IMG/VR virus record: IMGVR_UViG_3300023174_000003 | Location: 15,792 to 79,791 of that record | Length of the DNA: 64,000 nucleotides | Reading direction: 5' to 3' (one strand) | Source: a virus | Shown here: piece after piece, positions 1 to 64,000 of the stretch | Layout: each line of letters starts with the position of its first letter | Numbering within the stretch: the stretch's first letter is position 1 | The notes under the pieces: model-generated | Seen by the model: only the letters and a program-made list of their open reading frames with translations | What the model was told of the DNA's origin: nothing | Databases searched by the model: none | Position numbers and translations under genes: made by a program

Positions 1-61
1 GGATGGGGGGCGCTAAAATAGATCGAAGACAAGCGCCGACCATGGACCCCGGCACCCTCGC

Positions 62-217
62 TTTACAGGAACTACGGCAACCTTCCTAAATATCACTGGC
101 AGTACCCTAGCTCTTACCGCAGGATCAGGTTCTACACCAGCCCTTGTTTGTTCTGGTGTGGTATCAGGTAATGCCGGTGGTTTTATAATCCAAGGTCCAT
201 TGATTATCCTTCCTTAA
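62..217 (+). CDS. 3' end of a Thr/Gly-rich tail-fibre-like protein (partial)
   Basis: Frame 2 reads FTGTTATFLNITGSTLALTAGSGSTPALVCSGVVSGNAGGFIIQGPLIILP*, similar in composition to the next gene; the first ~60 nt do not fit this frame (stop at 14-16). Confidence 0.5.
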   Translation, partial: FTGTTATFLNITGSTLALTAGSGSTPALVCSGVVSGNAGGFIIQGPLIILP

Positions 218-255
218 TTTATACGGTAGAATTAAAGAAATAAGATTTCAAAAAC

Positions 256-1575
256 ATGGCTTACGGTACCATCAAAGTTGATAACATAATTTTTACTAAC
301 GGTGGTTCTGACCAGACCGTTACCGTATCAGGCATTGTTGCTTCTACTTCAGGTAATCTAACGGTTACAGGAACTATTTCTGGCGGTACTGTCAAAGGTA
401 CATACGGCTCTTTTACAAGTCTGACGGGTGTTACAACTTCTGGTACCACAGCTAATTTTACTAACGTAAACGCTCAAAATATTGGTGTAACAACTTCATT
501 AAGCGGGCTTGCTATTACAGGGGGTACAGCAGGTTTTACTACTGTTACTGGTACAACTGTCACAGGAACCACTGCTAATTTTGTTACAGTATCAGGCACA
601 ACTATAACCGGTAATACAGGCAGCTTTCAAACAATCACGGGTAATACTGCAGGCTTTACCACTATTACAGGTACTACCATAACGGGCACAACGGCTAATT
701 TTGTCACGTTATCTGGTACTGCCGATGCAACAATTTACAACGTACGTATTGGACGCGGTGCAGGTGCGCAGAACAGTAACACGGTAGTAGGTAATCTTGC
801 GCTAAATGTCAACACCACTGGCTTTCAAAATACAGCAGTTGGCGCTAATGTACTGCGCGTTAACAATGATGGTAATTACAATACTGGGGTTGGGTTGGAC
901 GCGCTTTACAGCAACACCAACGGTAGCGCAAACGTTGCCATGGGATTAAATGCTCTTCGCGCTAACACTACCGGCGAGGGCAATACTGCTATTGGGGTAA
1001 ATACTTTACTTGTCAATGTAGGCGGCAATTACAATACTGCCATTGGACAAAACGCTCTTACTGCTAATACTGCTGGCATCAATAATACTGCCATTGGAAT
1101 TAATGCTCTTGCCTCTAATGTTAGCGGCAGTTATAACGTTGGAATTGGCCCTGGCGTATCGTCGAGTAGCAGCACAGTCAGCAATGAAGTAAACATTTAC
1201 AATGGTAGTATTACTGCGCGGTTCCAAGGCGCAGCATCCGCATGGAATTTTGTGTCAGATGCGCGAGATAAAACAGACATTCTAGACTTAACGTTAGGGC
1301 TAGAGTTTATATCGGCATTGAAACCTCGTAGGTTCAAATGGAATCTACGTCATACTGAGATTGACAAAGGTAAGCCTGCTGCTGGTTTTATTGCACAAGA
1401 ATTGTTAGAAACAATTGAAGACTTTGATGCCTCTTATGTTAATCTTGTACATACTGACGACCCTGAACAATTTACTTTTGCCCAAGCTAACATGGTTCCT
1501 GTTTTAGTTAATGCTATACAAGAACTTAGTGCTATGGTAAAAGAGTTGCAATTAACAGTTTTAAAAAACACTTGA
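256..1575 (+). CDS. tail fibre protein with C-terminal intramolecular chaperone (peptidase S74-like)
   Basis: TxTGTT repeats, NTAxG..AL..NT beta-helix repeats, SDARDKTDI autocleavage motif, GFIAQE motif and terminal coiled coil. Confidence 0.85.
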   Translation: MAYGTIKVDNIIFTNGGSDQTVTVSGIVASTSGNLTVTGTISGGTVKGTYGSFTSLTGVTTSGTTANFTNVNAQNIGVTTSLSGLAITGGTAGFTTVTGTTVTGTTANFVTVSGTTITGNTGSFQTITGNTAGFTTITGTTITGTTANFVTLSGTADATIYNVRIGRGAGAQNSNTVVGNLALNVNTTGFQNTAVGANVLRVNNDGNYNTGVGLDALYSNTNGSANVAMGLNALRANTTGEGNTAIGVNTLLVNVGGNYNTAIGQNALTANTAGINNTAIGINALASNVSGSYNVGIGPGVSSSSSTVSNEVNIYNGSITARFQGAASAWNFVSDARDKTDILDLTLGLEFISALKPRRFKWNLRHTEIDKGKPAAGFIAQELLETIEDFDASYVNLVHTDDPEQFTFAQANMVPVLVNAIQELSAMVKELQLTVLKNT

Positions 1576-1590
1576 TTAATTTTTAAAATT

Positions 1591-2682
1591 ATGACAGGCA
1601 AACTTACGGATGCAGCAAAGTTTTACAAAGGACTTAAACAACAAGATGAAGCATTTAACTACCTCGAATCTATTACACCTACAGATAAATTAGAAGAATT
1701 TTTTATTAAATATCGTAGTGATGCACCAGTAGACACTACCTACATTAATAACTGGGAGGGTGTTGTAACAGCAGCCAAGGTCTCTGGTGCTAAATATCCA
1801 GAGTTAGTTGCAGCGCAATGGGCATTGGAATCAAACTGGGGAAAAGATGTCTCGGGTAAAAACAACTATTTTGGACTTAAAGGAACAGGCTCTGATCGAT
1901 CTACACAAGAATTTGTTAACGGTAGTTGGATCACAATTGTTGATGGGTTTATTGATTTTCCTGACCTACGGACTTGTGTTGCCTACCTTGTTGATAGATG
2001 GTACAGAGACTACAAGACCTACAAAGGTGTTAACAACGCACCAAATCGCAACGCAGCAGCAAATCAACTCAAAGAACAAGGCTATGCCACGGACCCTAAT
2101 TACCCCACAAAGCTCATCCAAATAATGGACAATAAACTTGGTACGCCAGGCGGTAACGTTTCCAAATTAAATCCGTTGCCCGTACTTTACATGAGTCAAC
2201 GGGATAATTATCGTGACGCAAGTAGAACATGTTTTAGTTCCAGTTGTGCAATGATGTTGAAATACCTCAAACCAAAAGCTATTGCTGGTGATAACGACTA
2301 CGTAAAAGTAGTCTTTAGCTATGGTGATAGCACTGATAGCACTGCTCAGTTAAAAACTTTATTTCACTTTGGTGTAGAAGCAAGGTTTAATACCAAGGCA
2401 ACACCTGAATTAATTAAAAAACAAATTGATAACAACAAACCTGTACCCGTAGGTTTCTTGCATCACGGCCCTGTTAATGCACCAAGTGGTAGTGGGCACT
2501 GGCTTTGTATCACCGGATATGATTCCACTGGTTGGTGGGTGAATGATCCATGGGGTGAATGTAATTTAATCTCTGGTACTTACATAAATGAAAATGGTTC
2601 TAAATTGCATTACAGTTATAAAAACTTTAACCCCCGTTGGTTGGTAGATGGACCAGCCTCAGGTTGGTGCATTATTGCTTGA
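1591..2682 (+). CDS. endolysin: glucosaminidase (GH73/FlgJ-like) fused to a C39-like cysteine peptidase
   Basis: AAQWALESNWG, NNYFGLKG and GYATDPNY motifs; C-terminal SQRDN..CFSSSCAM..GHW..VNDPWG. Confidence 0.85.
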   Translation: MTGKLTDAAKFYKGLKQQDEAFNYLESITPTDKLEEFFIKYRSDAPVDTTYINNWEGVVTAAKVSGAKYPELVAAQWALESNWGKDVSGKNNYFGLKGTGSDRSTQEFVNGSWITIVDGFIDFPDLRTCVAYLVDRWYRDYKTYKGVNNAPNRNAAANQLKEQGYATDPNYPTKLIQIMDNKLGTPGGNVSKLNPLPVLYMSQRDNYRDASRTCFSSSCAMMLKYLKPKAIAGDNDYVKVVFSYGDSTDSTAQLKTLFHFGVEARFNTKATPELIKKQIDNNKPVPVGFLHHGPVNAPSGSGHWLCITGYDSTGWWVNDPWGECNLISGTYINENGSKLHYSYKNFNPRWLVDGPASGWCIIA

Positions 2683-3076
2683 TGTAATGAAATAACAAAA
2701 GGTCGTAGTCAACATGCCAATTACTAGCTTCATGCCTGGTAAACCACTTGACATAACTATTAAACTGCTTAATCTTTTCTTTAGATTCACAAGCAAAGAA
2801 TATACTATCACCCAGTGGCAGCTCCTGGATCCATGCCCGTAATTGACGTATGGCAAATCCGTGGGGCAACAATCCGGAAGTACCAGATAGTTGACTTGAT
2901 AATTTCTTTGCCCTTTTATTAGGTCTTTTGTTTAACCAATCATTAAGTTGGCGTTTACTTTTACTGCACCCAAATGAAAATAACCAGATGTAATTTTGAT
3001 CTACTTTTGACCAGGGCACAAGACGTACTTTAAATATTCCCTTGTTTGTCTTACAGGTCTTAACCTTGTATCTCAT
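2672..3076 (-). CDS. hypothetical protein
   Basis: 134-aa ORF, ATGA-coupled to the upstream gene. Confidence 0.6.
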   Translation of the reverse strand: MRYKVKTCKTNKGIFKVRLVPWSKVDQNYIWLFSFGCSKSKRQLNDWLNKRPNKRAKKLSSQLSGTSGLLPHGFAIRQLRAWIQELPLGDSIFFACESKEKIKQFNSYVKWFTRHEASNWHVDYDLLLFHYIKQ

Positions 3077-3996
3077 GAATTTGTAATAAGTGAATCAAAT
3101 AATACAGGTAATGAATCTTCTGGGCTTCTTTCCCGCTTCCACGCAGCTAGCCAATCAGCACGTGAGTGTTCATGAACCGAGTTAAAATCATAAGAATCAG
3201 ATGGTTCAATAATAAAGAAATCACCGCCTGACAAGATGTTTACATCTCCAACAAGCCAGGTAGAGTTATCTGGTACTGTGACAGTAGCACCTGTTCCTAT
3301 TGTAGCAAGTAACAAAGTATAGGCATTAAAACCTGAAGGAATTGTATAATTTGTATTAAATACTGGGCCAATGGTGATTGTATTTGTTTCATCAAACGTA
3401 GTCTCTGTTGCCAAAAAACTATTATCTAAATCTTCTAACAAAAGCAACATTTCCTCGGAAGGAAATTCAACTACAACACCCAAGGTATAGTTAAGTAATT
3501 CATTACGTGTAGTTGATACACATATCAAATAACTTCCTCTTTCTAAGGTGAAGTAAAGATCGTCACCTCTATCTAAACTATTTGGATTAAATGTATTATA
3601 ACGATCAGAAGCCGCCCCCATTACGTGGTCATTGTAAGGGTGATGAGGAATTGAATAACCAAAAGAATCATCAACACTATCTTCTTGGAATATCATCCTC
3701 CCTTGTATGGGCCCTAAGTTCAGGTCATAAGCAGATATTTGAATGTAGTTAGGACGAGGTCCGCCCTTCTTTGTAATTAACCAACAAGGTGTCGTTACAT
3801 CAACCTGGAACCAATGATTGTATGTACCACCACCAATACCACCATTTGAATATTGATTTGTATCAGCACGTCCAACAACTTTAGTTAAAGGTCCAAGGGT
3901 ACCCGTCAGCTCCCGCAAAGAAGTTTGGCTAAACGTACCTAAAACTAAAGGGTTTTTCTGGGTACGTTGACGTTGGGACTGGGATACCCTACTCAT
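3073..3996 (-). CDS. hypothetical protein (beta-rich, possibly virion-associated)
   Basis: 307-aa ORF within a minus-strand operon. Confidence 0.65.
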   Translation of the reverse strand: MSRVSQSQRQRTQKNPLVLGTFSQTSLRELTGTLGPLTKVVGRADTNQYSNGGIGGGTYNHWFQVDVTTPCWLITKKGGPRPNYIQISAYDLNLGPIQGRMIFQEDSVDDSFGYSIPHHPYNDHVMGAASDRYNTFNPNSLDRGDDLYFTLERGSYLICVSTTRNELLNYTLGVVVEFPSEEMLLLLEDLDNSFLATETTFDETNTITIGPVFNTNYTIPSGFNAYTLLLATIGTGATVTVPDNSTWLVGDVNILSGGDFFIIEPSDSYDFNSVHEHSRADWLAAWKRERSPEDSLPVLFDSLITNS

Positions 3997-4010
3997 TTAT
4001 AATTGTTGTT

Positions 4011-4703
4011 TTATTCATTGTACTCTGAATTCTCAACCACATCCAGTGGATGAGCAATGGTTGACTTCATGTCTTTACGGATTAGTGTTTGAATATTATC
4101 TCTTAGTCTGGTCTGACCAAATAACATAAGTTGCGCTGCATCAAATTCTGTAATAAACGGAGTAATTGACGCAGGTGGTGTTTTACGGTTCCAGCTGGAT
4201 ACCAGATGTAAAGGATTGACACAATCTTTGGTGCCACACCAACGGGTGACAGTAAGATTACCTACGTCTCCCCAGGCGCAGTGGTAGATTGCTTTGTGGA
4301 ACGAAATGTTTTCAGATTTTTGATTGCTGTAAAAAGAACGGTAAGAAGGAAAGCAAACTCTCCCTAGATTTTTACTGTTGTAAGTCTCAGCTGTCCAACA
4401 GTCAGACCATCCTTCTGGCTCAACACGCTTCCAAAGTTGAAGAAATTTTACCTTATAGTCTTCATGTATGAAATTAATATTGAAACCACAATTGTTAGAA
4501 AGAATTTTTTCTACACAGTGGTAACACCAATGGTTCTCCATATCTCTAATGAAGTGATTGTGAGGACATTGGAACCCCTTGTAGTACCCTTGTTCTTCTA
4601 ATGCTTCAGTCTCAAGTGAGTCTATGTTTGATAGGTAGCGGAAATTGGTTTGAGTCACAACAGTCCTAAGGGTTTTTGTGGGACGTAGCCTAAGGTTTGC
4701 CAT
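4011..4703 (-). CDS. Zn-binding protein with degenerate HNH-like C-terminal motif
   Basis: CPHNH..CYHC; GWSDCW..FHKAIY..RWCGTKDCVNPLHL resembles the phage HNH H-x-C-x4-C-x-NPxHL motif. Confidence 0.6.
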   Translation of the reverse strand: MANLRLRPTKTLRTVVTQTNFRYLSNIDSLETEALEEQGYYKGFQCPHNHFIRDMENHWCYHCVEKILSNNCGFNINFIHEDYKVKFLQLWKRVEPEGWSDCWTAETYNSKNLGRVCFPSYRSFYSNQKSENISFHKAIYHCAWGDVGNLTVTRWCGTKDCVNPLHLVSSWNRKTPPASITPFITEFDAAQLMLFGQTRLRDNIQTLIRKDMKSTIAHPLDVVENSEYNE

Positions 4704-5056
4704 TAGACAGCTACTGCCTCTACCTGGCGTTTGCGTGACCGTTTTGATGGTGTACGTACGTGTAGGACTAGCTCCTTCCTGTTGTCTTTCTCCTTGTTGC
4801 TAGGCCCGTAAAGAACATCTGCGTTACCTGGATCGGTGCCAGTACGTAGGTAGTACACAAGACGGTGCGCGTGGAACTGCTCGCCATTCATACGTACCAG
4901 GTAGTAGTCCCCAGGGGTGGTCCATTTGCCCGCCATATCCCCAATCCTGTGGTAGTACGCATCTTCTAGCCATTCCAGACCACTGGGATAGGCCTCGGAA
5001 AGTTTAAGTTTTGTCTCTACGCACCACAGAGGAAGCATTGGTTTGTAAGTGCGCAC
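4703..5056 (-). CDS. HNH endonuclease-like protein, probably degenerate
   Basis: AG..YYLVRMNGEQFHAHRLVYYL..DNRKEL; the catalytic DH is not evident. Confidence 0.55.
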   Translation of the reverse strand: MRTYKPMLPLWCVETKLKLSEAYPSGLEWLEDAYYHRIGDMAGKWTTPGDYYLVRMNGEQFHAHRLVYYLRTGTDPGNADVLYGPSNKEKDNRKELVLHVRTPSKRSRKRQVEAVAV

Positions 5057-5105
5057 TAGAAAAAAGAATTCTTTTCAACTATAGGGCACAGGATAAGGAG
5101 GGTCA

Positions 5106-5303
5106 AGTGCAGACTATCCGACTATACCCCTTTACTCTTCTTTATAAGATGCAAATGACAAAATGACTGCAAACTGTCATTAAGTGTGACTGAACTATTA
5201 CTGGCTAGTCACATCCCAGTCACATTAGATGACACAATGCATTCATTCTGTCATTTGCGTCTTACTAAGTATAAAGCACCCCCAAAGTTGCATTCTCTGC
5301 ACT
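5106..5303. repeat. ~200-bp imperfect nested palindrome with TGAC/GTCA iterations; candidate replication origin
   Basis: Arms TAAGATGCAAATGACAAAATGA (5145-5166) / TCATTCTGTCATTTGCGTCTTA (5243-5264); inner TGTCAT..GTGTGACTG / CAGTCACAT..ATGACA; outer AGTGCAGA / TCTGCACT. Confidence 0.7.
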
Positions 5304-5373
5304 AGCACTTTAGTCTCACCATAAGACTTCTTGCTACCACTACTCTCTTTTGTTTTCTTTAATATTTCAACTC

Positions 5374-5404
5374 AAATAAAAAAGCCCCTGCCGAAGCAGA
5401 GGCC
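5374..5404 (-). terminator. intrinsic terminator
   Basis: Minus strand GGCCTCTGC-TTCG-GCAGGGGC-TTTTTTATTT, downstream of the glycosyltransferase. Confidence 0.85.
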
Positions 5405-5427
5405 AGTAACTTCCTCACACACCTACC

Positions 5428-6690
5428 TTACATAAAGCAGGCACCTGTGGGGCAGCTACCCACCTCTGGTTCATCTTCCATTACCTCGATGACGGGTGTC
5501 TCCACAGGCTTCAGCACCTCCTGGAACTCCTGGTGGAATTGCTCAGCAATGTTGTCCCAGTTGTACTGGTCGTCCGTAGCCCGCTCATAGCACTTATCAG
5601 CGACCTCCTTCAGCTTGTCCCGGTCGTAGTACAACTCATTCAGCAGGTCCGTCAGGTGGCTATCACTGGGGCAAGGCATCTCCCTTCCGTAGTTGGTATC
5701 CACATCTACGTGGTCACACCTAATCAGTGGGGCAGCACCCTCAAAAATTTCCTTACATGACGTGTGATTTGGCACGATCTGTGCTACGCGACAGGCGGCA
5801 TGCTCATGAGAAACAAGGCCATGGCCTTCTCCCTTACAAGTGTTGACACCTATATCGACCGCATTATAAATAGTATTCAAGAACTCAACTGCTACATTAG
5901 GTGGGTTAGGAGTATTACCCGTAAAAATAATTCGATTACTTGGGTCTATTCCACGCTTGCCCATCTCCCTGGCAAACAAAGGCAAAAGATCCCACCCCTG
6001 ATCTTTTAATCCCATGTGTAGATATAACCGTGCATCAGGTTTATCTATAGCAAAGTCTGCAAACGCAGAAATTGTAATGTCTTGCCGCTTGCGAAACTGA
6101 TTCCTGTTCCCATTAAACACAATAAAAATGTCGTCAGCTAACCCAAGTTTCTTACGACAAGCCGCCTTATCCTTGGGATAGAACTGAGCCTTATCAATCC
6201 CATGAGGAATAACAGAAATAGGCCGCTGGATCCCCCCTTGAATGGATTCGTTGGCACCAAATTCTGTATAACAGATGCATGCGTCCCAAGAGTTGGCTGT
6301 ATCCCCTAGGGCTCCCAGCCACCCATAAGAATCCATTGGGTAGTACCCTACAAATTTAAAGTTTTTTTGTTCATGCAAATCAGCAATACGTTTATACAGT
6401 TCGTTTATAATCCAAATATCATTCATTACAAATACAAGATCTGGCTTTTCTATCTCAACTGCTTCCTTAATACGGTCTACACCAAAAGGCTCAGGTTGAT
6501 GTCGATTGCTGGAAGGATAAATTTTGTATTTATCTTGCAAAACATTTGGATCCCCCCAAAAATTATTTCCTAGCACCACAATTTCATACTTATCTGCAAG
6601 CCGTTGCAACACATTTTCTGTCACACGGGCAAAACCCGTCATTGCAATAATATCCCCAGACCAAAGCAGCTTGGGCTTTTTGTCAGTCAT
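5428..6690 (-). CDS. GT-B (family 4-like) glycosyltransferase
   Basis: TGFARV, IPHGID, NRNQFRKRQD and YNAVDIGVNTCKGEGHGL (EGFGL-type) motifs. Confidence 0.85.
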   Translation of the reverse strand: MTDKKPKLLWSGDIIAMTGFARVTENVLQRLADKYEIVVLGNNFWGDPNVLQDKYKIYPSSNRHQPEPFGVDRIKEAVEIEKPDLVFVMNDIWIINELYKRIADLHEQKNFKFVGYYPMDSYGWLGALGDTANSWDACICYTEFGANESIQGGIQRPISVIPHGIDKAQFYPKDKAACRKKLGLADDIFIVFNGNRNQFRKRQDITISAFADFAIDKPDARLYLHMGLKDQGWDLLPLFAREMGKRGIDPSNRIIFTGNTPNPPNVAVEFLNTIYNAVDIGVNTCKGEGHGLVSHEHAACRVAQIVPNHTSCKEIFEGAAPLIRCDHVDVDTNYGREMPCPSDSHLTDLLNELYYDRDKLKEVADKCYERATDDQYNWDNIAEQFHQEFQEVLKPVETPVIEVMEDEPEVGSCPTGACFM

Positions 6691-6734
6691 TTAATTGATT
6701 AGTTAACACTCTTGAAATATAGCAGAAATAAAGA

Positions 6735-7109
6735 CTAGCTAAATACGCACACTTCTCTTTTTGCCGCAGAAGCTCGTGTTAATGCCTTTTTATCTACTTG
6801 AGTTGCACCTAGTTCTTCAATCAAAAAGTCAGCGGCCTTCTGGGTATTAGTTGAATCTACGTTGCAGGTATAAAGATCAATTGCTGCATACCCCAGCTCT
6901 GGCCACGTATGAATAGAGGAATGACTCTCAGACAACAATGCCAATATCGTCACCCCCTGGGGCAAAAACCGTTCACCAATAATACGGAGCACATTAGCCC
7001 CAGCTAGACACAAAGCTTTTTCTAGCAGCACACTCAACTGGTCATAATCATCCAAGATCTTTGGATCACAACCGTCCAGATCTAGGATTAAGTGCTGCCC
7101 TTGCTTCAT
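6735..7109 (-). CDS. speD: S-adenosylmethionine decarboxylase proenzyme (pyruvoyl-dependent)
   Basis: GQHLILDLDGC, PQGVT, LLSESHSSIHTWPE (ES autocleavage site), AAIDLYTC. Confidence 0.9.
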   Translation of the reverse strand: MKQGQHLILDLDGCDPKILDDYDQLSVLLEKALCLAGANVLRIIGERFLPQGVTILALLSESHSSIHTWPELGYAAIDLYTCNVDSTNTQKAADFLIEELGATQVDKKALTRASAAKREVCVFS

Positions 7110-9760
7110 TCGTCTGTTGTATTTTCATCTTCTATTTTATTATTACTCTCCTTAGAATCTAATATTTCTCCATAGAATTCCTTAAACTTTTCTTTGTCCG
7201 CCGATACCTCCACAATTGATGGATATTTCTCAAATCCTGGGCCACTATCCCTGAGTGCCACATTGAATACAATCAGACCCCTTGAAGTCCTCTTGTAGAA
7301 AATATTCATCTTCAATTGATGCTGGCAAATGTCCAAGAACAAGGGTTCAAACCTGTTCCTAGACATAATATTTACATTGGACAGCTTACAGAATTCACAA
7401 TAACTGGCATATAACCACTTATCCCAGAACACATAAGATCCACTACCACCAGGGGCCGCATGCTTAGCAAAGCCCACGGAACACTTCTCACCTGGTACAT
7501 AACACAACTTATGTTCCATCCAATCCAACATGGGGCTAGACCTTAGACTTTGCGTCTTTTCATACTCCTTAAAGTACTTAACCTTATCTCCTGTCCTCAT
7601 CAGGTATTCACGCATTTCTTCTGTTGTTAGGTCCAATAACCAGTTCACCAACCCAGGCAACAAAGCAGCAAATTCCCCTTGTGGTTCACCCTTGGAATCA
7701 AACTTGATCAACTCTCGTTGCTGCCCTGGGCCACCTTCAAAAGGTCTGTCAAATGGAATAGTAAGGCGACGACGGGCAAGACCTGAGGTGTAGTCCGTTG
7801 ATTGGATCGCCTCATTTGCCGTAATCATTACCAGACCATGGAATTGAAATGGCTCTGGATTCTCGCTTTGATACTTACGTTCAACCCGAATCCAGTCACC
7901 GCCAGTAATTGCCTTCAATTTGGAAACACTACCACCCCACCTATCCATATCTTGGAATAACAGTAGTTTCTTACTCATAAAAGCAATAGTCTCAAACCTA
8001 TTAGTCTCTAGATTATTAAAGTCAGTACTATAGGTATTCTGCTTACCAACCAAGGCCACAGCTAGGTTTGCGTAGGTACTCTTCCCACTCTTACCTGGTC
8101 CAATAATTTCAACAAATTTCTGCATGTCGTGGCATCCCAGAAGTACGGCCCGCAGCCAAGCCCTTAGTACCTGCACCCGCTCCCAGTCATTACGTTGTGT
8201 AAATTTTAACCATTTAATAATGCCATCACATGTAGCTGATGGGTCATAGGCATAAGGCATACGTTGTGTGAGATATAATTTTCTGTCAAAAGGTAACAAT
8301 TCTTTTGTTTCTATATTTAATACGCCATTTGCAAATAGCAAATAGTTAGTACCTTCGTACCACTTATTAAAACTCACAGCAGCTTGCAGCTGCATGAATA
8401 AGTCATTCATTAGGTTGGCACTAAACCCATTGGGTAAATTTAAATTTTCCAATCGATGTCTAATACCACCCATCATCTCCACCTTAGTCAACGGAGACCA
8501 AAGTCCTTTATGTTCTAGCTCGTAGAAATAAAATTGTCCGTGAGGTTGACTGTACCTTAAGTCCCCTTTGTATACCTGTAGTAATAAATCAGCAATTTCG
8601 TTTGCAGGTTGGTTGCGTTTACGTTGTTCTTTACCTTTACCTTCTACTGGTGCTTTCACTTGCTTAGCTTTAGCAGGTGGCAAGTTACCAGTCATAGCAA
8701 GGCTTTTGGATTGCATACTATGCTCATTAGGCATGGCATTGATACCTAGATCATTTTCTAAATCAGCTAGTAGTACTGCAACTGCATCAAGCGTTTGATC
8801 ATCTACGTTCATTGCTTTGTGTTCCTTGTGTTCTTGAGGAGGCTTCCAACCATGTTCCTGAGCAATATGAATAAGACTACCGACACCACGACCACCACTT
8901 TTACTAAAAGATTTCCACCTACGAAGACATTCACCTTCCTTATATTTGTCACTTTGTTTTGACCATTCATCCCATTCATCCAACAATGATTCGTCTAATG
9001 TGTGCAAACTCTGACCAATGGTTATCCAAATGTCATAGTCATCAGCAGCATCTGGGGGCAAAGCTTTCATTGCTTCTAGTGCTAGCTTCATATCCCTCTC
9101 AAGAGATATTTCAGTATTAATAGCAAATCCCTGGCCCACAAAACGACTATATTCTGTAGCCGGTTTGCCTTGCCTTACATTCTTATTAATAATGCTATGT
9201 ATTAACCATTTAGGTAACTCAGGTAATTTATTTGCCCACTCAAATCCTTCTCCTTTTGCCGTAAAATATCCCTCCGTCTCTGGATGTAAACCCATCAAAG
9301 CTCCTTGGTGTTTAGTCCAAAGAACTTCGAGTTGTTCACGGTTTGTTTCAGCATGCCAAACATATTTATTTCTTAAGAAATATTTCCAATTTTCTTTACG
9401 CACTTGATATAACTTACGTGATCTACCTTCTTTACCACTGCAAATTGTTAGTGTTTTAGGTAAAGCTTCTTCTAAAGGAACTCCTGCAATTTCAACAACA
9501 AGTTGATCAACACTTGCACCGTCAATGTCTACCCATACCAATCCATAAGGATTATTAAAAACAGGACCAGCCATTAAGCCAATAGCTTTACAGTTGTCTT
9601 CTACAAATTCTTTTTCAATTTCTGTGACGCCCAACGGTTTGTTTTGCCACGCCAAAAGATAAGGATCTTTTTTGGCGCCTAGCGGGGTAAGAGGCCAATC
9701 AAGTGGGATGTAACTTAACCGAATTTCACCCGGTTTTAATGCTTTGGATTCATCCGTCAT
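7106..9760 (-). CDS. primase-helicase: prim-pol + PriCT-2 + D5/SF3 helicase
   Basis: N-terminal WPLTPLGAKKDP..VWVDIDG; DYDIWITIGQSLH..WDEWSKQS..W; ANGVL; Walker A GPGKSGKST; LKAITGGD. Confidence 0.9.
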   Translation of the reverse strand: MTDESKALKPGEIRLSYIPLDWPLTPLGAKKDPYLLAWQNKPLGVTEIEKEFVEDNCKAIGLMAGPVFNNPYGLVWVDIDGASVDQLVVEIAGVPLEEALPKTLTICSGKEGRSRKLYQVRKENWKYFLRNKYVWHAETNREQLEVLWTKHQGALMGLHPETEGYFTAKGEGFEWANKLPELPKWLIHSIINKNVRQGKPATEYSRFVGQGFAINTEISLERDMKLALEAMKALPPDAADDYDIWITIGQSLHTLDESLLDEWDEWSKQSDKYKEGECLRRWKSFSKSGGRGVGSLIHIAQEHGWKPPQEHKEHKAMNVDDQTLDAVAVLLADLENDLGINAMPNEHSMQSKSLAMTGNLPPAKAKQVKAPVEGKGKEQRKRNQPANEIADLLLQVYKGDLRYSQPHGQFYFYELEHKGLWSPLTKVEMMGGIRHRLENLNLPNGFSANLMNDLFMQLQAAVSFNKWYEGTNYLLFANGVLNIETKELLPFDRKLYLTQRMPYAYDPSATCDGIIKWLKFTQRNDWERVQVLRAWLRAVLLGCHDMQKFVEIIGPGKSGKSTYANLAVALVGKQNTYSTDFNNLETNRFETIAFMSKKLLLFQDMDRWGGSVSKLKAITGGDWIRVERKYQSENPEPFQFHGLVMITANEAIQSTDYTSGLARRRLTIPFDRPFEGGPGQQRELIKFDSKGEPQGEFAALLPGLVNWLLDLTTEEMREYLMRTGDKVKYFKEYEKTQSLRSSPMLDWMEHKLCYVPGEKCSVGFAKHAAPGGSGSYVFWDKWLYASYCEFCKLSNVNIMSRNRFEPLFLDICQHQLKMNIFYKRTSRGLIVFNVALRDSGPGFEKYPSIVEVSADKEKFKEFYGEILDSKESNNKIEDENTTDE

Positions 9761-9948
9761 TTGATGGTAGCCCCTTCTGTCAGTCTAAATTCAAAAGGTT
9801 TTTCAGGGAACAGATCTTTTTTAACAATTAAGAAAGCATGAACATGAGCCGTGGAGGGAAGGTGGAAACATAATGGAATATCAGCATTCTCTGACATAGT
9901 CCTAGCAAGGTATTCGATCCAGTGCCCAGTACTCACATGAACATCCAT
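9757..9948 (-). CDS. hypothetical protein
   Basis: 63-aa ORF coupled to the primase start. Confidence 0.5.
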   Translation of the reverse strand: MDVHVSTGHWIEYLARTMSENADIPLCFHLPSTAHVHAFLIVKKDLFPEKPFEFRLTEGATIK

Positions 9949-10009
9949 TGGTCCAGAGCAGCGTCCTCCATTCTACCGCTGATCTCTCACCCTAAACGCT
10001 AAGAACAGT

Positions 10010-10852
10010 TTAAACCAAGTCCGGATCGTAGACCCCGCACCTTTCAATTTGTGAATAATATTCTGCCACCAGTGCATACCAGTCTTCCCTCAAGCTATCC
10101 AAAAACCTTCTAGATATCTTGAATACTTGTGTACGTACGGGTGTCGATACCAAAATTGCAGCCTGCTGGACCTTCATCCCAAGAGTCTGTTCAATGCCTA
10201 GGTCGTAAGCTGCGAGCTGCTTCAACGTTTTTTTAAATTTCATGTTGCCACCTAAGAGGTCTCGCCATTCTTGCGACCCTTTTTCCACATCCTTAGGCCA
10301 ATTCCGACTATAGGGTTTAACGCTGGTCTTTAGGTCAGCTAGCGTCAGTTTTCCGCCGACCACCCCAATTAGGTCAGGAGATCCAGCCCATGCCCGATCC
10401 TCGTGGTCCTTACCCCATACCCTGCCTACCCCATCTGCTGATAAAGCGAAATGATGTTTTTCTAACAGGGGAGTTTCCGCCCAGAGTATTTCGTCAAACT
10501 GATCCAAAATCTTGGGCATTCCCTCCCAATATTCCTTGTATTCCTCAGGTATCTCGACAGGTAATTTTTTGCAGTACGACTCCATCCCGGCGTGAATACA
10601 AGTGCCGCGTTCTGCAGCAGCCTCCTTCACCCCTGGATTATTCTTGGACCACATCTCCAATTTTTTCTTATTAGCTTCCGATGCAGTCTCAGAAAGTATT
10701 GTTGTTACCGAAGGCGCTGGTCCTGTATAGAACGGAGTGTTGTAATGGCGCTTGCCGTTGATTGTAACCCTGGAGGGCAGTTGATTTAACTGCGCGTAAT
10801 CCGCACTATAATCGGAATTAATCCGTTTTTCCCTGCTTGGTGAGACAGACAT
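10010..10852 (-). CDS. PD-(D/E)XK exonuclease
   Basis: PSVTTILS, AAERGTCIH, AGSPDLIG, ADLKTS, QLAAY. Confidence 0.85.
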   Translation of the reverse strand: MSVSPSREKRINSDYSADYAQLNQLPSRVTINGKRHYNTPFYTGPAPSVTTILSETASEANKKKLEMWSKNNPGVKEAAAERGTCIHAGMESYCKKLPVEIPEEYKEYWEGMPKILDQFDEILWAETPLLEKHHFALSADGVGRVWGKDHEDRAWAGSPDLIGVVGGKLTLADLKTSVKPYSRNWPKDVEKGSQEWRDLLGGNMKFKKTLKQLAAYDLGIEQTLGMKVQQAAILVSTPVRTQVFKISRRFLDSLREDWYALVAEYYSQIERCGVYDPDLV

Positions 10853-11023
10853 TACAGGGTTTAAACTTATATTAAATATAGTCTACACCTAGTGTTTCCA
10901 TGGATCTAATCAATATCTTAATAATGTTTTTATTATTGGACTTGGTTGTTATTACTGCCATTCTTGCTGTTCTTTATCCTGGTTGAAGTACAATCTACGT
11001 ATACCTACCGACCAAATTTTCTC

Positions 11024-11170
11024 ATGGGCTGCGGCATTTCTCGATTTTATATCTGTACTGATCGAGAGGAAAATGAAGGGTACGTAATTGATTTAGTCAC
11101 CGAGGATGCAGAAGAATATGAAGAAAAGCTTAAGGCAGAAGATGCTGACTACCTGCGTGTAGACCAATGA
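11024..11170 (+). CDS. small acidic hypothetical protein
   Basis: MGCGISRFY..., ATGA-coupled to the next gene. Confidence 0.45.
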   Translation: MGCGISRFYICTDREENEGYVIDLVTEDAEEYEEKLKAEDADYLRVDQ

Positions 11171-11901
11171 GCAAACTTCCTGTCATCGCAGTTCCCGTCA
11201 TGGTTGACGGTGAAAAACTCATCCGCCACTTCAAAACTGTTGACGTACCCCTACGTAGGTATTTCATCTTAGATAACTCCATGGGCAGAGACCCCTCCGT
11301 AGATGAGGCCATCAAAGAAATCCTGGACACAAAACCTGACCATATTGATGAGGTAGCAATCTGCTCGGTCTACCAAAACACTGGCTTCCCTGGGGCAGTC
11401 AACCTAACCATCCGTCAAAATACCGACTGTGATTACTGGGTCATCAGTGGATTTGACTGGTGGCCAGCCCCTGGTGAATGGCAAAAAATTCTTAATCACA
11501 TCGGTGGCCTACCCCATGGAGCAACCCTGGGACTAGGGAATGATGAGATGTGCGGCATGGTAATAACCCATGACCTCCTGCAGCGCGTAGGGTACTTTGA
11601 CGAGAACTTCTTTCCCGGATACTTTGAAGATAATGATTACCGTTATCGCCTAAAACTTACCAACACAAAGATTGGTTCTATACCTTTAGCCAGTGAACAT
11701 GCCACTAGTAGTACACTGAATAGTGCAGAATCATTCCAAAAAAAGAACTCTGTTTCATTCCAAGAGAATTACAACTATTATGTAAGGAAGTGGGGTGGAC
11801 CTCCTAGCCGAGAAACTTATGTTACGCCGTTTAACCAAAATGTTCCAGTCGATTACTGGAGATACAACCCAGCTCGGACCCAAGCCCTTCGTTGGGCCTG
11901 A
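11167..11901 (+). CDS. GT-A (family 2-like) glycosyltransferase
   Basis: ILDN, NTGFPGAVN, VGYFDENFFPGYFEDNDYRYR, YVRKWG. Confidence 0.8.
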   Translation: MSKLPVIAVPVMVDGEKLIRHFKTVDVPLRRYFILDNSMGRDPSVDEAIKEILDTKPDHIDEVAICSVYQNTGFPGAVNLTIRQNTDCDYWVISGFDWWPAPGEWQKILNHIGGLPHGATLGLGNDEMCGMVITHDLLQRVGYFDENFFPGYFEDNDYRYRLKLTNTKIGSIPLASEHATSSTLNSAESFQKKNSVSFQENYNYYVRKWGGPPSRETYVTPFNQNVPVDYWRYNPARTQALRWA

Positions 11902-13063
11902 GGAGGTCTTACTTGATCTGGGCTTACAGCCCCTAGTCAATAACCTCTGCACTACCAAAGATGAGTCGTTGTCTATTGAGAAGTACAAACTCAGAGCAAC
12001 TATTGATAAGGACCTAGTAATCAAACTGGATACTACAGTCCCATCAGATAAACTGTATAAGAATTACTTATATTACTCAGGGGTTAACAAGCCGTACATT
12101 AACCACTGCCGCCTTCTTTGGCACGAGCTTAAACACCTCAAGCATGACACCATTATTGACATTGGTGGTAACGATGGCACTCTCCTTAAAGTTTTCCAAG
12201 GACAAACTAATGACAAGCTACGTTTAATTAATGTAGATGCCAGTGAGTCTTTTAAAGAAGATAACTATCTTTCCAACATTGAATATGTCAATGCATATTT
12301 TAATAAAAATTTAGATCTGCCCAAGGCAGACATGATTATTTCTACTAATGTATTGCAGCATACGCCTGACGTACACAGGTTTGTAGAAGGTATTAAACAA
12401 CATCTGGACGGCGTCTGGATCCTGGAATTTCCATATACCCTAAATACAATTAAAACTTTGCAATTCGACCAGTTTTACCATGAGCATTACTACTACTGGC
12501 TAGTCACGCCCCTTGAAAAAATCTTTAAAGAGTATGGCCTTACCATTTTTCATGCCCAAGAAAAACCTATTCATGGCGGAACAATGCGCCTATGGATTAC
12601 CAATAAGACTACCTACGCTGGTACTAATGCCCATCTTAGGTACATAGAAAAAGAAAAGGAATTTGACTATAGCCAGTATTGCTCCAAGGTAAATGTCAAG
12701 ATCCTTAGAGACACAGTCTTCCTCAATAACCTGGAAGGCACCACTGCTTACTTTGGTGCAGCAGCAAAAGGTTGTGTGTACCTCAACGCTTTAGGCGTCA
12801 GTACTGCAACAGATTCCAATGCATATGTTGTTGATGATACCGAGGCTAAGCAAGGATTATATGTCCCTGGCACCGGGATGCAAATCTTAAATCGCAATTA
12901 TCTATACAAAAACAAACCTGATAATCTCATTATTCTTGCTCATAACTACAGAGATTATCTCATTCAGGACCTACGGTCCCACTATGAAGGTCGAATCATC
13001 ACAATGCTACCGTCCATTGAGATTGACATGTATGATGACAACAGGTCTTACTTTCAACAATGA
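11795..13063 (+). CDS. NDP-hexose C-methyltransferase-like SAM-dependent methyltransferase (start uncertain)
   Basis: LDLGLQPLVN, YLYYS, IDIGGNDGTLL, FDQFYHEHYYY, IHGGTMR, FGAAAKG, GLYVPGTG, ILAHNY. Confidence 0.85.
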   Translation: MDLLAEKLMLRRLTKMFQSITGDTTQLGPKPFVGPEEVLLDLGLQPLVNNLCTTKDESLSIEKYKLRATIDKDLVIKLDTTVPSDKLYKNYLYYSGVNKPYINHCRLLWHELKHLKHDTIIDIGGNDGTLLKVFQGQTNDKLRLINVDASESFKEDNYLSNIEYVNAYFNKNLDLPKADMIISTNVLQHTPDVHRFVEGIKQHLDGVWILEFPYTLNTIKTLQFDQFYHEHYYYWLVTPLEKIFKEYGLTIFHAQEKPIHGGTMRLWITNKTTYAGTNAHLRYIEKEKEFDYSQYCSKVNVKILRDTVFLNNLEGTTAYFGAAAKGCVYLNALGVSTATDSNAYVVDDTEAKQGLYVPGTGMQILNRNYLYKNKPDNLIILAHNYRDYLIQDLRSHYEGRIITMLPSIEIDMYDDNRSYFQQ

Positions 13064-13713
13064 ACCAACTCTGGCACATCCCCTCACAAGAGATTAATGC
13101 AATCCTTAATAAGCATGAGGTCAATGGGTTTGAAGCCGTTGGTGGCACCGATAAAAATACCATTCATAACTATACCGGAATCTATCAGCATGTCTTGCAA
13201 CCTTACCGCAAGCTCCCTGGTACCCTACTGGAGTTAGGTGTACAACACGGCGGATCTTCTTTGCTGTGGCATGACTATCTTCCCAACTTCCAACTACACC
13301 TGGTAGACATTACCAACATTGCTCCCAGTAAAATCTGGGATAGCATGAATGCAGATCGTTATACTTTCTACAATATTGATGGGTATACCGATACAACAGT
13401 ACAGAAGTTTAAAGAAGAAGTACCTGATGGGTTTGATGTCATTATTGATGATGGTCCCCATACCCTACAGAGTCAAATCTTTGCTGTTAACTCTTACTTC
13501 CCAATGCTCAAGCCTGGTGGCATCTTGATTATTGAAGACATACAAGACAGTAATCATCTGGACATTCTTACTGATTGCCTGGATGATCGATGCTTTGATG
13601 ATGTACGTACATTTGACGTACGTCGTACTAAGGGTCGATATGACGATTTAATCTGGACGGTTACCAAACCTGATACTGTCGGTTCTCCGATCCAAGGGTG
13701 TCTGCTCAACTGA
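13060..13713 (+). CDS. class I SAM-dependent methyltransferase
   Basis: TDKNTIHNY, LELGVQHGGS, FDVIIDDGPH, LKPGGILIIED. Confidence 0.85.
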   Translation: MNQLWHIPSQEINAILNKHEVNGFEAVGGTDKNTIHNYTGIYQHVLQPYRKLPGTLLELGVQHGGSSLLWHDYLPNFQLHLVDITNIAPSKIWDSMNADRYTFYNIDGYTDTTVQKFKEEVPDGFDVIIDDGPHTLQSQIFAVNSYFPMLKPGGILIIEDIQDSNHLDILTDCLDDRCFDDVRTFDVRRTKGRYDDLIWTVTKPDTVGSPIQGCLLN

Positions 13714-13794
13714 CATCCTTTGTGTCATACTATTGATACCAGCAATTGTTTCATGTACATCTACCCTATACTTAGAAAACCCAAGGCATCTGAA

Positions 13795-13995
13795 ATGGCA
13801 CTATCAAAACAAGTCAAAGATTCAGTACAAGAAGCAGGCGCCAGCTTGCGTAATGCACTAGCCTTTGCTGCCCGTGGGGAACACCCCATTATTATTCAGG
13901 GCTTGGCTGAGATTCTAATGAAGCTTGACGCCCTAGAAACCATTGATGAATTCATGGCTAAGATGGGTGACCACAAGATGTGCGGACCCTTTTGA
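13795..13995 (+). CDS. hypothetical protein
   Basis: MALSKQVKDSVQEAGASLRNALAFAAR..., helical. Confidence 0.55.
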   Translation: MALSKQVKDSVQEAGASLRNALAFAARGEHPIIIQGLAEILMKLDALETIDEFMAKMGDHKMCGPF

Positions 13996-14002
13996 TACCT
14001 AG

Positions 14003-14203
14003 TTATTTTTTCTTAGGTGTCCTTGCTTTCTTGCTAGCTTTTTTAGCTGCTTCTGTGTTGGGTACAAATTGCTTGTTTTGTTTGCTACCAGCTTTCTTCT
14101 TGGCATCTGTCTTGGCACGTTCCTCTTTTGAAAGAGAAGCCCACGCCTTCTCTGGTAGATAACGCTTAGTACCGTCTGGTGTAATTGCTTTATCAGCTGT
14201 CAT
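14003..14203 (-). CDS. basic protein resembling the C-terminal half of DUF5872-type proteins
   Basis: KRYLPEKAWASLS..TDAKK..KQFVPNT. Confidence 0.6.
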   Translation of the reverse strand: MTADKAITPDGTKRYLPEKAWASLSKEERAKTDAKKKAGSKQNKQFVPNTEAAKKASKKARTPKKK

Positions 14204-14204
14204 T

Positions 14205-14405
14205 TTAGTTTCTTGGGATAACACTAAGGATTGTTTGTTTGACTTCAGGAGAGTAATTGCTATTGGCTAAGTCTTCAACACGAAAAGGGTATTGATATGT
14301 TAAAAAAGCATCTCTTAATTCTGGGTTGCTTGTTTGGCTTGCTAGTTTATGCATTAAACTTTGACTTGGAAAAGCGTTAGGAATATACTTACCTGCTAAT
14401 TCCAT
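14205..14405 (-). CDS. hypothetical protein (MELAGKY paralogue)
   Basis: 66-aa ORF tightly packed in the operon. Confidence 0.55.
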   Translation of the reverse strand: MELAGKYIPNAFPSQSLMHKLASQTSNPELRDAFLTYQYPFRVEDLANSNYSPEVKQTILSVIPRN

Positions 14406-14408
14406 TAC

Positions 14409-14606
14409 TTACTTTCCTTGTTTAATGTATGCATCAACTACTGTAGCTGGATCAACATTTAAAGCCATAGCTGCCGGAATAATACGAGCTACCATTTCAC
14501 TTTCAATATCACCTCCTGCTAGCTGTCTTGAATCTTTCTGCATATAATTTTTTGCTAATGCAATGACATTATTAAAAGATGTTGCATATTTACCAGCTAA
14601 TTCCAT
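14409..14606 (-). CDS. hypothetical protein (MELAGKY paralogue)
   Basis: 65-aa ORF with the same N-terminal heptapeptide as its neighbour. Confidence 0.55.
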   Translation of the reverse strand: MELAGKYATSFNNVIALAKNYMQKDSRQLAGGDIESEMVARIIPAAMALNVDPATVVDAYIKQGK

Positions 14607-14890
14607 TACTTACTCTCCTTGTATTTTTTAGCCGCAGCTTTAGCTTTACCACGTTTTTCATATTCATCTTTTGTTTGCCACTTTTCCTTACCCCATTTCT
14701 CTAGTGATTTTTGCCTAGAGTCTTTACCGCCTTGGTACCCACCACCAGCCTTTTCATATTCTTGCACAAGAAGTTGAGACTTTCTAGCGCTCCATTGACC
14801 GGGCTTACCTCCCTTGTCACCAGCCATTATACGATCTTTAATACGTTCACGTAACTCAGGCTTAGTATATTTGTTAGTATCTTGTGACAT
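14606..14890 (-). CDS. DUF5872-like basic protein (N-terminal half)
   Basis: YTKPELRERIK..GGKPGQWSARKSQ..YEKAGGGY..SLEKW. Confidence 0.65.
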   Translation of the reverse strand: MSQDTNKYTKPELRERIKDRIMAGDKGGKPGQWSARKSQLLVQEYEKAGGGYQGGKDSRQKSLEKWGKEKWQTKDEYEKRGKAKAAAKKYKESK

Positions 14891-14899
14891 AATTATTTA

Positions 14900-16444
14900 T
14901 TAACGAAAAAATAAACCTTTGGCTTCTGATATGCCCAATTCAGGAATAGTCACTTGTCCAAAAGGTGTGGGAAATTTCCATTTACCACCACGTTGTCTAG
15001 CAGCTTCTGCTTGTTTAAATTTAGTTTTGCGTAATTGATTTTCATAGGCTTCTTGTCTTGGAGTTATTTTAGAAGATCCTCCAAGTTGAGAAACTACTGC
15101 AATAGGATTAGCCGTTCTTGCAATACCTAATCCACCAGTCACAATACGAGCAGCTTGTGGACTAACCTTGCTTAAGATACCTGCACCCACACCAATAATA
15201 GGAGCAGTAGCTGCACCTGTTACATAGTCTCTTGCTATCAGTTGTGCTGTTTTACCAAGATCACCTCGTTCAGTAGCACTTCTAAATTCTGGATCAAATA
15301 AAGGTATAGATCCTGCAATATTAGAAGCAGTATTAAAACCTGCGCCCAAAGGACCACGTTCTTGTAATATGTTTTTTCCAATTAAATAATTTCTAGTCCC
15401 AATTGTTTTTTGTAAAGTAGTAAAATCTGCAGCAGGTGTGGTATTTAAAGCACTTGGTTTAGATGCATCATACTTATTTAAAAATTCAGTATAAGGTTGA
15501 ATAGGAAGTAACCGTTCATTCCCTCTGGTAAACATTTGTACATTTCCTGTACTTGGCCCATAAGCACCCCTTACACTGACTTCTGTCATAGGCCCTGCCA
15601 AGCCTGTTTTTTCATATAAATTAGCTCGCCAATCAGAATCACCTCCAGGACGTACGTTTTCATAACTTTCTCTAACTGGAGTTAATTGTGACACAGAACC
15701 AAAAGGTTTTTCTGCTTGCATAATTTCAGATTTAAATCTTTCTAATGTTTCATTTTTTAAATTTGAAGGTATCTCAAAACCTTTTTCATTTTTCCAATCA
15801 CTTGGAGTTAACATTTTTCCACTCATTCGTGTGTATGGCACAGCTCTAGCGCGAATTCTTTCAATGTCTTCTTGAGTACTTTGACGAAGTGGTCCAGAAT
15901 TTGAAAGAGGTGTTCCTGCATCTTCAGCTAAAAATGCAGCCCTTGAATCAACATAACTTCTAGGTTCGTTAAGTAATGCTGTGATTTCTTTTGTATTTAA
16001 ATCAATAACATTTGGAGAAGTTTCAAAACCATAATCAACAGTATTTCCAGTAGGCACTCGAAAATCTTTTAGAAAACGTTGAGCAGCAACAGTTGGAGTT
16101 CCACTACCAGGGAAAGGAAGTGTTTCAAACTTCATTTGCCATGGGTTTTTAGTATTTGGATCAATAGATCCTTCAAGATTAATTAATTGTTCTTCTCCAC
16201 CACTTAATCCCATTAGGTCAGATTGTATAATTTCTCGTTTAATATGTGGTCTTTCTCCAGGTAATTTATGACTCTCAGCTACTTCACTTATAACAGCGCC
16301 TGGAGTATTTAATATTCCTTTGCGTCCAATAATATTTCCTTCTCCATAAAAATCAAGAATCTCTTGATCTGTAGTTGTATTACGAAGATAGTCTGTTAAA
16401 AACTCATCAGCTTTTTGTTGTAAATTTGTAAATGGATTTGACAT
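14900..16444 (-). CDS. hypothetical protein, possibly an internal virion protein
   Basis: 514-aa ORF with a Gly/Ala-rich C-terminus. Confidence 0.65.
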   Translation of the reverse strand: MSNPFTNLQQKADEFLTDYLRNTTTDQEILDFYGEGNIIGRKGILNTPGAVISEVAESHKLPGERPHIKREIIQSDLMGLSGGEEQLINLEGSIDPNTKNPWQMKFETLPFPGSGTPTVAAQRFLKDFRVPTGNTVDYGFETSPNVIDLNTKEITALLNEPRSYVDSRAAFLAEDAGTPLSNSGPLRQSTQEDIERIRARAVPYTRMSGKMLTPSDWKNEKGFEIPSNLKNETLERFKSEIMQAEKPFGSVSQLTPVRESYENVRPGGDSDWRANLYEKTGLAGPMTEVSVRGAYGPSTGNVQMFTRGNERLLPIQPYTEFLNKYDASKPSALNTTPAADFTTLQKTIGTRNYLIGKNILQERGPLGAGFNTASNIAGSIPLFDPEFRSATERGDLGKTAQLIARDYVTGAATAPIIGVGAGILSKVSPQAARIVTGGLGIARTANPIAVVSQLGGSSKITPRQEAYENQLRKTKFKQAEAARQRGGKWKFPTPFGQVTIPELGISEAKGLFFR

Positions 16445-16995
16445 TAGTTATGCCTTAATGTAGCTTTTAAAAACCAAGTGGCTTTAAAAGTTTCTCCTGC
16501 TAGTTCTGCTGCATAATTTTCAATATCAATAGCTTCAACTTCTCTGGCAACCATAGCAAGATCTTTGGATTTCATAGCAAAGTCTTCTAGGTTTTTAAGA
16601 TATGTCATCAGCATTGACCTGCCATCATAACTAGTGACATTGTCAAAGTCAGGATGTGCTTCCCTTAATCCACATGCACACATAGGCATGAGGTAGTCCA
16701 TGCTACGCGTGAACTCAGCTAGCTTATCAAACTGTTCAACATGTGCTTCGTATTGTTCTTTTAAAAACTCATGGATAGAAAAGAAGTTACTGGCTTCATA
16801 GTTAAGATGATTTAGATGAGCTTGGGTATAAAGTTGATTTGCGTAAGAAGCATGGCCAATCAACTGTTGAATAAAGGTAGGAATATCAGGCTTGGCTACT
16901 ACAGCTTTAGTCTTTTTAGTTTTAGGTTCTACAACCTTAGGTTCCACCTGGGGCGCAGGAACATATTGTACGGGGGGTTGACCAGAGGTATACAT
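16444..16995 (-). CDS. dps: Dps/ferritin-like protein
   Basis: LYTQAHLNHLNY..NFFSIHEFLKEQYE..DKLAEFTRSM; C-terminal KATWFLKA. Confidence 0.8.
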   Translation of the reverse strand: MYTSGQPPVQYVPAPQVEPKVVEPKTKKTKAVVAKPDIPTFIQQLIGHASYANQLYTQAHLNHLNYEASNFFSIHEFLKEQYEAHVEQFDKLAEFTRSMDYLMPMCACGLREAHPDFDNVTSYDGRSMLMTYLKNLEDFAMKSKDLAMVAREVEAIDIENYAAELAGETFKATWFLKATLRHN

Positions 16996-17072
16996 AAGTC
17001 TTTATCAATATGTATAGTCTATCAAACCTTATTTTAAAAATCTTAAATTAGAATAATAAAAAAGAGTTTGTT

Positions 17073-17408
17073 ATGGCTAACACAGAAAGTTTCTTTGTTA
17101 CATACGATACATTAACAGCACCTGGATCTGGAGTTGCAACACCTGTTCAACTAGGTAGTTCTATTAGTACAAGGAATTATGTTTTGTTTGTTACTGTTGC
17201 AGCTGTTAACACTAACGTCATTGTTGCGTTAGAAGGTTCTATTGATGGTACAAATTATTCAAAAATAATTGCTAACAATACTATTACTGCTAATGGTACA
17301 ACTCATTACAATATTGCCAACCACCCAGTTAAATTTGTACAGCCTGTCTTTGTATCTGAATCAGGTGGTACAGCAGCTACTGTATTGTTTAGTGTAGGGG
17401 CAAATTAA
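17073..17408 (+). CDS. beta-rich hypothetical (probable virion) protein
   Basis: 111 aa with LEGSIDGTNY motif; own TAGAAT at 17049. Confidence 0.6.
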   Translation: MANTESFFVTYDTLTAPGSGVATPVQLGSSISTRNYVLFVTVAAVNTNVIVALEGSIDGTNYSKIIANNTITANGTTHYNIANHPVKFVQPVFVSESGGTAATVLFSVGAN

Positions 17409-18057
17409 TTTCTTGTTCTTTTATTGTATTCCAAAAGTAATCAGTCTCATCACCTAAAGCAAGACGATCATATGTGTTTTCTACTTGGTAATACTGAGTA
17501 GATACTTTAAAGTCAGGTGTTTTTGGTTCTGCTGGTGTCAAACTATTATCATAGATTCTTATTCTGTTATTAGGGTAAAGAGCATATTGACCATTCTCTA
17601 ACTCAATTAAATTAAAAGATTTATGCTCAGCAGGGCTTTCACTGGTAGCATAATCAATTACATCAGGATCTTGATGATAATTATCTATAGTACAAAGATA
17701 AATTCCTTTTTGGTTTCCATGATCACGAGTATGAATCTCATAATCCATTGAACCAATAAATTGTTTCTGTACAACAGTTATTCCATAGTCCATACAATTC
17801 CAAAACTGTAAGTTTGGAAGACTCATATCAGGAGAAGGCGTAGCAGGTAATGAAGTGAATGCACTGATAGGCAACTTATCATACATAGCTGCATACTCAG
17901 GTAGATAAGTTTCAAAATAAAAGGTGCGTCCAGGCATTGACTTAACAGATACCCACACACCTTTAACAAATTCACCCCATCCACCTTGGTGATCCATCAA
18001 ATATTCTTTACGTACCCATACTTCTTGTGATGGAAGATTAGCAATCAAACAAGCCAT
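17389..18057 (-). CDS. conserved phage hypothetical protein
   Basis: MACLIANLP..VWVRKEYL..YDKLPISAF..LQFWNC..EHKSFN..YPNNR; recalled from cyanophages. Confidence 0.75.
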   Translation of the reverse strand: MACLIANLPSQEVWVRKEYLMDHQGGWGEFVKGVWVSVKSMPGRTFYFETYLPEYAAMYDKLPISAFTSLPATPSPDMSLPNLQFWNCMDYGITVVQKQFIGSMDYEIHTRDHGNQKGIYLCTIDNYHQDPDVIDYATSESPAEHKSFNLIELENGQYALYPNNRIRIYDNSLTPAEPKTPDFKVSTQYYQVENTYDRLALGDETDYFWNTIKEQEINLPLH

Positions 18058-18170
18058 CTGTATCTTTTAGCTATATCTTATTAGTCTATAAGATCATTTG
18101 TAAAAACATCAAGGTCTTTACCCTGGATACCAGCGCAGGCTTTCTGATAAAAGTAACAGTCAGTTTTACC

Positions 18171-18200
18171 AGCCGCCTCCAAGGCGGCTTTAACTTTTTT
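18171..18200 (+). terminator. terminator-like hairpin
   Basis: AGCCGCC-TCCAA-GGCGGCT-TTAACTTTTTT. Confidence 0.55.
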
Positions 18201-18226
18201 CCATTTAATAATTTGTTCTTCTTCCA

Positions 18227-18562
18227 TCAGAATACAAAAGGTTGGGGAAGGGTTTCTTTAAAAAACACTGAATGTATTTCTTCAGCAATTCTTTGTTCTT
18301 TATTGGTGCGCTTGAGTTCATCTTCTATTACCCGTTTGAATTCCTCATAGTATTCTTCTGGGGTCAATTGATTTTCACTTACAAATTCAATATAGATGTC
18401 ATACAAACATTCATATAAACGTTTCTTATATGTTTCTTTATTAGTCTTTAAATACGTGCTTGTTTCCCTTGCATCTTTAGCCCCTAAAGAACCCCAAGCT
18501 TGGTTGCGTTCCTTCTCTGCCTTTGCCAGCAATTCAGAAAAAGACATAATAATACTTGTCAT
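18227..18562 (-). CDS. hypothetical protein
   Basis: 111-aa charged helical ORF. Confidence 0.55.
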   Translation of the reverse strand: MTSIIMSFSELLAKAEKERNQAWGSLGAKDARETSTYLKTNKETYKKRLYECLYDIYIEFVSENQLTPEEYYEEFKRVIEDELKRTNKEQRIAEEIHSVFFKETLPQPFVF

Positions 18563-18634
18563 AGCAATACTTTTTCAGGATAATGCAAATTTGACATTTT
18601 ATGAAAATTCAATAACAAAGAAATTCTATAGCTT

Positions 18635-18889
18635 TTAAATAATTGTTTTAGTAGTATCCGCTACTTCTTTTTTACCTGGCCGTTCATACCCATACTGGAC
18701 CAACCAATCCCTAAATGCCTCACCCGTAGGTGTTTTTACTGGCCATGCCACCCATTTAACCAATGCTTTTACATCAATAAACAACCCTGTGACATGGGGT
18801 TTCCATGCAATGAATACCAAAGGGGGACCTTCTCTGGATACCTCAACTTTTACTGATAGTCCCCCAGCTTTAAACTCATCTTCTTTCAT
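18635..18889 (-). CDS. hypothetical protein
   Basis: Coupled minus-strand ORF. Confidence 0.6.
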   Translation of the reverse strand: MKEDEFKAGGLSVKVEVSREGPPLVFIAWKPHVTGLFIDVKALVKWVAWPVKTPTGEAFRDWLVQYGYERPGKKEVADTTKTII

Positions 18890-19158
18890 CGATCAAATTC
18901 AGGTTCTTGTACCTGAGCAGCTTCTTCTTCTGCTAAAGCCTGGGCCGCAGCTTGCCGTAGTGCCACATCCAAATTAAAATCTTCAATAAATTTTAACCTT
19001 TGAAAGTATTCATCTCTGCAATGGACAGCTGCTTCATCTTTAAATTTCTCCCATAAACCTGTGTACAATCCATTACCAGGCTGGTACACATCATAGATGT
19101 GGTCCATGAAGTCAGCCTTCTGTTGTTCTTTTATAGAATCAATAAACATTGCTTTCAT
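18886..19158 (-). CDS. hypothetical protein
   Basis: Coupled minus-strand ORF. Confidence 0.6.
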   Translation of the reverse strand: MKAMFIDSIKEQQKADFMDHIYDVYQPGNGLYTGLWEKFKDEAAVHCRDEYFQRLKFIEDFNLDVALRQAAAQALAEEEAAQVQEPEFDR

Positions 19159-19342
19159 CTACATTGGTAATATTTGTGAACACACCTTGGACATCAGGTG
19201 TCAACTCAAAGAGCAGGTCAGCAATCTTATCCTGAAGCAGCTCACCTACTTCTGTTGTAGTACGCCCATTGAATGGGTCATAGATTATTTCAAGGTCAAC
19301 AGCAAATGAAATTGTAATGATGGGCTTGGGATCGGTTTTCAT
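19139..19342 (-). CDS. hypothetical protein
   Basis: Minus-strand ORF in the operon. Confidence 0.55.
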   Translation of the reverse strand: MKTDPKPIITISFAVDLEIIYDPFNGRTTTEVGELLQDKIADLLFELTPDVQGVFTNITNVDESNVY

Positions 19343-19368
19343 CTCTTAAATGAGAGTACTCAGAAAGT

Positions 19369-19596
19369 CTAGCTTCCTTTTGGAGGATTGGAACCAATAC
19401 CAATCAGTGTTGCTAATAGTGCTGACAAGGTTCCTGCTGCTCGTTCCCCTGGTGCTTTACAGACTGACAAGGATTGATCAGCTGCATTACCGCGTGGTAT
19501 TAGATAGAACATACATGCTGCCCAGTCAGCAACCGATAAACTTGCACTGGTAACCACCACTGCCAGAATACAAGTAGACAACCATTTAGCCATCAC
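19369..19596 (-). CDS. small membrane protein
   Basis: Two hydrophobic segments. Confidence 0.5.
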   Translation of the reverse strand: MMAKWLSTCILAVVVTSASLSVADWAACMFYLIPRGNAADQSLSVCKAPGERAAGTLSALLATLIGIGSNPPKGS

Positions 19597-19853
19597 CCCT
19601 CCAGCAAACGTTCTAAGGTATTAACCTGTTGCTGCTGGTACACACCCAACCGTTCTTCAATTAGATTGTTATAAGCAATGGCAGCATCAACTAACTCAGC
19701 TGGTTCAGACTGAGAACATACTGAGTCATTAGCAAGAAGTGCAGCAACCAAAATGGTTACCCGCATCTCTTGCTTAGTACCAATCAATGCTGGCAACGGG
19801 GTGCCACCATTGGTAAATGCTTCTAACAGATTGTACAAATGTTGAATGTCCAC
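19593..19853 (-). CDS. hypothetical protein
   Basis: 86-aa ORF preceded by a hairpin at 19876-19918. Confidence 0.6.
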   Translation of the reverse strand: MDIQHLYNLLEAFTNGGTPLPALIGTKQEMRVTILVAALLANDSVCSQSEPAELVDAAIAYNNLIEERLGVYQQQQVNTLERLLEG

Positions 19854-19943
19854 AGTAAGTAAGCAGAAGAAGATGGCCTGAACGTAATATAACTCAAGGT
19901 TATAACAGGGGTTCAGGCTCTATCTCTTCTACTTTAACACCTA

Positions 19944-20306
19944 CTACTTCTCTGCTTTTACCATGTGATACCAATAAGCCCTTGCTGCTGTTAGGTGAAA
20001 ACGTTTGCCACCTAATAACTTATACTTTTTATTTTCTGTTTCCTCTAGCTCATCTTCTTGGTACGGTAGGACTTCATCTTCAGCTAGACGTGAACGATTG
20101 ATCTCATTCATTTCTATCTGTAAACCAAAGTCTTCTGCCGCATGGTAATGACACGACATCTTAATATGTGCATCATCAACACTAGTAGGAGGTTCAATCT
20201 TGTAATAAAAGTTCTCCGTTACATTCGGATGCTTCCACTTCCAGCCGTTTAGATGTGAGTAGTCTTTTTGGTCGGACTGAGTATTCTTGGACAATTTTGA
20301 TTCCAT
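19944..20306 (-). CDS. hypothetical protein
   Basis: Likely start MESKLSK; overlaps the 3' end of the upstream gene. Confidence 0.55.
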   Translation of the reverse strand: MESKLSKNTQSDQKDYSHLNGWKWKHPNVTENFYYKIEPPTSVDDAHIKMSCHYHAAEDFGLQIEMNEINRSRLAEDEVLPYQEDELEETENKKYKLLGGKRFHLTAARAYWYHMVKAEK

Positions 20307-20904
20307 AGGGAATTGCTTGGCCTGCTTGGTAAGAGTTTCGGAGTGCATCAAGGTTAGGTAGTATTTCAGATTTAGTTTTAGGCTCAGTTTTCTCTTCGAG
20401 AACTGATCCATCCATGGATCGTACCACGGTTTGTTTTGTTGTTGTGACCTCTTGAATCAAACAGAATTTTTGCTGTTCCTCTGGGGTCCAATCATCTACG
20501 TTACTATTGATGGTAACTGTGAGAGCTGGTTTTCGTACAAGAACAAACTCATAGTTGCGACCTGTAATTCTGTTTTCTTTAATGACGCCTGATCGACGTA
20601 TCCAATTAAGTAGTCCTTTGAGTCCAGTGAGCTGGGTCTCGTGATGTTTCTTTGCTGTTGACAGCAGCTCTTGTTCTTTTTTGACACGCTCTAAAGCATC
20701 CTCATGGGCAGACATTGCATAATAGATGCGATCAATCTTATCTGATCGCAGGTTAGCAGTTTGTTCTAGCTCTGCTTTACATAAGACTTGTGACTCTGGT
20801 GTAAGCAAAGGTAGGCTACGCTCTAGAACTTGATAGTGTTCATATAGCTTTAGTACATTGAGTTGATCAAGTTTAGTTGCTGTAACTTGAGTTGAGTTAG
20901 TCAT
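20194..20904 (-). CDS. siphovirus Gp157-like coiled-coil protein
   Basis: DKIDRIYY..coiled coil..ITGRNYEFVL..PNLDALR..GQAIPYGIKI pattern. Confidence 0.55.
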   Translation of the reverse strand: MTNSTQVTATKLDQLNVLKLYEHYQVLERSLPLLTPESQVLCKAELEQTANLRSDKIDRIYYAMSAHEDALERVKKEQELLSTAKKHHETQLTGLKGLLNWIRRSGVIKENRITGRNYEFVLVRKPALTVTINSNVDDWTPEEQQKFCLIQEVTTTKQTVVRSMDGSVLEEKTEPKTKSEILPNLDALRNSYQAGQAIPYGIKIVQEYSVRPKRLLTSKRLEVEASECNGELLLQD

Positions 20905-20910
20905 TGTTGT

Positions 20911-21024
20911 TTAAGCAAACTGTGATTTGATTTTGTTTAAAGCCCAAGTAATAGCAATAGCACTTACCATAAGTAATAGGTCTTTGCAAACAGAACAAAC
21001 AATAGGAAACAAGAAGTCAAACAT
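20911..21024 (-). CDS. 37-aa hydrophobic peptide
   Basis: MFDFLFPIVCSVCKDLLLMVSAIAITWALNKIKSQFA*, directly downstream of a pseudoknot leader. Confidence 0.55.
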   Translation of the reverse strand: MFDFLFPIVCSVCKDLLLMVSAIAITWALNKIKSQFA

Positions 21025-21045
21025 TGGAGTAAGTAATGAGTGGAT

Positions 21046-21071
21046 AACAGTTTAACGTCTTGTTTAGGACG
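21046..21071 (-). ncRNA. leader pseudoknot family A, copy 1
   Basis: CGTC-CTAAACAA-GACG-TTAAAC-TGTT. Confidence 0.65.
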
Positions 21072-21081
21072 ATAAATACTT

Positions 21082-22017
21082 TTAAGTTGTTTTGTAAGAA
21101 AGTTGAGGAAGACTGGTGCCAGGGAATGGAACAAACCCTGCATTTAGCATAGCGTCAAACAGATCCCATGCATCATCTGCAGTGTAGTGTTCCTGTGGTT
21201 TGTACGTACGCCAGTGCGACATAGGTGCCATAGATCCCGACTTGGTATACAAGACAAGGAACCGACCCTTTGACTTATGGTCTTCTGGTGGAGCATACCA
21301 CCAAGCTGCAGCGTTATCAGGAGCAGACCCTCTGTACTGATCACGTACCTCAGAGCGTTTAACCAATAGCTCACGATACTTCTTGAACCAAGTTAAATGA
21401 ATGCACCACGGCTTATAGTCTTGGATCTCTTGCTGGAACTCAGACAGGTCTGTTAGCTGCCGCTGGAATGAACCACAAGAACAATAAGGTTCTTTGACTT
21501 TTTGTTGTGCAGTAACTTCTTCTAGATCAGAGTCCATATCTACTTCCTCATCAGGATCATAGAATCCTTCTGGTGCAATCAAGTGGCCAAGATCTGTATG
21601 CTCACTTTGCAACATAGCCTTAAGCTTGTCTTTACTCTTAAGGTAAATGAACTTATCAATCCATTCTCTTTGGAGTAACGCTTGACCAGTCTTGTGACTT
21701 AGCTGGTGTTGATAATGCCAACCTTTTAGCATTACGTAAGAGTTGTTATGCCAGATACCAGGACCTCTATAGTTAGGACCAAGGTATGCAAAGAAGTTTT
21801 TAAGACGACCAGTAAATTGTTGGTGTGCATTAATTACACTTTGCTTAGGCACTAATAGCTCAGTGCCATCTTGATGTACTACAACAATATTGTTATCACG
21901 TAGATAGATCCCACTTACAGTGGTCTCATCAAACTCTGGTAGTGCACGTCTAATATTGCTAATAGAATAGATTTGTTTTTGTGCAGAATTGAATTGGTCT
22001 TGAATTAGATTGTTCAT
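21082..22017 (-). CDS. SWIM-type Zn-finger protein
   Basis: YCSCGSF...PWCIH (CxC..CxH). Confidence 0.65.
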   Translation of the reverse strand: MNNLIQDQFNSAQKQIYSISNIRRALPEFDETTVSGIYLRDNNIVVVHQDGTELLVPKQSVINAHQQFTGRLKNFFAYLGPNYRGPGIWHNNSYVMLKGWHYQHQLSHKTGQALLQREWIDKFIYLKSKDKLKAMLQSEHTDLGHLIAPEGFYDPDEEVDMDSDLEEVTAQQKVKEPYCSCGSFQRQLTDLSEFQQEIQDYKPWCIHLTWFKKYRELLVKRSEVRDQYRGSAPDNAAAWWYAPPEDHKSKGRFLVLYTKSGSMAPMSHWRTYKPQEHYTADDAWDLFDAMLNAGFVPFPGTSLPQLSYKTT

Positions 22018-22038
22018 TGGTTAAAATTGAGTTGATGA

Positions 22039-22236
22039 TTAGATGAACAGGTCGTCCTGCTCTGCCGGAATCTTAGCAGAGCTAGGGGCAGAGTCGTAGG
22101 CCCTCTTACCAATTCTTAATAAACCATAGGCAAGCATCCCCCACGTAACAGGGTTAGCAAGTGATGCTGCAAGGAGTGTTCCCCCTACGGCATAGGGTGC
22201 CGTGTGTTTGATAGCAGCTTTTAGTTTTGTGTTCAT
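22039..22236 (-). CDS. small membrane-associated hypothetical protein
   Basis: Hydrophobic core. Confidence 0.5.
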   Translation of the reverse strand: MNTKLKAAIKHTAPYAVGGTLLAASLANPVTWGMLAYGLLRIGKRAYDSAPSSAKIPAEQDDLFI

Positions 22237-22268
22237 GGTGGTAGCATTGAGCAAAGTTGTTCAGGCTT

Positions 22269-22529
22269 ATGGAAATCAAAGTCATGCCCTTAAGTAAATT
22301 AGAACTTGACCCAGGGTTAGGTGATTTGTTCTGGAAAGAAAAAGTACAACGAGAGATTAACGAGAATACCTCAGTCAATGAACTAAGACAGTACGCATCT
22401 CTGTTGTTGTCTCTTGCAGTACAACGTCAAGGAATAATAAAAGGACTTGCAAAAGAATTGCTCACTATCAAACATCTATTGATAGATGATAGTGAGCTTG
22501 CCAATCCTGAGATTACACCAGAGGGTTAG
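22269..22529 (+). CDS. NblA-like (phycobilisome degradation) protein, tentative
   Basis: Two-helix pattern LGDLFWKEKVQREI..SVNELRQYASLLLSLAVQRQGIIKGL; lone plus-strand gene in the minus arm. Confidence 0.4.
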   Translation: MEIKVMPLSKLELDPGLGDLFWKEKVQREINENTSVNELRQYASLLLSLAVQRQGIIKGLAKELLTIKHLLIDDSELANPEITPEG

Positions 22530-23020
22530 ATGAGTGAATCATCTATTTTTAAATACTTATTACGATATAAAGAATTATGTATTTTTAAATATTTAGTTAC
22601 GGTATAAGTACAACAACCCATTTCAGCTGCAACATTAACACGAGATAAACCTTGAGATTTAAGTCTTAAAATTTTTTCTTGTTGTTCATTGGTTAATTTC
22701 CAAGGATGTTGACCAAGTTTTGCACGATTGCGGTCATGCATATCTTTAATATTATCTGTTTGAGTTCCAGGCAATAAATGCAATGGGTTGCAACAAGATC
22801 TATTATCACAAGTATGCCGAATAATAATCTTTGGAGTTAATGCAATATTATAATGATGCTCATAACTCCAGCGATGTGCAAGCATTGCTTTTTGGTTGCG
22901 TTTTGGATAACCATACCCATCTTTATGCCAGCGTTTACCTATGTACGGCCAACAAGAATTAAGACCCCCGAAGGGGTCAATCATTGCTAGCAAACTAATA
23001 GAGTTGTTTGCTATTGTCAT
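22526..23020 (-). CDS. free-standing HNH homing endonuclease with C-terminal HTH
   Basis: CWPY..GYG..AHRWSY..RHTCDNRSCCNPLHL..GTQTDNIKDM. Confidence 0.9.
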   Translation of the reverse strand: MTIANNSISLLAMIDPFGGLNSCWPYIGKRWHKDGYGYPKRNQKAMLAHRWSYEHHYNIALTPKIIIRHTCDNRSCCNPLHLLPGTQTDNIKDMHDRNRAKLGQHPWKLTNEQQEKILRLKSQGLSRVNVAAEMGCCTYTVTKYLKIHNSLYRNKYLKIDDSLI

Positions 23021-24090
23021 TAGATTAATCCATCATCCTCTCCAGTAACGGGATCCCTGGCACTAGGCAAAGCAGTTACATCAACTTCTTTGGTGTTACG
23101 TAGTTCAGGTAGTATCTCTACTCCCTCTCGTATTCCATAGGCACCACCAAGCTTTGCAGCATCCTGCTTAGCATGTTGATTGATATAGTCCTGGAACATT
23201 ACCTGGTACTTCCAAGTTGATTCCCGATCTTCATCAGGAATACTCATTGCATTTAATGATTCAACGGCGGCTTCTTGTGTGCTGTAATCAGGGATATCAA
23301 ACCCTTCAATAGCACATATCTCAACGTTATTAGCGCCGCGCATGTCATTAACAAGCTGAGGTGCAAATACTGTTGTTGCATAAAACTTCTCGTTAAACAT
23401 CAGTGGAATCTCAGAGTCAAGTGCCTTGCTCAAACACTTAGACATCTCCTTCTCATACAACTTAATCTTCTCGGCTGCATCAGTACCATTAAGTCCTTTT
23501 AAGGTAAGGACCATAGGTAGCTTATGTGCCCGTTGATTTTCTGTAGTAAGGATAAAGATTAAGTATTTGGTACGTACACTGTACTTACGTTTGTACATCT
23601 CGCCTTTACTGTTAGCAAGATCAGCAGCAACCTTGTCATTATCCCAGAGGGATTTGACTTGATCGTTGTCAAACGTACCAATTGTTTGCCTCATCCCTGT
23701 GGTTTCCTCAACCATGAGGGGAGAACGTAGAAGGACTTGAACTCTAGGCTGAGTGAAATTGAGTCCTTCTTCAATTGAAGTATTGGGAGCCATACCGAAA
23801 GTCTGCTTGTAGTTCCAGATAACAGAACCCTTAGCAAATTGATCTTCAGTTGCGCTCCATCCGCAAGTATCCAGGTCTGATATCCGCACGAACCAACCTC
23901 TTGTCTTAGATTTGTTGAGGGGTTGGATTGTGACGAAGTTCTGGTATCCTGAAACAAATTCTTTAGATTGAAATAACGCAAAAGATTCCAAGCCACGTGT
24001 TGCAATAGCAGAAGTTTTTTTCATAGCCATGGTCGAGGTTAGTTTCGTAGTAGGTGAGTTGGTCGTGGTGTCAAACAAAGTGCTAGTCAT
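23020..24090 (-). CDS. conserved cyanobacterial/phage protein (DUF5895-like), possibly ssDNA annealing
   Basis: Located next to SSB; PRVQVL.RSPL, YLIFIL..AHKLPMVLTLKG, FAPQL; start inferred from leader spacing. Confidence 0.55.
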   Translation of the reverse strand: MTSTLFDTTTNSPTTKLTSTMAMKKTSAIATRGLESFALFQSKEFVSGYQNFVTIQPLNKSKTRGWFVRISDLDTCGWSATEDQFAKGSVIWNYKQTFGMAPNTSIEEGLNFTQPRVQVLLRSPLMVEETTGMRQTIGTFDNDQVKSLWDNDKVAADLANSKGEMYKRKYSVRTKYLIFILTTENQRAHKLPMVLTLKGLNGTDAAEKIKLYEKEMSKCLSKALDSEIPLMFNEKFYATTVFAPQLVNDMRGANNVEICAIEGFDIPDYSTQEAAVESLNAMSIPDEDRESTWKYQVMFQDYINQHAKQDAAKLGGAYGIREGVEILPELRNTKEVDVTALPSARDPVTGEDDGLI

Positions 24091-24110
24091 TTGAGTAGCG
24101 AGGTTGGACA

Positions 24111-24139
24111 CAGGCAGTTTAGCGTCATGCCTGAGGACG
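24111..24139 (-). ncRNA. leader pseudoknot family A, copy 2
   Basis: CGTC-CTCAGGCAT-GACG-CTAAAC-TGCCTG. Confidence 0.65.
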
Positions 24140-24158
24140 GGCCAGCTATCTTAACAAT

Positions 24159-24959
24159 TCAGAAAGGTGCGTTGGCATCGTTGGAGTCAAAGCGCCCAGG
24201 TAGATCAGGCAAGTTGTTACCTACGTTCTGTCCCCAGGGCTCAGCAATTTCATCAGCAGTCTTACCACCCCATAGGCTTTGAGGTGCATCAGATGAGGTT
24301 GTGGTCTGTGCTTTGATACCACCAGAAGACTCTTGGACCTTGGGTGCTAGTGTCATTGATACCAACTGGATCTTGGTATTAGATTTACGTTCTTTAGTTT
24401 CTTTATCTAACCAAGAATCAGTAATCAATCTTCCCTGGATCGTAAGCCCAGTTCCTTTCCTTGTCATGTTTGCTAGTAGTTCAGCTTGATTAAATCTGTC
24501 AGTAGCTGAGTTAATAGCATAGAAGTTAAACAGGTCAGCTTGACCTTTACCAGTGCTAACAGATAGTGATTGATTAACAATCATTAAACCTTCTGCAGTT
24601 GTTCTGAATGAACGTTCATCTTCTTGGTTAATATCTTTTACACAGCGACCACTAAGGATAACTGTATTTAAGATAGGGAATGATTCATTAACAATAGCTA
24701 TTACGCCACCATGTAATGAGAATGTGCGTGACTCTAAATCATGACGTAGCTTTGCACCATGGATATAGATGTGTGATCCCTTAGGAGTCTTTAGAAAACG
24801 CTCTGAACTTTTACCGTAGACATTTAGTTCAATAGCCGTTGCCGACTTATTGCCTACTGGAGGTAGTAGTACAGGACAACGTACGGCTGTATTAGTAGCC
24901 GATATGTAAACCTCAGTTGGTTCTTGAGTTGTTTGTGCGCAAAGACTTGCAAAGTTCAT
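24159..24959 (-). CDS. ssb: single-stranded DNA-binding protein with tandem OB folds
   Basis: LNTVILSGR, RKGTGLTIQGRL.TDSWLDKET.ERKS; acidic tail ending NAPF; N-terminal half repeats the OB pattern. Confidence 0.8.
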   Translation of the reverse strand: MNFASLCAQTTQEPTEVYISATNTAVRCPVLLPPVGNKSATAIELNVYGKSSERFLKTPKGSHIYIHGAKLRHDLESRTFSLHGGVIAIVNESFPILNTVILSGRCVKDINQEDERSFRTTAEGLMIVNQSLSVSTGKGQADLFNFYAINSATDRFNQAELLANMTRKGTGLTIQGRLITDSWLDKETKERKSNTKIQLVSMTLAPKVQESSGGIKAQTTTSSDAPQSLWGGKTADEIAEPWGQNVGNNLPDLPGRFDSNDANAPF

Positions 24960-24980
24960 GGAATTAAAAAGAAAAGTGGA

Positions 24981-25007
24981 AGACAGTTTAACGTCATGCC
25001 TAGGACG
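24981..25007 (-). ncRNA. leader pseudoknot family A, copy 3
   Basis: CGTC-CTAGGCAT-GACG-TTAAAC-TGTCT. Confidence 0.65.
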
Positions 25008-25012
25008 GATCC

Positions 25013-26875
25013 TTAGTGGCAATCCAGCCAAGTATAACCTACCTTTGCATCCCCTTCTATAAGGCAACGAAAGTTAAAGGTTTGCTGCGCCTGGGGGAAA
25101 GCAGCCAGTGCTTGCTCCTTAACTTTTTCTACATGTTCAGGTAGACAAGCAAGCTGGACCTCGTCATGAACCATGGCAAGCTGCATCCAATCCTTGTCAT
25201 AGAACAAGTCAATGTTATTTAAATTGTTATGGATATTGACAACAACTTGTTTCATAAGTATTGCGCCAGCTGATTGCAATAGTACATTCAATCCTTTAAA
25301 TGCAGAACGACAATAGAGTTGCCGACGATCAAGGCCAATAAGATATCCCCTGGTATCAATGTTATCTTGTATCTGTTGTTTAAGTAACTTAAGTGCAGGC
25401 ACACCATTCATGAATGAATTTATTGCAGTACTTCCTATGTCCTTAAGAACTGTTGCATCTTTTTCATTCGGATCAATAATGGTACCAGCCTTGACACCAC
25501 CACATCCATACAACAATCCATAGAGTAAACGCTTAGATATATCCCTGGTACTTACACCAAATTGTTCTTGGTTATAAGTATGGATATCAACGTCTGGGTT
25601 AATGACCATATTACCGTACTCACCATTATCCCAACAAGCCAAGTAACCAGCAAGACATCTAAGCTCCAATGCTTTTGCATCAACACCAATAAGTACATAA
25701 CCTTTTGGTGCATGGAATAAGTCACGGCATTCTTTACCGTAAGGACTATATGCCCCTGGCACCTGAGCCATGTTAGGTTCTTTATGACTACATCTTCCAG
25801 TGACACATCCATTTGTATTCATGCTGCCATGCATCTTGTTATCTTCTTTGCTTACAAGTTTTAACCAAGCATTTTGACCATCAGCTATTTGCCCTAGCCT
25901 TTTCTTAATCAACTGGTACTCAGCTAATAGCTTAGCTTCTGGAAATGGTAAGGCTTCTAGTACATCATCATCAAGTGATGCATTGCCTTTGTCTGTTGTT
26001 TTATCAGGCTGCCAACCATACTTAGTATGTAACCGTTCGACTACCTGCTTGCGTGAACCAGGATTAAATTTGTTTTCTATTTGTTTAGTAAATGGTACAC
26101 CTGCAACATACCCACGGCCTTTATTGTTTACTTTCGGAATGAATACAGACTCTTCCGTAATAGGCGGAAAAGCTTTTTGTAATGCCTCCTCAAGTTCTTC
26201 TTGTCTTTGCCTAAGCGTATCCACCAGATCAAGAGCTTTGTCCACATCAAATGGAAAGCCAGTAATAATCTGGTCGTTAATTGCTTCAGCAAATTCATGT
26301 TCAAGTTTAAGAGACGACTCAGGGTAGTTCTTAGATTGAATGAAGTTAAACAACTTGTAAGTAACACTTACATCTTGTCTACAGTATTCTGCCATCTCCT
26401 CTGAGTATGCAGAGAAATCTTTGAATTCAATCTTGTTATCAGATAGTCTATAACCCCAAGCTTTAAGTGATGCAGATCCTCTAAGCTTTATTGGTACCTC
26501 AGGATACACACTAAGATCAAGATCATACAAGACTTCGCGTGGCCAGATAAGCCTGGTGCATACCAAGGTATCAATAAGTCGAGCCGCTCTAAAGGTATAG
26601 AATGGATAAAGTTTTCTTATGACTGGGATGTCATAGAAGATTAAGTTATGTCCAATTAAAACATTAGCCTTAGCCATGTGCTGCAGGCCGTCAGCAATAG
26701 CATCAGGCCCGTAAGTAAAAGTTTGTTTTCTCTGGACATCATATATAACAATGCAGAAGATTTCCTCTACTTTATCATAGAGCCCATTGGTTTCAATATC
26801 TATGACATAAATCTTTTCATTTGCGGTAAAGTTGTTCATCTTGAATTGATAGGCCATGCTTTGACAATTGTTCAT
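25013..26875 (-). CDS. polA: family A DNA polymerase (T7/cyanopodovirus-like) with 3'-5' exonuclease; start possibly 26839
   Basis: DIETNG, GHNLIFYD, YCRQDV, TGRCSH..PNMAQVP, DAKALELR (motif A), RDISKRLLYGLLYG (motif B), VHDE (motif C). Confidence 0.95.
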   Translation of the reverse strand: MNNCQSMAYQFKMNNFTANEKIYVIDIETNGLYDKVEEIFCIVIYDVQRKQTFTYGPDAIADGLQHMAKANVLIGHNLIFYDIPVIRKLYPFYTFRAARLIDTLVCTRLIWPREVLYDLDLSVYPEVPIKLRGSASLKAWGYRLSDNKIEFKDFSAYSEEMAEYCRQDVSVTYKLFNFIQSKNYPESSLKLEHEFAEAINDQIITGFPFDVDKALDLVDTLRQRQEELEEALQKAFPPITEESVFIPKVNNKGRGYVAGVPFTKQIENKFNPGSRKQVVERLHTKYGWQPDKTTDKGNASLDDDVLEALPFPEAKLLAEYQLIKKRLGQIADGQNAWLKLVSKEDNKMHGSMNTNGCVTGRCSHKEPNMAQVPGAYSPYGKECRDLFHAPKGYVLIGVDAKALELRCLAGYLACWDNGEYGNMVINPDVDIHTYNQEQFGVSTRDISKRLLYGLLYGCGGVKAGTIIDPNEKDATVLKDIGSTAINSFMNGVPALKLLKQQIQDNIDTRGYLIGLDRRQLYCRSAFKGLNVLLQSAGAILMKQVVVNIHNNLNNIDLFYDKDWMQLAMVHDEVQLACLPEHVEKVKEQALAAFPQAQQTFNFRCLIEGDAKVGYTWLDCH

Positions 26876-27050
26876 CGTTTTCTTGAATCCATTTAAGTAT
26901 ACTGATGATCCCTGTTTTTTGAGGATGAGATAACACCTTACTTAAATCTGTTTCACTTAGTACAGGAATCAGATGGAACTTGTTGTTCTCTTGGTCTGCT
27001 TGGATGGCATGGGGTGTACCATTCAAGATGCAGCTAATGACATAAGCCAT
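26817..27050 (-). CDS. hypothetical protein
   Basis: 77-aa ORF preceded by a long GC hairpin near 27086-27113. Confidence 0.55.
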   Translation of the reverse strand: MAYVISCILNGTPHAIQADQENNKFHLIPVLSETDLSKVLSHPQKTGIISILKWIQENDEQLSKHGLSIQDEQLYRK

Positions 27051-27143
27051 GGAGGTTAAGACTAATAATCAAGGTGTTTTCCTGGTACTCCCCCAGGGGT
27101 CTGGGGGAAGCACAAGAACATCTAAATGATAACCAGTTTTATT

Positions 27144-27926
27144 TTATTTGCAACCAACTAGTTCCTTTACCTTCTTAACGGTATTATAACCAACAAACTT
27201 ACCTTGCTTCTTGCGTAGCTGTATCGCTTTGCTTGCATTAGAGCCAGCCCTCTGGGACCCATGGACCAATAGTGCAAAGGGCTTAGTGCCAAGGCAATGG
27301 CTATCATCATGGTCTATCTCTAGGCCTTGGGCCGCTGCCTCTTCCTCTGTGTACACAACGTATGCCCTACGGGTAAAGATATGTTCACGCCCTGGAATCA
27401 AGCTGTCAAGTTGACCGCCTATTGATGCAGTCAAGAAGAAGTTACTTGGTATGTTCTCAGCTTGGTTCAACCACATGTTAAGTGATTTAGTAAATGCATA
27501 GAAGGTTTTATTAAGACGTTGCCTTGCTACCTCCATCCATGCCATAAGATATTGCTCTGTCCAGAAGTCACCTGACTCATGGACTCTTACAAGATCCTCA
27601 TCATATGGATCAATAGAAGCCAAGATAAGTGCAGCCATATTATCTACGGCATGCTTTGAATCAGTATAGGCTGCATCACGTAATAGATCCCAGTTATACC
27701 AACGGGCATCACGTACGTTAGGCCTAGTCTCTGCCATAGCAGCAAAGCATCTGTACTCTGCAACGTCTTCAATTAGTGCAGCAAGACTATCATTGATCTT
27801 ACCTGTGTGCCGGTCAGCAAATGTTCTGCATACACCAGCGCCAGGACATGCATAGCCAGCAGGTAAACTAAAGATTAGTCTTTTGCTGAGCTTAGCATTA
27901 CCACGGGAAAACTTGAGAAGGTTCAT
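27144..27926 (-). CDS. phage Gp88-like protein
   Basis: GNAKL..FSLPAGYACPG..C..CFAA..RVHESGDF..FYAFTK. Confidence 0.75.
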   Translation of the reverse strand: MNLLKFSRGNAKLSKRLIFSLPAGYACPGAGVCRTFADRHTGKINDSLAALIEDVAEYRCFAAMAETRPNVRDARWYNWDLLRDAAYTDSKHAVDNMAALILASIDPYDEDLVRVHESGDFWTEQYLMAWMEVARQRLNKTFYAFTKSLNMWLNQAENIPSNFFLTASIGGQLDSLIPGREHIFTRRAYVVYTEEEAAAQGLEIDHDDSHCLGTKPFALLVHGSQRAGSNASKAIQLRKKQGKFVGYNTVKKVKELVGCK

Positions 27927-27950
27927 TGTTCAGTTGAATGTGAGTTGGAT

Positions 27951-27976
27951 AGCAGTTTAACGTCATGCTTAGGACG
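27951..27976 (-). ncRNA. leader pseudoknot family A, copy 4
   Basis: CGTC-CTAAGCAT-GACG-TTAAAC-TGCT. Confidence 0.65.
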
Positions 27977-27995
27977 CGGTAAAACCTACATTGGC

Positions 27996-28190
27996 CTATG
28001 CTAAGAGTTCCATTAGGAATAACAGACGTTTGTTGCAGGCTTCTGATAGCTTGATCTGTTCCTCGGTCATAGGAGTCTGTTGATTGTACAGTGATTCACC
28101 TATGTCACCCATAAGCTTTACATTAGTTAACTTCTTGCGCAGCCTTGCTTTTTCGGCTTGGCTTAGTCGCTGGTACAGAGGCAGCATCAT
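27996..28190 (-). CDS. hypothetical protein
   Basis: 64-aa ORF. Confidence 0.5.
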   Translation of the reverse strand: MMLPLYQRLSQAEKARLRKKLTNVKLMGDIGESLYNQQTPMTEEQIKLSEACNKRLLFLMELLA

Positions 28191-28410
28191 GTGAGTTCAG
28201 TTGATTGGTGAGTTGTTTAATACCAGTTACAAAATAAGCATAGTCCCTAGTTTCTGTAATGATTGTAAGTTTGTCACATACATTACATATACCAGTCCAG
28301 CATGATGAACATCCTACAGAATACACACCATACTTATCGCCACAATCACTGCATGTTACATAGGCATCTTTTAGTTTTTTAATGAGTTGTTTGATTTGTT
28401 TCTTGGTCAT
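28123..28410 (-). CDS. Zn-finger hypothetical protein
   Basis: CSDCG..CNVC..TETRDY. Confidence 0.6.
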   Translation of the reverse strand: MTKKQIKQLIKKLKDAYVTCSDCGDKYGVYSVGCSSCWTGICNVCDKLTIITETRDYAYFVTGIKQLTNQLNSHDAASVPATKPSRKSKAAQEVN

Positions 28411-28757
28411 GTCACATGCCTCCATGCTTTACGTAGAATGATTCGGTTAATAGTAGCAGAAGATAACCCATATTTTTCTGCAATTGTTTTTTGCATTATT
28501 CCTGTACGTGCCAAGGTACGGATGTCACGTACGTTATTCTCAGTAAGAATTGCATTTTGATTTGCAGATCCTACATTCTTTATGGCACCCTTGGACCCAA
28601 GCTTAGGACCAGGCTTGTTGATTGCATAGGTACAAATGGTTTTAAACCTGGTACCACAATCCAAACATCTACGATACTGCCACATCTGATCAATGTGATC
28701 TTGATGTTGAGTGCAGGTAACCCTTGTGTTTTTGCTACGGCAGTTACGACACTTCAC
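28407..28757 (-). CDS. NrdR-like Zn ribbon + HTH DNA-binding protein
   Basis: MKCRNC..TRV..RRCLDCGTRFKT; LTENNVRDIR..IAEKYGLS..W. Confidence 0.65.
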   Translation of the reverse strand: MKCRNCRSKNTRVTCTQHQDHIDQMWQYRRCLDCGTRFKTICTYAINKPGPKLGSKGAIKNVGSANQNAILTENNVRDIRTLARTGIMQKTIAEKYGLSSATINRIILRKAWRHVT

Positions 28758-29241
28758 TGTACTCTCCTACTTTTGCATAACATGCACAATCTTTTCCATC
28801 AAGCTCAGTGAATCCCATGGTGCACTTACGTTCCCAGTGAACACAGCCTGCTGAATAACAACGTGATACTTTATATATTTTTGTTCCATCTTTCTTTTTC
28901 ATTTTATCTTTTGTCCATAAAACATTACGGACTATCTTACCTACAGTAGAACGATGGATGCCTAGCTCAACAGCTAGTGCCTTTTGATTCTCACCATTAC
29001 TTACGCGTTCTCTAATTTGTGTAGCTAACTCAAATGTAAGTGGTGAATATTGTCTAGGCATTTTATATTCTTCTGGCAAATAACCAATAGTCTGATGTGT
29101 TTCCCCTGGTAATTGATAAGTAGAAAAACGTTGTTGACAGTAAGCACATAGTCGTGATCTCATAATGACACCACTAGAATGATGGTTGGCACGTAGTGTT
29201 GTGCAGTGATCGTGATCACAGCAAGGACATTTAATAGTCAT
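28744..29241 (-). CDS. NrdR-like Zn ribbon + HTH protein
   Basis: CPCC..RSRLCAYCQQRFSTY; QKALAVELGIHRSTV. Confidence 0.6.
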   Translation of the reverse strand: MTIKCPCCDHDHCTTLRANHHSSGVIMRSRLCAYCQQRFSTYQLPGETHQTIGYLPEEYKMPRQYSPLTFELATQIRERVSNGENQKALAVELGIHRSTVGKIVRNVLWTKDKMKKKDGTKIYKVSRCYSAGCVHWERKCTMGFTELDGKDCACYAKVGEYSEVS

Positions 29242-29425
29242 TGTTTTCAGTAGCAGAAAGAACTTGTTTGGCAAGCGGAATGTTTAATGCTATGCGTAGT
29301 GTGTCATTTTCAAATGCCAACATGCGCACCATGTCTACTGTGGTAATTTCACAAGTAGGAAATCGACTATACATTATTCCCGCAATTTCAAAATATGCGG
29401 TGCGGTAATCCATTTCTTCAGTCAT
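29231..29425 (-). CDS. hypothetical protein
   Basis: 64-aa ORF. Confidence 0.5.
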   Translation of the reverse strand: MTEEMDYRTAYFEIAGIMYSRFPTCEITTVDMVRMLAFENDTLRIALNIPLAKQVLSATENNDY

Positions 29426-29430
29426 AGTAC

Positions 29431-29682
29431 CTACAGCTCCTCAGAGTATTCAGTAAAAAATTCAAAAGCAATAGATTGTTTGTTGTTATTAAGTTCTATG
29501 GAAAAAAAAGAACAGGCAAGAAAAGAAAGTAACACATGAATTCCACCAGAAGCAAAGAATTGATATGTAGGATTTTGATACTTTACCCAGAGCAATGAGG
29601 TATTCTTGGCAATACCAAACTGCCAAAGGCGATCTACATTGCCATCATCCCAAACTTTTTTATCGTATTGAAAAAGTTTCAT
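29431..29682 (-). CDS. hypothetical protein
   Basis: Likely start MKLFQY. Confidence 0.5.
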   Translation of the reverse strand: MKLFQYDKKVWDDGNVDRLWQFGIAKNTSLLWVKYQNPTYQFFASGGIHVLLSFLACSFFSIELNNNKQSIAFEFFTEYSEEL

Positions 29683-29683
29683 T

Positions 29684-29917
29684 TCAGTTGGTACCCTCCA
29701 GTTCGTCGGCGATGTCGAGCAGGCCAGTGCGTACACATTCCTCAGCTTCCCACACTCCTCTTTCGTAATCATTTAGATAAGAACGAAGCGTCTTTGGCGG
29801 CACTATTTGATCAGCAGCAGCACGTAGGGCGGTTGCCAGTGCAGGACCAGCTAGGTCATTGTTGGTGCTGTAGTATGCTTTACGCACCGCTTGCGCTGCG
29901 GGGGAAAGTTCAGTCAT
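29684..29917 (-). CDS. hypothetical protein (GC-rich module)
   Basis: MTELSPAAQAV..ALRAAADQ..IADELEG. Confidence 0.6.
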   Translation of the reverse strand: MTELSPAAQAVRKAYYSTNNDLAGPALATALRAAADQIVPPKTLRSYLNDYERGVWEAEECVRTGLLDIADELEGTN

Positions 29918-30095
29918 GGACGGTGGCCTCATATCCTTCAGCCATTAGCGATGCTGACAATGCCATTGCTAATTGCTTGGTGTACCGCTTTGTGCCGCCA
30001 GCGACCATATCGGTCACGGTCCAGCGTGTGTGGTTTGTCCAGACGACAATGCGCTCATTGCCTTTCTGAAAGAAGACTGATCGGGGCTTACTCAT
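29910..30095 (-). CDS. hypothetical protein (GC-rich module)
   Basis: MSKPRSVFF, start/stop overlapped with neighbours. Confidence 0.55.
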   Translation of the reverse strand: MSKPRSVFFQKGNERIVVWTNHTRWTVTDMVAGGTKRYTKQLAMALSASLMAEGYEATVHD

Positions 30096-30423
30096 TGGTG
30101 GTCTCGGGAATGGGTTGGTACTGTGGCAGCCATTGGCCGTGCTTGTCGGTAAAGCCAGCCTCATACAGGAACTGTTTAGCGGCGATGGCGTCACCGGCCA
30201 TAGCACGTTCCATCAGGGTTGGAGCGGTAATGGCGTCTGCCATGTCTTCAAGGGTGCTGGCTGGAACGGCATAGAACGATTCCATGTCGTCGTATTGGGC
30301 CTCGGTATCGGCTAGGTGGCGCAGAACAGCGGCAATGCCGTGATGAATGCTGTATCCCTCGTAAGAGCTGGCAGCTTGCTCAAACTCGTCAACTAGGCGT
30401 TGGGCGCGAGAGTCGCTAGTCAC
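30088..30423 (-). CDS. hypothetical protein (GC-rich module)
   Basis: 111 aa, coupled. Confidence 0.6.
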   Translation of the reverse strand: MTSDSRAQRLVDEFEQAASSYEGYSIHHGIAAVLRHLADTEAQYDDMESFYAVPASTLEDMADAITAPTLMERAMAGDAIAAKQFLYEAGFTDKHGQWLPQYQPIPETTNE

Positions 30424-30887
30424 GGGGCCTCGGGGATGTATAGGGCGTTGGCTGGTAGCCAGTGGGTGTAGTCATACATCTCAGCTCTTGTTCTAGTTCG
30501 GATGTAGATCCAACGCCACATCTGTCCATCGTTATCCCATAACCAACAGTAACCATCTTTGTTAACATCTTTTGGACCGGGCAATCTGCTGTCAAATGGA
30601 ATAGGAAAAAACTCATCCGTGGGCTCCACCGGATCCTCAGTCATGGCTGCTCCCCAGCGGAGATGATTGGTGATCTTGTTGCGACGTTTCTGCGTCTGCC
30701 AGACGAGCGTGAGGTAAGCGTTTATGACAGAAGCGGCAAGTAGGCGATCTTTCATGTCAAAGCAAGCATCTTTTGATGCGTACCTGAGAGCGTGCTCCAA
30801 GTCAATAAGTCTGTCTCCAGGGATGGGCCACGCTGTTCCGTCAAAGTGAACGAACGGGCTACCATCGGGAATGGTGATGTCAGTCAT
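30420..30887 (-). CDS. hypothetical protein; apparent fusion of two modules
   Basis: Internal MTEDPVEPTDE; C-terminal RLPGP.D..G.CW..THWLPANAL. Confidence 0.6.
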   Translation of the reverse strand: MTDITIPDGSPFVHFDGTAWPIPGDRLIDLEHALRYASKDACFDMKDRLLAASVINAYLTLVWQTQKRRNKITNHLRWGAAMTEDPVEPTDEFFPIPFDSRLPGPKDVNKDGYCWLWDNDGQMWRWIYIRTRTRAEMYDYTHWLPANALYIPEAP

Positions 30888-31411
30888 TAGATCTCCTCTC
30901 CAGTGTTGTTGGCAAGTGAACTATCTGGTTTGACCGGATAGTTGCCCCAGCGGGCAAGTACAGCGCGGGCGTAGTCGAGGGCGCCTGTGTTCAAGCTGAC
31001 ACGGAATATGCCAGGCTTGACTTGGCCGCCAGTTGCATCACTGCAGACTTTGGCTGCGTAGCTGAACTCATCCAGCATTGTTTCGGGCATTAGTTTTAGC
31101 AGCTCTTCATCAGTCGGCACCACCGGCTCGGGCAACTTGTAAGGCAAACTTACAGGTCGCTTGGCCAAGTTGTAACAACGGCGGCCAAAATCCACAAGAT
31201 CGCTGTCAAATGTGGGACCGTGGATTGACCAAGCCAATCGCAACAGCTCTTCATCAGTCGGCACCACCGGCTCGGGTTGGGCTAGGACAGCGCGGGCATC
31301 CTCGACGGACTGAAACAGCGCCTGTTCATGGTGGTCGGGCCACTTCCCGCCATGTTCTTCATACGCCTCCACCAGTCGCTGTAGTTCGGAGCGGTAGTCG
31401 GGGTTAGTCAT
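30887..31411 (-). CDS. hypothetical protein with duplicated PEPVVPTDEELL
   Basis: Exact 33-bp repeat at 31100-31132 and 31244-31276. Confidence 0.65.
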   Translation of the reverse strand: MTNPDYRSELQRLVEAYEEHGGKWPDHHEQALFQSVEDARAVLAQPEPVVPTDEELLRLAWSIHGPTFDSDLVDFGRRCYNLAKRPVSLPYKLPEPVVPTDEELLKLMPETMLDEFSYAAKVCSDATGGQVKPGIFRVSLNTGALDYARAVLARWGNYPVKPDSSLANNTGEEI

Positions 31412-31646
31412 TGAGGGCCTCCAGTGCGCGGCGGATGGTGTCCATTGCAGTGTCGTCCAAGTAAGGCTTGTTGCTGTTGACCAATGCCAGCGCCTGCTCC
31501 TTCAAACTCGGCGGCTCAGCCAGGGCGGCGCGGGCGCGGCACAAAAGAGGACCGCACTCTTGATAAGTCAGGGGTAGTGATTTAACTACTACTTTTGCCT
31601 CTAGCGTTGCGCAAAGCTCAGCGCACAGGGCGCGGAAGTCAGTCAT
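31404..31646 (-). CDS. hypothetical protein (GC-rich module)
   Basis: MTDFRALCAEL..SLKEQAL..DTIRRALEALND. Confidence 0.65.
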   Translation of the reverse strand: MTDFRALCAELCATLEAKVVVKSLPLTYQECGPLLCRARAALAEPPSLKEQALALVNSNKPYLDDTAMDTIRRALEALND

Positions 31647-31677
31647 TGAGGGCCTCCAGTGCGCGGCGGATGGTGTC
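31406..31677. repeat. 37-bp exact direct repeat (31406-31442 and 31641-31677)
   Basis: AGTCATTGAGGGCCTCCAGTGCGCGGCGGATGGTGTC, spanning gene junctions. Confidence 0.9.
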
Positions 31678-31995
31678 GTAGGTGGTGTCGTCAATCTTGT
31701 CTCTGTCGTAAGCATCAGCAAGCTCGTGAAGCGCCTGCTCCTTCAAGTTTGGCGGCTTGGGGCGGCGGGCGGCGCGGAGCCTGTCGGACGCCGGCTCATA
31801 ACCTGGGTGGTAGATGTGCTTGTCAATCCACTCACAACACGCCTCCAGCTCCTGGTCGGCACCCCATTGGGAAGCTTTAGTAATAGCTTCTCTAAATGTT
31901 TTTGAATTTAGGAGGTTGTGAGTAGGATCAGTCTTAAACTGATTCCAGATTGAATCCACCAGCTCAGGCGGTGGGGTGATTGGGTCGTTAGTCAT
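31639..31995 (-). CDS. hypothetical protein (GC-rich module)
   Basis: PITPPPELV..WGADQELEACCEW..LRAARRPKPP.LKEQAL..DTIRRALEALND. Confidence 0.65.
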   Translation of the reverse strand: MTNDPITPPPELVDSIWNQFKTDPTHNLLNSKTFREAITKASQWGADQELEACCEWIDKHIYHPGYEPASDRLRAARRPKPPNLKEQALHELADAYDRDKIDDTTYDTIRRALEALND

Positions 31996-32026
31996 TAGAT
32001 TTATTTGATTTGAGTAAGGTGGATAA

Positions 32027-32060
32027 GCTGGACTTACATAAGTAAATACTTAATGCCAGC
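32027..32060 (-). ncRNA. leader hairpin family C, copy 1
   Basis: GCTGG-CA-TTAAGT/ACTTAT-GTAAGT-CCAGC. Confidence 0.5.
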
Positions 32061-32081
32061 ACAATATAACGTTAGTATTAT

Positions 32082-32417
32082 CTAACACCCATAGTAGTCA
32101 AGTATTAGCTCAGCCAACTTAATGGCTAATACTTTAGATGGGATAGTAAGTATTGAGCTTAATCCCCATTTACTGGTAGCTTCTTTTACTTTTTCTTGGT
32201 AGTTCAAGTCAATACCACTATCATCAAAATTAATTATTAACTTAGCAATGTATGATGTTGTTGTTTCATCATCTTCAGGAAGTTCAATGTCATGGGTCAC
32301 AGTAACTGAACTTGCAATTACCTTAGGTTCTGGTTGTGATAGTTCTTCTGCCCATGATGTAAATGGTTTGCCGTTCAAGAAAACTTTATTAGCTGGTTGT
32401 TGGAGTGCCATGATCAA
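32082..32417 (-). CDS. hypothetical protein
   Basis: 111-aa ORF. Confidence 0.55.
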   Translation of the reverse strand: MIMALQQPANKVFLNGKPFTSWAEELSQPEPKVIASSVTVTHDIELPEDDETTTSYIAKLIINFDDSGIDLNYQEKVKEATSKWGLSSILTIPSKVLAIKLAELILDYYGC

Positions 32418-32716
32418 TAGATGTCGTTAGTGGGAGTAAGTTCTAGATCTGAGGACAGAAGCATAATGCCTGCCTCAGCAATAAGCTTGCGAGTTGCATC
32501 TTGTCCAAAAAATTTAAGTAGATCTTGCAACATACTTTTTTTATCATCTGTGTATCCAGTTTCAAATATCAATGCACAAAGGGTAAGCAATTTAGCAACA
32601 GGTAGTTGTCCTATTATTTCATCAGCAGCCAATGGAATTAGATCATCCCATTTGTCCTCAGGTATTGCAGCATACAATGCATCAACTTGTTCTTGATAGT
32701 CAGCAGAAATTTCCAT
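32414..32716 (-). CDS. hypothetical protein
   Basis: 100-aa acidic ORF. Confidence 0.55.
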   Translation of the reverse strand: MEISADYQEQVDALYAAIPEDKWDDLIPLAADEIIGQLPVAKLLTLCALIFETGYTDDKKSMLQDLLKFFGQDATRKLIAEAGIMLLSSDLELTPTNDIY

Positions 32717-32791
32717 GGTGTTGAATGAATGGACAAGGATAGTGTAGTGGAACTAAGGCCAGTGGTTAGCTGACCTTAGCTTTATTTAATG

Positions 32792-33157
32792 TTATGTTAC
32801 AGGCGTAGCTTGAGTCTCATGAGTCTCACCCATCATGCCATTCTCCTTGAGGCGATCAAGCATTTGACACATGATCGTTGCATGCTCATGGGTTTTATCC
32901 ATAAATGCCTGAGCACGGGCAGCTGATATAGTATGGACTGTACCGTTGGCTTCTACATAAGCCCAACTTCCGTCAGGCTGTGGCTGCCCCTGGAGCGCAA
33001 GCCGTTCTGAGTTACGTACATAACGTAGCTCTAGATTGTGACGGTCAGTTAATCCTTCGTTATCAATCCAGGTTGCACCTAGGTTATAACGTTTGTCATC
33101 ATCCATGTAGGCATGGACTTGTGGAATGAGGCCAGTAAAGCAAGATAAAATTGACAT
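32792..33157 (-). CDS. hypothetical protein
   Basis: 121 aa, downstream of a family C leader. Confidence 0.65.
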   Translation of the reverse strand: MSILSCFTGLIPQVHAYMDDDKRYNLGATWIDNEGLTDRHNLELRYVRNSERLALQGQPQPDGSWAYVEANGTVHTISAARAQAFMDKTHEHATIMCQMLDRLKENGMMGETHETQATPVT

Positions 33158-33179
33158 GAGTTAAGTGCAGTGGAATGTC

Positions 33180-33212
33180 TGGGGCTTACGTCAGGTTGGC
33201 GCTGACTGCCCA
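33180..33212 (-). ncRNA. leader hairpin family C, copy 2
   Basis: TGGG-CA-GTCAG/CTGAC-GTAAGC-CCCA. Confidence 0.5.
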
Positions 33213-33220
33213 ATGGTTGG

Positions 33221-34924
33221 TCAGTTAGATACTAGGTCCTTCTCACGGATCTGTAAAGCTTCTTGGAATATACCTTGATATTTCTCACGTTCTATAGATG
33301 TCAATGATCTGTTACTTGGTCCTGCAATCTGTTCTACATGCATGGTGCCATTGGATACCTTGAGTTGTATTGTGAATACAGGCTTGTTGTCAACCATACA
33401 TAAGACAATGAATTGTTTCTTAGCTTTTATAAGATTGGCATATGTTGATGATGCACCTACACAATTACGTACTGCTTGCCCCCATTGTGCAAGCTGATGA
33501 GTATCTATGGGTTGAATGAATGTCCAGATCTCATCAGCAAGTTTTACTTTGACAGGAACAGGGAATAAATCCTGTGGTAGTTTTTGGTTTGGGTTACTTA
33601 TCTTCCAGGCTTCTGCTTGTACATGATCATGGAACTCAGTGTAACGCCAACGCCTAGGCGGAGTAAGTTCTTTACCTGCAGCTAATACATTATTAATCAT
33701 GTCCATTGTATCTCTAAATAAATAGAATGTAAGCATATAACAATTCAGTTGATTATCTTTATGCCTATTACTTGGCTTTTCATCTTCTATATATTTGTTT
33801 AGCATATTAAATAATGATGCCACTGGTAGGTTGGTTGCTAGCCATTTCTTTGCTAACGAATCAGTTTTATAATAAGCGATTGAATGGATACGGCCAATAG
33901 ATAAAAACATATTGGTTTGTATTCCAGTCTGTAAATAATCCATAGGGCAGTCAGGATATATATCAAGGATATCTAGAATCCAAGCCAAAGTATGTATAAG
34001 TTTTTTGTGTATAGAACTAATTTCTTTCTTGGACTTAGTGGCTGGATCATTGAACGTATTAATAATTAATTGACATTGCTCATTGATGTAACGTTTAAAC
34101 CATGGCTTACCAAGTTTCTCTTGCATAACAGTAAATGATCTATCTAAATTTTGGGTATACCGTAGCCTTAGTATTTCTATATACAATTCAAAGCTAGGCA
34201 CAATGTTTTGATTCTTTGGTATTGATGTATGATGTAATTCTAATAGTTCATGGTAATTATTTTTAGCCGTATCTATTCTGTCCCATACACCACCATCAGT
34301 ATAAGTAGGTATTGAATTTATAATGGCTTCTCTGAATGGTTGTATTACACTTGGTCTTATCTCTTTACCTTTTGTATTGTATCCTTTGAAGTTACCATGT
34401 TCCCAATAGTGTGATTGACATCCATTAGATATATCTTCTGCTGTTACAAACTTTGTATAGACATTGAACTCTATGCGTCCATACTTTTTGATAGTAGTAT
34501 CTTTTCTATTTATGTCTCTAATGTATACCTGTTTGCATGTAGTTTCTGTATTCTTAAATGCATAAGTAAACCCATAGATATAATCTTCACCTGGGTTAGG
34601 TAACCATGCTGCAATCCACAAGGATTCGTAGTGGTACACAACAGCTTTAAGTTTTGTTGTGGCTACCATATCTTTATCATATGTAACACGACTAAAAGTA
34701 TGATAGCGATATGGAACTTCTTCTTGGTTAATAGCAATTATTGCTGCAAGTAAATTGCTAGGCATAACAATGTGTGCAGGGATAATATCATTAGGCAAGC
34801 CAAGATGAAAGCGTGGTTTCTTAGGCTTGCTTACAGGAGTAGTAGCAGCTTTAGCCAAAGCTTTTAACTTTGGATCATAAGCTAATAGTTCTGTGCGCAG
34901 GTTGGCGGGTAGTTGGAATTGCAT
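33221..34924 (-). CDS. PcfJ-like domain protein
   Basis: C-terminal EFHDHV..QPIDTHQLAQWGQAVRNCVG..Y..FTIQL..QIAGPSN. Confidence 0.75.
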   Translation of the reverse strand: MQFQLPANLRTELLAYDPKLKALAKAATTPVSKPKKPRFHLGLPNDIIPAHIVMPSNLLAAIIAINQEEVPYRYHTFSRVTYDKDMVATTKLKAVVYHYESLWIAAWLPNPGEDYIYGFTYAFKNTETTCKQVYIRDINRKDTTIKKYGRIEFNVYTKFVTAEDISNGCQSHYWEHGNFKGYNTKGKEIRPSVIQPFREAIINSIPTYTDGGVWDRIDTAKNNYHELLELHHTSIPKNQNIVPSFELYIEILRLRYTQNLDRSFTVMQEKLGKPWFKRYINEQCQLIINTFNDPATKSKKEISSIHKKLIHTLAWILDILDIYPDCPMDYLQTGIQTNMFLSIGRIHSIAYYKTDSLAKKWLATNLPVASLFNMLNKYIEDEKPSNRHKDNQLNCYMLTFYLFRDTMDMINNVLAAGKELTPPRRWRYTEFHDHVQAEAWKISNPNQKLPQDLFPVPVKVKLADEIWTFIQPIDTHQLAQWGQAVRNCVGASSTYANLIKAKKQFIVLCMVDNKPVFTIQLKVSNGTMHVEQIAGPSNRSLTSIEREKYQGIFQEALQIREKDLVSN

Positions 34925-34947
34925 GTGAGTGAATAATGAGTGGGATG

Positions 34948-34976
34948 CAGGCAGTTTAACGTCATGCCTGAGGACG
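34948..34976 (-). ncRNA. leader pseudoknot family A, copy 5
   Basis: CGTC-CTCAGGCAT-GACG-TTAAAC-TGCCTG. Confidence 0.65.
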
Positions 34977-34981
34977 TGGAC

Positions 34982-35194
34982 CTAGTCGTATTCGATACCG
35001 AATTGCACCCGTTCTTGGTACGTAGTATGGAACTTGGTTAGCTTAGGTAAGCGCTTAGCAAATCCAAAGGCTAGGTATATGCGTCCCCGTGGTCCACGGA
35101 AGACAAGATACCAAGGCCTGAACTCAATAATGAATCCAATCATTCCGTTAGATCTCCGATAGGTCGACATCGATCCAGTCAATGTCTTGTTCAC
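34982..35194 (-). CDS. hypothetical protein (start uncertain)
   Basis: Fills the gap before a leader element. Confidence 0.4.
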   Translation of the reverse strand: MNKTLTGSMSTYRRSNGMIGFIIEFRPWYLVFRGPRGRIYLAFGFAKRLPKLTKFHTTYQERVQFGIEYD

Positions 35195-35429
35195 GTACCC
35201 ATGCTACTAACTCACTGAACGCAACTTTGTTATCAGTGGTTTCAAGTTTGTCTGGGTCAGTGGGAGGTTGGACCTCTACAACAAAGTTAGCATGGCATAG
35301 GCCAGGCTTGAACTCTGCTGGTTCCTCCCACGTGGCAGGACTTACCTGGATCCTATCATCAATCCATGCTTCCACATAAACGAAGTACTCGCCATCTAAT
35401 GGAATGACATCAATGTTCTCAATGATCAT
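35148..35429 (-). CDS. acidic hypothetical protein
   Basis: PATWEEPAEFKPGLC. Confidence 0.6.
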   Translation of the reverse strand: MIIENIDVIPLDGEYFVYVEAWIDDRIQVSPATWEEPAEFKPGLCHANFVVEVQPPTDPDKLETTDNKVAFSELVAWVREQDIDWIDVDLSEI

Positions 35430-35431
35430 GA

Positions 35432-35644
35432 TCAGACCTCCTGTAGTTGTTGTGTAGCCACAGCCACTGGCTGCTGAAACGCAGAGCCAGGACCATAGCG
35501 TTGGACTAGATCTGGGAATGCACCTAGGATACGTTGACGGTTAGTGGGATCAGCATACCGTAGTGCGTTGGCCATAGTACTGACGAACTTGCCGCCGTAC
35601 TTGGTCATGGTCTCGGTCATGTGATAAATCTCAGTGCTGGTCAT
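35432..35644 (-). CDS. hypothetical protein
   Basis: MTSTEIY..YGGKFV..ADPTNRQRILGAFP; start follows the leader. Confidence 0.65.
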   Translation of the reverse strand: MTSTEIYHMTETMTKYGGKFVSTMANALRYADPTNRQRILGAFPDLVQRYGPGSAFQQPVAVATQQLQEV

Positions 35645-35694
35645 GAGTTGAGTTGCGGTGGGACACAGGCAGTTTAACGTCATGCCTGAGGACG
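35640..35694 (-). repeat. 55-bp exact repeat (leader pseudoknot A copy 6 + spacer + ATG)
   Basis: Identical to 37026-37080. Confidence 0.9.
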
Positions 35695-35705
35695 GGTCAG
35701 CTTAG

Positions 35706-35942
35706 TTACAGAATCTTTATGTTGCGTTTGCTTAGGCCAGTACCAGGCAATCCAATGGATGCATGGACGCCTGACTCACGAGCATTCAGTGTGAGTTGCA
35801 ATGGACCTAACTGGAATGATTTAGAGAATGACTTGATGCCATTCTCCGTAATGTTGATACCATTCCAAGTCTTGTCAAAGTTGAACAATGATTTCTTGTG
35901 AGCCATCTTAGATACCTTCAATGCATGGGTGGATGTTGTCAT
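35706..35942 (-). CDS. DUF4236-like small basic protein (likely start 35906)
   Basis: KSFQLGPLQLTLN..SGVHASIGLPGTGLS. Confidence 0.55.
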   Translation of the reverse strand: MTTSTHALKVSKMAHKKSLFNFDKTWNGINITENGIKSFSKSFQLGPLQLTLNARESGVHASIGLPGTGLSKRNIKIL

Positions 35943-36111
35943 CGTTCATATTTGTCATGGTAAATTTTTCACCAGTGACAGGATCAATGAAGCCTCCAAC
36001 GAATCCGATCCCATTACGGTCAGCGGATTCTTTCATTAGTGCCACAAACCTCATCGCTTCAAGACGACGTAAGCTTGTGGCATCAGGCACAGTCAGATCA
36101 GAGTTAGACAT
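35908..36111 (-). CDS. hypothetical protein
   Basis: 67-aa ORF. Confidence 0.55.
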   Translation of the reverse strand: MSNSDLTVPDATSLRRLEAMRFVALMKESADRNGIGFVGGFIDPVTGEKFTMTNMNDDNIHPCIEGI

Positions 36112-36143
36112 TGGATGGGGAAGTTAAGGTTTGATTAATGAAC

Positions 36144-36452
36144 TTAGGATTTTACTAGATTCTGTTTGACATCCATACTAAATATCATGTCAGCATCAGT
36201 GGGATCTTCATATCCTGTAACATCGATAGGATCAATGTCAGGAAAGCAGACCGGCTGGTCGAATTCAACATTGACTAGTACCGTCAGATGTTCCTTGGAC
36301 AGGCTTACCCAATCTTCAGTCAACCAATTGATGGCATGTTGCTTGTTCACCAGATATACGGTGCGATCATGCCATACGTCATCGTTCTTGATCTTGTAAT
36401 CAATGATGGCACCGAAGTGTGTACCACCGATAGGCAGTGGGGCATTAGTCAT
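36144..36452 (-). CDS. hypothetical protein
   Basis: 102-aa acidic ORF. Confidence 0.55.
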   Translation of the reverse strand: MTNAPLPIGGTHFGAIIDYKIKNDDVWHDRTVYLVNKQHAINWLTEDWVSLSKEHLTVLVNVEFDQPVCFPDIDPIDVTGYEDPTDADMIFSMDVKQNLVKS

Positions 36453-36488
36453 TAGCTTTCGTGGTGATGGTGGACAGGGGTGAGGGGA

Positions 36489-36788
36489 CTATGCGAATGG
36501 CGTAAAGCCTGGTGCATCTATCAACTCTTGTAGTGTGCATACAGCATCTGCTGCTAGCTCACTGAACACAACCTTGTTATCAGTGACATATTCATTTGAC
36601 TGATCCTCTACTACTTCACATCCGCTATCTTCTAGCTCATCGCAGAACTCATCCCATGTCATGTGCTTGCCATAGACATGAGCGTATCTGCCCGTGGCAT
36701 CTGCCACTAATGCAACATAGTGATTCATTGTACTCATTTCAGGGGTGGTTGTACTCATTACTTGTGTAGCTCCTGGTGTTGTTGCCAA
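36489..36788 (-). CDS. acidic hypothetical protein
   Basis: ORF in the early arm; start uncertain. Confidence 0.55.
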   Translation of the reverse strand: MATTPGATQVMSTTTPEMSTMNHYVALVADATGRYAHVYGKHMTWDEFCDELEDSGCEVVEDQSNEYVTDNKVVFSELAADAVCTLQELIDAPGFTPFA

Positions 36789-37030
36789 TGGGCAGCATGA
36801 ATCTCTGCTGCTGTAACAGCGGACTCACCTCCGGTGTTGTCATAGAGATACTCAGGTGTTGGGTCATAGCCCGTCACCTCTTCTAATGCATCGATGCAGT
36901 CTGAGATAGTATCCAGCATCCACTGTGGTGCAGAATACATTTGGTCTTTGGCTTCCTCTTGTTTGAGGACAGCGTTCATCTTTTTGATCCAGCGTTCGCA
37001 TGCGCACTCTGGAGTCTTGTCTAAAGTCAT
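36758..37030 (-). CDS. hypothetical protein
   Basis: MTLDKTPEC..; start follows the leader. Confidence 0.6.
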   Translation of the reverse strand: MTLDKTPECACERWIKKMNAVLKQEEAKDQMYSAPQWMLDTISDCIDALEEVTGYDPTPEYLYDNTGGESAVTAAEIHAAHWQQHQELHK

Positions 37031-37080
37031 GAGTTGAGTTGCGGTGGGACACAGGCAGTTTAACGTCATGCCTGAGGACG
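37026..37080 (-). repeat. 55-bp exact repeat (leader pseudoknot A copy 7 + spacer + ATG)
   Basis: Identical to 35640-35694. Confidence 0.9.
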
Positions 37081-37153
37081 AGCTATTAGGTTTCAGTATT
37101 TTGTGGCATTTCAACATTTGTTGAAAGCCTATAGTAGTACTGATGTATTACCG

Positions 37154-37507
37154 TTAGATCATTCCTAAGAGTGACAGCCAGCTATCAGGGTGATCTGGTT
37201 CCACCTCATCGTAGGTAGGTGTCAGGCAAATGGAATCAAACGTCCATTCCTCTATGTCTTCCATTGTTGGCACCTCGTACCAACCAATGAGATCATCTTG
37301 TTCATCTTTGTAGTTACGTCCTTTGGGTATCCAATAGTACATGAGTACTCCCTTCTTATTCTTACGGACAGCACCGTTATACGGCAGCTGACCTTTCAGT
37401 GGATCCTGGAAGCAGCACTCGACAGGATATTGTTCCTGTCCATCTGCTTCTGTCAATGGCTCGTAGCCTAGTGCTGTGGCCATCTGTTGCTGTTCAGGTA
37501 ATAGCAT
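37154..37507 (-). CDS. hypothetical protein
   Basis: C-terminal EEWTFDSICLTP..VEPDHPDSWLSLLGMI. Confidence 0.65.
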   Translation of the reverse strand: MLLPEQQQMATALGYEPLTEADGQEQYPVECCFQDPLKGQLPYNGAVRKNKKGVLMYYWIPKGRNYKDEQDDLIGWYEVPTMEDIEEWTFDSICLTPTYDEVEPDHPDSWLSLLGMI

Positions 37508-37528
37508 GGTGTGAATGCGATTGGATGT

Positions 37529-37555
37529 CTGCGTTGTAAGGATGCGCAGCCCCCT
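37529..37555 (-). promoter_or_regulatory. leader element family D, copy 1
   Basis: AGGGGG-CTGCG-CATCCTTACAA-CGCAG. Confidence 0.6.
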
Positions 37556-37562
37556 GTTAATC

Positions 37563-37904
37563 TTATTTAAGTTGTTGTTTTCTGGTACGTGTACGTGGTA
37601 CCTTTGCTGGTGTAGCTACCGGCTCTGGTACATCTGCAACGTACTCTAGATTCCAGTTAGCAATAGTATCTATTGCATTAATAAACTTGCCACAATACTG
37701 TGTAAAGCTTATAACAAATTCTTCGCCGTGGTCAGCTTGCCACTGACGATAGGTCTTGATGCTCCACTGGACCACAGCAATGATTACTGCTGTGATAGTT
37801 ACCAGTGTCATAACAATGTTGTAGGCGACACGTCGCCAATTAACTTTCTGTATCTGTGTCAGTGCATCATCCACTGGTGGAAAGCTGTAGGTCATGTTAG
37901 TCAT
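37563..37904 (-). CDS. membrane-anchored hypothetical protein
   Basis: One transmembrane segment; likely start MTNMTYSF. Confidence 0.55.
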   Translation of the reverse strand: MTNMTYSFPPVDDALTQIQKVNWRRVAYNIVMTLVTITAVIIAVVQWSIKTYRQWQADHGEEFVISFTQYCGKFINAIDTIANWNLEYVADVPEPVATPAKVPRTRTRKQQLK

Positions 37905-38133
37905 GGTGAATCTCCTGTGGGTGTGATTGTAGTTGTGTGATGTCAATACCTGCGGCTGCCATTACGACAGTTGCAATAATAAATGTCATCAACACAAAGG
38001 TTGTGGCATCTAATACTTTGCCGAGCATTTTTGAGCTCAATACTTTTCTAAGCATTTTTAAGTGCATGATAGATTTGCGTTGGTACGAATCAAGTTCAAC
38101 GTAACGGCCTACAATTTTATGGTAGTTCTTCAT
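37897..38133 (-). CDS. hypothetical protein with C-terminal transmembrane segment
   Basis: Coupled ORF. Confidence 0.5.
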   Translation of the reverse strand: MKNYHKIVGRYVELDSYQRKSIMHLKMLRKVLSSKMLGKVLDATTFVLMTFIIATVVMAAAGIDITQLQSHPQEIHHD

Positions 38134-38327
38134 TACATTCCATATAGTATGTCACTGTCTTCGTCCTCGTTAATAAGCTCAAATTGAGACCACAAACGAT
38201 AAGTTTCTATAGTGTTTGCAATGCCGTGGGTGTGGCTTGCATATTTTCGTGCTTCATTTATATCGTTAAAACATGTATCAATGTTCTTGTCAACAGGGTG
38301 ATACACAATGTGAACGTAGTTAGCCAT
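38133..38327 (-). CDS. hypothetical protein
   Basis: Follows a family D leader. Confidence 0.55.
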   Translation of the reverse strand: MANYVHIVYHPVDKNIDTCFNDINEARKYASHTHGIANTIETYRLWSQFELINEDEDSDILYGM

Positions 38328-38354
38328 TAGATTCTCCGTTGTAGTTGTGAATGC

Positions 38355-38381
38355 CTGCGTTGTTAGGATGCGCAGCCCCCT
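38355..38381 (-). promoter_or_regulatory. leader element family D, copy 2
   Basis: AGGGGG-CTGCG-CATCCTAACAA-CGCAG. Confidence 0.6.
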
Positions 38382-38397
38382 CGTGTTAGATTAACTT

Positions 38398-38703
38398 GGG
38401 GTGAAGAAGAACCGTGTCAGCCCCTTCATACAAGGGAACCAGGATTTTTACGGTCTCTCCTGGTTGGTAACAGACGAGCTGTGCCACTGATCATGGGGCA
38501 GCTCCTCCCTTATCTTAATTCTTGCAGACATGTATAGGGTCAGGACGCAATAGTCCTTCAGCTCGTGCGGCGGGCGCCCTATGCCTGCTACAACTTTAGG
38601 TTCATCACGCCTAAAGAAGTTTGTTGGAACTCTTCTGAGTTCCTAGACGAGTCAACTCCTGGCCAGGAGGGTCAGCTGAACCCTCCAAAGCATAGCAGGT
38701 TTA
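38398..38703. ncRNA. candidate ~300-nt multi-domain structured RNA
   Basis: No ORF of 60 aa or more in the track; about nine stems, two multiloops and two possible loop-mediated pseudoknots. Confidence 0.6.
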
Positions 38704-38704
38704 A

Positions 38705-38959
38705 CTAATCTTCGATGCCATACTCCTGCTCATATTTAAGCAAGAGTGCGTTTCGGTCAACACACTTCTTGAGGAATTGTGCCAATGGATGCAAAGCATC
38801 CCACTCTAATGCACCGTCTTGCCACTGGAAGTACATCTCCAGTAGCTCGGTACGTTTCTGTTCAATAGACCAATCAACACAAGGGTGTTGAACAGTCGAG
38901 TCTCGCCTGGCAAGCAGACGTGCATCTTTTATGATGCGTTCAACCGTAGCACTGGTCAT
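38705..38959 (-). CDS. hypothetical protein
   Basis: MTSATVERIIKDARLLARRD; start follows a family B leader. Confidence 0.6.
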   Translation of the reverse strand: MTSATVERIIKDARLLARRDSTVQHPCVDWSIEQKRTELLEMYFQWQDGALEWDALHPLAQFLKKCVDRNALLLKYEQEYGIED

Positions 38960-38963
38960 GATT

Positions 38964-39040
38964 GTGAGTAAGCCACACTCAGTGTGTGGCAATAACTGGA
39001 CCAGGGTTTGCACCTGGTCACCCGCTTTAACGGATCAGCT
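38964..39040 (-). ncRNA. tRNA-like T-loop + pseudoknot element family B, copy 1
   Basis: AGCTG-ATCCGTTAAAGCGGGT-GACCAGG-TGCAAAC-CCTGGTC-CAGTT, then ATTGCCACACACTGAGTGTGGCTTACTCA. Confidence 0.6.
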
Positions 39041-39196
39041 TGCTTGACGCATCTCCACTAATAGCTCAACCAGTATCTGGTTGTAACTTTTACTAGATTC
39101 TTTGGAGTGATATTCTGCTATCACTTGTGCATCATCTAACTCTTTGTTGCTGAAGGTGCCCATAAACTTGAACAGTTGTTCGTAAGTAAGTGTCAT
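39035..39196 (-). CDS. 53-aa hypothetical protein
   Basis: MTLTYEQLFKFMGTFSNKELDDAQ..; bounded by family B elements. Confidence 0.55.
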   Translation of the reverse strand: MTLTYEQLFKFMGTFSNKELDDAQVIAEYHSKESSKSYNQILVELLVEMRQAS

Positions 39197-39205
39197 TAAA
39201 TTGAT

Positions 39206-39286
39206 GCTGTGCAGGTGCCCATCTCCTGCGGACTAGGCAATACTGAGTAGGGGATTCGATCCCCCGGCATCACGCCTGGTACTCAG
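39206..39286 (-). ncRNA. tRNA-like T-loop + pseudoknot element family B, copy 2
   Basis: CTGAGTA-CCA-GGCGTGATGCC-GGGGG-ATCGAAT-CCCC-TACTCAG, then TATTGCCTAGTCCGCAGGAGATGGGCACCTGC. Confidence 0.6.
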
Positions 39287-39453
39287 AACGGAATCTCATC
39301 AAACGACTCCACACATGAATCAGTAGCTGGATCATCAATGACCCAGCCTTCTTCCTCTGCTTCTGCTTCTAACACCCATTGAGGTGTGTTATTTGCTAAC
39401 CAGATATCATGAAGGAGTTGTTCTTGATGAATGTTGCTAGGTTGAATACGCAT
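39283..39453 (-). CDS. 56-aa acidic protein ending in SSB-tail-like FDEIPF
   Basis: MRIQPSNIHQEQLLHDIWLANNTPQWVLEAEAEEEGWVIDDPATDSCVESFDEIPF*. Confidence 0.6.
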   Translation of the reverse strand: MRIQPSNIHQEQLLHDIWLANNTPQWVLEAEAEEEGWVIDDPATDSCVESFDEIPF

Positions 39454-39463
39454 TTAACTGTGA

Positions 39464-39545
39464 GCTGTGCAGGTGCCCATCTCCTGCGGACTAGGCAATG
39501 ACTGTGGGAGGGTTTGCACCTCCCAACCCGCTTTAACGGATCAGC
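39464..39545 (-). ncRNA. tRNA-like T-loop + pseudoknot element family B, copy 3
   Basis: GCTG-ATCCGTTAAAGCGGGT-TGGGAGG-TGCAAAC-CCTCCCA-CAGT, then CATTGCCTAGTCCGCAGGAGATGGGCACCTGC. Confidence 0.6.
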
Positions 39546-39768
39546 AACCAAGCATCTCGTCCACGTAGGACTTGATGACTTGGAGTTGGTCTCGGTTAAG
39601 TGTCTGGCTACGGCCATACTCCAAAAGGTCAAGGACCTGGAGCATGACGCTTTCGCCAGCCTCTTCACGAGACGGTACGCCACACATGTCGAAGATCTCA
39701 TTACGAGACATCTCAGTGATGTCAACGCAATCGATCTTACGAACGGTGGCGATGGTGGTCTTAGTCAC
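39541..39768 (-). CDS. hypothetical protein
   Basis: 75 aa, GTG start, between family C and B elements. Confidence 0.6.
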   Translation of the reverse strand: MTKTTIATVRKIDCVDITEMSRNEIFDMCGVPSREEAGESVMLQVLDLLEYGRSQTLNRDQLQVIKSYVDEMLGC

Positions 39769-39788
39769 GGTGTTACTCCGTAGGTGAG

Positions 39789-39822
39789 CTTGGACTTACA
39801 CTGCTGAAGTGCAGCTGCCAAG
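39789..39822 (-). ncRNA. leader hairpin family C, copy 3
   Basis: CTTGG-CA-GCTGC/GCAGT-GTAAGT-CCAAG. Confidence 0.5.
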
Positions 39823-39847
39823 ATCGTGACTGACCACCGAGTTGTCT

Positions 39848-39872
39848 GCTGCGTTTAACGTCCAGCTCGACG
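39848..39872 (-). ncRNA. leader pseudoknot family A, divergent copy 8
   Basis: CGTC-GAGCTG-GACG-TTAAACG-CAGC. Confidence 0.5.
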
Positions 39873-40023
39873 CCTAATCTATTGGTGAATCTAGAACCTA
39901 ACTCTCGTACATGAACGAAAGCTACCGATTCTAGCACCACCTAACCTAGGATGATACGTATTCGTATTATAAATGTTACAATACGTGTTAATATCACCAC
40001 AGGTTAGTGGTGTGTGGCAACAG

Positions 40024-40293
40024 TCAGTTAACTTGCTTAGCACTGGCAATCGCTTTGCCATTCTTCACAAGTACTGATAACTTATACTCAGGCGAGCAGC
40101 TATCTTCTAGGCAATCACTTGGGTCGTAACACTCAACTGCAATTGCATTGTGGAGATCCACAAGCCATTGCTTAACGTTCGTATCAAACTGACCCAAGAC
40201 TTCAAGGTGAATGCTCACCTTCTTGCCTCTCATCAGATACTCTGCTGCCTGGTCGCAACGAGCAAAATACACTTCAGCTTGTGATAGTTGCAT
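40024..40293 (-). CDS. hypothetical protein, first gene of the early arm
   Basis: 89 aa, downstream of a family D leader. Confidence 0.6.
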   Translation of the reverse strand: MQLSQAEVYFARCDQAAEYLMRGKKVSIHLEVLGQFDTNVKQWLVDLHNAIAVECYDPSDCLEDSCSPEYKLSVLVKNGKAIASAKQVN

Positions 40294-40317
40294 GATTTGA
40301 ATGCGAGTGTGTACAAC

Positions 40318-40344
40318 CTGCGTTGCAAGGATGCGCAGCCCCCT
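40318..40344 (-). promoter_or_regulatory. leader element family D, copy 3
   Basis: AGGGGG-CTGCG-CATCCTTGCAA-CGCAG. Confidence 0.6.
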
Positions 40345-40352
40345 ATATATAC

Positions 40353-40377
40353 GAACTACCCCGTAGTTCTTTTTTTT
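40353..40377 (+). terminator. terminator-like hairpin
   Basis: GAACTAC-CCC-GTAGTTC-TTTTTTTT. Confidence 0.5.
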
Positions 40378-40496
40378 CTCCCCACATTCTGTTACTTGTG
40401 GGTGGTAGGAGAACAGTCAGAAAATTTGCACCCCAATTAAAGATTGTATAGGGTGTTTTTGTATGTAAAATCCCTACTTAGCCCAAAAATTTAGAC

Positions 40497-40526
40497 AAAA
40501 AAGCCGGGTTTAATCCCGGTGTTTTT
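40497..40526 (-). terminator. intrinsic terminator, possibly bidirectional
   Basis: CCGGG stem flanked by an A6 run and a T5 run, downstream of 40547-40759. Confidence 0.65.
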
Positions 40527-40546
40527 GTAAATTTTAAAAATATTTA

Positions 40547-40759
40547 TTATTGATTTTTACTTTGCTTATATTTTAGTGTTGCATTCATAGCTTTGTTGAA
40601 TGCCTCTTGATCTGGCAGCTCGTAAGCTAGGTGTTTCTTGGATTCTGTTACAAAATCACGTACCTCTAGAGAGTCATGACCTTTTTTAGCCATTTCTACA
40701 GCTTTATTTTTTATTGCCTCTAGTCCTTCTACTCTTTTTTGCCGTGTTCCAGCGTCCAT
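40547..40759 (-). CDS. hypothetical protein
   Basis: 70-aa helical ORF with its own terminator. Confidence 0.6.
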   Translation of the reverse strand: MDAGTRQKRVEGLEAIKNKAVEMAKKGHDSLEVRDFVTESKKHLAYELPDQEAFNKAMNATLKYKQSKNQ

Positions 40760-40850
40760 TTATAGGTAAAATTAGTTTCCTTCTTTTACTATAACCTAGA
40801 TTAATCAACATTAGAATATTTACAGAACAAAATTAAGACAATAAACTCTA

Positions 40851-43800
40851 ATGCCTCTTTCATCTACTGATTTTTACGCATATAGCCGTGCTACTGGGAC
40901 ACCTTACCCCGAAGATGCAGAAGAAAGAGCTGATTTAGCTCCTGAAGTTTACGAATATCGTCAAAATCAATTAAAAGGACAGGACGAAGGTTTTAATTTA
41001 ACAAATGCCCTGGGTGTTGGTGCAGCTTTGGCCGGTGTTGGCGCTGGTGGATATGCTTTATCTCGTGCTCTAGGACGCAAAGTACCTGCCACTGCAACAT
41101 CAACGTCTCGTGCAGCTAATGAAGGACTTGTTCGTACTAATCTTGACAGGGTTCGCACTGAACCTACTTTTAATCGGGTAGAAACAGAAGTTGTTAAACC
41201 CTCTAAAACAGTTGATACTACTCAAAATTTTACACCTAGGCAATATATTGAAAACCAAGGTGCTGTTGAACCAGATCCCTGGTACATAAAAACAAATAGA
41301 GTACGTTCTCCCAGAGCTCAAGTGGAGCGGCCCCAGGCGCAGCTCCTTCTTCCTGGGATGACAGAACTAGAAGAGTCTTTAGAAGGGTCTACGTATAGCA
41401 AGTACTTTACAAATAAACCTGCAGGATCAGTTGCTGCCATGGCAACACAATCAGCCAGGGAGCAAATAACAAAAGCAGAAGATCAATTAAATAGGACTAA
41501 CCCAGAATCAGAATCTTATATTTCAAGACTAAGGTCAATGCGAGAAACTAAATCAGAACAAGCTCAAGACCTAGCTAATAGTGTCCTCAGGGCTCTTCAA
41601 GCTGGAACAGAACAAGAACACTATGCTCTAGACACACGTCAAGAAGATGTTCTTGCTACACATTCACAAGAAGCCCTAGATAGAGCCAAACAAGGGATGC
41701 CTGCTCCTAAACCAGCAGCAATTTCAAAAGATTGGAGCAATAAGTTATTTAATCAAAATGGGATGCTTCGTGACGATGTCTTGTTAAATGTTATCGGTGA
41801 TGCCAACGTACTTCCTCTTGATATCTCAAAAGCATTATTAGAAAGCAGTTCTGTTAATCCCCGAGACAGCTTTAAAGGTAGACCCTACAAAAATATACAA
41901 CAAACCCAGGGAAGGTATGATCCTAAAGCAGTTTTTGCTGCTACAAAACATATTCGCGAAAATTTACTTACAGAAGATTATCAAGACACGATTAAAAACT
42001 ATTTGATTACTGGTAACATTCAACCATTGCAAAGTAGGGGTTTTGGTTATACCACTCAGAGTCCAACAAGAACTCAGTTATTGGTTATTTCTAAGGGAAA
42101 AGAAGGAGAACCTAAATTCCAAGCAAAAGTAGCTGCCCCAGCCCGTTATTCAAGAAGCGACCTGGAGCCATTGTTCCAAGATAAAACAACAGGAGAAATG
42201 GTTACAGCTCAGCAACTTGCTGCAAACGTAGCAAAATTTAATTCTGAAGCTGCGGAAGCAGGCACAGGTTATGGAGCTGAAATTGGACAAGCTGTTGCAT
42301 TTGTACCAAGGGAACCAATTGCCCCCTTTGGATCTCTGCCCGGAGTTTCAGCTAGTGGGCCAATAAAGAATAAAAATACTGGCGTAGATTATGCAATTGG
42401 AGGCATAAAAGAATACGGCTCTACACCTGGGGCAGAAGATTTTTCAGGTGCTAACCCGCTGCCAACGTATTCAACAACACAAGAATATTTAGATGCAGAG
42501 CACATAGGCGTAACTAAATATGGAAAATTATATGCCAAAGTTAAACCTGTTTCTTTAAGCACTAGCCCATATAGCAATAGGATGAATATGGATTATGGAA
42601 ATATTTTTCATAAAAATCCAATAAGCGGACAACCCTGGTCCAGTGAACAAGATGTTGCACAATTTGTGCATAACATGCATTCTAATTTTAATGCTAAAGT
42701 AGCCACTGCTTCTGAACGTCAATATGGCACAGATCTTTTTCATGAGCCCTTCTTGGTTACTTTACATGGCACAGACGAAAAAGGAAGAACGCGTCAAACT
42801 TTATTAGATCCTTATGAGCCAGTAGGATCTCAAGGAACACTAGCGTCTCAGATGCAAGACGCATTATTACAAAAAGGTATTATTCAAGAAGTACATACGG
42901 AAGAAGGTGCATCTTATCTCAGGCAAGCAAGATATGATGTTCCAATTCCAGAAGGGGAAAGAACGCCCGTTTTAGGTTTTGGCGACATTGGAAAACATCA
43001 ACAAACAATAGGAAAAGGAACAGCAAATCATTATGAATATCTGCAAAATGTGCAAGATTTATATGAAAGACAAACAGGTAATAAATTAGCAGACATTCAA
43101 GTTGCTCTTGACCTGGCCAAGACAAACGCAGGCCCTTACCTTGGTGGACCGTCTTCTAATCCATTCTTGAATCGGGCTCTTACCACTGCCAATACTCTTA
43201 CTCAGATATCTGAACCTACTCGTTTACGGATGCGTGAACCAGGCCAGGGAGAGTCTGCAGCAGAACGTTATGGTGTTGGCACAAGAGCAATGACTCCCCC
43301 ATCTGAAGCTGAAAGAGCAGCAACTGCAGCAAGAGAGTCTAGAACACTTTCTTTCCTGGAACAAAATCCCGAAATGATGGCTCGGCTGTATCCAGAAAAA
43401 ACAGCTGGTCTCGCGGCAAAACAACAACTTGCAAAACGACAAGGTCAAAAAGTTGCCCCCGCTAATGAATGGGCTGATACACGTAATGTTTCTGCATCAG
43501 AAGCCCAAGCTTTATATGAAGGATCAAAAGGCCTTTCAGAATATGAAGAATCACAAATCTATCCTGAAGCAACAGCACGTCCAGAGGAACCAGTTGAAAG
43601 GCGTCAACAAACATATACTCCTGCTTTTGAAGACATAGCTGTTCAGGGTCCAGGCCTTTCTTTGACACGAGCTGAAGCAAAAGCTGTACAACGCCCCGGT
43701 GGTGACTTGAGCCAACAGATTCAAGGACGCGCCCTGGAGCAAGCACGTGAACGTGGACGCATGGCAAGAGCAGCAGCCCTTTCTCCCGCTGGTACTGTTG

Positions 43801-44246
43801 AAAGAGGAGCATTAAGAGTTTCCCCTGGAACGTACTTAGAAACAGGATTAGGTGGATTAACTGAATCTGAAGTTATCAGTCGTTATGGACGCACCTCAAG
43901 TCAATTAGCACAAGAAGCAAATCGAGCAATGTATCAAGCTGCAAGACAGCAAGGATTACCGTCAATGCCTGCTAGTATAAGAACACAAGTTCCAAGACCA
44001 GGTATGAATAGTCCTACAGGTGGAGTAACTCAACCGTTTATTCCAGGTATTCTAGAAACAAGTCCCAAAATTACTCCTGGTTACGCTGATGAGCTTGCAT
44101 CATATATGGCAAAACGTGCTCCATCAAGAATGGAACAAAGCATTAGGCAAAATGTAGCTCAATCAAAACAAGCACGTCTTGCATCTGATTTCCCTAATGC
44201 ATTTAAAGCTGCAATACAAAAACAATTAAGATTACCAATCTTTTGA
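40851..44246 (+). CDS. large probable internal virion protein
   Basis: 1131 aa; first gene of the structural arm; N-terminal DFYAYSRATG and a GxxxG segment. Confidence 0.6.
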   Translation: MPLSSTDFYAYSRATGTPYPEDAEERADLAPEVYEYRQNQLKGQDEGFNLTNALGVGAALAGVGAGGYALSRALGRKVPATATSTSRAANEGLVRTNLDRVRTEPTFNRVETEVVKPSKTVDTTQNFTPRQYIENQGAVEPDPWYIKTNRVRSPRAQVERPQAQLLLPGMTELEESLEGSTYSKYFTNKPAGSVAAMATQSAREQITKAEDQLNRTNPESESYISRLRSMRETKSEQAQDLANSVLRALQAGTEQEHYALDTRQEDVLATHSQEALDRAKQGMPAPKPAAISKDWSNKLFNQNGMLRDDVLLNVIGDANVLPLDISKALLESSSVNPRDSFKGRPYKNIQQTQGRYDPKAVFAATKHIRENLLTEDYQDTIKNYLITGNIQPLQSRGFGYTTQSPTRTQLLVISKGKEGEPKFQAKVAAPARYSRSDLEPLFQDKTTGEMVTAQQLAANVAKFNSEAAEAGTGYGAEIGQAVAFVPREPIAPFGSLPGVSASGPIKNKNTGVDYAIGGIKEYGSTPGAEDFSGANPLPTYSTTQEYLDAEHIGVTKYGKLYAKVKPVSLSTSPYSNRMNMDYGNIFHKNPISGQPWSSEQDVAQFVHNMHSNFNAKVATASERQYGTDLFHEPFLVTLHGTDEKGRTRQTLLDPYEPVGSQGTLASQMQDALLQKGIIQEVHTEEGASYLRQARYDVPIPEGERTPVLGFGDIGKHQQTIGKGTANHYEYLQNVQDLYERQTGNKLADIQVALDLAKTNAGPYLGGPSSNPFLNRALTTANTLTQISEPTRLRMREPGQGESAAERYGVGTRAMTPPSEAERAATAARESRTLSFLEQNPEMMARLYPEKTAGLAAKQQLAKRQGQKVAPANEWADTRNVSASEAQALYEGSKGLSEYEESQIYPEATARPEEPVERRQQTYTPAFEDIAVQGPGLSLTRAEAKAVQRPGGDLSQQIQGRALEQARERGRMARAAALSPAGTVERGALRVSPGTYLETGLGGLTESEVISRYGRTSSQLAQEANRAMYQAARQQGLPSMPASIRTQVPRPGMNSPTGGVTQPFIPGILETSPKITPGYADELASYMAKRAPSRMEQSIRQNVAQSKQARLASDFPNAFKAAIQKQLRLPIF

Positions 44247-44268
44247 TTTATAATAAAAAATAAACGTT

Positions 44269-44487
44269 ATGGCCGAAAAAAAGAAAAAAGATAAAAAGTT
44301 TATCCAAAATATGGATATGAAAGAAGGTGCGTTTACGGCCAAGGCCAAGAAACGTGGCATTACAACTGCTCAACTCCAAGAGAATGTATTGTCTGAGCCT
44401 GATAAGTATGATGAAAAAACAGTGAAACAAGCTAATTTACGTAAAACCCTGGTAAGCTTACACAAAGATAAAAAGAGTAAAGGTTAA
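44269..44487 (+). CDS. small basic virion-region protein
   Basis: KFIQNMDMKEGAFTAKAKKRG..KQANLRKTL. Confidence 0.65.
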   Translation: MAEKKKKDKKFIQNMDMKEGAFTAKAKKRGITTAQLQENVLSEPDKYDEKTVKQANLRKTLVSLHKDKKSKG

Positions 44488-44490
44488 GCA

Positions 44491-45126
44491 ATGGCTAAAG
44501 ACGCACGGCTTGACCTTGGTCGTTACATTACAAACCCTTTTAATCGCAACGGGTTTTCTAATAAGAAATTATCTTTTGATGATTTATTTTCAAGCAAGCC
44601 AGAAAGTGGTAACCCACCGTGGGTGCCTTCACGATTTAACGAAAAAGATTTGTTAAATCGTGTAATGACAAAGAAACTTAATTTGAATCCTGATTTAAAT
44701 TTTGTTTCTAACTCACCGTTTTTTGATGATAATTCAAAAACAAACGAACATTACGATATGTTCGGTCTGGGTACTTTTAATCGTCCTGATGATTATGATT
44801 TCAATGAGGGACGCGCCCTTACAGCGCAACGCCCACAAGAGCAACCTGATTTTAATCCTAAATGGGTAGAAGCATATAAATTAAGTCCCACACTTAACCC
44901 ACAAAAAGCAGCTAAGAATCCAATGCCTCGGATGAGAAATCCAGATCCTCATGGATTCCTTATGGCAACTGCAGAGAACCAAGCTAAATCTGAAGTAGAA
45001 AATACACCAAGTGTTGCTGATCTATTAAAAAGAAAAGAAGAAGTTACAAAAGATCAAGAAGAAGCACAAGGCACTAAAATTCCAACAGAAGAACAAAAAC
45101 AACCAATAGCTCCTACCCAGGTTTAA
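44491..45126 (+). CDS. hypothetical protein
   Basis: 211-aa ORF in the operon. Confidence 0.65.
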   Translation: MAKDARLDLGRYITNPFNRNGFSNKKLSFDDLFSSKPESGNPPWVPSRFNEKDLLNRVMTKKLNLNPDLNFVSNSPFFDDNSKTNEHYDMFGLGTFNRPDDYDFNEGRALTAQRPQEQPDFNPKWVEAYKLSPTLNPQKAAKNPMPRMRNPDPHGFLMATAENQAKSEVENTPSVADLLKRKEEVTKDQEEAQGTKIPTEEQKQPIAPTQV

Positions 45127-45158
45127 GTCAAATATAATAAAGATAAAGTAATACTAAT

Positions 45159-45746
45159 ATGGCAATAGGAAACTTACTATCAAGACTTGGTCAGTTTTTT
45201 ACCGCCCACCCAGGTGCTGTAGACGTAGCTAAAACTGTGGCACCCGGCGCGGCTTTAAACGCAGTAATGGGTGGTGTTGTAGGTGGCTGGAAGGGTGCTG
45301 CAGGATATAGTGCTGGTGATTTTTTATTAAATTATCCACTTGTGGCACTAGCAAGAAAAATTGCCCCAGAAGTAGAAGAACAAGTAGTAATAAAAAATGC
45401 AAAAAACATAGATGAAATAATCACACGCAAAAGACCGTCCGGATTAGAAACTGCTGCTAATTTAGGTGGCTCAATGTTATCAGCTCCTTTAACTGACTTG
45501 GTTACTGGTGGAGCGCTCTTGCCACAAGAGCAAGTTGTTCCAACAAACGAATCGCAGCCGCAACAAATCTACCAACAGTTAACACAAAGAGACAAAGTAA
45601 ATAACCTACAACGTCAAGCCCTGTCTCCAAATACAATGTATCAAATGCAGGGCATTGAACACACTGCTCATATACCAGGGATTACTTTATTGCCGGAACA
45701 AGCTGCATTATTAGAACAACAATTACAAACATTGGGGATAGCCTAA
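45159..45746 (+). CDS. probable internal virion protein
   Basis: Gly/Ala-rich segments. Confidence 0.55.
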   Translation: MAIGNLLSRLGQFFTAHPGAVDVAKTVAPGAALNAVMGGVVGGWKGAAGYSAGDFLLNYPLVALARKIAPEVEEQVVIKNAKNIDEIITRKRPSGLETAANLGGSMLSAPLTDLVTGGALLPQEQVVPTNESQPQQIYQQLTQRDKVNNLQRQALSPNTMYQMQGIEHTAHIPGITLLPEQAALLEQQLQTLGIA

Positions 45747-46753
45747 TGGCAAAAACTCCATGGGCCTATGAACAATATATTCGTAAACCAGGAGAAGTTA
45801 CTGGGCTGAGACAAGGCGCGGCTATTGGTGCCCGCTTAAAAGAACAGATTGCCCAAGAAAAGGGTTATGGACAAGGTGTTAAAGATCCAGCATTTTACCA
45901 ACGACTGCGTACGGCTGGTGTTACGCCAAGACAAACACCTCTCGCCTTCCTTGGTGCCTATAGCGCAAATATCTTAGGTGATGTAGTCAACGATGAAACA
46001 AGACGTTTTTATTGGAAATACAACCACCCTGGTGCAATTGCTGATGAATTAGCGCAAAAGCTTGTTGACCCAGAGGACCGCCTAGGACCTTACGGAAGAG
46101 CTGCCGTAGGGTTTGTTGCTATACAACCAGCAGCAGCCCTTACAGGGGCATACGACCCCCTTAACATTGCACAATTAGGTCGGCCAGCGGGCTACAAACA
46201 AAATGAACCTAGTGAGGAAGATTACAGAGAAACATCTGATCCCGCAGCTGAGTTATTTGAGCGTTTCTTCCAGGGTCGCAGGGGACGTCCTTTGAAGTAC
46301 GAAGATGCCAAAAAAGAAATTCCTAGCCTTACTCATGAGAGATATGCTAATTATATGGGATTCTTATACAATGATCCCGGCATTCCTGGCACCATGGGTT
46401 CAGTTAAAGTAACAGGTGAAAATTTAGAAGGTAAGCCAGAGATCAGATTGATGGGTAATCCTATTAGCATTCCTTCTATTACAGCGTTAGCTGGTGGCTT
46501 AGCTGGAGCAAGATATGGTGTGACGCAGGTAGATAGAACCCGTGGCCCCATACAGCTTGATTTACTGGGTAAACCACAAGTACTTAAAGGAGAAGTACAA
46601 AGAGGAGGTAGAATAGGACGTGGTATTGCAGGGGCAGGTGTTGGTGCTTTAACTGGTGCTGCTATTGGCTTACTTGTCAATGAAGCAATTGCATCTGCAA
46701 ATAGACCACAACTTCCTCGTTTAGCTGAGTATCAACCGCAAGATAATATCTGA
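45746..46753 (+). CDS. probable internal virion protein
   Basis: Glycine-zipper C-terminus. Confidence 0.55.
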   Translation: MAKTPWAYEQYIRKPGEVTGLRQGAAIGARLKEQIAQEKGYGQGVKDPAFYQRLRTAGVTPRQTPLAFLGAYSANILGDVVNDETRRFYWKYNHPGAIADELAQKLVDPEDRLGPYGRAAVGFVAIQPAAALTGAYDPLNIAQLGRPAGYKQNEPSEEDYRETSDPAAELFERFFQGRRGRPLKYEDAKKEIPSLTHERYANYMGFLYNDPGIPGTMGSVKVTGENLEGKPEIRLMGNPISIPSITALAGGLAGARYGVTQVDRTRGPIQLDLLGKPQVLKGEVQRGGRIGRGIAGAGVGALTGAAIGLLVNEAIASANRPQLPRLAEYQPQDNI

Positions 46754-46794
46754 TAGAATTTTAAATATAGATAGACAAACAGCTAAAAATAAAA

Positions 46795-47832
46795 ATGGCC
46801 GATTACACAGAAGAACAACTTAAAAATCTTGCGCGTATTAGAGAGCTTAAAGCGACAAACGATCGAATGGCATCAGTGTTGCCTCCTATAACAGGGTCTA
46901 CTTCAACTCAAGCAACTGTACCAGGTACTAATCCAGGGGGTTTTGAAGGCTTTCTAAATATGCTTAGAGGCCAAGCTGGCAAAGCCTCTGAAGCTACAAC
47001 ACAAGCAGCACAACGAGCGGCACAAACTCCATTGGGACAAGCTGTTGCGCAAGGACCTGAAAGTGCTTTCCGGTTTGCTACTGAAGTCCCTGGTAGACCC
47101 GGCGTTGTCCGTGGTGCAGGACAAAGCCTTTTGGGCGGCGGCATTACAGGTGGAGCACTTTCTGGCCTAGATCCACTTCTTAAAGGCAACTTACCCGGCG
47201 CTGTAGTAGCCGCAGGAGCAGGTGCAGCCACTGGTGCAGTACTGAATCCAATTGCAAATGTTCTTACAGAGGGAATGATTAGAAACGGTCCCCTGCCAGT
47301 TAAAGCCTTAGGATATGCAGGTCGATTTTTAGCACCAGGTATTTTAGCCGCAGCAGCAGGCGGAGCAGCGCAAAGAGCTATTGCACCTAATGCAGGAGAA
47401 GAGTCCAGCTTCCCTGATCCCGCTGCTGCATCACTTCCATTGTCAGTAGCTGGTATACCATTAAATAAGGCGGCTGCAGAAGAAGCCAAGACACTGAGAG
47501 ATGCACGTCTTCAACAGCAGATTCGTAATGAATCAATGAGTGCAGAGATGGCCAACCTAAAAGATTTAATAAATTTTAACAATGTAGCTCAAGTGCAACA
47601 AGCAAAAGCTCTTGATCCCTTGGTGCAAGCATCACTAGACAAGTCTCTTGCTAGGCAGCAAGCTATGGTGAATCTGCAAACAAATAGTTATGCTCGCCTA
47701 GGTACTTTGTCAATGGCTGGTAATCTTGCGGAAGGGGCTCAAAGCGAAACAGGTGCATTAATGCGTACTATTGCAAGCACTAATCCTTATGCAGGATCCA
47801 CAATACAAGCTCCTGCCATTCGCTTTGGTTAA
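46795..47832 (+). CDS. probable internal virion/ejection protein
   Basis: Gly/Ala-rich region plus Gln-rich coiled coil. Confidence 0.55.
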   Translation: MADYTEEQLKNLARIRELKATNDRMASVLPPITGSTSTQATVPGTNPGGFEGFLNMLRGQAGKASEATTQAAQRAAQTPLGQAVAQGPESAFRFATEVPGRPGVVRGAGQSLLGGGITGGALSGLDPLLKGNLPGAVVAAGAGAATGAVLNPIANVLTEGMIRNGPLPVKALGYAGRFLAPGILAAAAGGAAQRAIAPNAGEESSFPDPAAASLPLSVAGIPLNKAAAEEAKTLRDARLQQQIRNESMSAEMANLKDLINFNNVAQVQQAKALDPLVQASLDKSLARQQAMVNLQTNSYARLGTLSMAGNLAEGAQSETGALMRTIASTNPYAGSTIQAPAIRFG

Positions 47833-47837
47833 TAATC

Positions 47838-48350
47838 ATGGGCACATCTTTTGGCACTTTTCCTAAACAGGTTCCTTCCTATGGGAATAAGCCTTTTTAT
47901 AATGTAAATTTTGAAGGGATACTCCCTGGTGCGCAACAACAGTCTTATTATGGAGCACCTGATAAAGGACAGTCTTTTCAAGATTTAATAAACTCTACTA
48001 AAGGTATGGATCCTAAAGATAGAGCTAGTATTATTTTTGCTCACACAATGAGCAAGCCTCAGTATTCACTAGCTGAGCTTGCTGATTTTAGAAAGAAAGA
48101 AGCAGCTGAAGCCCAGAGGTTAGGTAAAGAATCTGCTGCTGAAGCTTGGAAATATAATATGATAGGTAAAGGTGTAGATGCCCTAGCCTCAGGCATTAAG
48201 ACAGCAGTGGACCCCTTTGGTGGATACGGGCCAGCAATACTTGCAATAGAAAACTCTAAGTCAGATCTTTATAATTTAAATCCAAGGCAGCAAATAGTGA
48301 TGCCTAATATCACAGCTCCTATTACGGTCCCTAGTACCAGGTATATTTAA
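47838..48350 (+). CDS. hypothetical virion-region protein
   Basis: 170-aa ORF in the operon. Confidence 0.6.
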   Translation: MGTSFGTFPKQVPSYGNKPFYNVNFEGILPGAQQQSYYGAPDKGQSFQDLINSTKGMDPKDRASIIFAHTMSKPQYSLAELADFRKKEAAEAQRLGKESAAEAWKYNMIGKGVDALASGIKTAVDPFGGYGPAILAIENSKSDLYNLNPRQQIVMPNITAPITVPSTRYI

Positions 48351-48354
48351 AACA

Positions 48355-48951
48355 ATGTGGGATTCTTTTGGTACAGATAGTTCCATTTCTGGACCTAGTT
48401 CTTTCACTGGAAAGGAGATCCCTGGGTTTGGACTTGGTACAATAGGGGGACAGGGAGGAGGAGGTAGTATGATTCCATGGGGAGCTCTTGCTGGAGGTGC
48501 ATTTCAACTCGGTTCAGCTGTAATAGGAGCTAACGCAGCTACATATGGAGCCAATAAATTACGTCAAGGAGTAAAAGAAAAAAATGAACTAGCAGCAATT
48601 TTAAATGCAAATAATAATTTTAACCAAGCGCAGCAACAACTAGGGCAAAACTGGTTAGCTTCTGCTCAATTTTCTAGTCCAGTAGGTTTTACAACTGCTC
48701 CGCAAGCTGCATTTGACCTTGAAAAACGTGGGCGTTTATTCCAGGCGGACGTATTGAATCCAAAAGAAGATGTCAGGCAAAAAGAAATAGCCCGATTTAA
48801 TAGAGATTTTCAACTTGAACCAGAAACAAGGGCCTTGGCACGTTTACAGAATAAAGAAGAGTTAGATAATAAGCTACGTGAGTATCATGGTAAATTAGCT
48901 GGCATGTTTGGTTCAATTGCTCCAATTGATTCTCGTTCACTGGTGGTGTAA
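48355..48951 (+). CDS. probable ejection (pilot-like) protein
   Basis: Gly-rich hydrophobic N-terminus followed by a Q/N-rich helix. Confidence 0.55.
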   Translation: MWDSFGTDSSISGPSSFTGKEIPGFGLGTIGGQGGGGSMIPWGALAGGAFQLGSAVIGANAATYGANKLRQGVKEKNELAAILNANNNFNQAQQQLGQNWLASAQFSSPVGFTTAPQAAFDLEKRGRLFQADVLNPKEDVRQKEIARFNRDFQLEPETRALARLQNKEELDNKLREYHGKLAGMFGSIAPIDSRSLVV

Positions 48952-48953
48952 TC

Positions 48954-49871
48954 ATGGGAATGGATAGCGGCCTATTATTTTCAATGCTAATGCTTGGGCA
49001 GCAAAATGCTGGTCAAGCACAGCAAAATGCTATGTTTGAAAATATTACAAATAGAAATTACGCAGCTCAAGAAAAAGAACAAGTTCGTTTAGACAAAATA
49101 CGCGAAGAAGAGAAGGCAGCTGAAGCAGCAACTAAAGCGGCAGGAGAAGCAGGGTATAAGGGTCTACTTGGCAGCACTGAAACACAACTGCGTAAAGGGC
49201 TATTAAACTACACGGGCGCAGTAGATGCCGTACGGAGTTATAGAACCAAGTATGGCTTGACCCCATCGGAAGAAGATGTTACATATTTAACTAATCTTTA
49301 TACCAATGAGCTTCAACCACAACGCCAAAAAACAGGCATTCAATCAGCCTATCAAGAAACCCTGGGTCGAGACGTAAATGAGTCAGAGCTGCAAACGGCG
49401 CAAGATAGATTTAATCAAGGGTACTACACATCGGTTGATGATTTAAAATCTTCTTTGTATAAAGGTAAAGAGTACCAAGATAAATTCAATACCAGTTACC
49501 TGGATAATTATTACGACACAATGTTTGGCAAGCAAACAGTTGATGCAGAAGGCAAAAAAACGGGACAACGTACCTTTAAATTCAACAAATCTTTGTTGCC
49601 AAGCTACGACACAGCAGCCGCAAATAAAACAAAAATAAATATTCCTTCGTTTGATGACTCGACTTCAGGTACTCCACAAGAGCTGCAAGAGCAAATTCAA
49701 AATATTAGGGATACAAGACAGTATCTTTATAGTGCTGGATTGACAAATCTTCAAGGAGAAATTGACAAAGAAACCCAATCATTAAAAAATGAAGGAGCAA
49801 AAGATATTGCTAAGATTGAACAAGGTGGTGGTCTTTACAGACAACTGGTCGGAGCATTTAATTTTAGCTAG
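48954..49871 (+). CDS. hypothetical virion-region protein
   Basis: 305 aa; AYQETLGR motif. Confidence 0.6.
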   Translation: MGMDSGLLFSMLMLGQQNAGQAQQNAMFENITNRNYAAQEKEQVRLDKIREEEKAAEAATKAAGEAGYKGLLGSTETQLRKGLLNYTGAVDAVRSYRTKYGLTPSEEDVTYLTNLYTNELQPQRQKTGIQSAYQETLGRDVNESELQTAQDRFNQGYYTSVDDLKSSLYKGKEYQDKFNTSYLDNYYDTMFGKQTVDAEGKKTGQRTFKFNKSLLPSYDTAAANKTKINIPSFDDSTSGTPQELQEQIQNIRDTRQYLYSAGLTNLQGEIDKETQSLKNEGAKDIAKIEQGGGLYRQLVGAFNFS

Positions 49872-49935
49872 ACAGTATTTGCTAAAGATTAACTTGCTAT
49901 AATATTTAAGTACTTGACTAACATAGGCTTTTGCT

Positions 49936-50094
49936 ATGGAAGAAAACAACGACAATTATTTTAATATAGACAATTTTCAACAACTTTTGGATAGGCTTGA
50001 GTCTTCTAAAAAGCGTCAACAACGCCAAAAGTCTGTTGAATCACGTCGTGATATTTTTGCACAAGGCCTTGCTGGTATGATGGGTAACTTCTGA
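49936..50094 (+). CDS. 52-aa hypothetical protein
   Basis: MEENNDNYFNIDNFQQLLDRLESSKKRQQRQKS..GMMGNF*; extended -10 upstream. Confidence 0.6.
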   Translation: MEENNDNYFNIDNFQQLLDRLESSKKRQQRQKSVESRRDIFAQGLAGMMGNF

Positions 50095-50123
50095 TAAGCT
50101 ACTAGTTTTTTCTAGGTAATCAA

Positions 50124-50387
50124 ATGGCGGACACCACAACAACAGCAACGGATCCATTGGATTCAACTAATGTAGATGACTGGTTTGATATTGATAAATA
50201 TCGCCAAGCAGCTGGTGTTGCCTACGAGTTTTCCAAGAAAAAATTAGAAGATACCGGAAAAGAACAACGAGAAACCATTGGAAAACAAGCAACTGAAGAA
50301 CGTGCAGGAGCCCAGCAAAAGCAAGAGTTCGGTCAAAGCGACGAAGCCAGGGATTATTCCCAGGCCCGTGGAGCTTACAAATACTGA
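50124..50387 (+). CDS. hypothetical protein
   Basis: 87 aa. Confidence 0.6.
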   Translation: MADTTTTATDPLDSTNVDDWFDIDKYRQAAGVAYEFSKKKLEDTGKEQRETIGKQATEERAGAQQKQEFGQSDEARDYSQARGAYKY

Positions 50388-50874
50388 AGTCTTCGATGCA
50401 TGGGCTGAAGGATTAGATCCTGGTACGCACGAGTCCTTTTGTTCGTTTTGCTCAGAAAACTATTCAACTATTGAATGTTTTCTCTACGCTCGGTTTCTTG
50501 GTTATCTAGGCAGTATTACTGCGTGTGAGGAATGGGTAACTCTTAAGTACCCAAAGCCTGATCACAGGCGTATCCTGCTAGATGAAATTGAACACATGAA
50601 AGAAGATATACGTCTTCTTCGTGAGGATATTGAGAATTATGGCGTCAAGCGAGACAGTGGTGTAGCAAGAATCGCTGCTATGGAAAAAGAACTCCGTGGC
50701 ACCATAAATCAAGTAGAGCAGTTCACTGCTAATAAAGATAGGAAAGGCTTGTTGATGGCTGGTGCAGACCGCGCCATTCGTGAGTTAGCCTTTATATTTA
50801 AAGATGACCCAATCGAAGGTCCTCTTAAAGAAGCTGCAATGAGTGTGTGGGCAAGAATGCAATTAGAAGAATAA
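50278..50874 (+). CDS. hypothetical protein, candidate terminase small subunit (start may be GTG 50368)
   Basis: Helical/coiled-coil protein upstream of terL; assignment is positional only. Confidence 0.45.
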   Translation: MENKQLKNVQEPSKSKSSVKATKPGIIPRPVELTNTEVFDAWAEGLDPGTHESFCSFCSENYSTIECFLYARFLGYLGSITACEEWVTLKYPKPDHRRILLDEIEHMKEDIRLLREDIENYGVKRDSGVARIAAMEKELRGTINQVEQFTANKDRKGLLMAGADRAIRELAFIFKDDPIEGPLKEAAMSVWARMQLEE

Positions 50875-50908
50875 TGGTTTAAAATAGTTCTATCAATAAG
50901 GCAAACAC

Positions 50909-51076
50909 ATGGCCGGTAAAGTTCCCCCCAAGAAAGATGCCAAGGCTGGCAAGAAGCCTATGCCTGCTGACGCAAAAGCAGGTAAGAAAGCTGTACCTCC
51001 CAATCCTCCTACTAAAGGCGGTAAAGAAGATATGAAAGCTAAGATGGATCGTCTTCGTGCCATGAAAGGGAAATAG
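50909..51076 (+). CDS. 55-aa Lys/Pro-rich protein
   Basis: MAGKVPPKKDAKAGKKPMPADAKAGKK..MDRLRAMKGK*. Confidence 0.6.
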   Translation: MAGKVPPKKDAKAGKKPMPADAKAGKKAVPPNPPTKGGKEDMKAKMDRLRAMKGK

Positions 51077-51078
51077 TC

Positions 51079-51441
51079 ATGGGAGCAGGTAACACACGAA
51101 TGGCTGGCCAAGGTGGTGTACAAGCCGCTGGTGATAAAGCCATGCAAGAAGCTTTGATGCGGCAACGTGCACAACAAGGCATGGAAAATATGTCCCGTCA
51201 TCAGAACGAATCTCCTGTTGGTGGCATGGGTGCTCCAGGGGGTTATCGCCCAGGACTAGAGCCTGATTATCGGAACATGGCAGAAGATGCCCGTTTACGT
51301 GCAACTGCAAATAGTGGTGGCAATATTGGCAGTGGTCGTCCCCCACTACGTGGTGGCATGATAATGGCCCCTGGGCGAGCAGCTCGTCTTTCAGATGAGG
51401 ATGTGCAAGAACTAGAGCGTCGCGTATCAGGTGCCCGATAA
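51079..51441 (+). CDS. hypothetical protein
   Basis: 120-aa G/M/R-rich ORF. Confidence 0.55.
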   Translation: MGAGNTRMAGQGGVQAAGDKAMQEALMRQRAQQGMENMSRHQNESPVGGMGAPGGYRPGLEPDYRNMAEDARLRATANSGGNIGSGRPPLRGGMIMAPGRAARLSDEDVQELERRVSGAR

Positions 51442-51442
51442 A

Positions 51443-51592
51443 ATGTCTAAGAAGAAGATGCCTCCTGAAGTTCTTGAGGTCTTCAAGAAGAAAGAGGCAA
51501 AAAATGAAGATGGTTCAGATATGGATGATAAGACTAAACGTAAGGCTGCATTAGAAAAAGCACGTAGCTATAAACAACAAAAAGCTAAGTGA
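51443..51592 (+). CDS. 49-aa basic protein
   Basis: MSKKKMPPEVLEVFKKKE.. Confidence 0.55.
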   Translation: MSKKKMPPEVLEVFKKKEAKNEDGSDMDDKTKRKAALEKARSYKQQKAK

Positions 51593-51623
51593 TAGGCTAT
51601 ATTTAACTTAGTTGAATCTGGTT

Positions 51624-54161
51624 ATGCCCTCATATTTACATCTGGCGTATCGCCGTAATGCAAGGGCTGCTGCAAAGAATTACACAGTAAAACCAGCTGA
51701 TAACCTGGAGCTAGCAAAAAGAGCTAGAGAAGATTTTAGTTTCTTTTGTGAGTATGTAGCTAATAAGCCTCCGGCTGCCCACCACAAGGACTGGCACAGG
51801 CACTTTGTGACGGGTGAGGATAGTACATGCCTAAAAGGAATTGCAGGCCCCAACATAGACCTCCTGGGACCTCGCGGTTCAAGTAAGTCGACCACCCTGG
51901 GTTTGTTTACCGCATGGGCCATTGGTGTACATACAACTGCCAAGATGCCTCTGCAAATTCTGTACTTGTCATATACGGTTGAAATTGCGCGTCCTAAGTC
52001 TGCTGCCATTAAACGTATTATTGAAAGCCGTAAATATCAAGAAGTATTTCCTGCCGTAAGACTTCTTAAGAATGTAACAAGTAATGAGTACTGGTCAGTG
52101 GACCATAAATTTGCTGGCATTGAAAGCATCGGTGATGAAATGTTCACCTTATGTGCTGCAGGCTTAAAAGGTTCAGTGACATCCAAGCGATCACACCTTT
52201 GCTTAATAGGTGATACATTGGTATTGACAAATCATGGCAACGTTCCAATTGCCACTATTTATGCAAATCCTGCCGCCTACCAAATTGCTACCAGAAATCA
52301 CACCACAGATCAAGTTGAGTGGAGCAACGTGGCCGCAGTTACAAAACGTAATACCAAAGGAATTATTAGCATTGAAACAGAATGTAGAAATAAAATTCAA
52401 TGCACTCCCGAACACCCTTTCATTACGGCGGACGGAAGGCAAAAAAGGGCAGGAGATTTTAGTCCGGGGGAAACCATTGTCGGATTATCCGACTGGAGAC
52501 AAGTTGACACATTGCCTAAGTTGTCAGGGACCCAAGAAACAAACACAGAGAATTTGCACTACGTGTCACAAGGGAACAGGAGGGTTTGTGGTCCAACTCC
52601 AATGCCCAGTCTGTCAACAGCAATTTTCAATAGTTTCAAATCGTTTAACACAGCGTCTTTACAAAAAGCCTCAAACAATTTGCTGCAGCCATTCCTGCAG
52701 TGGACAAAAAAGAATAACACTAACAAAAAAACCTTGTCGGCATTGTGGCAAACTATTTCAACCTCAGAGTCACTTGTCACAGTGTTGTTCAAAAAAGTGC
52801 GCAGATTCTATGCATGCAAACAAAATGCAAGGAACTGGCAACGCAAATTACAAGCATGGTTGTCGGGCTGGCAAATGGAAAAAATTGCGCCTGTTAATTC
52901 TTGCAAGAGACTGTTCAATTTGTGTTGGTTGCAACACCTTGGAGCAAAAACAATTATTAAACGGCGGGCAACTGAGGACCAATCTTTGTGTTCACCACAT
53001 CGACCACAACCCCTTAAACAATATCCCGCAAAATTTAATCACGTTGTGCAGGCAGTGCCATGTAGCACACCATCAAATAACGGACAAAGCTGGGAGGCCG
53101 TCACCATTTCCAGAGTTGACTTCCTTAGCGAAAGAGAGGAGTTTGTCTATGACTTAGAAGTCAGTCATAGCAGTCATAATTTCATTGCAAATGGCTTAAA
53201 TGTCTTGAATTGTTTAATAGACGATTGTATCAAATCTGCGACAGATATAGCCAATCCTGATATACGTAAGTCTATGCAAGATAACTGGAATGCGGTTATC
53301 TCACCAACTATGTTTGAAGGTGGAAGAGCAATCTGTCTTGGCACCAGATTTAGACACGATGATATACACGCCACCACATTTAATGAGCAAAATAATTGGC
53401 AACAGATTGTATTGTCTGCAATTCAACAAGATCCCAAAACAGGTGATGAGCTTTCCTATTGGCCAGAGATGTGGTCATTGGAATACCTAAAGGAAAAGAA
53501 ACGGCAAGCACCAGTTGCTTTCTCTTTCCAGTACATGAATCAGATTGTCAGACAAGGTGAGTTGTCCCTGGCACCAGAGCTAATAGTTAAAGCAGAAATT
53601 GCAACTGAATTTGATACGCTTGGTATTGGTGTTGATCTATCTGCTGGCATCAAAGAAAAGAATGACTACACAGTAATGATTCTTGGTGGACGCATTGATG
53701 ACCGTATACACATCATTGATTATCGCCGGATGCGTGTCATGGGCAACCTAGAGAAATTAGATGCATTAAAAGAATTGCTTAATGATTGGTCAATTATTGG
53801 TAAAGATGATAACGGTAATTATTTTCCTACCTACGCAACTTGCGATATCTGGTCAGAAGCTGTCCAGTACCAGGCTTCACTCGAAGCTGATTTCAAGAGG
53901 ATTTGCCTTAATGACGAAGGTCTTCACAACCTCTTGTGGCATCCGGTCAAAGGATTCCGTGCAGATAAGCTGGCACGATTCAGAGGAATTATTGGCATGT
54001 TTGAAGAACGAAAAATTATCTTTAACCGTTTCAGGAACTTCACTAATCTCTTCGAGGAACTCACAAACTTCGGAGTAAGTGGCCATGATGACTGTGTCGA
54101 TGCGTTGGTTTGGTTGGTAAATGGACTTACCAAAAAAGGTAAGCTTCAGTTTGATTACTGA
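51624..54161 (+). CDS. terL: terminase large subunit, intein-containing
   Basis: Walker A GPRGSSKST; Walker B LCLIDD split by the intein; LGTRFRHDD; RNase H-like GVDLS..NDYT..HDDCVDAL. Confidence 0.92.
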   Translation: MPSYLHLAYRRNARAAAKNYTVKPADNLELAKRAREDFSFFCEYVANKPPAAHHKDWHRHFVTGEDSTCLKGIAGPNIDLLGPRGSSKSTTLGLFTAWAIGVHTTAKMPLQILYLSYTVEIARPKSAAIKRIIESRKYQEVFPAVRLLKNVTSNEYWSVDHKFAGIESIGDEMFTLCAAGLKGSVTSKRSHLCLIGDTLVLTNHGNVPIATIYANPAAYQIATRNHTTDQVEWSNVAAVTKRNTKGIISIETECRNKIQCTPEHPFITADGRQKRAGDFSPGETIVGLSDWRQVDTLPKLSGTQETNTENLHYVSQGNRRVCGPTPMPSLSTAIFNSFKSFNTASLQKASNNLLQPFLQWTKKNNTNKKTLSALWQTISTSESLVTVLFKKVRRFYACKQNARNWQRKLQAWLSGWQMEKIAPVNSCKRLFNLCWLQHLGAKTIIKRRATEDQSLCSPHRPQPLKQYPAKFNHVVQAVPCSTPSNNGQSWEAVTISRVDFLSEREEFVYDLEVSHSSHNFIANGLNVLNCLIDDCIKSATDIANPDIRKSMQDNWNAVISPTMFEGGRAICLGTRFRHDDIHATTFNEQNNWQQIVLSAIQQDPKTGDELSYWPEMWSLEYLKEKKRQAPVAFSFQYMNQIVRQGELSLAPELIVKAEIATEFDTLGIGVDLSAGIKEKNDYTVMILGGRIDDRIHIIDYRRMRVMGNLEKLDALKELLNDWSIIGKDDNGNYFPTYATCDIWSEAVQYQASLEADFKRICLNDEGLHNLLWHPVKGFRADKLARFRGIIGMFEERKIIFNRFRNFTNLFEELTNFGVSGHDDCVDALVWLVNGLTKKGKLQFDY
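52200..53210 (+). mobile_element. intein (337 aa) in the terL Walker B
   Basis: Block A CLIGDTLVLT, block B IQCTPEHPF, block F VYDLEV..HNFIANG, terminal VLN followed by Cys+1. Confidence 0.92.
52234..53157 (+). CDS. Zn-finger/HNH endonuclease in the +1 frame inside the intein (alternative start TTG 52477)
   Basis: CxxC..CCSxxC repeats; RDCSICVGC..LCVHHIDHNPLNNIPQNLITLCRQCHVAHH. Confidence 0.85.
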   Translation: MATFQLPLFMQILPPTKLLPEITPQIKLSGATWPQLQNVIPKELLALKQNVEIKFNALPNTLSLRRTEGKKGQEILVRGKPLSDYPTGDKLTHCLSCQGPKKQTQRICTTCHKGTGGFVVQLQCPVCQQQFSIVSNRLTQRLYKKPQTICCSHSCSGQKRITLTKKPCRHCGKLFQPQSHLSQCCSKKCADSMHANKMQGTGNANYKHGCRAGKWKKLRLLILARDCSICVGCNTLEQKQLLNGGQLRTNLCVHHIDHNPLNNIPQNLITLCRQCHVAHHQITDKAGRPSPFPELTSLAKERSLSMT

Positions 54162-54196
54162 CCTTAGAATAGTAACAGAAAGCATTCTATAACGCC

Positions 54197-54472
54197 GTGG
54201 GACCAGAGTACTTGCTGCTAATGATCAGCTTTGCTGTGCCCGCGCTTACTGGTGCTGGGTGGGCAACGAATAAATTGTTGAGTCGTTTTCATGAACGCAT
54301 CCTTCGTGTAGAAAAACGGATGGACAACACAGACGCCAGCATCAATTCCATGCACCATCGATTGCCCATCGAGTATGTTCTCAAGGTTGATTTCCTAAGA
54401 GAAATCCAACAAATGCAAGACAATTTTAAACAGATTAACAATAAGCTTGATAAGCTTATTGAAAAGCTGTAA
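54197..54472 (+). CDS. small membrane protein with coiled coil (holin/haemolysin-like)
   Basis: N-terminal transmembrane segment; YVLKVDF..INNKLDKL. Confidence 0.5.
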   Translation: MGPEYLLLMISFAVPALTGAGWATNKLLSRFHERILRVEKRMDNTDASINSMHHRLPIEYVLKVDFLREIQQMQDNFKQINNKLDKLIEKL

Positions 54473-54477
54473 ACAAA

Positions 54478-54660
54478 ATGGACTACACCCTAGAGATCCA
54501 AGAGGACGACAACGGTGATTTTTTTATCCAATTCCCAGATGACGTAATAGAAGAACTTGGCTGGGAAGAGGGAGATATCCTTGAGTGGAAACTTAAGGGC
54601 AATGGGGTTGTTTTATCAAAACTTAATGATTCAGATCGATATGAGGTAATAGAAGAGTAA
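54478..54660 (+). CDS. AbrB/MazE-like DNA-binding domain protein
   Basis: IQFPDDVIEELGWEEGDILEW..GVVLSK. Confidence 0.7.
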   Translation: MDYTLEIQEDDNGDFFIQFPDDVIEELGWEEGDILEWKLKGNGVVLSKLNDSDRYEVIEE

Positions 54661-54695
54661 GGGTTGATAGAATGAATAAACTAAGGAATAAATAA

Positions 54696-55013
54696 ATGTA
54701 TTTAAGCGGATACGAGAATGTCCCTGGCGCACCAGGTAATCTTCTTGCTGGTCTCAGTTTTGATATAAACAAAAGCCCAGGTGCTCTTGGCAACCGCGCA
54801 GGTGAGCAGTTACAACGTCTCTACAAAGGTGGGACACAACAAAATGAACAGTTGAATGAAGAGTTGAAAAAAAGAGGTCTTATGCCTGGTGCTGGGCCAC
54901 AGTTGCCCTTGGCTTCAGCAGGCGGAATGCCCCCAATGGGTAACGCAAGCTTCTTCTATGGTCCTCAATACGGACAAGAGCTACAAGGATATGGCGGCAA
55001 GTATGTCTCCTAG
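54696..55013 (+). CDS. hypothetical protein
   Basis: 105-aa Gly/Pro-rich ORF. Confidence 0.55.
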   Translation: MYLSGYENVPGAPGNLLAGLSFDINKSPGALGNRAGEQLQRLYKGGTQQNEQLNEELKKRGLMPGAGPQLPLASAGGMPPMGNASFFYGPQYGQELQGYGGKYVS

Positions 55014-55054
55014 TATCTGCTAGTATTTGTAAAAGAATATTTTAAAATAAAAAT

Positions 55055-57343
55055 ATGGACGCCAAAGCCCGACTTAAAGAAATTGTTGACTCCTACCTTG
55101 AAAAAGACGGTGGAGCAAATATTGATACGGGCATTGTTGCGTCCCACGTAGCACAGATGAAACTCTTTGGCATCCGCCAAGGGGTAGAATTTTTTCCTGC
55201 TCAAGATAATTTTGGCAATCAACGCAAAGACTTTATAGATCGAGTACTCAAATACAACAGAATGGATACACGCCTGGATTCAATCTGGGAGTATTTCCTT
55301 TGTGATGGTCAAGGTCTGTTTTATATCCGCCCAACTGAATCTAATTACAGGCTTTATTACTTTCGTGAACACGAATATCGCTCCTTCTATGGTGTTGACG
55401 GGGAGCTAGAAGAAGTTGTTATCATCTATAGCTACAAAGTAAGGCAGGGGACAGGCTTTAGTGATGGCATAAGTGTAACAAATATCACAGGATCTTCAAT
55501 TACTGGGCCTCAAGGAGCCAAGCGTTACATTCGTTTGTCAATTAAAGCTAACACAATTGAAGAAACTCACAGTGAAGGAGAGATGTCCTTTGAAATGCCC
55601 AACTATGCAGTACCTGGGCGCACTCAAAGTTTAAAAAATACACTAGGTTTTATACCTTGTGTTGAAATTTTTAACAATCCCAAGGGTTTCTCTAATGAAG
55701 GTGTTGGAGAATTTGATGCATTAGCCAACCATATTGTCACGCACGATGAAATGGTACGCACAATGCGTAAGAATGTGCAGTTTTTTGGTAATCCAACCCT
55801 ACTTTCCTCCAGGCCTAAGACAGATTTGATGGAATCAGGGTCTGACTCTGTGGTACAACGTCCATCTATTGCAGCAAACTCCGGTTTTACCGGGATGGGT
55901 GCGTTAAGCCAGTCAAGATTTAAGTCTGACCCCCTCTCCAGGGGTATGGATGGTCAAATTCGGGTACCAAGGGTGATTGCCAACCTGGAACCCAATGACC
56001 GAGTCGGTTATATTGTTCCAGATGCTATCACTGGTGACCAAAATAACTTTGCCCGCCAGTATCGAGAGGAAATACGTACTGCTCTTGGTGGTGTAGACGA
56101 ACTATCCATTTCTGCAGGCGTAACAGCTACTGAATACAAGTCATTGTTCGGTCGTGTGTCAGCAACATCTAAGAAAAAAGCAAATGCTATTTACACTTAT
56201 GGGATTTCTCGTTGTTTAGAAATTATTATTTACCAAGAAGAACGTTTGTTCCGTGAAACACTAGCCGCAGCTGCAGGAATTGAAAAACCAATAGAGCCTA
56301 CCGAAGAAACTCCTCCTGATGAACGTCGCCTTTATGATGCCGCAATGGAAGGTTTTGAGGAAAAAGTAAAGCAGTTCATGATGGCATGTCTTAAGACACA
56401 ACAAATTCCGCAAGGTGTTCTTGGCCTAGTACCAGATGGCGATATTACAATACAATGGCGTTGGTTAGGACCTGTTTATGAAGATTCAACACAAGATGTT
56501 TTAAACAATTCTATTGTGGTACGTAACCTCCAAGAGTTAGGTGTTGATAGTATTGAAGCACTGAAGTACCTCTTCCCGTCAAAAACGGATGAGGAGCGGG
56601 CCGCGATGTTATCGGGGTTCCCGTTCAGAATGGTGGGTGAATTGCAGAGTGCATACTCTCAATTTGCCAAGTTGGTGGGGGGCATGATGCAGACCCCTCA
56701 TCCACAATCACCAGATTTACCGATGGCCGCAGACCCTCGTCTCGACCTCACACCTTATCTGTATCGCACATTAGAAGCATTACAAAAGGAGATGAGTTAT
56801 GCAGGACGCTACCGTCCAATCGATCCCACAGATGAGCCCAGTACAGGCAGCAGTAGCTCCAAGCAGCTACGTGGCGGTACCGGCTCCTCAAGCTCCGGCA
56901 CCGGCTTACCAGGGACCGATCAATTACCAGGTGGGTACCAGCTACCCCCAAGCGGTTCCTCAGGTGACTACCAGTTACCAATCAAGCCCTACTCAGTACG
57001 CCCCCCAATCCCAACAAGTGGCTCCCCAGAGCAGCCCATGGGAATCGGCGTTCAACAAAGTAGTGGGACTGCTGAGCGCACCAGTCCAATCCCCGTTCCA
57101 GGGTCAACCCTCGGCTCCGACACAACAGTACGCCCCGGCCAATTATGGTCAGGTGCCCAGCGCCCAACCTACGCCCAACTGGGAGACGCAGACCTCGTAT
57201 CCCAACCAGGTATCCTCGCCCAATTATTCCCAAACTTCTTCGAGTCCCTCACTAGCAGAAGTAGCGGATTACCTCAACCTGAGCAACGAAAGCCGTCAGG
57301 TGATCGACGCGTTCGGGGTAGAGGCACCAGCCGTCCTAAATAA
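55055..57343 (+). CDS. portal protein with overlapping C-terminal extension
   Basis: Between terL and scaffold/capsid; NTLGFIPCVEIFN..EFDALANHI pattern typical of portals. Confidence 0.7.
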   Translation: MDAKARLKEIVDSYLEKDGGANIDTGIVASHVAQMKLFGIRQGVEFFPAQDNFGNQRKDFIDRVLKYNRMDTRLDSIWEYFLCDGQGLFYIRPTESNYRLYYFREHEYRSFYGVDGELEEVVIIYSYKVRQGTGFSDGISVTNITGSSITGPQGAKRYIRLSIKANTIEETHSEGEMSFEMPNYAVPGRTQSLKNTLGFIPCVEIFNNPKGFSNEGVGEFDALANHIVTHDEMVRTMRKNVQFFGNPTLLSSRPKTDLMESGSDSVVQRPSIAANSGFTGMGALSQSRFKSDPLSRGMDGQIRVPRVIANLEPNDRVGYIVPDAITGDQNNFARQYREEIRTALGGVDELSISAGVTATEYKSLFGRVSATSKKKANAIYTYGISRCLEIIIYQEERLFRETLAAAAGIEKPIEPTEETPPDERRLYDAAMEGFEEKVKQFMMACLKTQQIPQGVLGLVPDGDITIQWRWLGPVYEDSTQDVLNNSIVVRNLQELGVDSIEALKYLFPSKTDEERAAMLSGFPFRMVGELQSAYSQFAKLVGGMMQTPHPQSPDLPMAADPRLDLTPYLYRTLEALQKEMSYAGRYRPIDPTDEPSTGSSSSKQLRGGTGSSSSGTGLPGTDQLPGGYQLPPSGSSGDYQLPIKPYSVRPPIPTSGSPEQPMGIGVQQSSGTAERTSPIPVPGSTLGSDTTVRPGQLWSGAQRPTYAQLGDADLVSQPGILAQLFPNFFESLTSRSSGLPQPEQRKPSGDRRVRGRGTSRPK

Positions 57344-57767
57344 CTATGCTCTCCAGCTTGAAACAATGCTGGATAGTGCCGTTAACTGGGGCCAAAAAGC
57401 CCAGGATGTTATTACTGGCTATGCTCAATTCAGCGTGAACGAGCATCAAGAGAATCTCGCTTATAACGAAATCCTCACTAACCCTGATGTACTGAGTGAC
57501 TACACCCTGAAGTTCTTCGGTCCAGAAGGTCCTTATCCCGTATATGAAAGTGAGGCTCAATTGGAAACTCCTGGTTATCGCACTGAGCAAGTGAACCCCA
57601 GCTATGGGAACTTCCCTGCTCCCCCCGCTGCTTCTGCTCCTCAACAACCCCAAAACTTCTGGGGTGGTTTTAACGAAGCAATGGCACGTGATCCCCAAAA
57701 TGCTTGGCGCATTCTGAACCAAGCTCAGCCTGGCACTGTTGCAAACAAACTGTTTGTGATGGAGTAA
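56799..57767 (+). CDS. capsid scaffolding-like protein
   Basis: AAGGAG upstream of the ATG; P/Q/S-rich N-terminus plus helical core; upstream of the capsid gene. Confidence 0.65.
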   Translation: MQDATVQSIPQMSPVQAAVAPSSYVAVPAPQAPAPAYQGPINYQVGTSYPQAVPQVTTSYQSSPTQYAPQSQQVAPQSSPWESAFNKVVGLLSAPVQSPFQGQPSAPTQQYAPANYGQVPSAQPTPNWETQTSYPNQVSSPNYSQTSSSPSLAEVADYLNLSNESRQVIDAFGVEAPAVLNNYALQLETMLDSAVNWGQKAQDVITGYAQFSVNEHQENLAYNEILTNPDVLSDYTLKFFGPEGPYPVYESEAQLETPGYRTEQVNPSYGNFPAPPAASAPQQPQNFWGGFNEAMARDPQNAWRILNQAQPGTVANKLFVME

Positions 57768-57771
57768 GGCA

Positions 57772-58296
57772 ATGATGGGTCAAATGGGTAACAGAATAAG
57801 GCAAGCAGGTGAGGAACTGTCTGGGGCTCTTGCTGGTAAGTATGCTCCTCTAATTGGCGCCCTTGGTGGCGCCGCCATTGGTGCTGGTGGTTCTGTCCTT
57901 GGTAACGTAGTAAATGACCAGGTCGATAAAAAAGGTCCTGGTCGAATTGCGTTAGAAGCATTGGGTGCAGGTGGCTTAGCAGCTATCCCTGGCTTTGCTG
58001 GTGGAAGACTGGCTAAGCAACAACAAGTACTCAATAAAACAGGTGTAGCACTAGGCCCACTTGAGAAAGCTCTATATACAGCAGGGCAGGCTTCAGCTCC
58101 TTTGAGTAGTGTCGCTTATGGCGGCCTTGGTGGATTAGTTGGTGGCGGTGTTGCAAATGCCGCTGGCATGGTTGGTATTCCAGGCATGCAATCTAACTAT
58201 GTTGACCCTGAGGGTTATGGTTCAAGTAATTCTCAAATGGCGCGTCCTATGTACAAGCAGACTACGGCATCAGCACCCACAAGGTATTATAGCTAA
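57772..58296 (+). CDS. Gly/Ala-rich virion protein
   Basis: Glycine-zipper segments. Confidence 0.6.
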   Translation: MMGQMGNRIRQAGEELSGALAGKYAPLIGALGGAAIGAGGSVLGNVVNDQVDKKGPGRIALEALGAGGLAAIPGFAGGRLAKQQQVLNKTGVALGPLEKALYTAGQASAPLSSVAYGGLGGLVGGGVANAAGMVGIPGMQSNYVDPEGYGSSNSQMARPMYKQTTASAPTRYYS

Positions 58297-58395
58297 CAGC
58301 TAAATTAATACCTGCTAAACTTTATACAGATAAGACATCTACGTGTCTTTATCTTTCACCGTTAAATTTCTTACGACACCGGAGGATAAAACCAA

Positions 58396-60385
58396 GTGTT
58401 TATTGATAGCTAGTTCAGATCCTGGTAGGTGTGTCCTTTTAGGATTTGGTAAATAGCTACGTGATTACAGTTAAATTTTTTAGCAATCTTTCTATAAGAA
58501 AGGCCTGCTTCTTTAAGCGATTTAATTTGTACCACGTCTGCCGAAGAAAACTTTCTTAAAGATTTTTTCGGTTTCCCTTTACTGGCAAAACCGTTGTTCT
58601 TGTAGCAACCAGTCTCCCAAGCCCTAAGTAAGTTTTCTTGTTTAGTTACGACCTCAAGATTATCAACACAGTTATTACGCTTGTTGTTGTCCTTGTGATC
58701 GACCTGAAGTGAAAAATTATGAATGCCGTGAGACTCAAGGTTTAAATCAAGAAAAGCAACAGCCATTAAGACATGCAAATGAAAGCGTTTTCTTTTTCCA
58801 TTAACAAGAATTGAAACTCTGTCATATGCACTGGTTGAGCTGATTGGAAGAGGTATAAATTCTTCCTTATTGTTTGAGTCAAGTTTTTTCTCAAACGCCC
58901 TGCCCTCCCTGGTCAAGTAAAGGTTACCAAATCCTAATACAAGTTTGGGTTCCATGTTGTTGATAAACAATTTCCCAAACTATAACATACCTCAACTGAA
59001 CGCTCAGCGTTGTCACCTCACCGAGCAATCGATGAGTGAAAACCGGATGAATTCAGGGAAACCCTAACGTAAAGCCGAGGGCAATCCTGAGCCAAGCCAA
59101 TCAAGTTCGTGATTGGAAGGTGCAGAGACTACTGGGGGTAACACGCTCTTGTTACGTAATACCAGATTTAGCGTCCGGCATCCCACGTGGATGAAGAGAT
59201 AGTCCACCCCCTTAAGAGATTAAGGACCAGGAGAACGATTTTCCGAAGATTCTTGGTGCCGAACTGTATCGGCCCCACCCCGCATACATTTGCGAAATGG
59301 CTGTTGAGCCCGTGGTGGTCCATGACTTCACCCGCCAACCTGGCCAAACCGTTCAACTAGATCGCTATAAGTTCTGGGGTACTCCTGGTACTAAGGACAG
59401 CCGCGAACGGATTTCCGATCAAACCATCGGTACCGCCAATAGCCGTAACATCACCAAGGAAAAAGTCCTTGTGGTGCTTAAGGAATACACTGGTCCCGCT
59501 GACCCGTCTGATCCTACCCAACCTTCGACCTTTAAGATTGCACGGGAAACCCTGATTACCGCCCAACGTCTCCTTCTGGATACAGGTAATCTGAATATGT
59601 TCCACCAGTCCATTGGTTCACTGACCCTCTTGGACGACTACCGCCGGTGGCGCGACCGTGTGTTTATTGACGAACTTGCCAAGGCAGAAGCCAATGGTGA
59701 AGCTTCTACCACCCAAGGTGGTTACTACTTCCCTGCTGGTAAGACCAAGAACGCCTCTGGTCAAATTGCTTACACCACTGCTGAGTACGCAGCACAAGTT
59801 CAGCAATTCCACGTTTCAACTGACTTGTTGAACGTTGTTAAGGATCTACGCAAGCGTAACGTTCCTACCTTCTCTGATGGTCTGTATCGTTGCATTTGCG
59901 ATCCTACTTTCATGATGCACCTGCGTCGTGACGCTGACTTCCGTGAAATCGCCCGTTACTCTGGTAACCCTGGTCAAGGCATGTACATGGGTAACCCCAT
60001 GATGCCTAACAACGCTAGCTTCTATCAAGGTCCCCAAGCTGGTCAAGGTTACTTCCTTGCTGGCGAACCTGTGATGCCTACTGGCGTTCAGTTTGAAGGT
60101 GTGAAGTTCTACGAATCAACCAACTTCCCCACCAAGACCATTGCCGCTAGTTTCACTGATAGCCCCTCTTACACCAACCAAGAAGTTGCCCAAGGTTTCT
60201 TCTTTGGTCCCCAAGCAATTGGCGTTGGCGTTGGTGGTCCTAATGCTCAAGTTCTCATTAACAACAATGATGACTTTAGCCGCTTCATCATCTTGATCTG
60301 GCAACTGTATGCTGGTTTTGAAATCCTCAACAAGGACTTTGTTACCAACGGTTACAGTTTTGTCAGCGATGATGGCATTCTTTGA
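58396..60385 (+). CDS. major capsid protein, spliced: exon 1 58396-58407, exon 2 59234-60385 (387 aa)
   Basis: GGAGG RBS, then GTG TTT ATT GAT | AAC GAT TTT CCG gives MFIDNDFPKILGAELYRPHP; body has PGQTVQLDRY..LKEY..FEGVKFYEST..DDFSR, HK97/N4-gp56-like. Confidence 0.85.
58408..59233 (+). mobile_element. group I intron (trnL/IC3-like core) in the major capsid gene
   Basis: 5' exon ends in U and intron ends in G; IGS CGTTGTCA 59008-59015; P AATTCAGGGAAAC, Q AATCCTGAGC, R GTGCAGAGACT, S AAGAGATAGTCC; P3 CCGGATG/CGTCCGG. Confidence 0.92.
58410..58970 (-). CDS. intron-encoded HNH homing endonuclease (antisense) with C-terminal HTH
   Basis: HLHVLMAVAFL..VDHKDNNKRNNCVDNLEVVTKQEN; SYRKIAKKFNCN. Confidence 0.88.
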   Translation of the reverse strand: MFINNMEPKLVLGFGNLYLTREGRAFEKKLDSNNKEEFIPLPISSTSAYDRVSILVNGKRKRFHLHVLMAVAFLDLNLESHGIHNFSLQVDHKDNNKRNNCVDNLEVVTKQENLLRAWETGCYKNNGFASKGKPKKSLRKFSSADVVQIKSLKEAGLSYRKIAKKFNCNHVAIYQILKGHTYQDLN

Positions 60386-60416
60386 TATCAATAAGTAAAC
60401 CAACAAGGAGAGATAA

Positions 60417-61214
60417 ATGACCTACCTGTCTACTAAAAAGATCTACCCCGGTAACTGGGTAGAAGCCCTCAACGGCTGGTACAAAAACATTGATACCACC
60501 GGCGGCACCACCGTTAATGCTTCCAAGGATGGCCCCACATCCGTTCTTGCTATTCCCGGCTGGCGTTATTTTCAACAACGTGGCTATGTGCCCGTAACCT
60601 GGGCATCAGGTACCGCTACCACTTATGGTCAAACCATGAGTGTGATTATTCCTTCCCCTTACCGTCAAGATGACACTCGTCCTGACATCACTGGGATGGT
60701 GATCAGCGGTGACACTACGCAATCTGCCTACGTTTATCGTTCTGCAATCTCTATTGCCTCTGGCTGGGGTGATGGCCGCGTATCTTCTGGTGTTTATGCC
60801 ACCACTGGTACGGTGATTGCATTCGGTCGTGACAATGCTGGTAGCCCCGTAGCTGCTTCAGGTGAGCCTGCAGCTGCTGCTGTGCTTAGCTCTACTGTTT
60901 CAGGTGATGCCTCCACCAAAATCTTCTTCTCTGGAGGCACTCAAGCACTGAGTTCAACGCCATTGCTCATCACCTCTGGTACTCCAACCGTTACGGGAGC
61001 ATGTGTTGCACTGACCACTGGTACTACCTTTAAGGTATATGCCAAGGGTTCTGCTGCAGCTACTTCTGCCACTGGTGGTGTATACCTATCCGATGCTGAC
61101 GTTGCTGCTGGCCTCACTGGTTATATCTTGGTTGAAGCTTGCTTTATCGTTCCTGATAACGCCCCTCAGTACGATGACATTGAAGCTTATCTGCCTAACC
61201 GCACCGTAAGCTGA
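60417..61214 (+). CDS. structural protein (decoration or tail-tube-like)
   Basis: AGGAG RBS; T/G/S/A beta-rich; directly after the capsid gene. Confidence 0.65.
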   Translation: MTYLSTKKIYPGNWVEALNGWYKNIDTTGGTTVNASKDGPTSVLAIPGWRYFQQRGYVPVTWASGTATTYGQTMSVIIPSPYRQDDTRPDITGMVISGDTTQSAYVYRSAISIASGWGDGRVSSGVYATTGTVIAFGRDNAGSPVAASGEPAAAAVLSSTVSGDASTKIFFSGGTQALSSTPLLITSGTPTVTGACVALTTGTTFKVYAKGSAAATSATGGVYLSDADVAAGLTGYILVEACFIVPDNAPQYDDIEAYLPNRTVS

Positions 61215-61242
61215 TTAGGTTAAACTAATACCAGAACTTCTG

Positions 61243-61659
61243 GTGTCTATGCTTTACCAACACACAAAAACCGGTGCACGGGTCAAGGTTATTAGTGAAT
61301 GGGATAACGGCGATTGGTTCCTGGTCGAAGATCAAGACAGTCGCCTTTTTACCGTTTACAAAAGCGAGATCAAGCCCGATGAGTCTGCCACTAAAACGGT
61401 TAAGACTCTACAAGTAAAAGATAAAGCAGCAGCAGAAGAACCCCGTAGTTTCCCGCCCGAAACTCGCCTTAATATAAATTCAGCAACACCACAAATGATT
61501 GCTGATCATATTAAGGGAATTGGTCTCAAGACTGCACGGGAAATTAAGGATATACAGATGAGTCTTTCCGGTGAAAGATTTAGTAACTTAGAACAGTTAA
61601 AGCAAGTGCGTCGGGTTGATTGGGATTCTGTCTTTGCTGCTAATCTGGTACGTGTGTGA
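61243..61659 (+). CDS. helix-hairpin-helix (ComEA-like) domain protein
   Basis: LNINSATPQMIADHIKGIGLKTAREI..RFSNLEQLKQV. Confidence 0.75.
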   Translation: MSMLYQHTKTGARVKVISEWDNGDWFLVEDQDSRLFTVYKSEIKPDESATKTVKTLQVKDKAAAEEPRSFPPETRLNINSATPQMIADHIKGIGLKTAREIKDIQMSLSGERFSNLEQLKQVRRVDWDSVFAANLVRV

Positions 61660-61662
61660 TAT

Positions 61663-61691
61663 AAGCCCTGCTTCGGCAGGGTTTTTTATTT
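61663..61691 (+). terminator. intrinsic terminator
   Basis: GCCCTGC-TTCG-GCAGGGT-TTTTTATTT. Confidence 0.9.
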
Positions 61692-61714
61692 TAGAATAGT
61701 AATAAAATATTTAT

Positions 61715-62503
61715 ATGACTACCATTCGCTCAGGCTTTACTGGTCCCTCTAAAAAAATAGGCGGCTCTACTGATTATCATATTGATCTTAAACTTTTAAA
61801 TTCGTTACCCCTTGCAGAACGAGTAAAAGTTTTTGATACTCTTGCTGAACGATACGGGCAAAATAAAAGAAACATTGAATTTTCTAATCCCGGCGTTTCA
61901 GGTAATATTTATAATCCCAATGTACCTTTTTCAGAACGAGCAGCTCTGCTTCAAAGAGCAGCTGGAGCACATGCACCCTCGTCTGCATCTTTTAGTTCTT
62001 ATGATTTCTACGTTCCTTTTCAAGGTCAGTCTAGATTTAAAAAAGGAGCTGTAGAAGATGCTTCTATTTATATTCCTACGGTTGCAGGAGGAAGCGTAAA
62101 GCGTGGTTCTGGGGGAGGGTATGGATATTATTCAGAAGCACTAGATCCATCGGGAAAAGTTTTATACCGTGTAGGTCACGGTAATGTTGATCGTCCAGAA
62201 AAAGACGGGGGTTTACTTGTTCCAAAAGTTCCTGAATTACCTTCTTCCGAGTCTCAAATTGCGCTTGATCAGCGTGTACAAGGACAGAAAGAAGGCGCAA
62301 ATGCTGTGGCAGATTTAATGCAAAAACTTTTATATGGTGAACCAAAAGAAGAAACCGGTATGTTTGGTGAAAAATTAAACAGTATGATTGCAGGCAGAAT
62401 AAATAGCAATAGAGCTTTTGTTAATGAATTTTTGCAATACAATCCTTACATACAAGGAAAGCAACAGGCAACAACAGATTTTCTTTCTGGCATGCTTGGA
62501 TAG
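61715..62503 (+). CDS. hypothetical virion protein, possibly a degenerate/permuted M23-like fold
   Basis: GSTDYHIDLK; GGGYGYY..VGHG. Confidence 0.5.
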   Translation: MTTIRSGFTGPSKKIGGSTDYHIDLKLLNSLPLAERVKVFDTLAERYGQNKRNIEFSNPGVSGNIYNPNVPFSERAALLQRAAGAHAPSSASFSSYDFYVPFQGQSRFKKGAVEDASIYIPTVAGGSVKRGSGGGYGYYSEALDPSGKVLYRVGHGNVDRPEKDGGLLVPKVPELPSSESQIALDQRVQGQKEGANAVADLMQKLLYGEPKEETGMFGEKLNSMIAGRINSNRAFVNEFLQYNPYIQGKQQATTDFLSGMLG

Positions 62504-62541
62504 TTACTTGACTTATAATAAAAAAATGAGGATAACACAAA

Positions 62542-63003
62542 GTGCAATTATCTGATTTTGACAAAAGTAGAGTAAGGTATCATCTAGGGTATTTTACGGT
62601 TTCTGTTCCAGCGGGTGACTATGCCCGCCTGGAGGAGTCCCTTAATACTGTTCCTGATTCTTTCTTTTACGATAAGATCATTATTCAGATTGGTCGCTGT
62701 GATACAGCTGAGAAAAAAACTGAGGTAGCCTCATCGCCTTCTACTAGAATTGAAAGTATTCTTGGTGACGTTGATCGTACAATTCGATCAAGTAATGCCA
62801 AGGAAGCTCTCAAGGTATGGGACGAAGTATACTTATACGAAACCAATCGTTTGGCCATGATTCTTTATGTGCCAAACTATAAAGATCCCTTCCAAGCTCG
62901 TTATCGGTACGAGCGCTCAGGTGCTGAATTTATTCAAGCACTCCCTGGTCCCGCTGATACTGCTGTTGGTAGCCGTATTTGGTTACATCTAAATCATAGG
63001 TGA
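62542..63003 (+). CDS. head-tail adaptor-like protein
   Basis: LSDFDKSRVRYHLGY N-terminus; position after head genes. Confidence 0.5.
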   Translation: MQLSDFDKSRVRYHLGYFTVSVPAGDYARLEESLNTVPDSFFYDKIIIQIGRCDTAEKKTEVASSPSTRIESILGDVDRTIRSSNAKEALKVWDEVYLYETNRLAMILYVPNYKDPFQARYRYERSGAEFIQALPGPADTAVGSRIWLHLNHR

Positions 63004-63008
63004 AAACA

Positions 63009-64000
63009 ATGAACCCATTTCAACAACTATTACAACAAGCAGGAAAGTTAGGCATTGGCTTTAAAGCTCAACAATTTGCCAAACCTATTGCTGATGCAGT
63101 AACTAATCCAAATACATATCGACAACTAGCAAACGCAGCTGAACAAACTCTTGGTAAATCATTGCCAGCTGAGTTTCGTGGTATTAACTTTGGTAATATA
63201 CCAGCGCGAGCAACTGGCTATATAAACGATGTGGCTCAGATGGTGCCCGGTGCCGCAAGAGATATTAAATCAGGTGCCGTACAAGGAATGTTGGATTCCA
63301 TAGTAGGTCGTAGTCCTCGCCCAACAGGATTAATGCAAGGCAGAATGCCTGTTGCTAGGCCCCTTAATCCCCCCGCATTCTTTCAACAAATTGGTGCCCC
63401 TGATCCTTATGCACAAAACTATGAGCTTACCCGCCAACTTATAAAAAATACGGGTGGAAAAACATTAGCAGATGTAGCTGAAAGATTAGCTACTCCATCA
63501 CGAAACGTAGGAGATTTGTTTGAAGGTTTAGGCGGTCAAGCACAAAATTTACAACGTCAAGTACAATCTGGTCTTCAAACTAAAGTTGGACAAGTTGGTA
63601 GTATTTACAAAAATCTTCAGGGGCTTGGGCCAACCGCTCTTAATCCTTTAGAAACACGAACACCAACAACTTTACTTGGAAAAGTAGGTAAGACGTTTAA
63701 CCCGCTTAATCCAGCTAATATTGGTGGAATGGCAGCGGGTGGTTTAATATCTGGTTTATTTTCTGAAAATGACCCAAATAAAGGTAATGCAGAACTCTTT
63801 GCTGGAATGCCTGGTCTGCTTCCAAAAATTGCAGCAACAACAATATTGGGTGCTACTCCTGCTGGTGTTTCTAATGAACAAGAAGCAAATTTAATTCGTC
63901 AATCAAATGCACGAAGTCAATTTGGAAAAAATTATAAAGTAAACGGTATTGAATATGATGTAAAAACAGGACGTGCAATAAACCCACCTGCCAATGTATT
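63009..64000 (+). CDS. hypothetical virion protein, truncated by the window end
   Basis: MNPFQQLLQQAGKLG..; frame appears to stay open to the end of the window. Confidence 0.6.
   Translation, partial: MNPFQQLLQQAGKLGIGFKAQQFAKPIADAVTNPNTYRQLANAAEQTLGKSLPAEFRGINFGNIPARATGYINDVAQMVPGAARDIKSGAVQGMLDSIVGRSPRPTGLMQGRMPVARPLNPPAFFQQIGAPDPYAQNYELTRQLIKNTGGKTLADVAERLATPSRNVGDLFEGLGGQAQNLQRQVQSGLQTKVGQVGSIYKNLQGLGPTALNPLETRTPTTLLGKVGKTFNPLNPANIGGMAAGGLISGLFSENDPNKGNAELFAGMPGLLPKIAATTILGATPAGVSNEQEANLIRQSNARSQFGKNYKVNGIEYDVKTGRAINPPANV

Follow-up and report, generated by a model that had tools for sequence, protein, structure and literature searches.

A terminase intein of a freshwater cyanophage with a zinc-ribbon HNH nuclease in its +1 reading frame

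The terminase large subunit gene (terL) of a freshwater, S-EIV1-like cyanophage is interrupted within its Walker B motif by an intein, and the locus raises the question of how a single stretch of DNA can encode a splicing element in one frame and a nuclease in another, and what maintains the two together. Positions given here refer to the window, which is the whole 64,000-nucleotide stretch of the virus record that was analyzed, and all features lie on the plus strand. The terL precursor occupies 51612-54161 (849 codons in the open reading frame list, starting at TTG 51612 or ATG 51624) and matches the PHROG 38 terminase large subunit family (3.3e-72) as well as Pfam Terminase_6C. An alignment with the TerL of 39 relatives sets the N-extein at 51612-52199, ending in SKRSHL directly before the Walker B residues. 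The C-extein (53211-54161) begins with the Walker B sequence CLIDD and bears the TerL nuclease domain, as placed by Terminase_6C and the alignment. The host gene is a single 849-codon frame in 28/28 unique intein relatives, which formed our comparison set and share 57-99.8% nucleotide identity. We consider it likely that this is a selfish terL intein that is read in two frames, with splicing encoded in frame 0, a separately initiated HNH nuclease in the +1 frame, and spread by homing.

The class 1 intein spans 52200-53210, starting with CLIGDT and ending with VLN before Cys+1. The initial annotation described a frame open for 337 codons with intact splicing blocks, and both the open reading frame and a Pfam Intein_splicing match (PF14890, 51.1 bits against a cut-off of 35.8) agree with it. 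C1, T69xxH72, N337, and Cys+1 are invariant among 15 intein representatives, and Cys+1 is found in every intein-bearing allele. The penultimate residue is Leu in place of the usual His, as was first read from the sequence; it is Leu, Gly, or Ser in the relatives, while the Brucella, Clown, and Ralstonia homologues discussed below retain His. The penultimate His assists Asn cyclization in many inteins and is common, not universal. The N-terminal Hint lobe (52200-52493, residues 1-98, blocks A and B) is modeled with a pLDDT of 72-91 and the C-terminal lobe (53085-53210, blocks F and G) with a pLDDT of 86-88, and a Foldseek search with the frame-0 model matched the Ssp DnaB mini-intein (E 3e-7, rmsd 1.6 A). 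Between the lobes lies a stop-free spacer (52494-53084, residues 99-295) whose frame-0 protein sequence is not conserved. It is modeled as a 197-residue disordered loop with a pLDDT of about 30 and no secondary structure, and Pfam and PHROG profile searches returned no family match to it, in keeping with the earlier observation that the central ~200 amino acids carry no endonuclease motifs. Because TerL is essential and the splicing blocks are conserved, the frame-0 product probably splices as a class 1 intein.

The nuclease is found in the +1 frame. At its largest extent this open reading frame covers 52234-53157 (307 codons), and its stop codon (53155-53157) falls among the codons of block F (VYDLEV), 53 nt short of the end of the intein, reproducing the coordinates first assigned to it. 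The zinc-ribbon repeats of its product (52513-52869) contain the invariant cysteine pairs C85/C88, C99/C102, C115/C118, C142/C146, C159/C162, and C176/C180, and the HNH (beta-beta-alpha-metal) nuclease domain that follows (52870-53154, residues 204-298) keeps C221xxC224, C243-x-H245-H246, N258, and C263xxC266-H267 invariant (alignment A1). The product matches 15 PHROG HNH families (best 3.3e-9); the Pfam HNH_3 profile scores 18 bits against a cut-off of 24.8, and one relative (P0008) bears PF01844. Residues 204-295 match the fold of the EcoKMcrA HNH domain (VIA-align Z 8.5, rmsd 3.3 A over 86 residues), followed by the HNH domains of IscB, Cap5, GVE2, and Cas9 at Z 5.5-6.4. This match is clearer than those from Foldseek against the PDB, which have weak E-values (best 2.3e-3) and are all to HNH proteins. 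The zinc fingers and complete HNH proposed from the sequence alone are thus borne out by conserved residues and fold. AlphaFold also predicts a confident beta domain at about 52309-52485 (residues 15-75, pLDDT 82-92), for which a protein atlas search gave no usable match, and two fold searches with the whole model returned matches filled by the HNH domain alone.

That both frames are under selection had been argued from their openness, and the 28 relatives allowed this to be examined frame by frame. None of the set shows an indel in the intein or a stop in frame 0, and 27/28 lack any +1 stop from about 52252 to 53155. The +2 frame has 26 stops here and 21-29 across the relatives. At the start of the intein (52200-52289), dN/dS is 0.22 in frame 0 and 1.0 in +1. 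Over 52290-52469 it is about 0.4 in +1 (highest 0.43), and frame-0 dS falls from 1.49 to 0.28 while frame-0 dN is unchanged. Over 52470-53099 it is 0.07-0.24 in +1 versus 1.0-2.4 in frame 0, with the HNH domain at 0.07 in +1, and at the end of the intein (53155-53210) it is 0.19 in frame 0. The codon phase switches near 52305, where the +1-type substitution pattern starts. When the codons of the +1 open reading frame were shuffled synonymously, a mean of 10.3 frame-0 stops arose over 52470-53099, where none is observed, and 0/20,000 shuffles left the frame-0 centre stop-free. At the level of sequence, these comparisons confirm that both frames are maintained under selection, which switches frame along the intein: the +1 frame is constrained centrally and frame 0 at the ends.

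The GGGGG-N6-TTG at 52466-52479, put forward in the initial annotation as a possible start just after the N-terminal splicing domain, is present in the sequence. The assignment of TTG 52477 as the start did not hold, since the codon is absent from 9/28 unique relatives and +1 constraint begins near 52305, within the N-terminal splicing lobe. The constraint and the beta domain upstream of this codon mean that the +1 frame overlaps about 60-78 codons of the N-lobe. Over 52305-52493, block B included, the predicted beta domain and the Hint N-lobe share the same DNA. No single start codon is common to all 28 relatives; in every one, the interval 52234-52285 offers a start codon, the most frequent being ATG 52261, which is most likely the start here and would give a protein of 298 aa. 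None of the candidate starts is marked by a Shine-Dalgarno motif, a promoter, or an RNA fold out of the ordinary; structure around these starts has z = -0.9, the plus strand holds no internal promoter-like site, and promoter and terminator counts are not above those in shuffles. A 4-nt Shine-Dalgarno core precedes just 10/42 long open reading frames of the genome, where a start lacking one is nothing unusual.

If the ribosome instead underwent a programmed +1 frameshift soon after entering the intein, the product would join the TerL N-extein to the HNH protein through a few intein residues. The +1 frame is stop-free from about 52228 to near 52305, in three relatives it extends without a stop back to the first codon of the intein, and no conserved ribosome-binding site precedes any candidate start, all of which would fit such an event. 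However, the interval 52226-52305 shows no conserved slippery or stop-hungry motif, and an ATG, GTG, or TTG is retained there in all relatives. Gene callers, moreover, recover the frame on short contigs as a stand-alone product of 296-300 aa. In the homologous intein of the Brucella Tb-group phages, +1 stops extend to intein nt 277 and the nested frame starts just beyond, at a GTG preceded by AAGGAG and 3 nt. We therefore regard frameshifting as unlikely and internal initiation as the better account of the +1 product.

Among the 80 closest terL relatives, the intein is absent from 69, and an exact empty Cys site occurs in 6. Intein-less alleles read SKRSHL-V/C-x-IDD, 69 being of the Val type. 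The presumed homing site corresponds to 52194-53222, with the junction CACCTT/TGTTTAATAGAC uninterrupted in alleles L044-L051. Some intein-bearing and intein-less alleles have identical C-exteins, and the tree requires at least five gains or losses. In decayed copies (L010, L038, and L039), the HNH has either acquired a nonsense codon or lost 378 nt (52514-52891, as in L038), and frame 0 is still open. Patchy presence, empty sites, and decayed copies agree with the mobile, dual-coding element that was first suggested, and judged from these alleles the element looks mobile.

The strong purifying selection on an HNH protein located inside terL could also reflect a domesticated terminase partner, comparable to the HNH proteins that aid cos cleavage and retained for packaging; a functional link to the terminase was raised for the brucellaphages (PMC4422536). 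This reading is improbable, slightly more so than frameshifting, given that the 69 of the 80 closest relatives that are without the intein lack the HNH as well, that alleles with and without it can have identical C-exteins, and that disrupted HNH copies persist beside an intact frame 0. The virus record also has direct terminal repeats. Such repeats usually indicate terminally redundant, not cos, genome ends.

The nested +1 layout extends well beyond this virus. It occurs in the isolate genome of S-EIVl, in the Brucella Tb-group phages, in Gordonia phage Clown and Ralstonia RS-CA1, and in an IMG/VR contig (L123). One profile match (P0010) proved to be a nested +1 frame in a terL intein, and for a second (P0012) no viral locus was found. 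The inteins of the cyanobacterial, Brucella, Ralstonia, and Gordonia phages share the +1 phase, with tblastn offsets that are all 1 mod 3. Their homologues are 27-36% identical in amino acid sequence in +1 and show no such identity in frame 0; local scores are 115-125 for the N-lobe, 151-214 for the +1 centre, and 27-42 for the frame-0 centre. Could the +1 frame nevertheless be a silent relic, left when a once in-frame HNH lost its frame and still awaiting decay? The decaying copies described above would fit this, but the low +1 dN/dS holds across lineages down to 57% nucleotide identity, and phages of four host groups share both the phase and a similarity confined to +1. In addition, the best 150 of 9,887 profile matches (all 96-597 aa) include no long in-frame protein with this HNH, and no in-frame fused form was found among proteins of 539-2000 aa, which is weak evidence. 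A relic is thus very improbable. Finally, two compensating assembly indels masking an ordinary in-frame HNH intein, the artefact foreseen in the initial annotation and suggested by short G and A runs near 52441-52470, are refuted by the comparative data, since the same phase, free of indels, recurs in 28 different assemblies and in isolate genomes from four groups, and a noncoding frame-0 centre would hold about 10 stops.

In the model that we favor, the two-frame selfish intein, the ribosome would translate all 337 intein codons in frame 0, and the Hint lobes (residues 1-98 and 296-337) would fold around the disordered loop. Class 1 splicing via Cys1, TxxH, Asn337, and Cys+1 would then free a 512-aa terminase. 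The +1 frame would give a protein of about 280-298 aa, in which several zinc ribbons lie between the small beta domain and the C-terminal HNH, made most likely by internal initiation between 52234 and 52315 and most often at ATG 52261. This nuclease most likely cleaves intein-less terL during coinfection, whereupon repair would copy the element. Because TerL is essential, a frame-0 stop or an indel of a length not divisible by three would be lethal, so that the centre would be kept open and would otherwise drift.

An out-of-frame nuclease in an intein is already known, and the cyanophage intein adds another member. The novelty implied by the initial annotation was overrated, as a 2015 description already placed the HNH gene of brucellaphage terL inteins out of frame (PMC4422536). 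Out-of-frame and antisense nucleases of phage inteins were surveyed in 2025 (bioRxiv 10.1101/2025.01.02.630785), and a preprint concerns an out-of-frame nuclease in cyanobacterial dnaX (10.64898/2026.09.14.751524). The brucellaphage intein (Tb/Pr group; e.g., GenBank CDS p0219_08) has the same Walker B insertion site in terL (AD/C...HN/CVIIDD), homologous frame-0 Hint lobes, a zinc-ribbon HNH in +1 (36% identity, E 9e-9), a stop-free frame 0, and 21 stops in +2. It differs in that its +1 frame (228 aa) starts after the N-terminal splicing lobe and ends at most 11 nt short of the intein terminus, and in its penultimate His, whereas the cyanophage frame enters the N-lobe by about 190 nt and gains the beta domain. 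In the surveyed inteins, too, the region between the splicing blocks encodes a nuclease in another frame or on the other strand; many of these inteins lie in terL, and their in-frame centre has no recognizable structure. Their out-of-frame class, however, is endonuclease VII-like and in "frame 3," whereas the family described here has a zinc-ribbon HNH in +1 and ranges beyond actinophages. For Clown, the survey table says only "HNH," which our translation places in +1. Invasion of an intein by a free-standing nuclease gene is the origin put forward by the survey authors.

Other systems share parts of this arrangement. The ShiLan-type insertions in phage methylase genes (PMC11855218) have an out-of-frame HNH and are stop-free in the host frame; unlike the cyanophage intein with its Hint lobes, they have no splicing domain and are thought to be retained as a protein loop. 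In fractured genes with split inteins (Dassa et al. 2009, PMC2677866), the nuclease is also translated apart from the splicing domain, and an invasion model applies, but the host gene consists of two open reading frames whose products are trans-spliced. The cyanophage terL is one continuous frame, and overprinting takes the place of the gene break. Canonical inteins with in-frame HNH or LAGLIDADG nucleases share with the cyanophage element the class 1 Hint fold, the position of the nuclease coding region (from block B to block F), and a cycle in which decay follows homing; the cyanophage nuclease, in contrast, is not within the intein polypeptide. Tentatively, and at somewhat less than even confidence, we propose that the nuclease frame was extended upstream in the cyanophage branch and in at least one further metagenomic branch (L123), such that 52305-52493 (about 60 codons) became a dual-coding stretch in which the new +1 N-terminal beta domain is overprinted on the Hint N-lobe with block B, and that the +1 phase is a trait of ancient standing in a single intein family, spread horizontally among phages of at least four bacterial phyla.

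The nested frame escapes gene callers, and only 6 predicted proteins represent it among 5.8 billion; in surveys restricted to the intein frame, elements of this kind are therefore wrongly classed as nuclease-less or "unknown-domain" inteins. The locus is a natural gene within a gene, in which one frame needs only openness and the other encodes an enzyme. With 28 gap-free variants, natural empty sites, and natural decay products, it is a resource for measuring dual-coding constraint. A cultured relative is available in S-EIVl on Synechococcus PCCC-A2c, and the system is suited to testing the model of intein origin in which splicing came first and the nuclease invaded later.

The large terminase gene (terL) of this virus lies on the plus strand at 51612-54161 (PHROG 38 at 3.3e-72; Pfam Terminase_6C) and contains an intein at codons 197-533 (52200-53210, plus strand), which scores 51.1 bits against Pfam Intein_splicing (cut-off, 35.8 bits). 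The intein has Cys1, a T-P-E-H block B, a VYDLEV block F, and the C-terminal end HNFIANGLNVLN followed by Cys+1, the first C-extein residue. It interrupts the Walker B motif of terL, which reads SKRSHL-V-x-IDD in relatives without an intein. On the same strand, one base on from the intein frame (frame 0), a 307-codon open reading frame (ORF) at 52234-53157 matches 15 PHROG HNH families, the best at 3.3e-9. The initial annotation had described a terminase intein with an HNH endonuclease overprinted in this +1 frame, and ORF, Pfam, and PHROG checks bore out all of its statements about the sequence. The source record, of which the window is a part, is a complete IMG/VR virus of 79,791 bp with direct terminal repeats, and among cultured phages it is closest to S-EIVl, which infects freshwater Synechococcus (72% nucleotide identity across terL).

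Querying IMG/VR with the +1 protein yielded 38 loci, which together with S-EIVl and the window gave 28 different full-length inteins that are 57-99.8% identical. Frame 0 contains no stop in any of the 28, the +1 frame is stop-free over approximately 52252-53155 in 27 of them, and the third frame (+2) carries 21-29 stops. When the synonymous codons of the +1 ORF were shuffled 20,000 times, frame 0 acquired a mean of 10.3 stops over 52470-53099, and no shuffle was stop-free. The initial annotation had raised the concern that compensating indel errors might hide an in-frame HNH; this artefact is excluded because the independent assemblies and isolates are so many, and no such indels were found among the relatives, whose 28-sequence MAFFT alignment is free of gaps.

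Nei-Gojobori estimates of dN/dS for 15 representatives, a per-frame comparison proposed in the initial annotation, showed that the selected frame changes along the intein. Frame 0 is selected at both ends, with dN/dS of 0.22 at 52200-52289 (1.0 in the +1 frame) and 0.19 at 53155-53210 (1.48 in +1), and the +1 frame is selected over 52470-53099 (0.07-0.24, with 1.0-2.4 in frame 0). At 52290-52469, dN/dS is ~1.2 in frame 0 and 0.4 in +1, and frame-0 dS drops from 1.49 to 0.28 while frame-0 dN stays the same, a pattern characteristic of constraint on two frames that overlap. Codon phase switches near 52305 and reverts near 53130. In the protein alignment, the +1 product has a mean column identity of 73% with invariant Cys pairs and HNH motif; the centre of the frame-0 intein is gap-free, yet scarcely alignable at the protein level.

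In the frame-0 model, residues 1-98 and 296-337 form two Hint lobes of high confidence (pLDDT, 72-91), linked by 197 central residues with pLDDT of ~30 and no secondary structure. The lobes resemble the DnaB mini-inteins of Ssp and Npu (E 3e-7; rmsd, 1.6 Å). The +1 model has a mean pLDDT of 77. Its residues 204-298 resemble HNH domains, with EcoKMcrA as the top match (Z 8.5; rmsd, 3.3 Å; 86 residues), followed by IscB, Cap5, GVE2, and Cas9, and its residues 15-75, whose DNA is shared with the Hint N-lobe, form a confident predicted beta domain (pLDDT, 82-92).

The start first suggested for the nuclease, TTG 52477 behind GGGGG-N6, does not hold up: it is missing in 9 of the 28 unique relatives and lies ~170 nt downstream of the onset of +1 constraint. 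All 28 have an ATG, GTG, or TTG codon within 52234-52285; ATG 52261 is the most frequent candidate, and TTG 52285 and TTG 52315 are near-universal. On short contigs, the gene-caller products of the nested ORF are 296-300 aa long. In the window, the start is marked neither by a Shine-Dalgarno (SD) motif or promoter nor by an RNA fold out of the ordinary, which carries little weight because just 10 of the 42 window ORFs of ≥150 aa have even a 4-nt SD core in the 20 nt that precede the first ATG. Initiation in this phage seems to be largely SD independent. The nuclease may be made by a +1 frameshift instead, but the candidate starts in every relative and the gene-caller products point to internal initiation as our best guess.

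The +1 protein also matches terL genes of Brucella Tb-group phages, Gordonia phage Clown, Ralstonia phage RS-CA1, and the IMG/VR contig L123. In all four groups, the match is shifted by 1 mod 3 relative to terL, the intein occupies the same Walker B site, and frame 0 is stop-free. Across these and the cyanophage lineage, similarity lies in frame 0 for the Hint lobes and only in +1 for the centre, which argues that the +1 phase of the HNH is ancestral to the terL Walker B intein family. In Brucella phages, the nested ORF begins directly after the N-lobe, preceded by AAGGAG-3 nt-GTG; the long upstream overlap with the N-lobe thus appears to be a trait of the cyanophage and L123 branches. L123 (2391-4979), an unrelated phage contig, has the same layout with a terL intein at Walker B, and its +1 zinc-ribbon HNH ORF (2953-4035; 344-360 aa) also overlaps the N-terminal splicing lobe. 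For Clown (NC_055867, 1817-4576), direct translation places an HNH motif homologous to that of the window in +1; a 2025 actinophage intein survey gives this nuclease simply as "HNH" and flags other entries as out of frame. The record of Brucella phage EF4 (MT002975.1) has two "putative terminase large subunit" features beneath the HNH match, which suggests that some annotators divide terL at the intein. A profile of the +1 protein matched 9,887 proteins at E ≤1e-3, with no long fusions of the HNH among the top 150 (all 96-597 aa), a result compatible with a mini-intein invaded by a stand-alone nuclease gene.

Of the 80 terL genes in IMG/VR with the closest C-exteins (87-99% amino acid identity), 69 are intein-less and have Val as residue +1, 5 carry the same intein, and 6 have the exact empty site HL/CLIDD. 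The C-extein tree requires at least five gains or losses of the intein, and both states occur within two sets of identical C-exteins. One locus (L010) has a single nonsense codon in +1 (window equivalent, 52651), and two others (L038 and L039) share a 378-nt in-frame deletion (52514-52891) that removes the zinc ribbons, plus a +1 stop; frame 0 is open in all three. Presence, absence, and decayed forms together would represent a classic homing cycle, and this pattern of empty, filled, and decayed alleles speaks against a packaging role of the HNH. In all of the empty-site relatives (L044:776-3448; also L045, L046, L048, L049, and L051; C-extein identity, 95-98%), the P-loop holds a different insertion of 378 aa (GPRG/...SHN/SAKST), which in the L044 group matches Pfam LAGLIDADG_3 at 25.8 bits and Hint_2 weakly. 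Two different inteins, at Walker B and at the P-loop, alternate in near-identical terL genes.

Elsewhere in the window, a group I intron (Rfam RF00028; 58983-59226, plus strand; 88.7 bits; cut-off, 50 bits) lies just upstream of a major capsid-like ORF (59297-60385), and a minus-strand ORF of 186 aa (58410-58970) is HNH-like by eye. Together (58410-59226), they would give the late genes a second selfish element with a nuclease.

The comparative data make a real dual-coding intein and nuclease a well-supported reading of the terL element, which belongs to a kind already reported. GenBank records of brucellaphages annotate the nested HNH as its own coding sequence, and Tevdoradze et al. proposed an invasion model. 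Arsenault et al. (2025; PMC11855218) described a hidden HNH that is out of frame and has no splicing domains, and discussed SD-less initiation, and a 2026 preprint (10.64898/2026.09.14.751524) concerns, according to its title, a cyanobacterial dnaX intein with an out-of-frame nuclease. Our search of the literature found no mention of the S-EIV1-lineage element. The present analysis adds quantitative proof that selection switches frame, the lack of any indel, a nuclease ORF that overlaps the N-lobe with its catalytic residues, naturally occurring alleles that are empty or decayed, and a +1 phase common to phages of very different hosts.

Follow-up and report, generated by a model that had tools for sequence, protein, structure and literature searches.

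Group I introns in phage capsid genes have already been described, in Tuc2009 and LittleE (PMC3706429). For LittleE, a mycobacteriophage of Cluster J, RT-PCR and N-terminal sequencing demonstrated splicing (Pope et al. 2013, PMC3706429). The original prediction had assumed that phage group I introns mostly sit in DNA-metabolism genes or psbA and carry sense-strand endonucleases; Tuc2009 and LittleE make this premise out of date. Phage group I introns that encode HNH nicking homing endonucleases are represented by I-HmuI of SPO1 (1U3E) and I-PfoP3I of Pf-WMP3 (PMC3428280). The subgroup IA2 is recognized by P7.1 and P7.2 between P7 and P3', joined by G-U-A (PMC3428280). For I-DirII, an antisense endonuclease gene with its own promoter has been described within a group I intron of Didymium nuclear rDNA (Johansen et al. 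2006, cited in PMC3073962).

The locus analyzed here lies in the window, a stretch of 64,000 nucleotides (positions 15,792 to 79,791 of IMG/VR virus record IMGVR_UViG_3300023174_000003). The preferred reading, with a probability of roughly 0.88, is that an uncultivated S-EIV1-like cyanophage carries, between codons 4 and 5 of its HK97-fold capsid gene, a mobile phage-type IA2 intron that splices and homes. The main features are as follows.

58381..58386, plus strand: Shine-Dalgarno sequence GGAGGA of the capsid gene (read directly)
58396..58407, plus strand: exon 1, GTG TTT ATT GAT (MFID); intron-less homologues run MFID straight into (N/T)DFPKILG
58408..59233, plus strand: group I intron, 826 nt, IA2-like, with terminal G at 59233 (Rfam, exact insertion, covariation)
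58410..58955, minus strand: HNH gene, 181 aa, I-HmuI-like, with a C-terminal helix-turn-helix (Pfam, PHROGs)
59234..60385, plus strand: exon 2 of the major capsid gene, 383 codons and stop (HK97 fold)

The capsid product matched the profile of PHROG 1357, 'major head protein' (E 6e-16). Its AlphaFold model had a pLDDT of 84 and a pTM of 0.80, and the top Foldseek matches in the PDB were phage capsid proteins only (E to 1e-12, probability 1.00). By family match and predicted model, the host gene encodes an HK97-fold major capsid protein. The GenBank record of S-EIVl omits the capsid gene. The GGAGGA sequence is kept in the first-clade relatives, intron-bearing and intron-less alike. Full-length homologues have 387 aa and begin (M/V)FIDNDFPKILG, which equals the 4 + 383 codons found here. 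Exon 2 opens AAC GAT TTT CCG at 59234, in frame with an ATG that lies 21 codons downstream at 59297; the stretch from the in-frame TAA at 59213 to 59297 contains no ATG, GTG or TTG. Within its first 22 codons, 20 of the 25 variable positions are third positions, and merely 5 protein variants occur across 58 intron-bearing alleles; the start of exon 2 is therefore translated. The unspliced frame from GTG 58396 continues TTT ATT GAT, AGC, TAG, and so reads MFIDS-stop, with the stop codon inside P1a. This reading and all coordinates of the original prediction hold, as does its expectation that gene callers would truncate the capsid: the public calls (P0165, P0175) are shortened to 362-363 aa and begin MAVEP.

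The position of the intron is exact. Compared with S-EIVl, which reads GTG TTC ATT GAT ACC GAC... behind the same upstream leader, and with the IMG/VR capsid loci that are intron-less at this point (at least 59 out of 80), the insertion falls after codon 4 precisely where the junction had been predicted, between MFID and (N/T)DFPKILG. Rfam model RF00028 matched at 58983-59226 with 88.7 bits (E 2.5e-21; gathering score 50 bits), and this was the single match in the whole 79.8-kb genome. Introns of a second, diverged clade scored 82-99 bits. The hallmark of IA2 is present as a P7.1/P7.2 hairpin at 59132-59165, with CUGG/CCAG around GUAAC/GUUAC and the linker GUAAUA. All five pairs of its inner helix show changes on both sides. 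In three introns (L092, L109 and L146) and in the second clade the whole hairpin is replaced, with the GUAA(U/C)A linker retained. The best intron alignments were to phage introns, at 112-167 bits; nine cyanobacterial tRNA-Leu introns gave at most 39 bits, with short common core strings. The core had been predicted to resemble the cyanobacterial tRNA-Leu intron; membership in IC3 was rejected because P7.1/P7.2 is present and the tRNA-Leu introns align so much more weakly than the phage introns. The subgroup is IA2-like. The capsid gene holds a genuine group I intron, which is predicted to be self-splicing and is apparently mobile.

The fold was analyzed in 73 related introns from the two clades, with the two intron ends aligned separately. 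The paired elements, all on the plus strand, are given below.

58404..58410: 5' strand of P1, exon UGAU and intron AGC, pairing with 59009-59015
58413..58418: 5' strand of P1a, GUUCAG, pairing with CUGAAC at 58996-59001
59008..59015: internal guide sequence CGUU GUCA, comprising the P10 half and the P1 half (read directly; covariation)
59017..59225: ribozyme core (pairing and both-sided changes)
59017-36: P2
59043-47/59174-78: P3
59053-58/59085-90: P4
59061-65/59078-82: P5
59091-93/59119-21: P6
59097-103/59110-16: P6a
59125-31/59200-05: P7
59132-65: P7.1-P7.2
59179-93: P8
59210-25: P9

Compensatory changes were found in P1, P1a, P2, P3, P6, P6a, P7, P8 and P9, and also in the long-range helix PX described below. 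In the core alignment, 98.4% of cells are paired, and 17 pairs changed on both sides, whereas shuffles gave 3.8 +/- 1.2 such pairs and slid controls 0-3. The second clade contributes further compensatory changes in P3 and P8. The P3-P9 core with its P3/P7 pseudoknot is thus maintained by compensatory change, P3, P7 and P8 included. The guide sequence CGUUGUCA was assigned correctly in the original prediction, as were P1 and P10: GUCA pairs with exon UGAU and CGUU pairs with exon-2 AACG. The last base of exon 1 is the U of the U.G wobble (58407-59012), which is invariant in the 73 sequences. At the P1 pair 58404-59015, 58 sequences have U-A and 15 have C-G. The terminal G at 59233 and the P10 pairing AACG/CGUU are present in 73/73; the invariance of P10 is consistent with pairing and gives it little or no covariation support.

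P1a spans 577 nt and closes the loop around the HNH gene; in ORF-less introns it encloses a 30-nt loop. Three of its six pairs show compensatory changes, and it is unpaired in none of the 73 introns. A longer helix beginning at 58408 and 58996 had been proposed at this place. Its GUUCAG/CUGAAC part stands as P1a, and its outer AGC/GCU end was rejected as a conserved helix, being unpaired in 18/73 and failing in the second clade. It is more likely that AGC extends P1 by pairing with the invariant GUU of the guide sequence.

One further helix, named PX, joins intron bases 13-19, after P1a, to the final seven bases before the terminal G.

58420..58426, plus strand: 5' strand of PX, UCCUGGU, pairing with ACCAGGA at 59226-59232

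At the PX pair 58425-59227, G-C occurs in 57 sequences and A-U in 16, and the double change also occurs inside the first clade (L124). RNAfold without constraints predicts PX on an ORF-less intron. Most of PX is invariant, which is consistent with pairing and offers little or no covariation support. Tentatively, PX might be real and functional, forming with P1a and P10 a three-way junction that clamps the 3' splice site, with single-base linkers that include the terminal G; this is considered doubtful on balance. To our knowledge, such a 3'-splice-site clamp has not been described for group I introns. If true, the clamp would explain why the HNH gene is tolerated only in the loop beyond PX, and why its last codons are frozen.

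The HNH gene lies antisense in the P1 loop, as predicted, and fills the terminal loop of the P1 extension. The open frame spans 58410-58970, with an ATG at 58955 and an alternative TTG start at 58970. Beyond its stop codon 2 nt of intron remain, and the final six codons and stop overlap ribozyme sequence. The protein matched HNH_3 (PF13392) with 33.5 bits (E 3e-8; cut-off 24.8 bits), HTH_38, and PHROG 59 'HNH endonuclease' (E 1e-28). I-HmuI (1U3E, E 3e-6) is its sole solved relative; the segment VDHKDNNKRNN..NLEVVT..EN aligns with it, and the catalytic His and Asn residues are present. Relatives in isolate phages reach about 32% identity. The frame is unbroken in all alleles read. Its dN/dS is 0.06-0.13, synonymous sites being almost saturated; the HNH frame is under purifying selection. 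By analogy with I-HmuI and I-PfoP3I, the protein may be a nuclease that acts on intron-less capsid alleles.

Upstream of the HNH gene, which has no Shine-Dalgarno sequence, a putative promoter was located by a fixed-register count.

58979..59007, minus strand: candidate HNH promoter

It has a -35-like CTGAGC at 59007-59002, a 17-nt spacer, a TG, and a -10 TATAGT at 58984-58979. In fixed register, TAnnnT is found in 54 and TG in 53 of 70 relatives. The -35-like hexamer is mostly TTGAGC or TTGACT in relatives; its conservation is uninformative about a promoter because the ribozyme also constrains those bases. A standard promoter and terminator scan reported no minus-strand promoter. The HNH gene probably has its own weak sigma-70-type promoter, overlapping the complement of the guide region. 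Possibly this promoter reuses the guide-region complement, so that ribozyme and nuclease expression share bases on opposite strands.

This one site has three alleles: an intron-less one, one with an ORF-less intron of 276-277 nt (L010, L043 and L069), and one whose intron holds the HNH gene. The intron-less allele in L003 has exon flanks identical to those of the window, and its capsid protein is 97% identical. Roughly 150 HNH-bearing examples, in two diverged clades, were found. Complete HNH relatives with at least 78% identity are antisense within this capsid intron in 75/75 cases. Those at 61-64%, from a clade with about 68% capsid identity, are also antisense in the capsid intron. The three-allele pattern is that expected of a homing element. 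The divergence of intron and HNH gene roughly tracks that of the capsid (69% nt for 68% aa), which fits long vertical descent equally with repeated homing. The ORF-less introns may be ancestral or may derive from introns that lost the HNH gene. In the ribozyme-core tree they do not group together but fall at several places between cores that bear the HNH gene (L069 pairs with L133, support 99/88), and they have in common a small L1 hairpin of their own. Recombination is likely.

The layout could also be read as regulatory: splicing might time or throttle capsid synthesis from within the ribosome footprint at the start codon, and the antisense HNH transcript might pair with 546 nt of the pre-mRNA. 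Just 12 nt separate the start codon from the 5' splice site, the stop of the unspliced frame falls in P1a, the antisense gene has a plausible promoter of its own, and the layout is maintained in two clades. However, most relatives are intron-less with the leader and start region otherwise the same, and so an essential timing role can be set aside; as the ORF-less introns demonstrate, the ribozyme can function, or is at any rate retained, when the antisense gene is absent. A regulatory function is therefore considered unlikely. The description of the capsid gene as 'gated' in the original prediction is trivially right, in that the full-length protein needs splicing, but does not stand as a demonstrated regulatory role.

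It is comparably improbable that the HNH protein merely resides in the intron and serves as a packaging-associated nuclease, or as an exclusion weapon against co-infecting relatives. The gene lies within the head-gene module, its frame has long been conserved (dN/dS about 0.1), and an intron-encoded HNH of PhiPA3 is reported to act in phage-phage competition (PMC11620839). A role in packaging was nevertheless rejected. The near-identical capsid allele of L003 lacks the whole insert and ORF-less introns exist, so the HNH gene is dispensable for packaging; moreover, the genome has direct terminal repeats and not cos ends. I-HmuI, the nearest relative with a solved structure, is a homing nickase, and a role in competition would be compatible with homing without replacing it.

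The reading that the intron is a dead relic, and that translation from ATG 59297, which does open the frame used by the public gene calls P0165 and P0175, yields a 362-aa capsid without the first 25 residues, is highly improbable: this ATG has no Shine-Dalgarno sequence upstream and its Met is internal in intron-less homologues, the 21 codons before it vary nearly all at third positions in intron-bearing alleles, the ribozyme is 98.4% paired with 17 pairs changed on both sides, and the wobble, terminal G and P10 are invariant in 73 introns, with an exon-1/guide pair that covaries.

Under the preferred reading of a splicing and homing intron, the following steps are proposed. In the late capsid transcript, CGUUGUCA would pair with the last four bases of exon 1, with U.G at the cut, and would then pair with the first four bases of exon 2 as P10. 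The ribozyme would excise 826 nt and join MFID to NDFPKILG, giving a 387-aa capsid protein; the expected spliced junction is GTGTTTATTGAT joined to AACGATTTTCC. Without splicing, translation would end after five codons. When relatives with an intron-less capsid allele co-infect, the HNH protein may, as suggested by I-HmuI and I-PfoP3I, nick or cut that allele near GTGTTYATTGAT/AACGAY. Repair templated by the intron-bearing genome would then copy the intron and nuclease gene into the cut allele.

These results correct the annotation of the most abundant structural gene in a widespread cyanophage lineage, in which the public gene calls of intron-bearing alleles drop 25 N-terminal residues. The natural series at one site, made up of intron-less alleles, ORF-less introns and introns that carry the HNH gene backwards, is convenient for studying how a nuclease gene settles in a ribozyme loop. 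It likewise lends itself to studying how splicing deals with a start codon 12 nt away from the splice site.

Among the known systems, the cyanobacterial tRNA-Leu(UAA) IC3 introns have the exact core strings UCAGGGAAACC, GGCAAUCCUGAGCCAAGCC and GGAAGGUGCAGAGACU in common with this intron, together with a 20-nt hairpin, CCCUAACGU.AAG.CGAGGG. However, this hairpin is P8 there and P5 here, and the IC3 introns have no P7.1/P7.2 and no ORF, lie in tRNA genes, and give local matches of at most 39 bits. I-DirII is similar in its antisense gene with its own promoter, but it is eukaryotic, with a Pol II promoter, a spliceosomal intron and a poly(A) tail, and belongs to another nuclease family located in rDNA (PMC3073962). 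The introns of SPO1 and Pf-WMP3 are phage group I introns with HNH genes, like this one, and that of Pf-WMP3 is also IA2, with P7.1/P7.2 and a GUA linker (PMC3428280). Their ORFs, in contrast, lie on the sense strand elsewhere in the ribozyme (that of Pf-WMP3 begins in P6a), the hosts are DNA-polymerase genes, and the HNH identity is low.

The closest likeness is to LittleE, whose HK97-like major capsid gene contains a group I-type intron of about 820 bp (PMC3706429), with exon 1 ending in U, the intron ending in G, an intron-less relative for comparison, and an endonuclease ORF (gene 14) on the opposite (bottom) strand. The LittleE intron lies further in, past the delta-domain cleavage site, whereas the intron here follows codon 4; the LittleE ORF is called HNH in a figure legend and LAGLIDADG-like in the text, and the phage is an actinobacteriophage. 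The comparison is one of layout, and splicing was shown in LittleE and is predicted here. The element is a clean new example of the LittleE-type layout, a capsid intron with an antisense endonuclease, and not a new kind.

The interrupted gene is the major capsid gene. Its product matched PHROG 1357 'major head protein' (E 6e-16), and an AlphaFold model built from 35 homologues (lowest identity 23%) gave a pLDDT of 84 and a pTM of 0.80. The best PDB matches of the model were all phage capsid proteins, including those of cyanophage P-SCSP1u, Pan3, and Ralstonia GP4 (E down to 1e-12, probability 1.00). Judged from its sequence, the insert is rightly read as a group I intron, apparently mobile, whose L1 loop carries the HNH gene in antisense; we infer its splicing, nuclease activity, and promoter on the same basis. 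The features are as follows.

58381-86, plus strand: Shine-Dalgarno GGAGGA, 5' of the capsid start GTG 58396
58404-07 with 59012-15, plus strand: P1, exon UGAU with GUCA, U.G wobble at the splice site
Exon-2 AACG with 59008-11, plus strand: P10, pairing with CGUU
58413-18 with 58996-59001, plus strand: P1a, GUUCAG with CUGAAC, closing a 577-nt loop
3' of the guide sequence, plus strand, in order: core helices P2 (GCAA loop), P3, P4, P5, P6, P6a (UUCG loop), P7, the P7.1-P7.2 hairpin, P8, and P9 (GAGA loop), then the terminal G 59233
58410-58970, minus strand: HNH ORF, ATG at 58955

The window covers bases 15792-79791 of an IMG/VR virus genome (79,791 bp, direct terminal repeats at the ends). 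In it, the unspliced frame from GTG 58396 reads GTG TTT ATT GAT AGC TAG, which is MFIDS-stop as originally predicted. The exon 2 frame (AAC GAT TTT CCG...) is open from 59234 to 60385, with ATG 59297 inside; no ATG, GTG, or TTG lies between the in-frame TAA 59213 and ATG 59297. The only isolate relative, Synechococcus phage S-EIVl, shares 86% protein identity across the whole capsid and has the same leader upstream of the capsid start. Its capsid ORF of 383 codons is uninterrupted (GTG TTC ATT GAT ACC GAC TTT CCT = MFIDTDFPKILG); thus, 58408-59233 (826 nt) is inserted cleanly between codons 4 and 5. From sequence alone, the border is ambiguous by one A. A group I intron needs an exon-terminal U and an intron-terminal G, and U/A...G/A was chosen as the sole option with both.

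Alleles were tallied in the 80 closest IMG/VR capsid loci, with three (L015, L018, and L020) left out of the classes. The insert is absent in at least 59 of the 80, against which, as against S-EIVl, the proposed junction after codon 4 is exact. In one intron-less locus (L003), the exon flanks match the window exactly and the capsid is 97% identical. An ORF-less intron of 276-277 nt was found in three loci (L010, L043, and L069) and an HNH-bearing intron of 821-827 nt in ten; five more contain the intron with the 5' part lost at a contig end. Public full-length capsid homologues have 387 aa (4 + 383 residues) and an N-terminus of (M/V)FIDNDFPKILG. The expected shortening by gene callers was also seen, as intron-bearing contigs are called as 362-363-aa proteins starting MAVEP. 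Among the 58 distinct intron-bearing alleles, 25 positions vary within the first 22 codons past the 3' splice site; 20 of these are third positions, and the encoded protein has only five variants. This bias indicates that the stretch is translated, and therefore that the insert must be removed.

Several neighbouring features were observed. At 3911-5137, the GenBank record of S-EIVl (KJ410740.1) shows AHV82227.1, an antisense ORF, and AHV82228.1, a 3' fragment, in place of the capsid gene; the capsid ORF of 383 codons at 3986-5137, with its GTG start, has no annotation. The region separating the capsid leader from the upstream gene contains a perfect 9-bp inverted repeat (GATAAGACA ... TGTCTTATC) with TTTCACC after it (58330-58353). 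S-EIVl has a similar hairpin. This repeat might act as a terminator, processing site, or late-promoter element. A 322-codon Gln/Pro-rich ORF (56799-57767) shares 545 nt, in another frame, with the 3' end of the portal-like gene at 55055-57343 (762 codons, PHROG 20475); only the distal part of its counterpart is annotated in S-EIVl.

Rfam gave a single group I intron match in both the window and the whole genome (58983-59226, plus strand, 88.7 bits; gathering score 50). The predicted P1, with its U.G wobble, and P10 were both recovered; P1 might be extended by pairing of intron AGC with GUU. When pairing in this structure was counted over an alignment of the 58 distinct introns, 98.4% of the structure cells were paired. 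Both-sided changes occurred in 17 pairs, compared with 3.8 +/- 1.2 in shuffles (0/500 reached 17), and structures slid by 1-3 columns gave 0-3 such pairs.

A second, more distant clade was found via an HNH protein relative (P0080), and 15 of its introns were added to the 58. Compared with the window, the capsid is ~68%, the HNH protein 61-64%, and the intron ~69% identical; the insertion site and the antisense HNH gene are the same (Rfam 82-99 bits). In the 73 introns, the P1 pair 58404-59015 covaries, being U-A in 58 and C-G in 15: the exon changes synonymously from ATT to ATC and the guide sequence from GUCA to GUCG. P3 and P8 also gain compensatory pairs. A long helix across the HNH-bearing loop had been proposed. 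Its inner part, P1a, has compensatory changes in 3/6 pairs and is unpaired in none of the 73, but the outer AGC/GCU part fails in 18 sequences.

The four-codon exon MFID is identical in both clades. The first clade has a GTG start after a strong GGAGGA, whereas the second (L163-L186) has an ATG start without a Shine-Dalgarno (aattaccaacATG). One second-clade capsid gene (L187) carries two introns, the HNH intron after codon 4 and an ORF-less group I intron of ~300 nt (1836-2134, minus strand, RF00028 65.7 bits). The latter follows the Phe of VVHDF at about residue 37, with exon end U and intron end G.

One base past P1a, 58420-26 (UCCUGGU) complements 59226-32 (ACCAGGA), the 7-nt stretch immediately 5' of the terminal G. 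Of the 73 introns, 57 have G-C and 16 have A-U at the pair 58425-59227, including one A-U inside the first clade (L124); three sequences have a terminal-pair mismatch. Unconstrained RNAfold of an ORF-less intron also predicts this helix. Drawn together, P1a, this helix, and P10 might form a three-way junction with A58419, the terminal G, and CAG 59005-07 as linkers.

The predicted architecture is that of phage IA2. Between P7 and the P3 3' strand, a hairpin of CUGG/CCAG around GUAAC/GUUAC is followed by GUAAUA. This fits the IA2 criterion of P7.1 and P7.2 joined by G-U-A, from the Pf-WMP3 intron paper (PMC3428280). The linker is retained where both helices are wholly swapped (L092, L109, L146, and the second clade). 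A blastn search with the intron against 50,697 phage records found other introns with 72-78% identity across 80-190 nt. They lie in Vibrio phage terminase genes, Klebsiella and Escherichia jumbo phages, the S-CBWM1 psbA intron, Bacillus phage DNA-polymerase genes, and Staphylococcus phages; the best reach 112-167 bits, and the shorter ones (psbA, Bacillus, and Staphylococcus) 51-67 bits. The original prediction likened the P/Q/R/S core to cyanobacterial tRNA-Leu introns. Short strings do match literally, but nine such introns have in common only exact core strings of <=21 nt (<=39 bits) and lack the P7.1/P7.2 of the window intron. A tRNA-Leu-type (IC3) assignment was therefore rejected, the likeness reflecting the generic core. 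Separately, the 20-nt P5 hairpin (CCCUAACGUAAAGCCGAGGG, 59061-59082) has a near-exact copy in P8 of cyanobacterial tRNA-Leu IC3 introns, at loci including L216 and L282. It may be a common tetraloop-receptor-like module placed at a different position.

The antisense HNH gene lies in the P1 loop, as proposed. Its ORF matches Pfam HNH_3 (above cut-off), the helix-turn-helix HTH_38, and PHROG 59 'HNH endonuclease' (E 1e-28). The ORF-less and HNH-bearing introns have their first 20 bases in common, AGCU(G/A)GUUCAG(G/A)UCCUGGUA, and match again from CAA CUGAAC on; between these ends lies an 18-nt hairpin in the former vs ~550 nt with the reversed HNH gene in the latter. The final six HNH codons (YQDLN-stop) fall in the common ribozyme sequence. 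The HNH stop is a G-to-A difference (AGCUGG vs AGCUAG), and this TAG serves also as the in-frame stop of the unspliced capsid frame. None of the alleles read has a broken HNH frame; measured against the window copy, dN/dS is 0.06-0.13 and synonymous sites are close to saturation.

All 75 complete HNH relatives at >=78% identity are antisense in the capsid intron, and the remaining five relatives are truncated by contig ends. Isolate-phage relatives have ~32% identity at most. I-HmuI, the nicking HNH enzyme from the intron of SPO1, is the sole relative with a solved structure. On a 99-kb viral contig (L188), a group I intron (core 3260-3589, 60.7 bits) interrupts a terminase-like gene at 1731-4725 and contains, in its 5' part, a 36%-identical HNH relative in sense orientation (2495-3052). 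The reversed orientation thus belongs to the capsid element rather than to the nuclease family.

We propose that the HNH gene might have its own promoter. In a fixed minus-strand register, most of 70 relatives have a -35-like TTGAGC or TTGACT, complementing bases between P1a and the guide sequence, then a 17-nt spacer with a TG end and TAnnnT, ~14-24 nt before the ATG. TAnnnT occurs in 54/70 and TG in 53/70; the window version is CTGAGC ... TG T TATAGT. The -35-like bases are also constrained by the ribozyme, and a standard promoter scan did not report this candidate.

The intron element occurs commonly within a cyanophage lineage that is itself widespread. Full-text literature searches on S-EIV1 introns and on cyanophage capsid group I introns yielded no account of it. 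Contrary to what had been suggested, a capsid intron with an antisense endonuclease is not novel, since that of mycobacteriophage LittleE was already described, with splicing of its capsid intron demonstrated by RT-PCR and N-terminal sequencing (Pope et al. 2013, PMC3706429). That paper also cites the capsid-gene group I intron of the lactococcal phage Tuc2009. In a Didymium rDNA intron, too, the endonuclease gene is antisense and has a promoter of its own (cited in PMC3073962).
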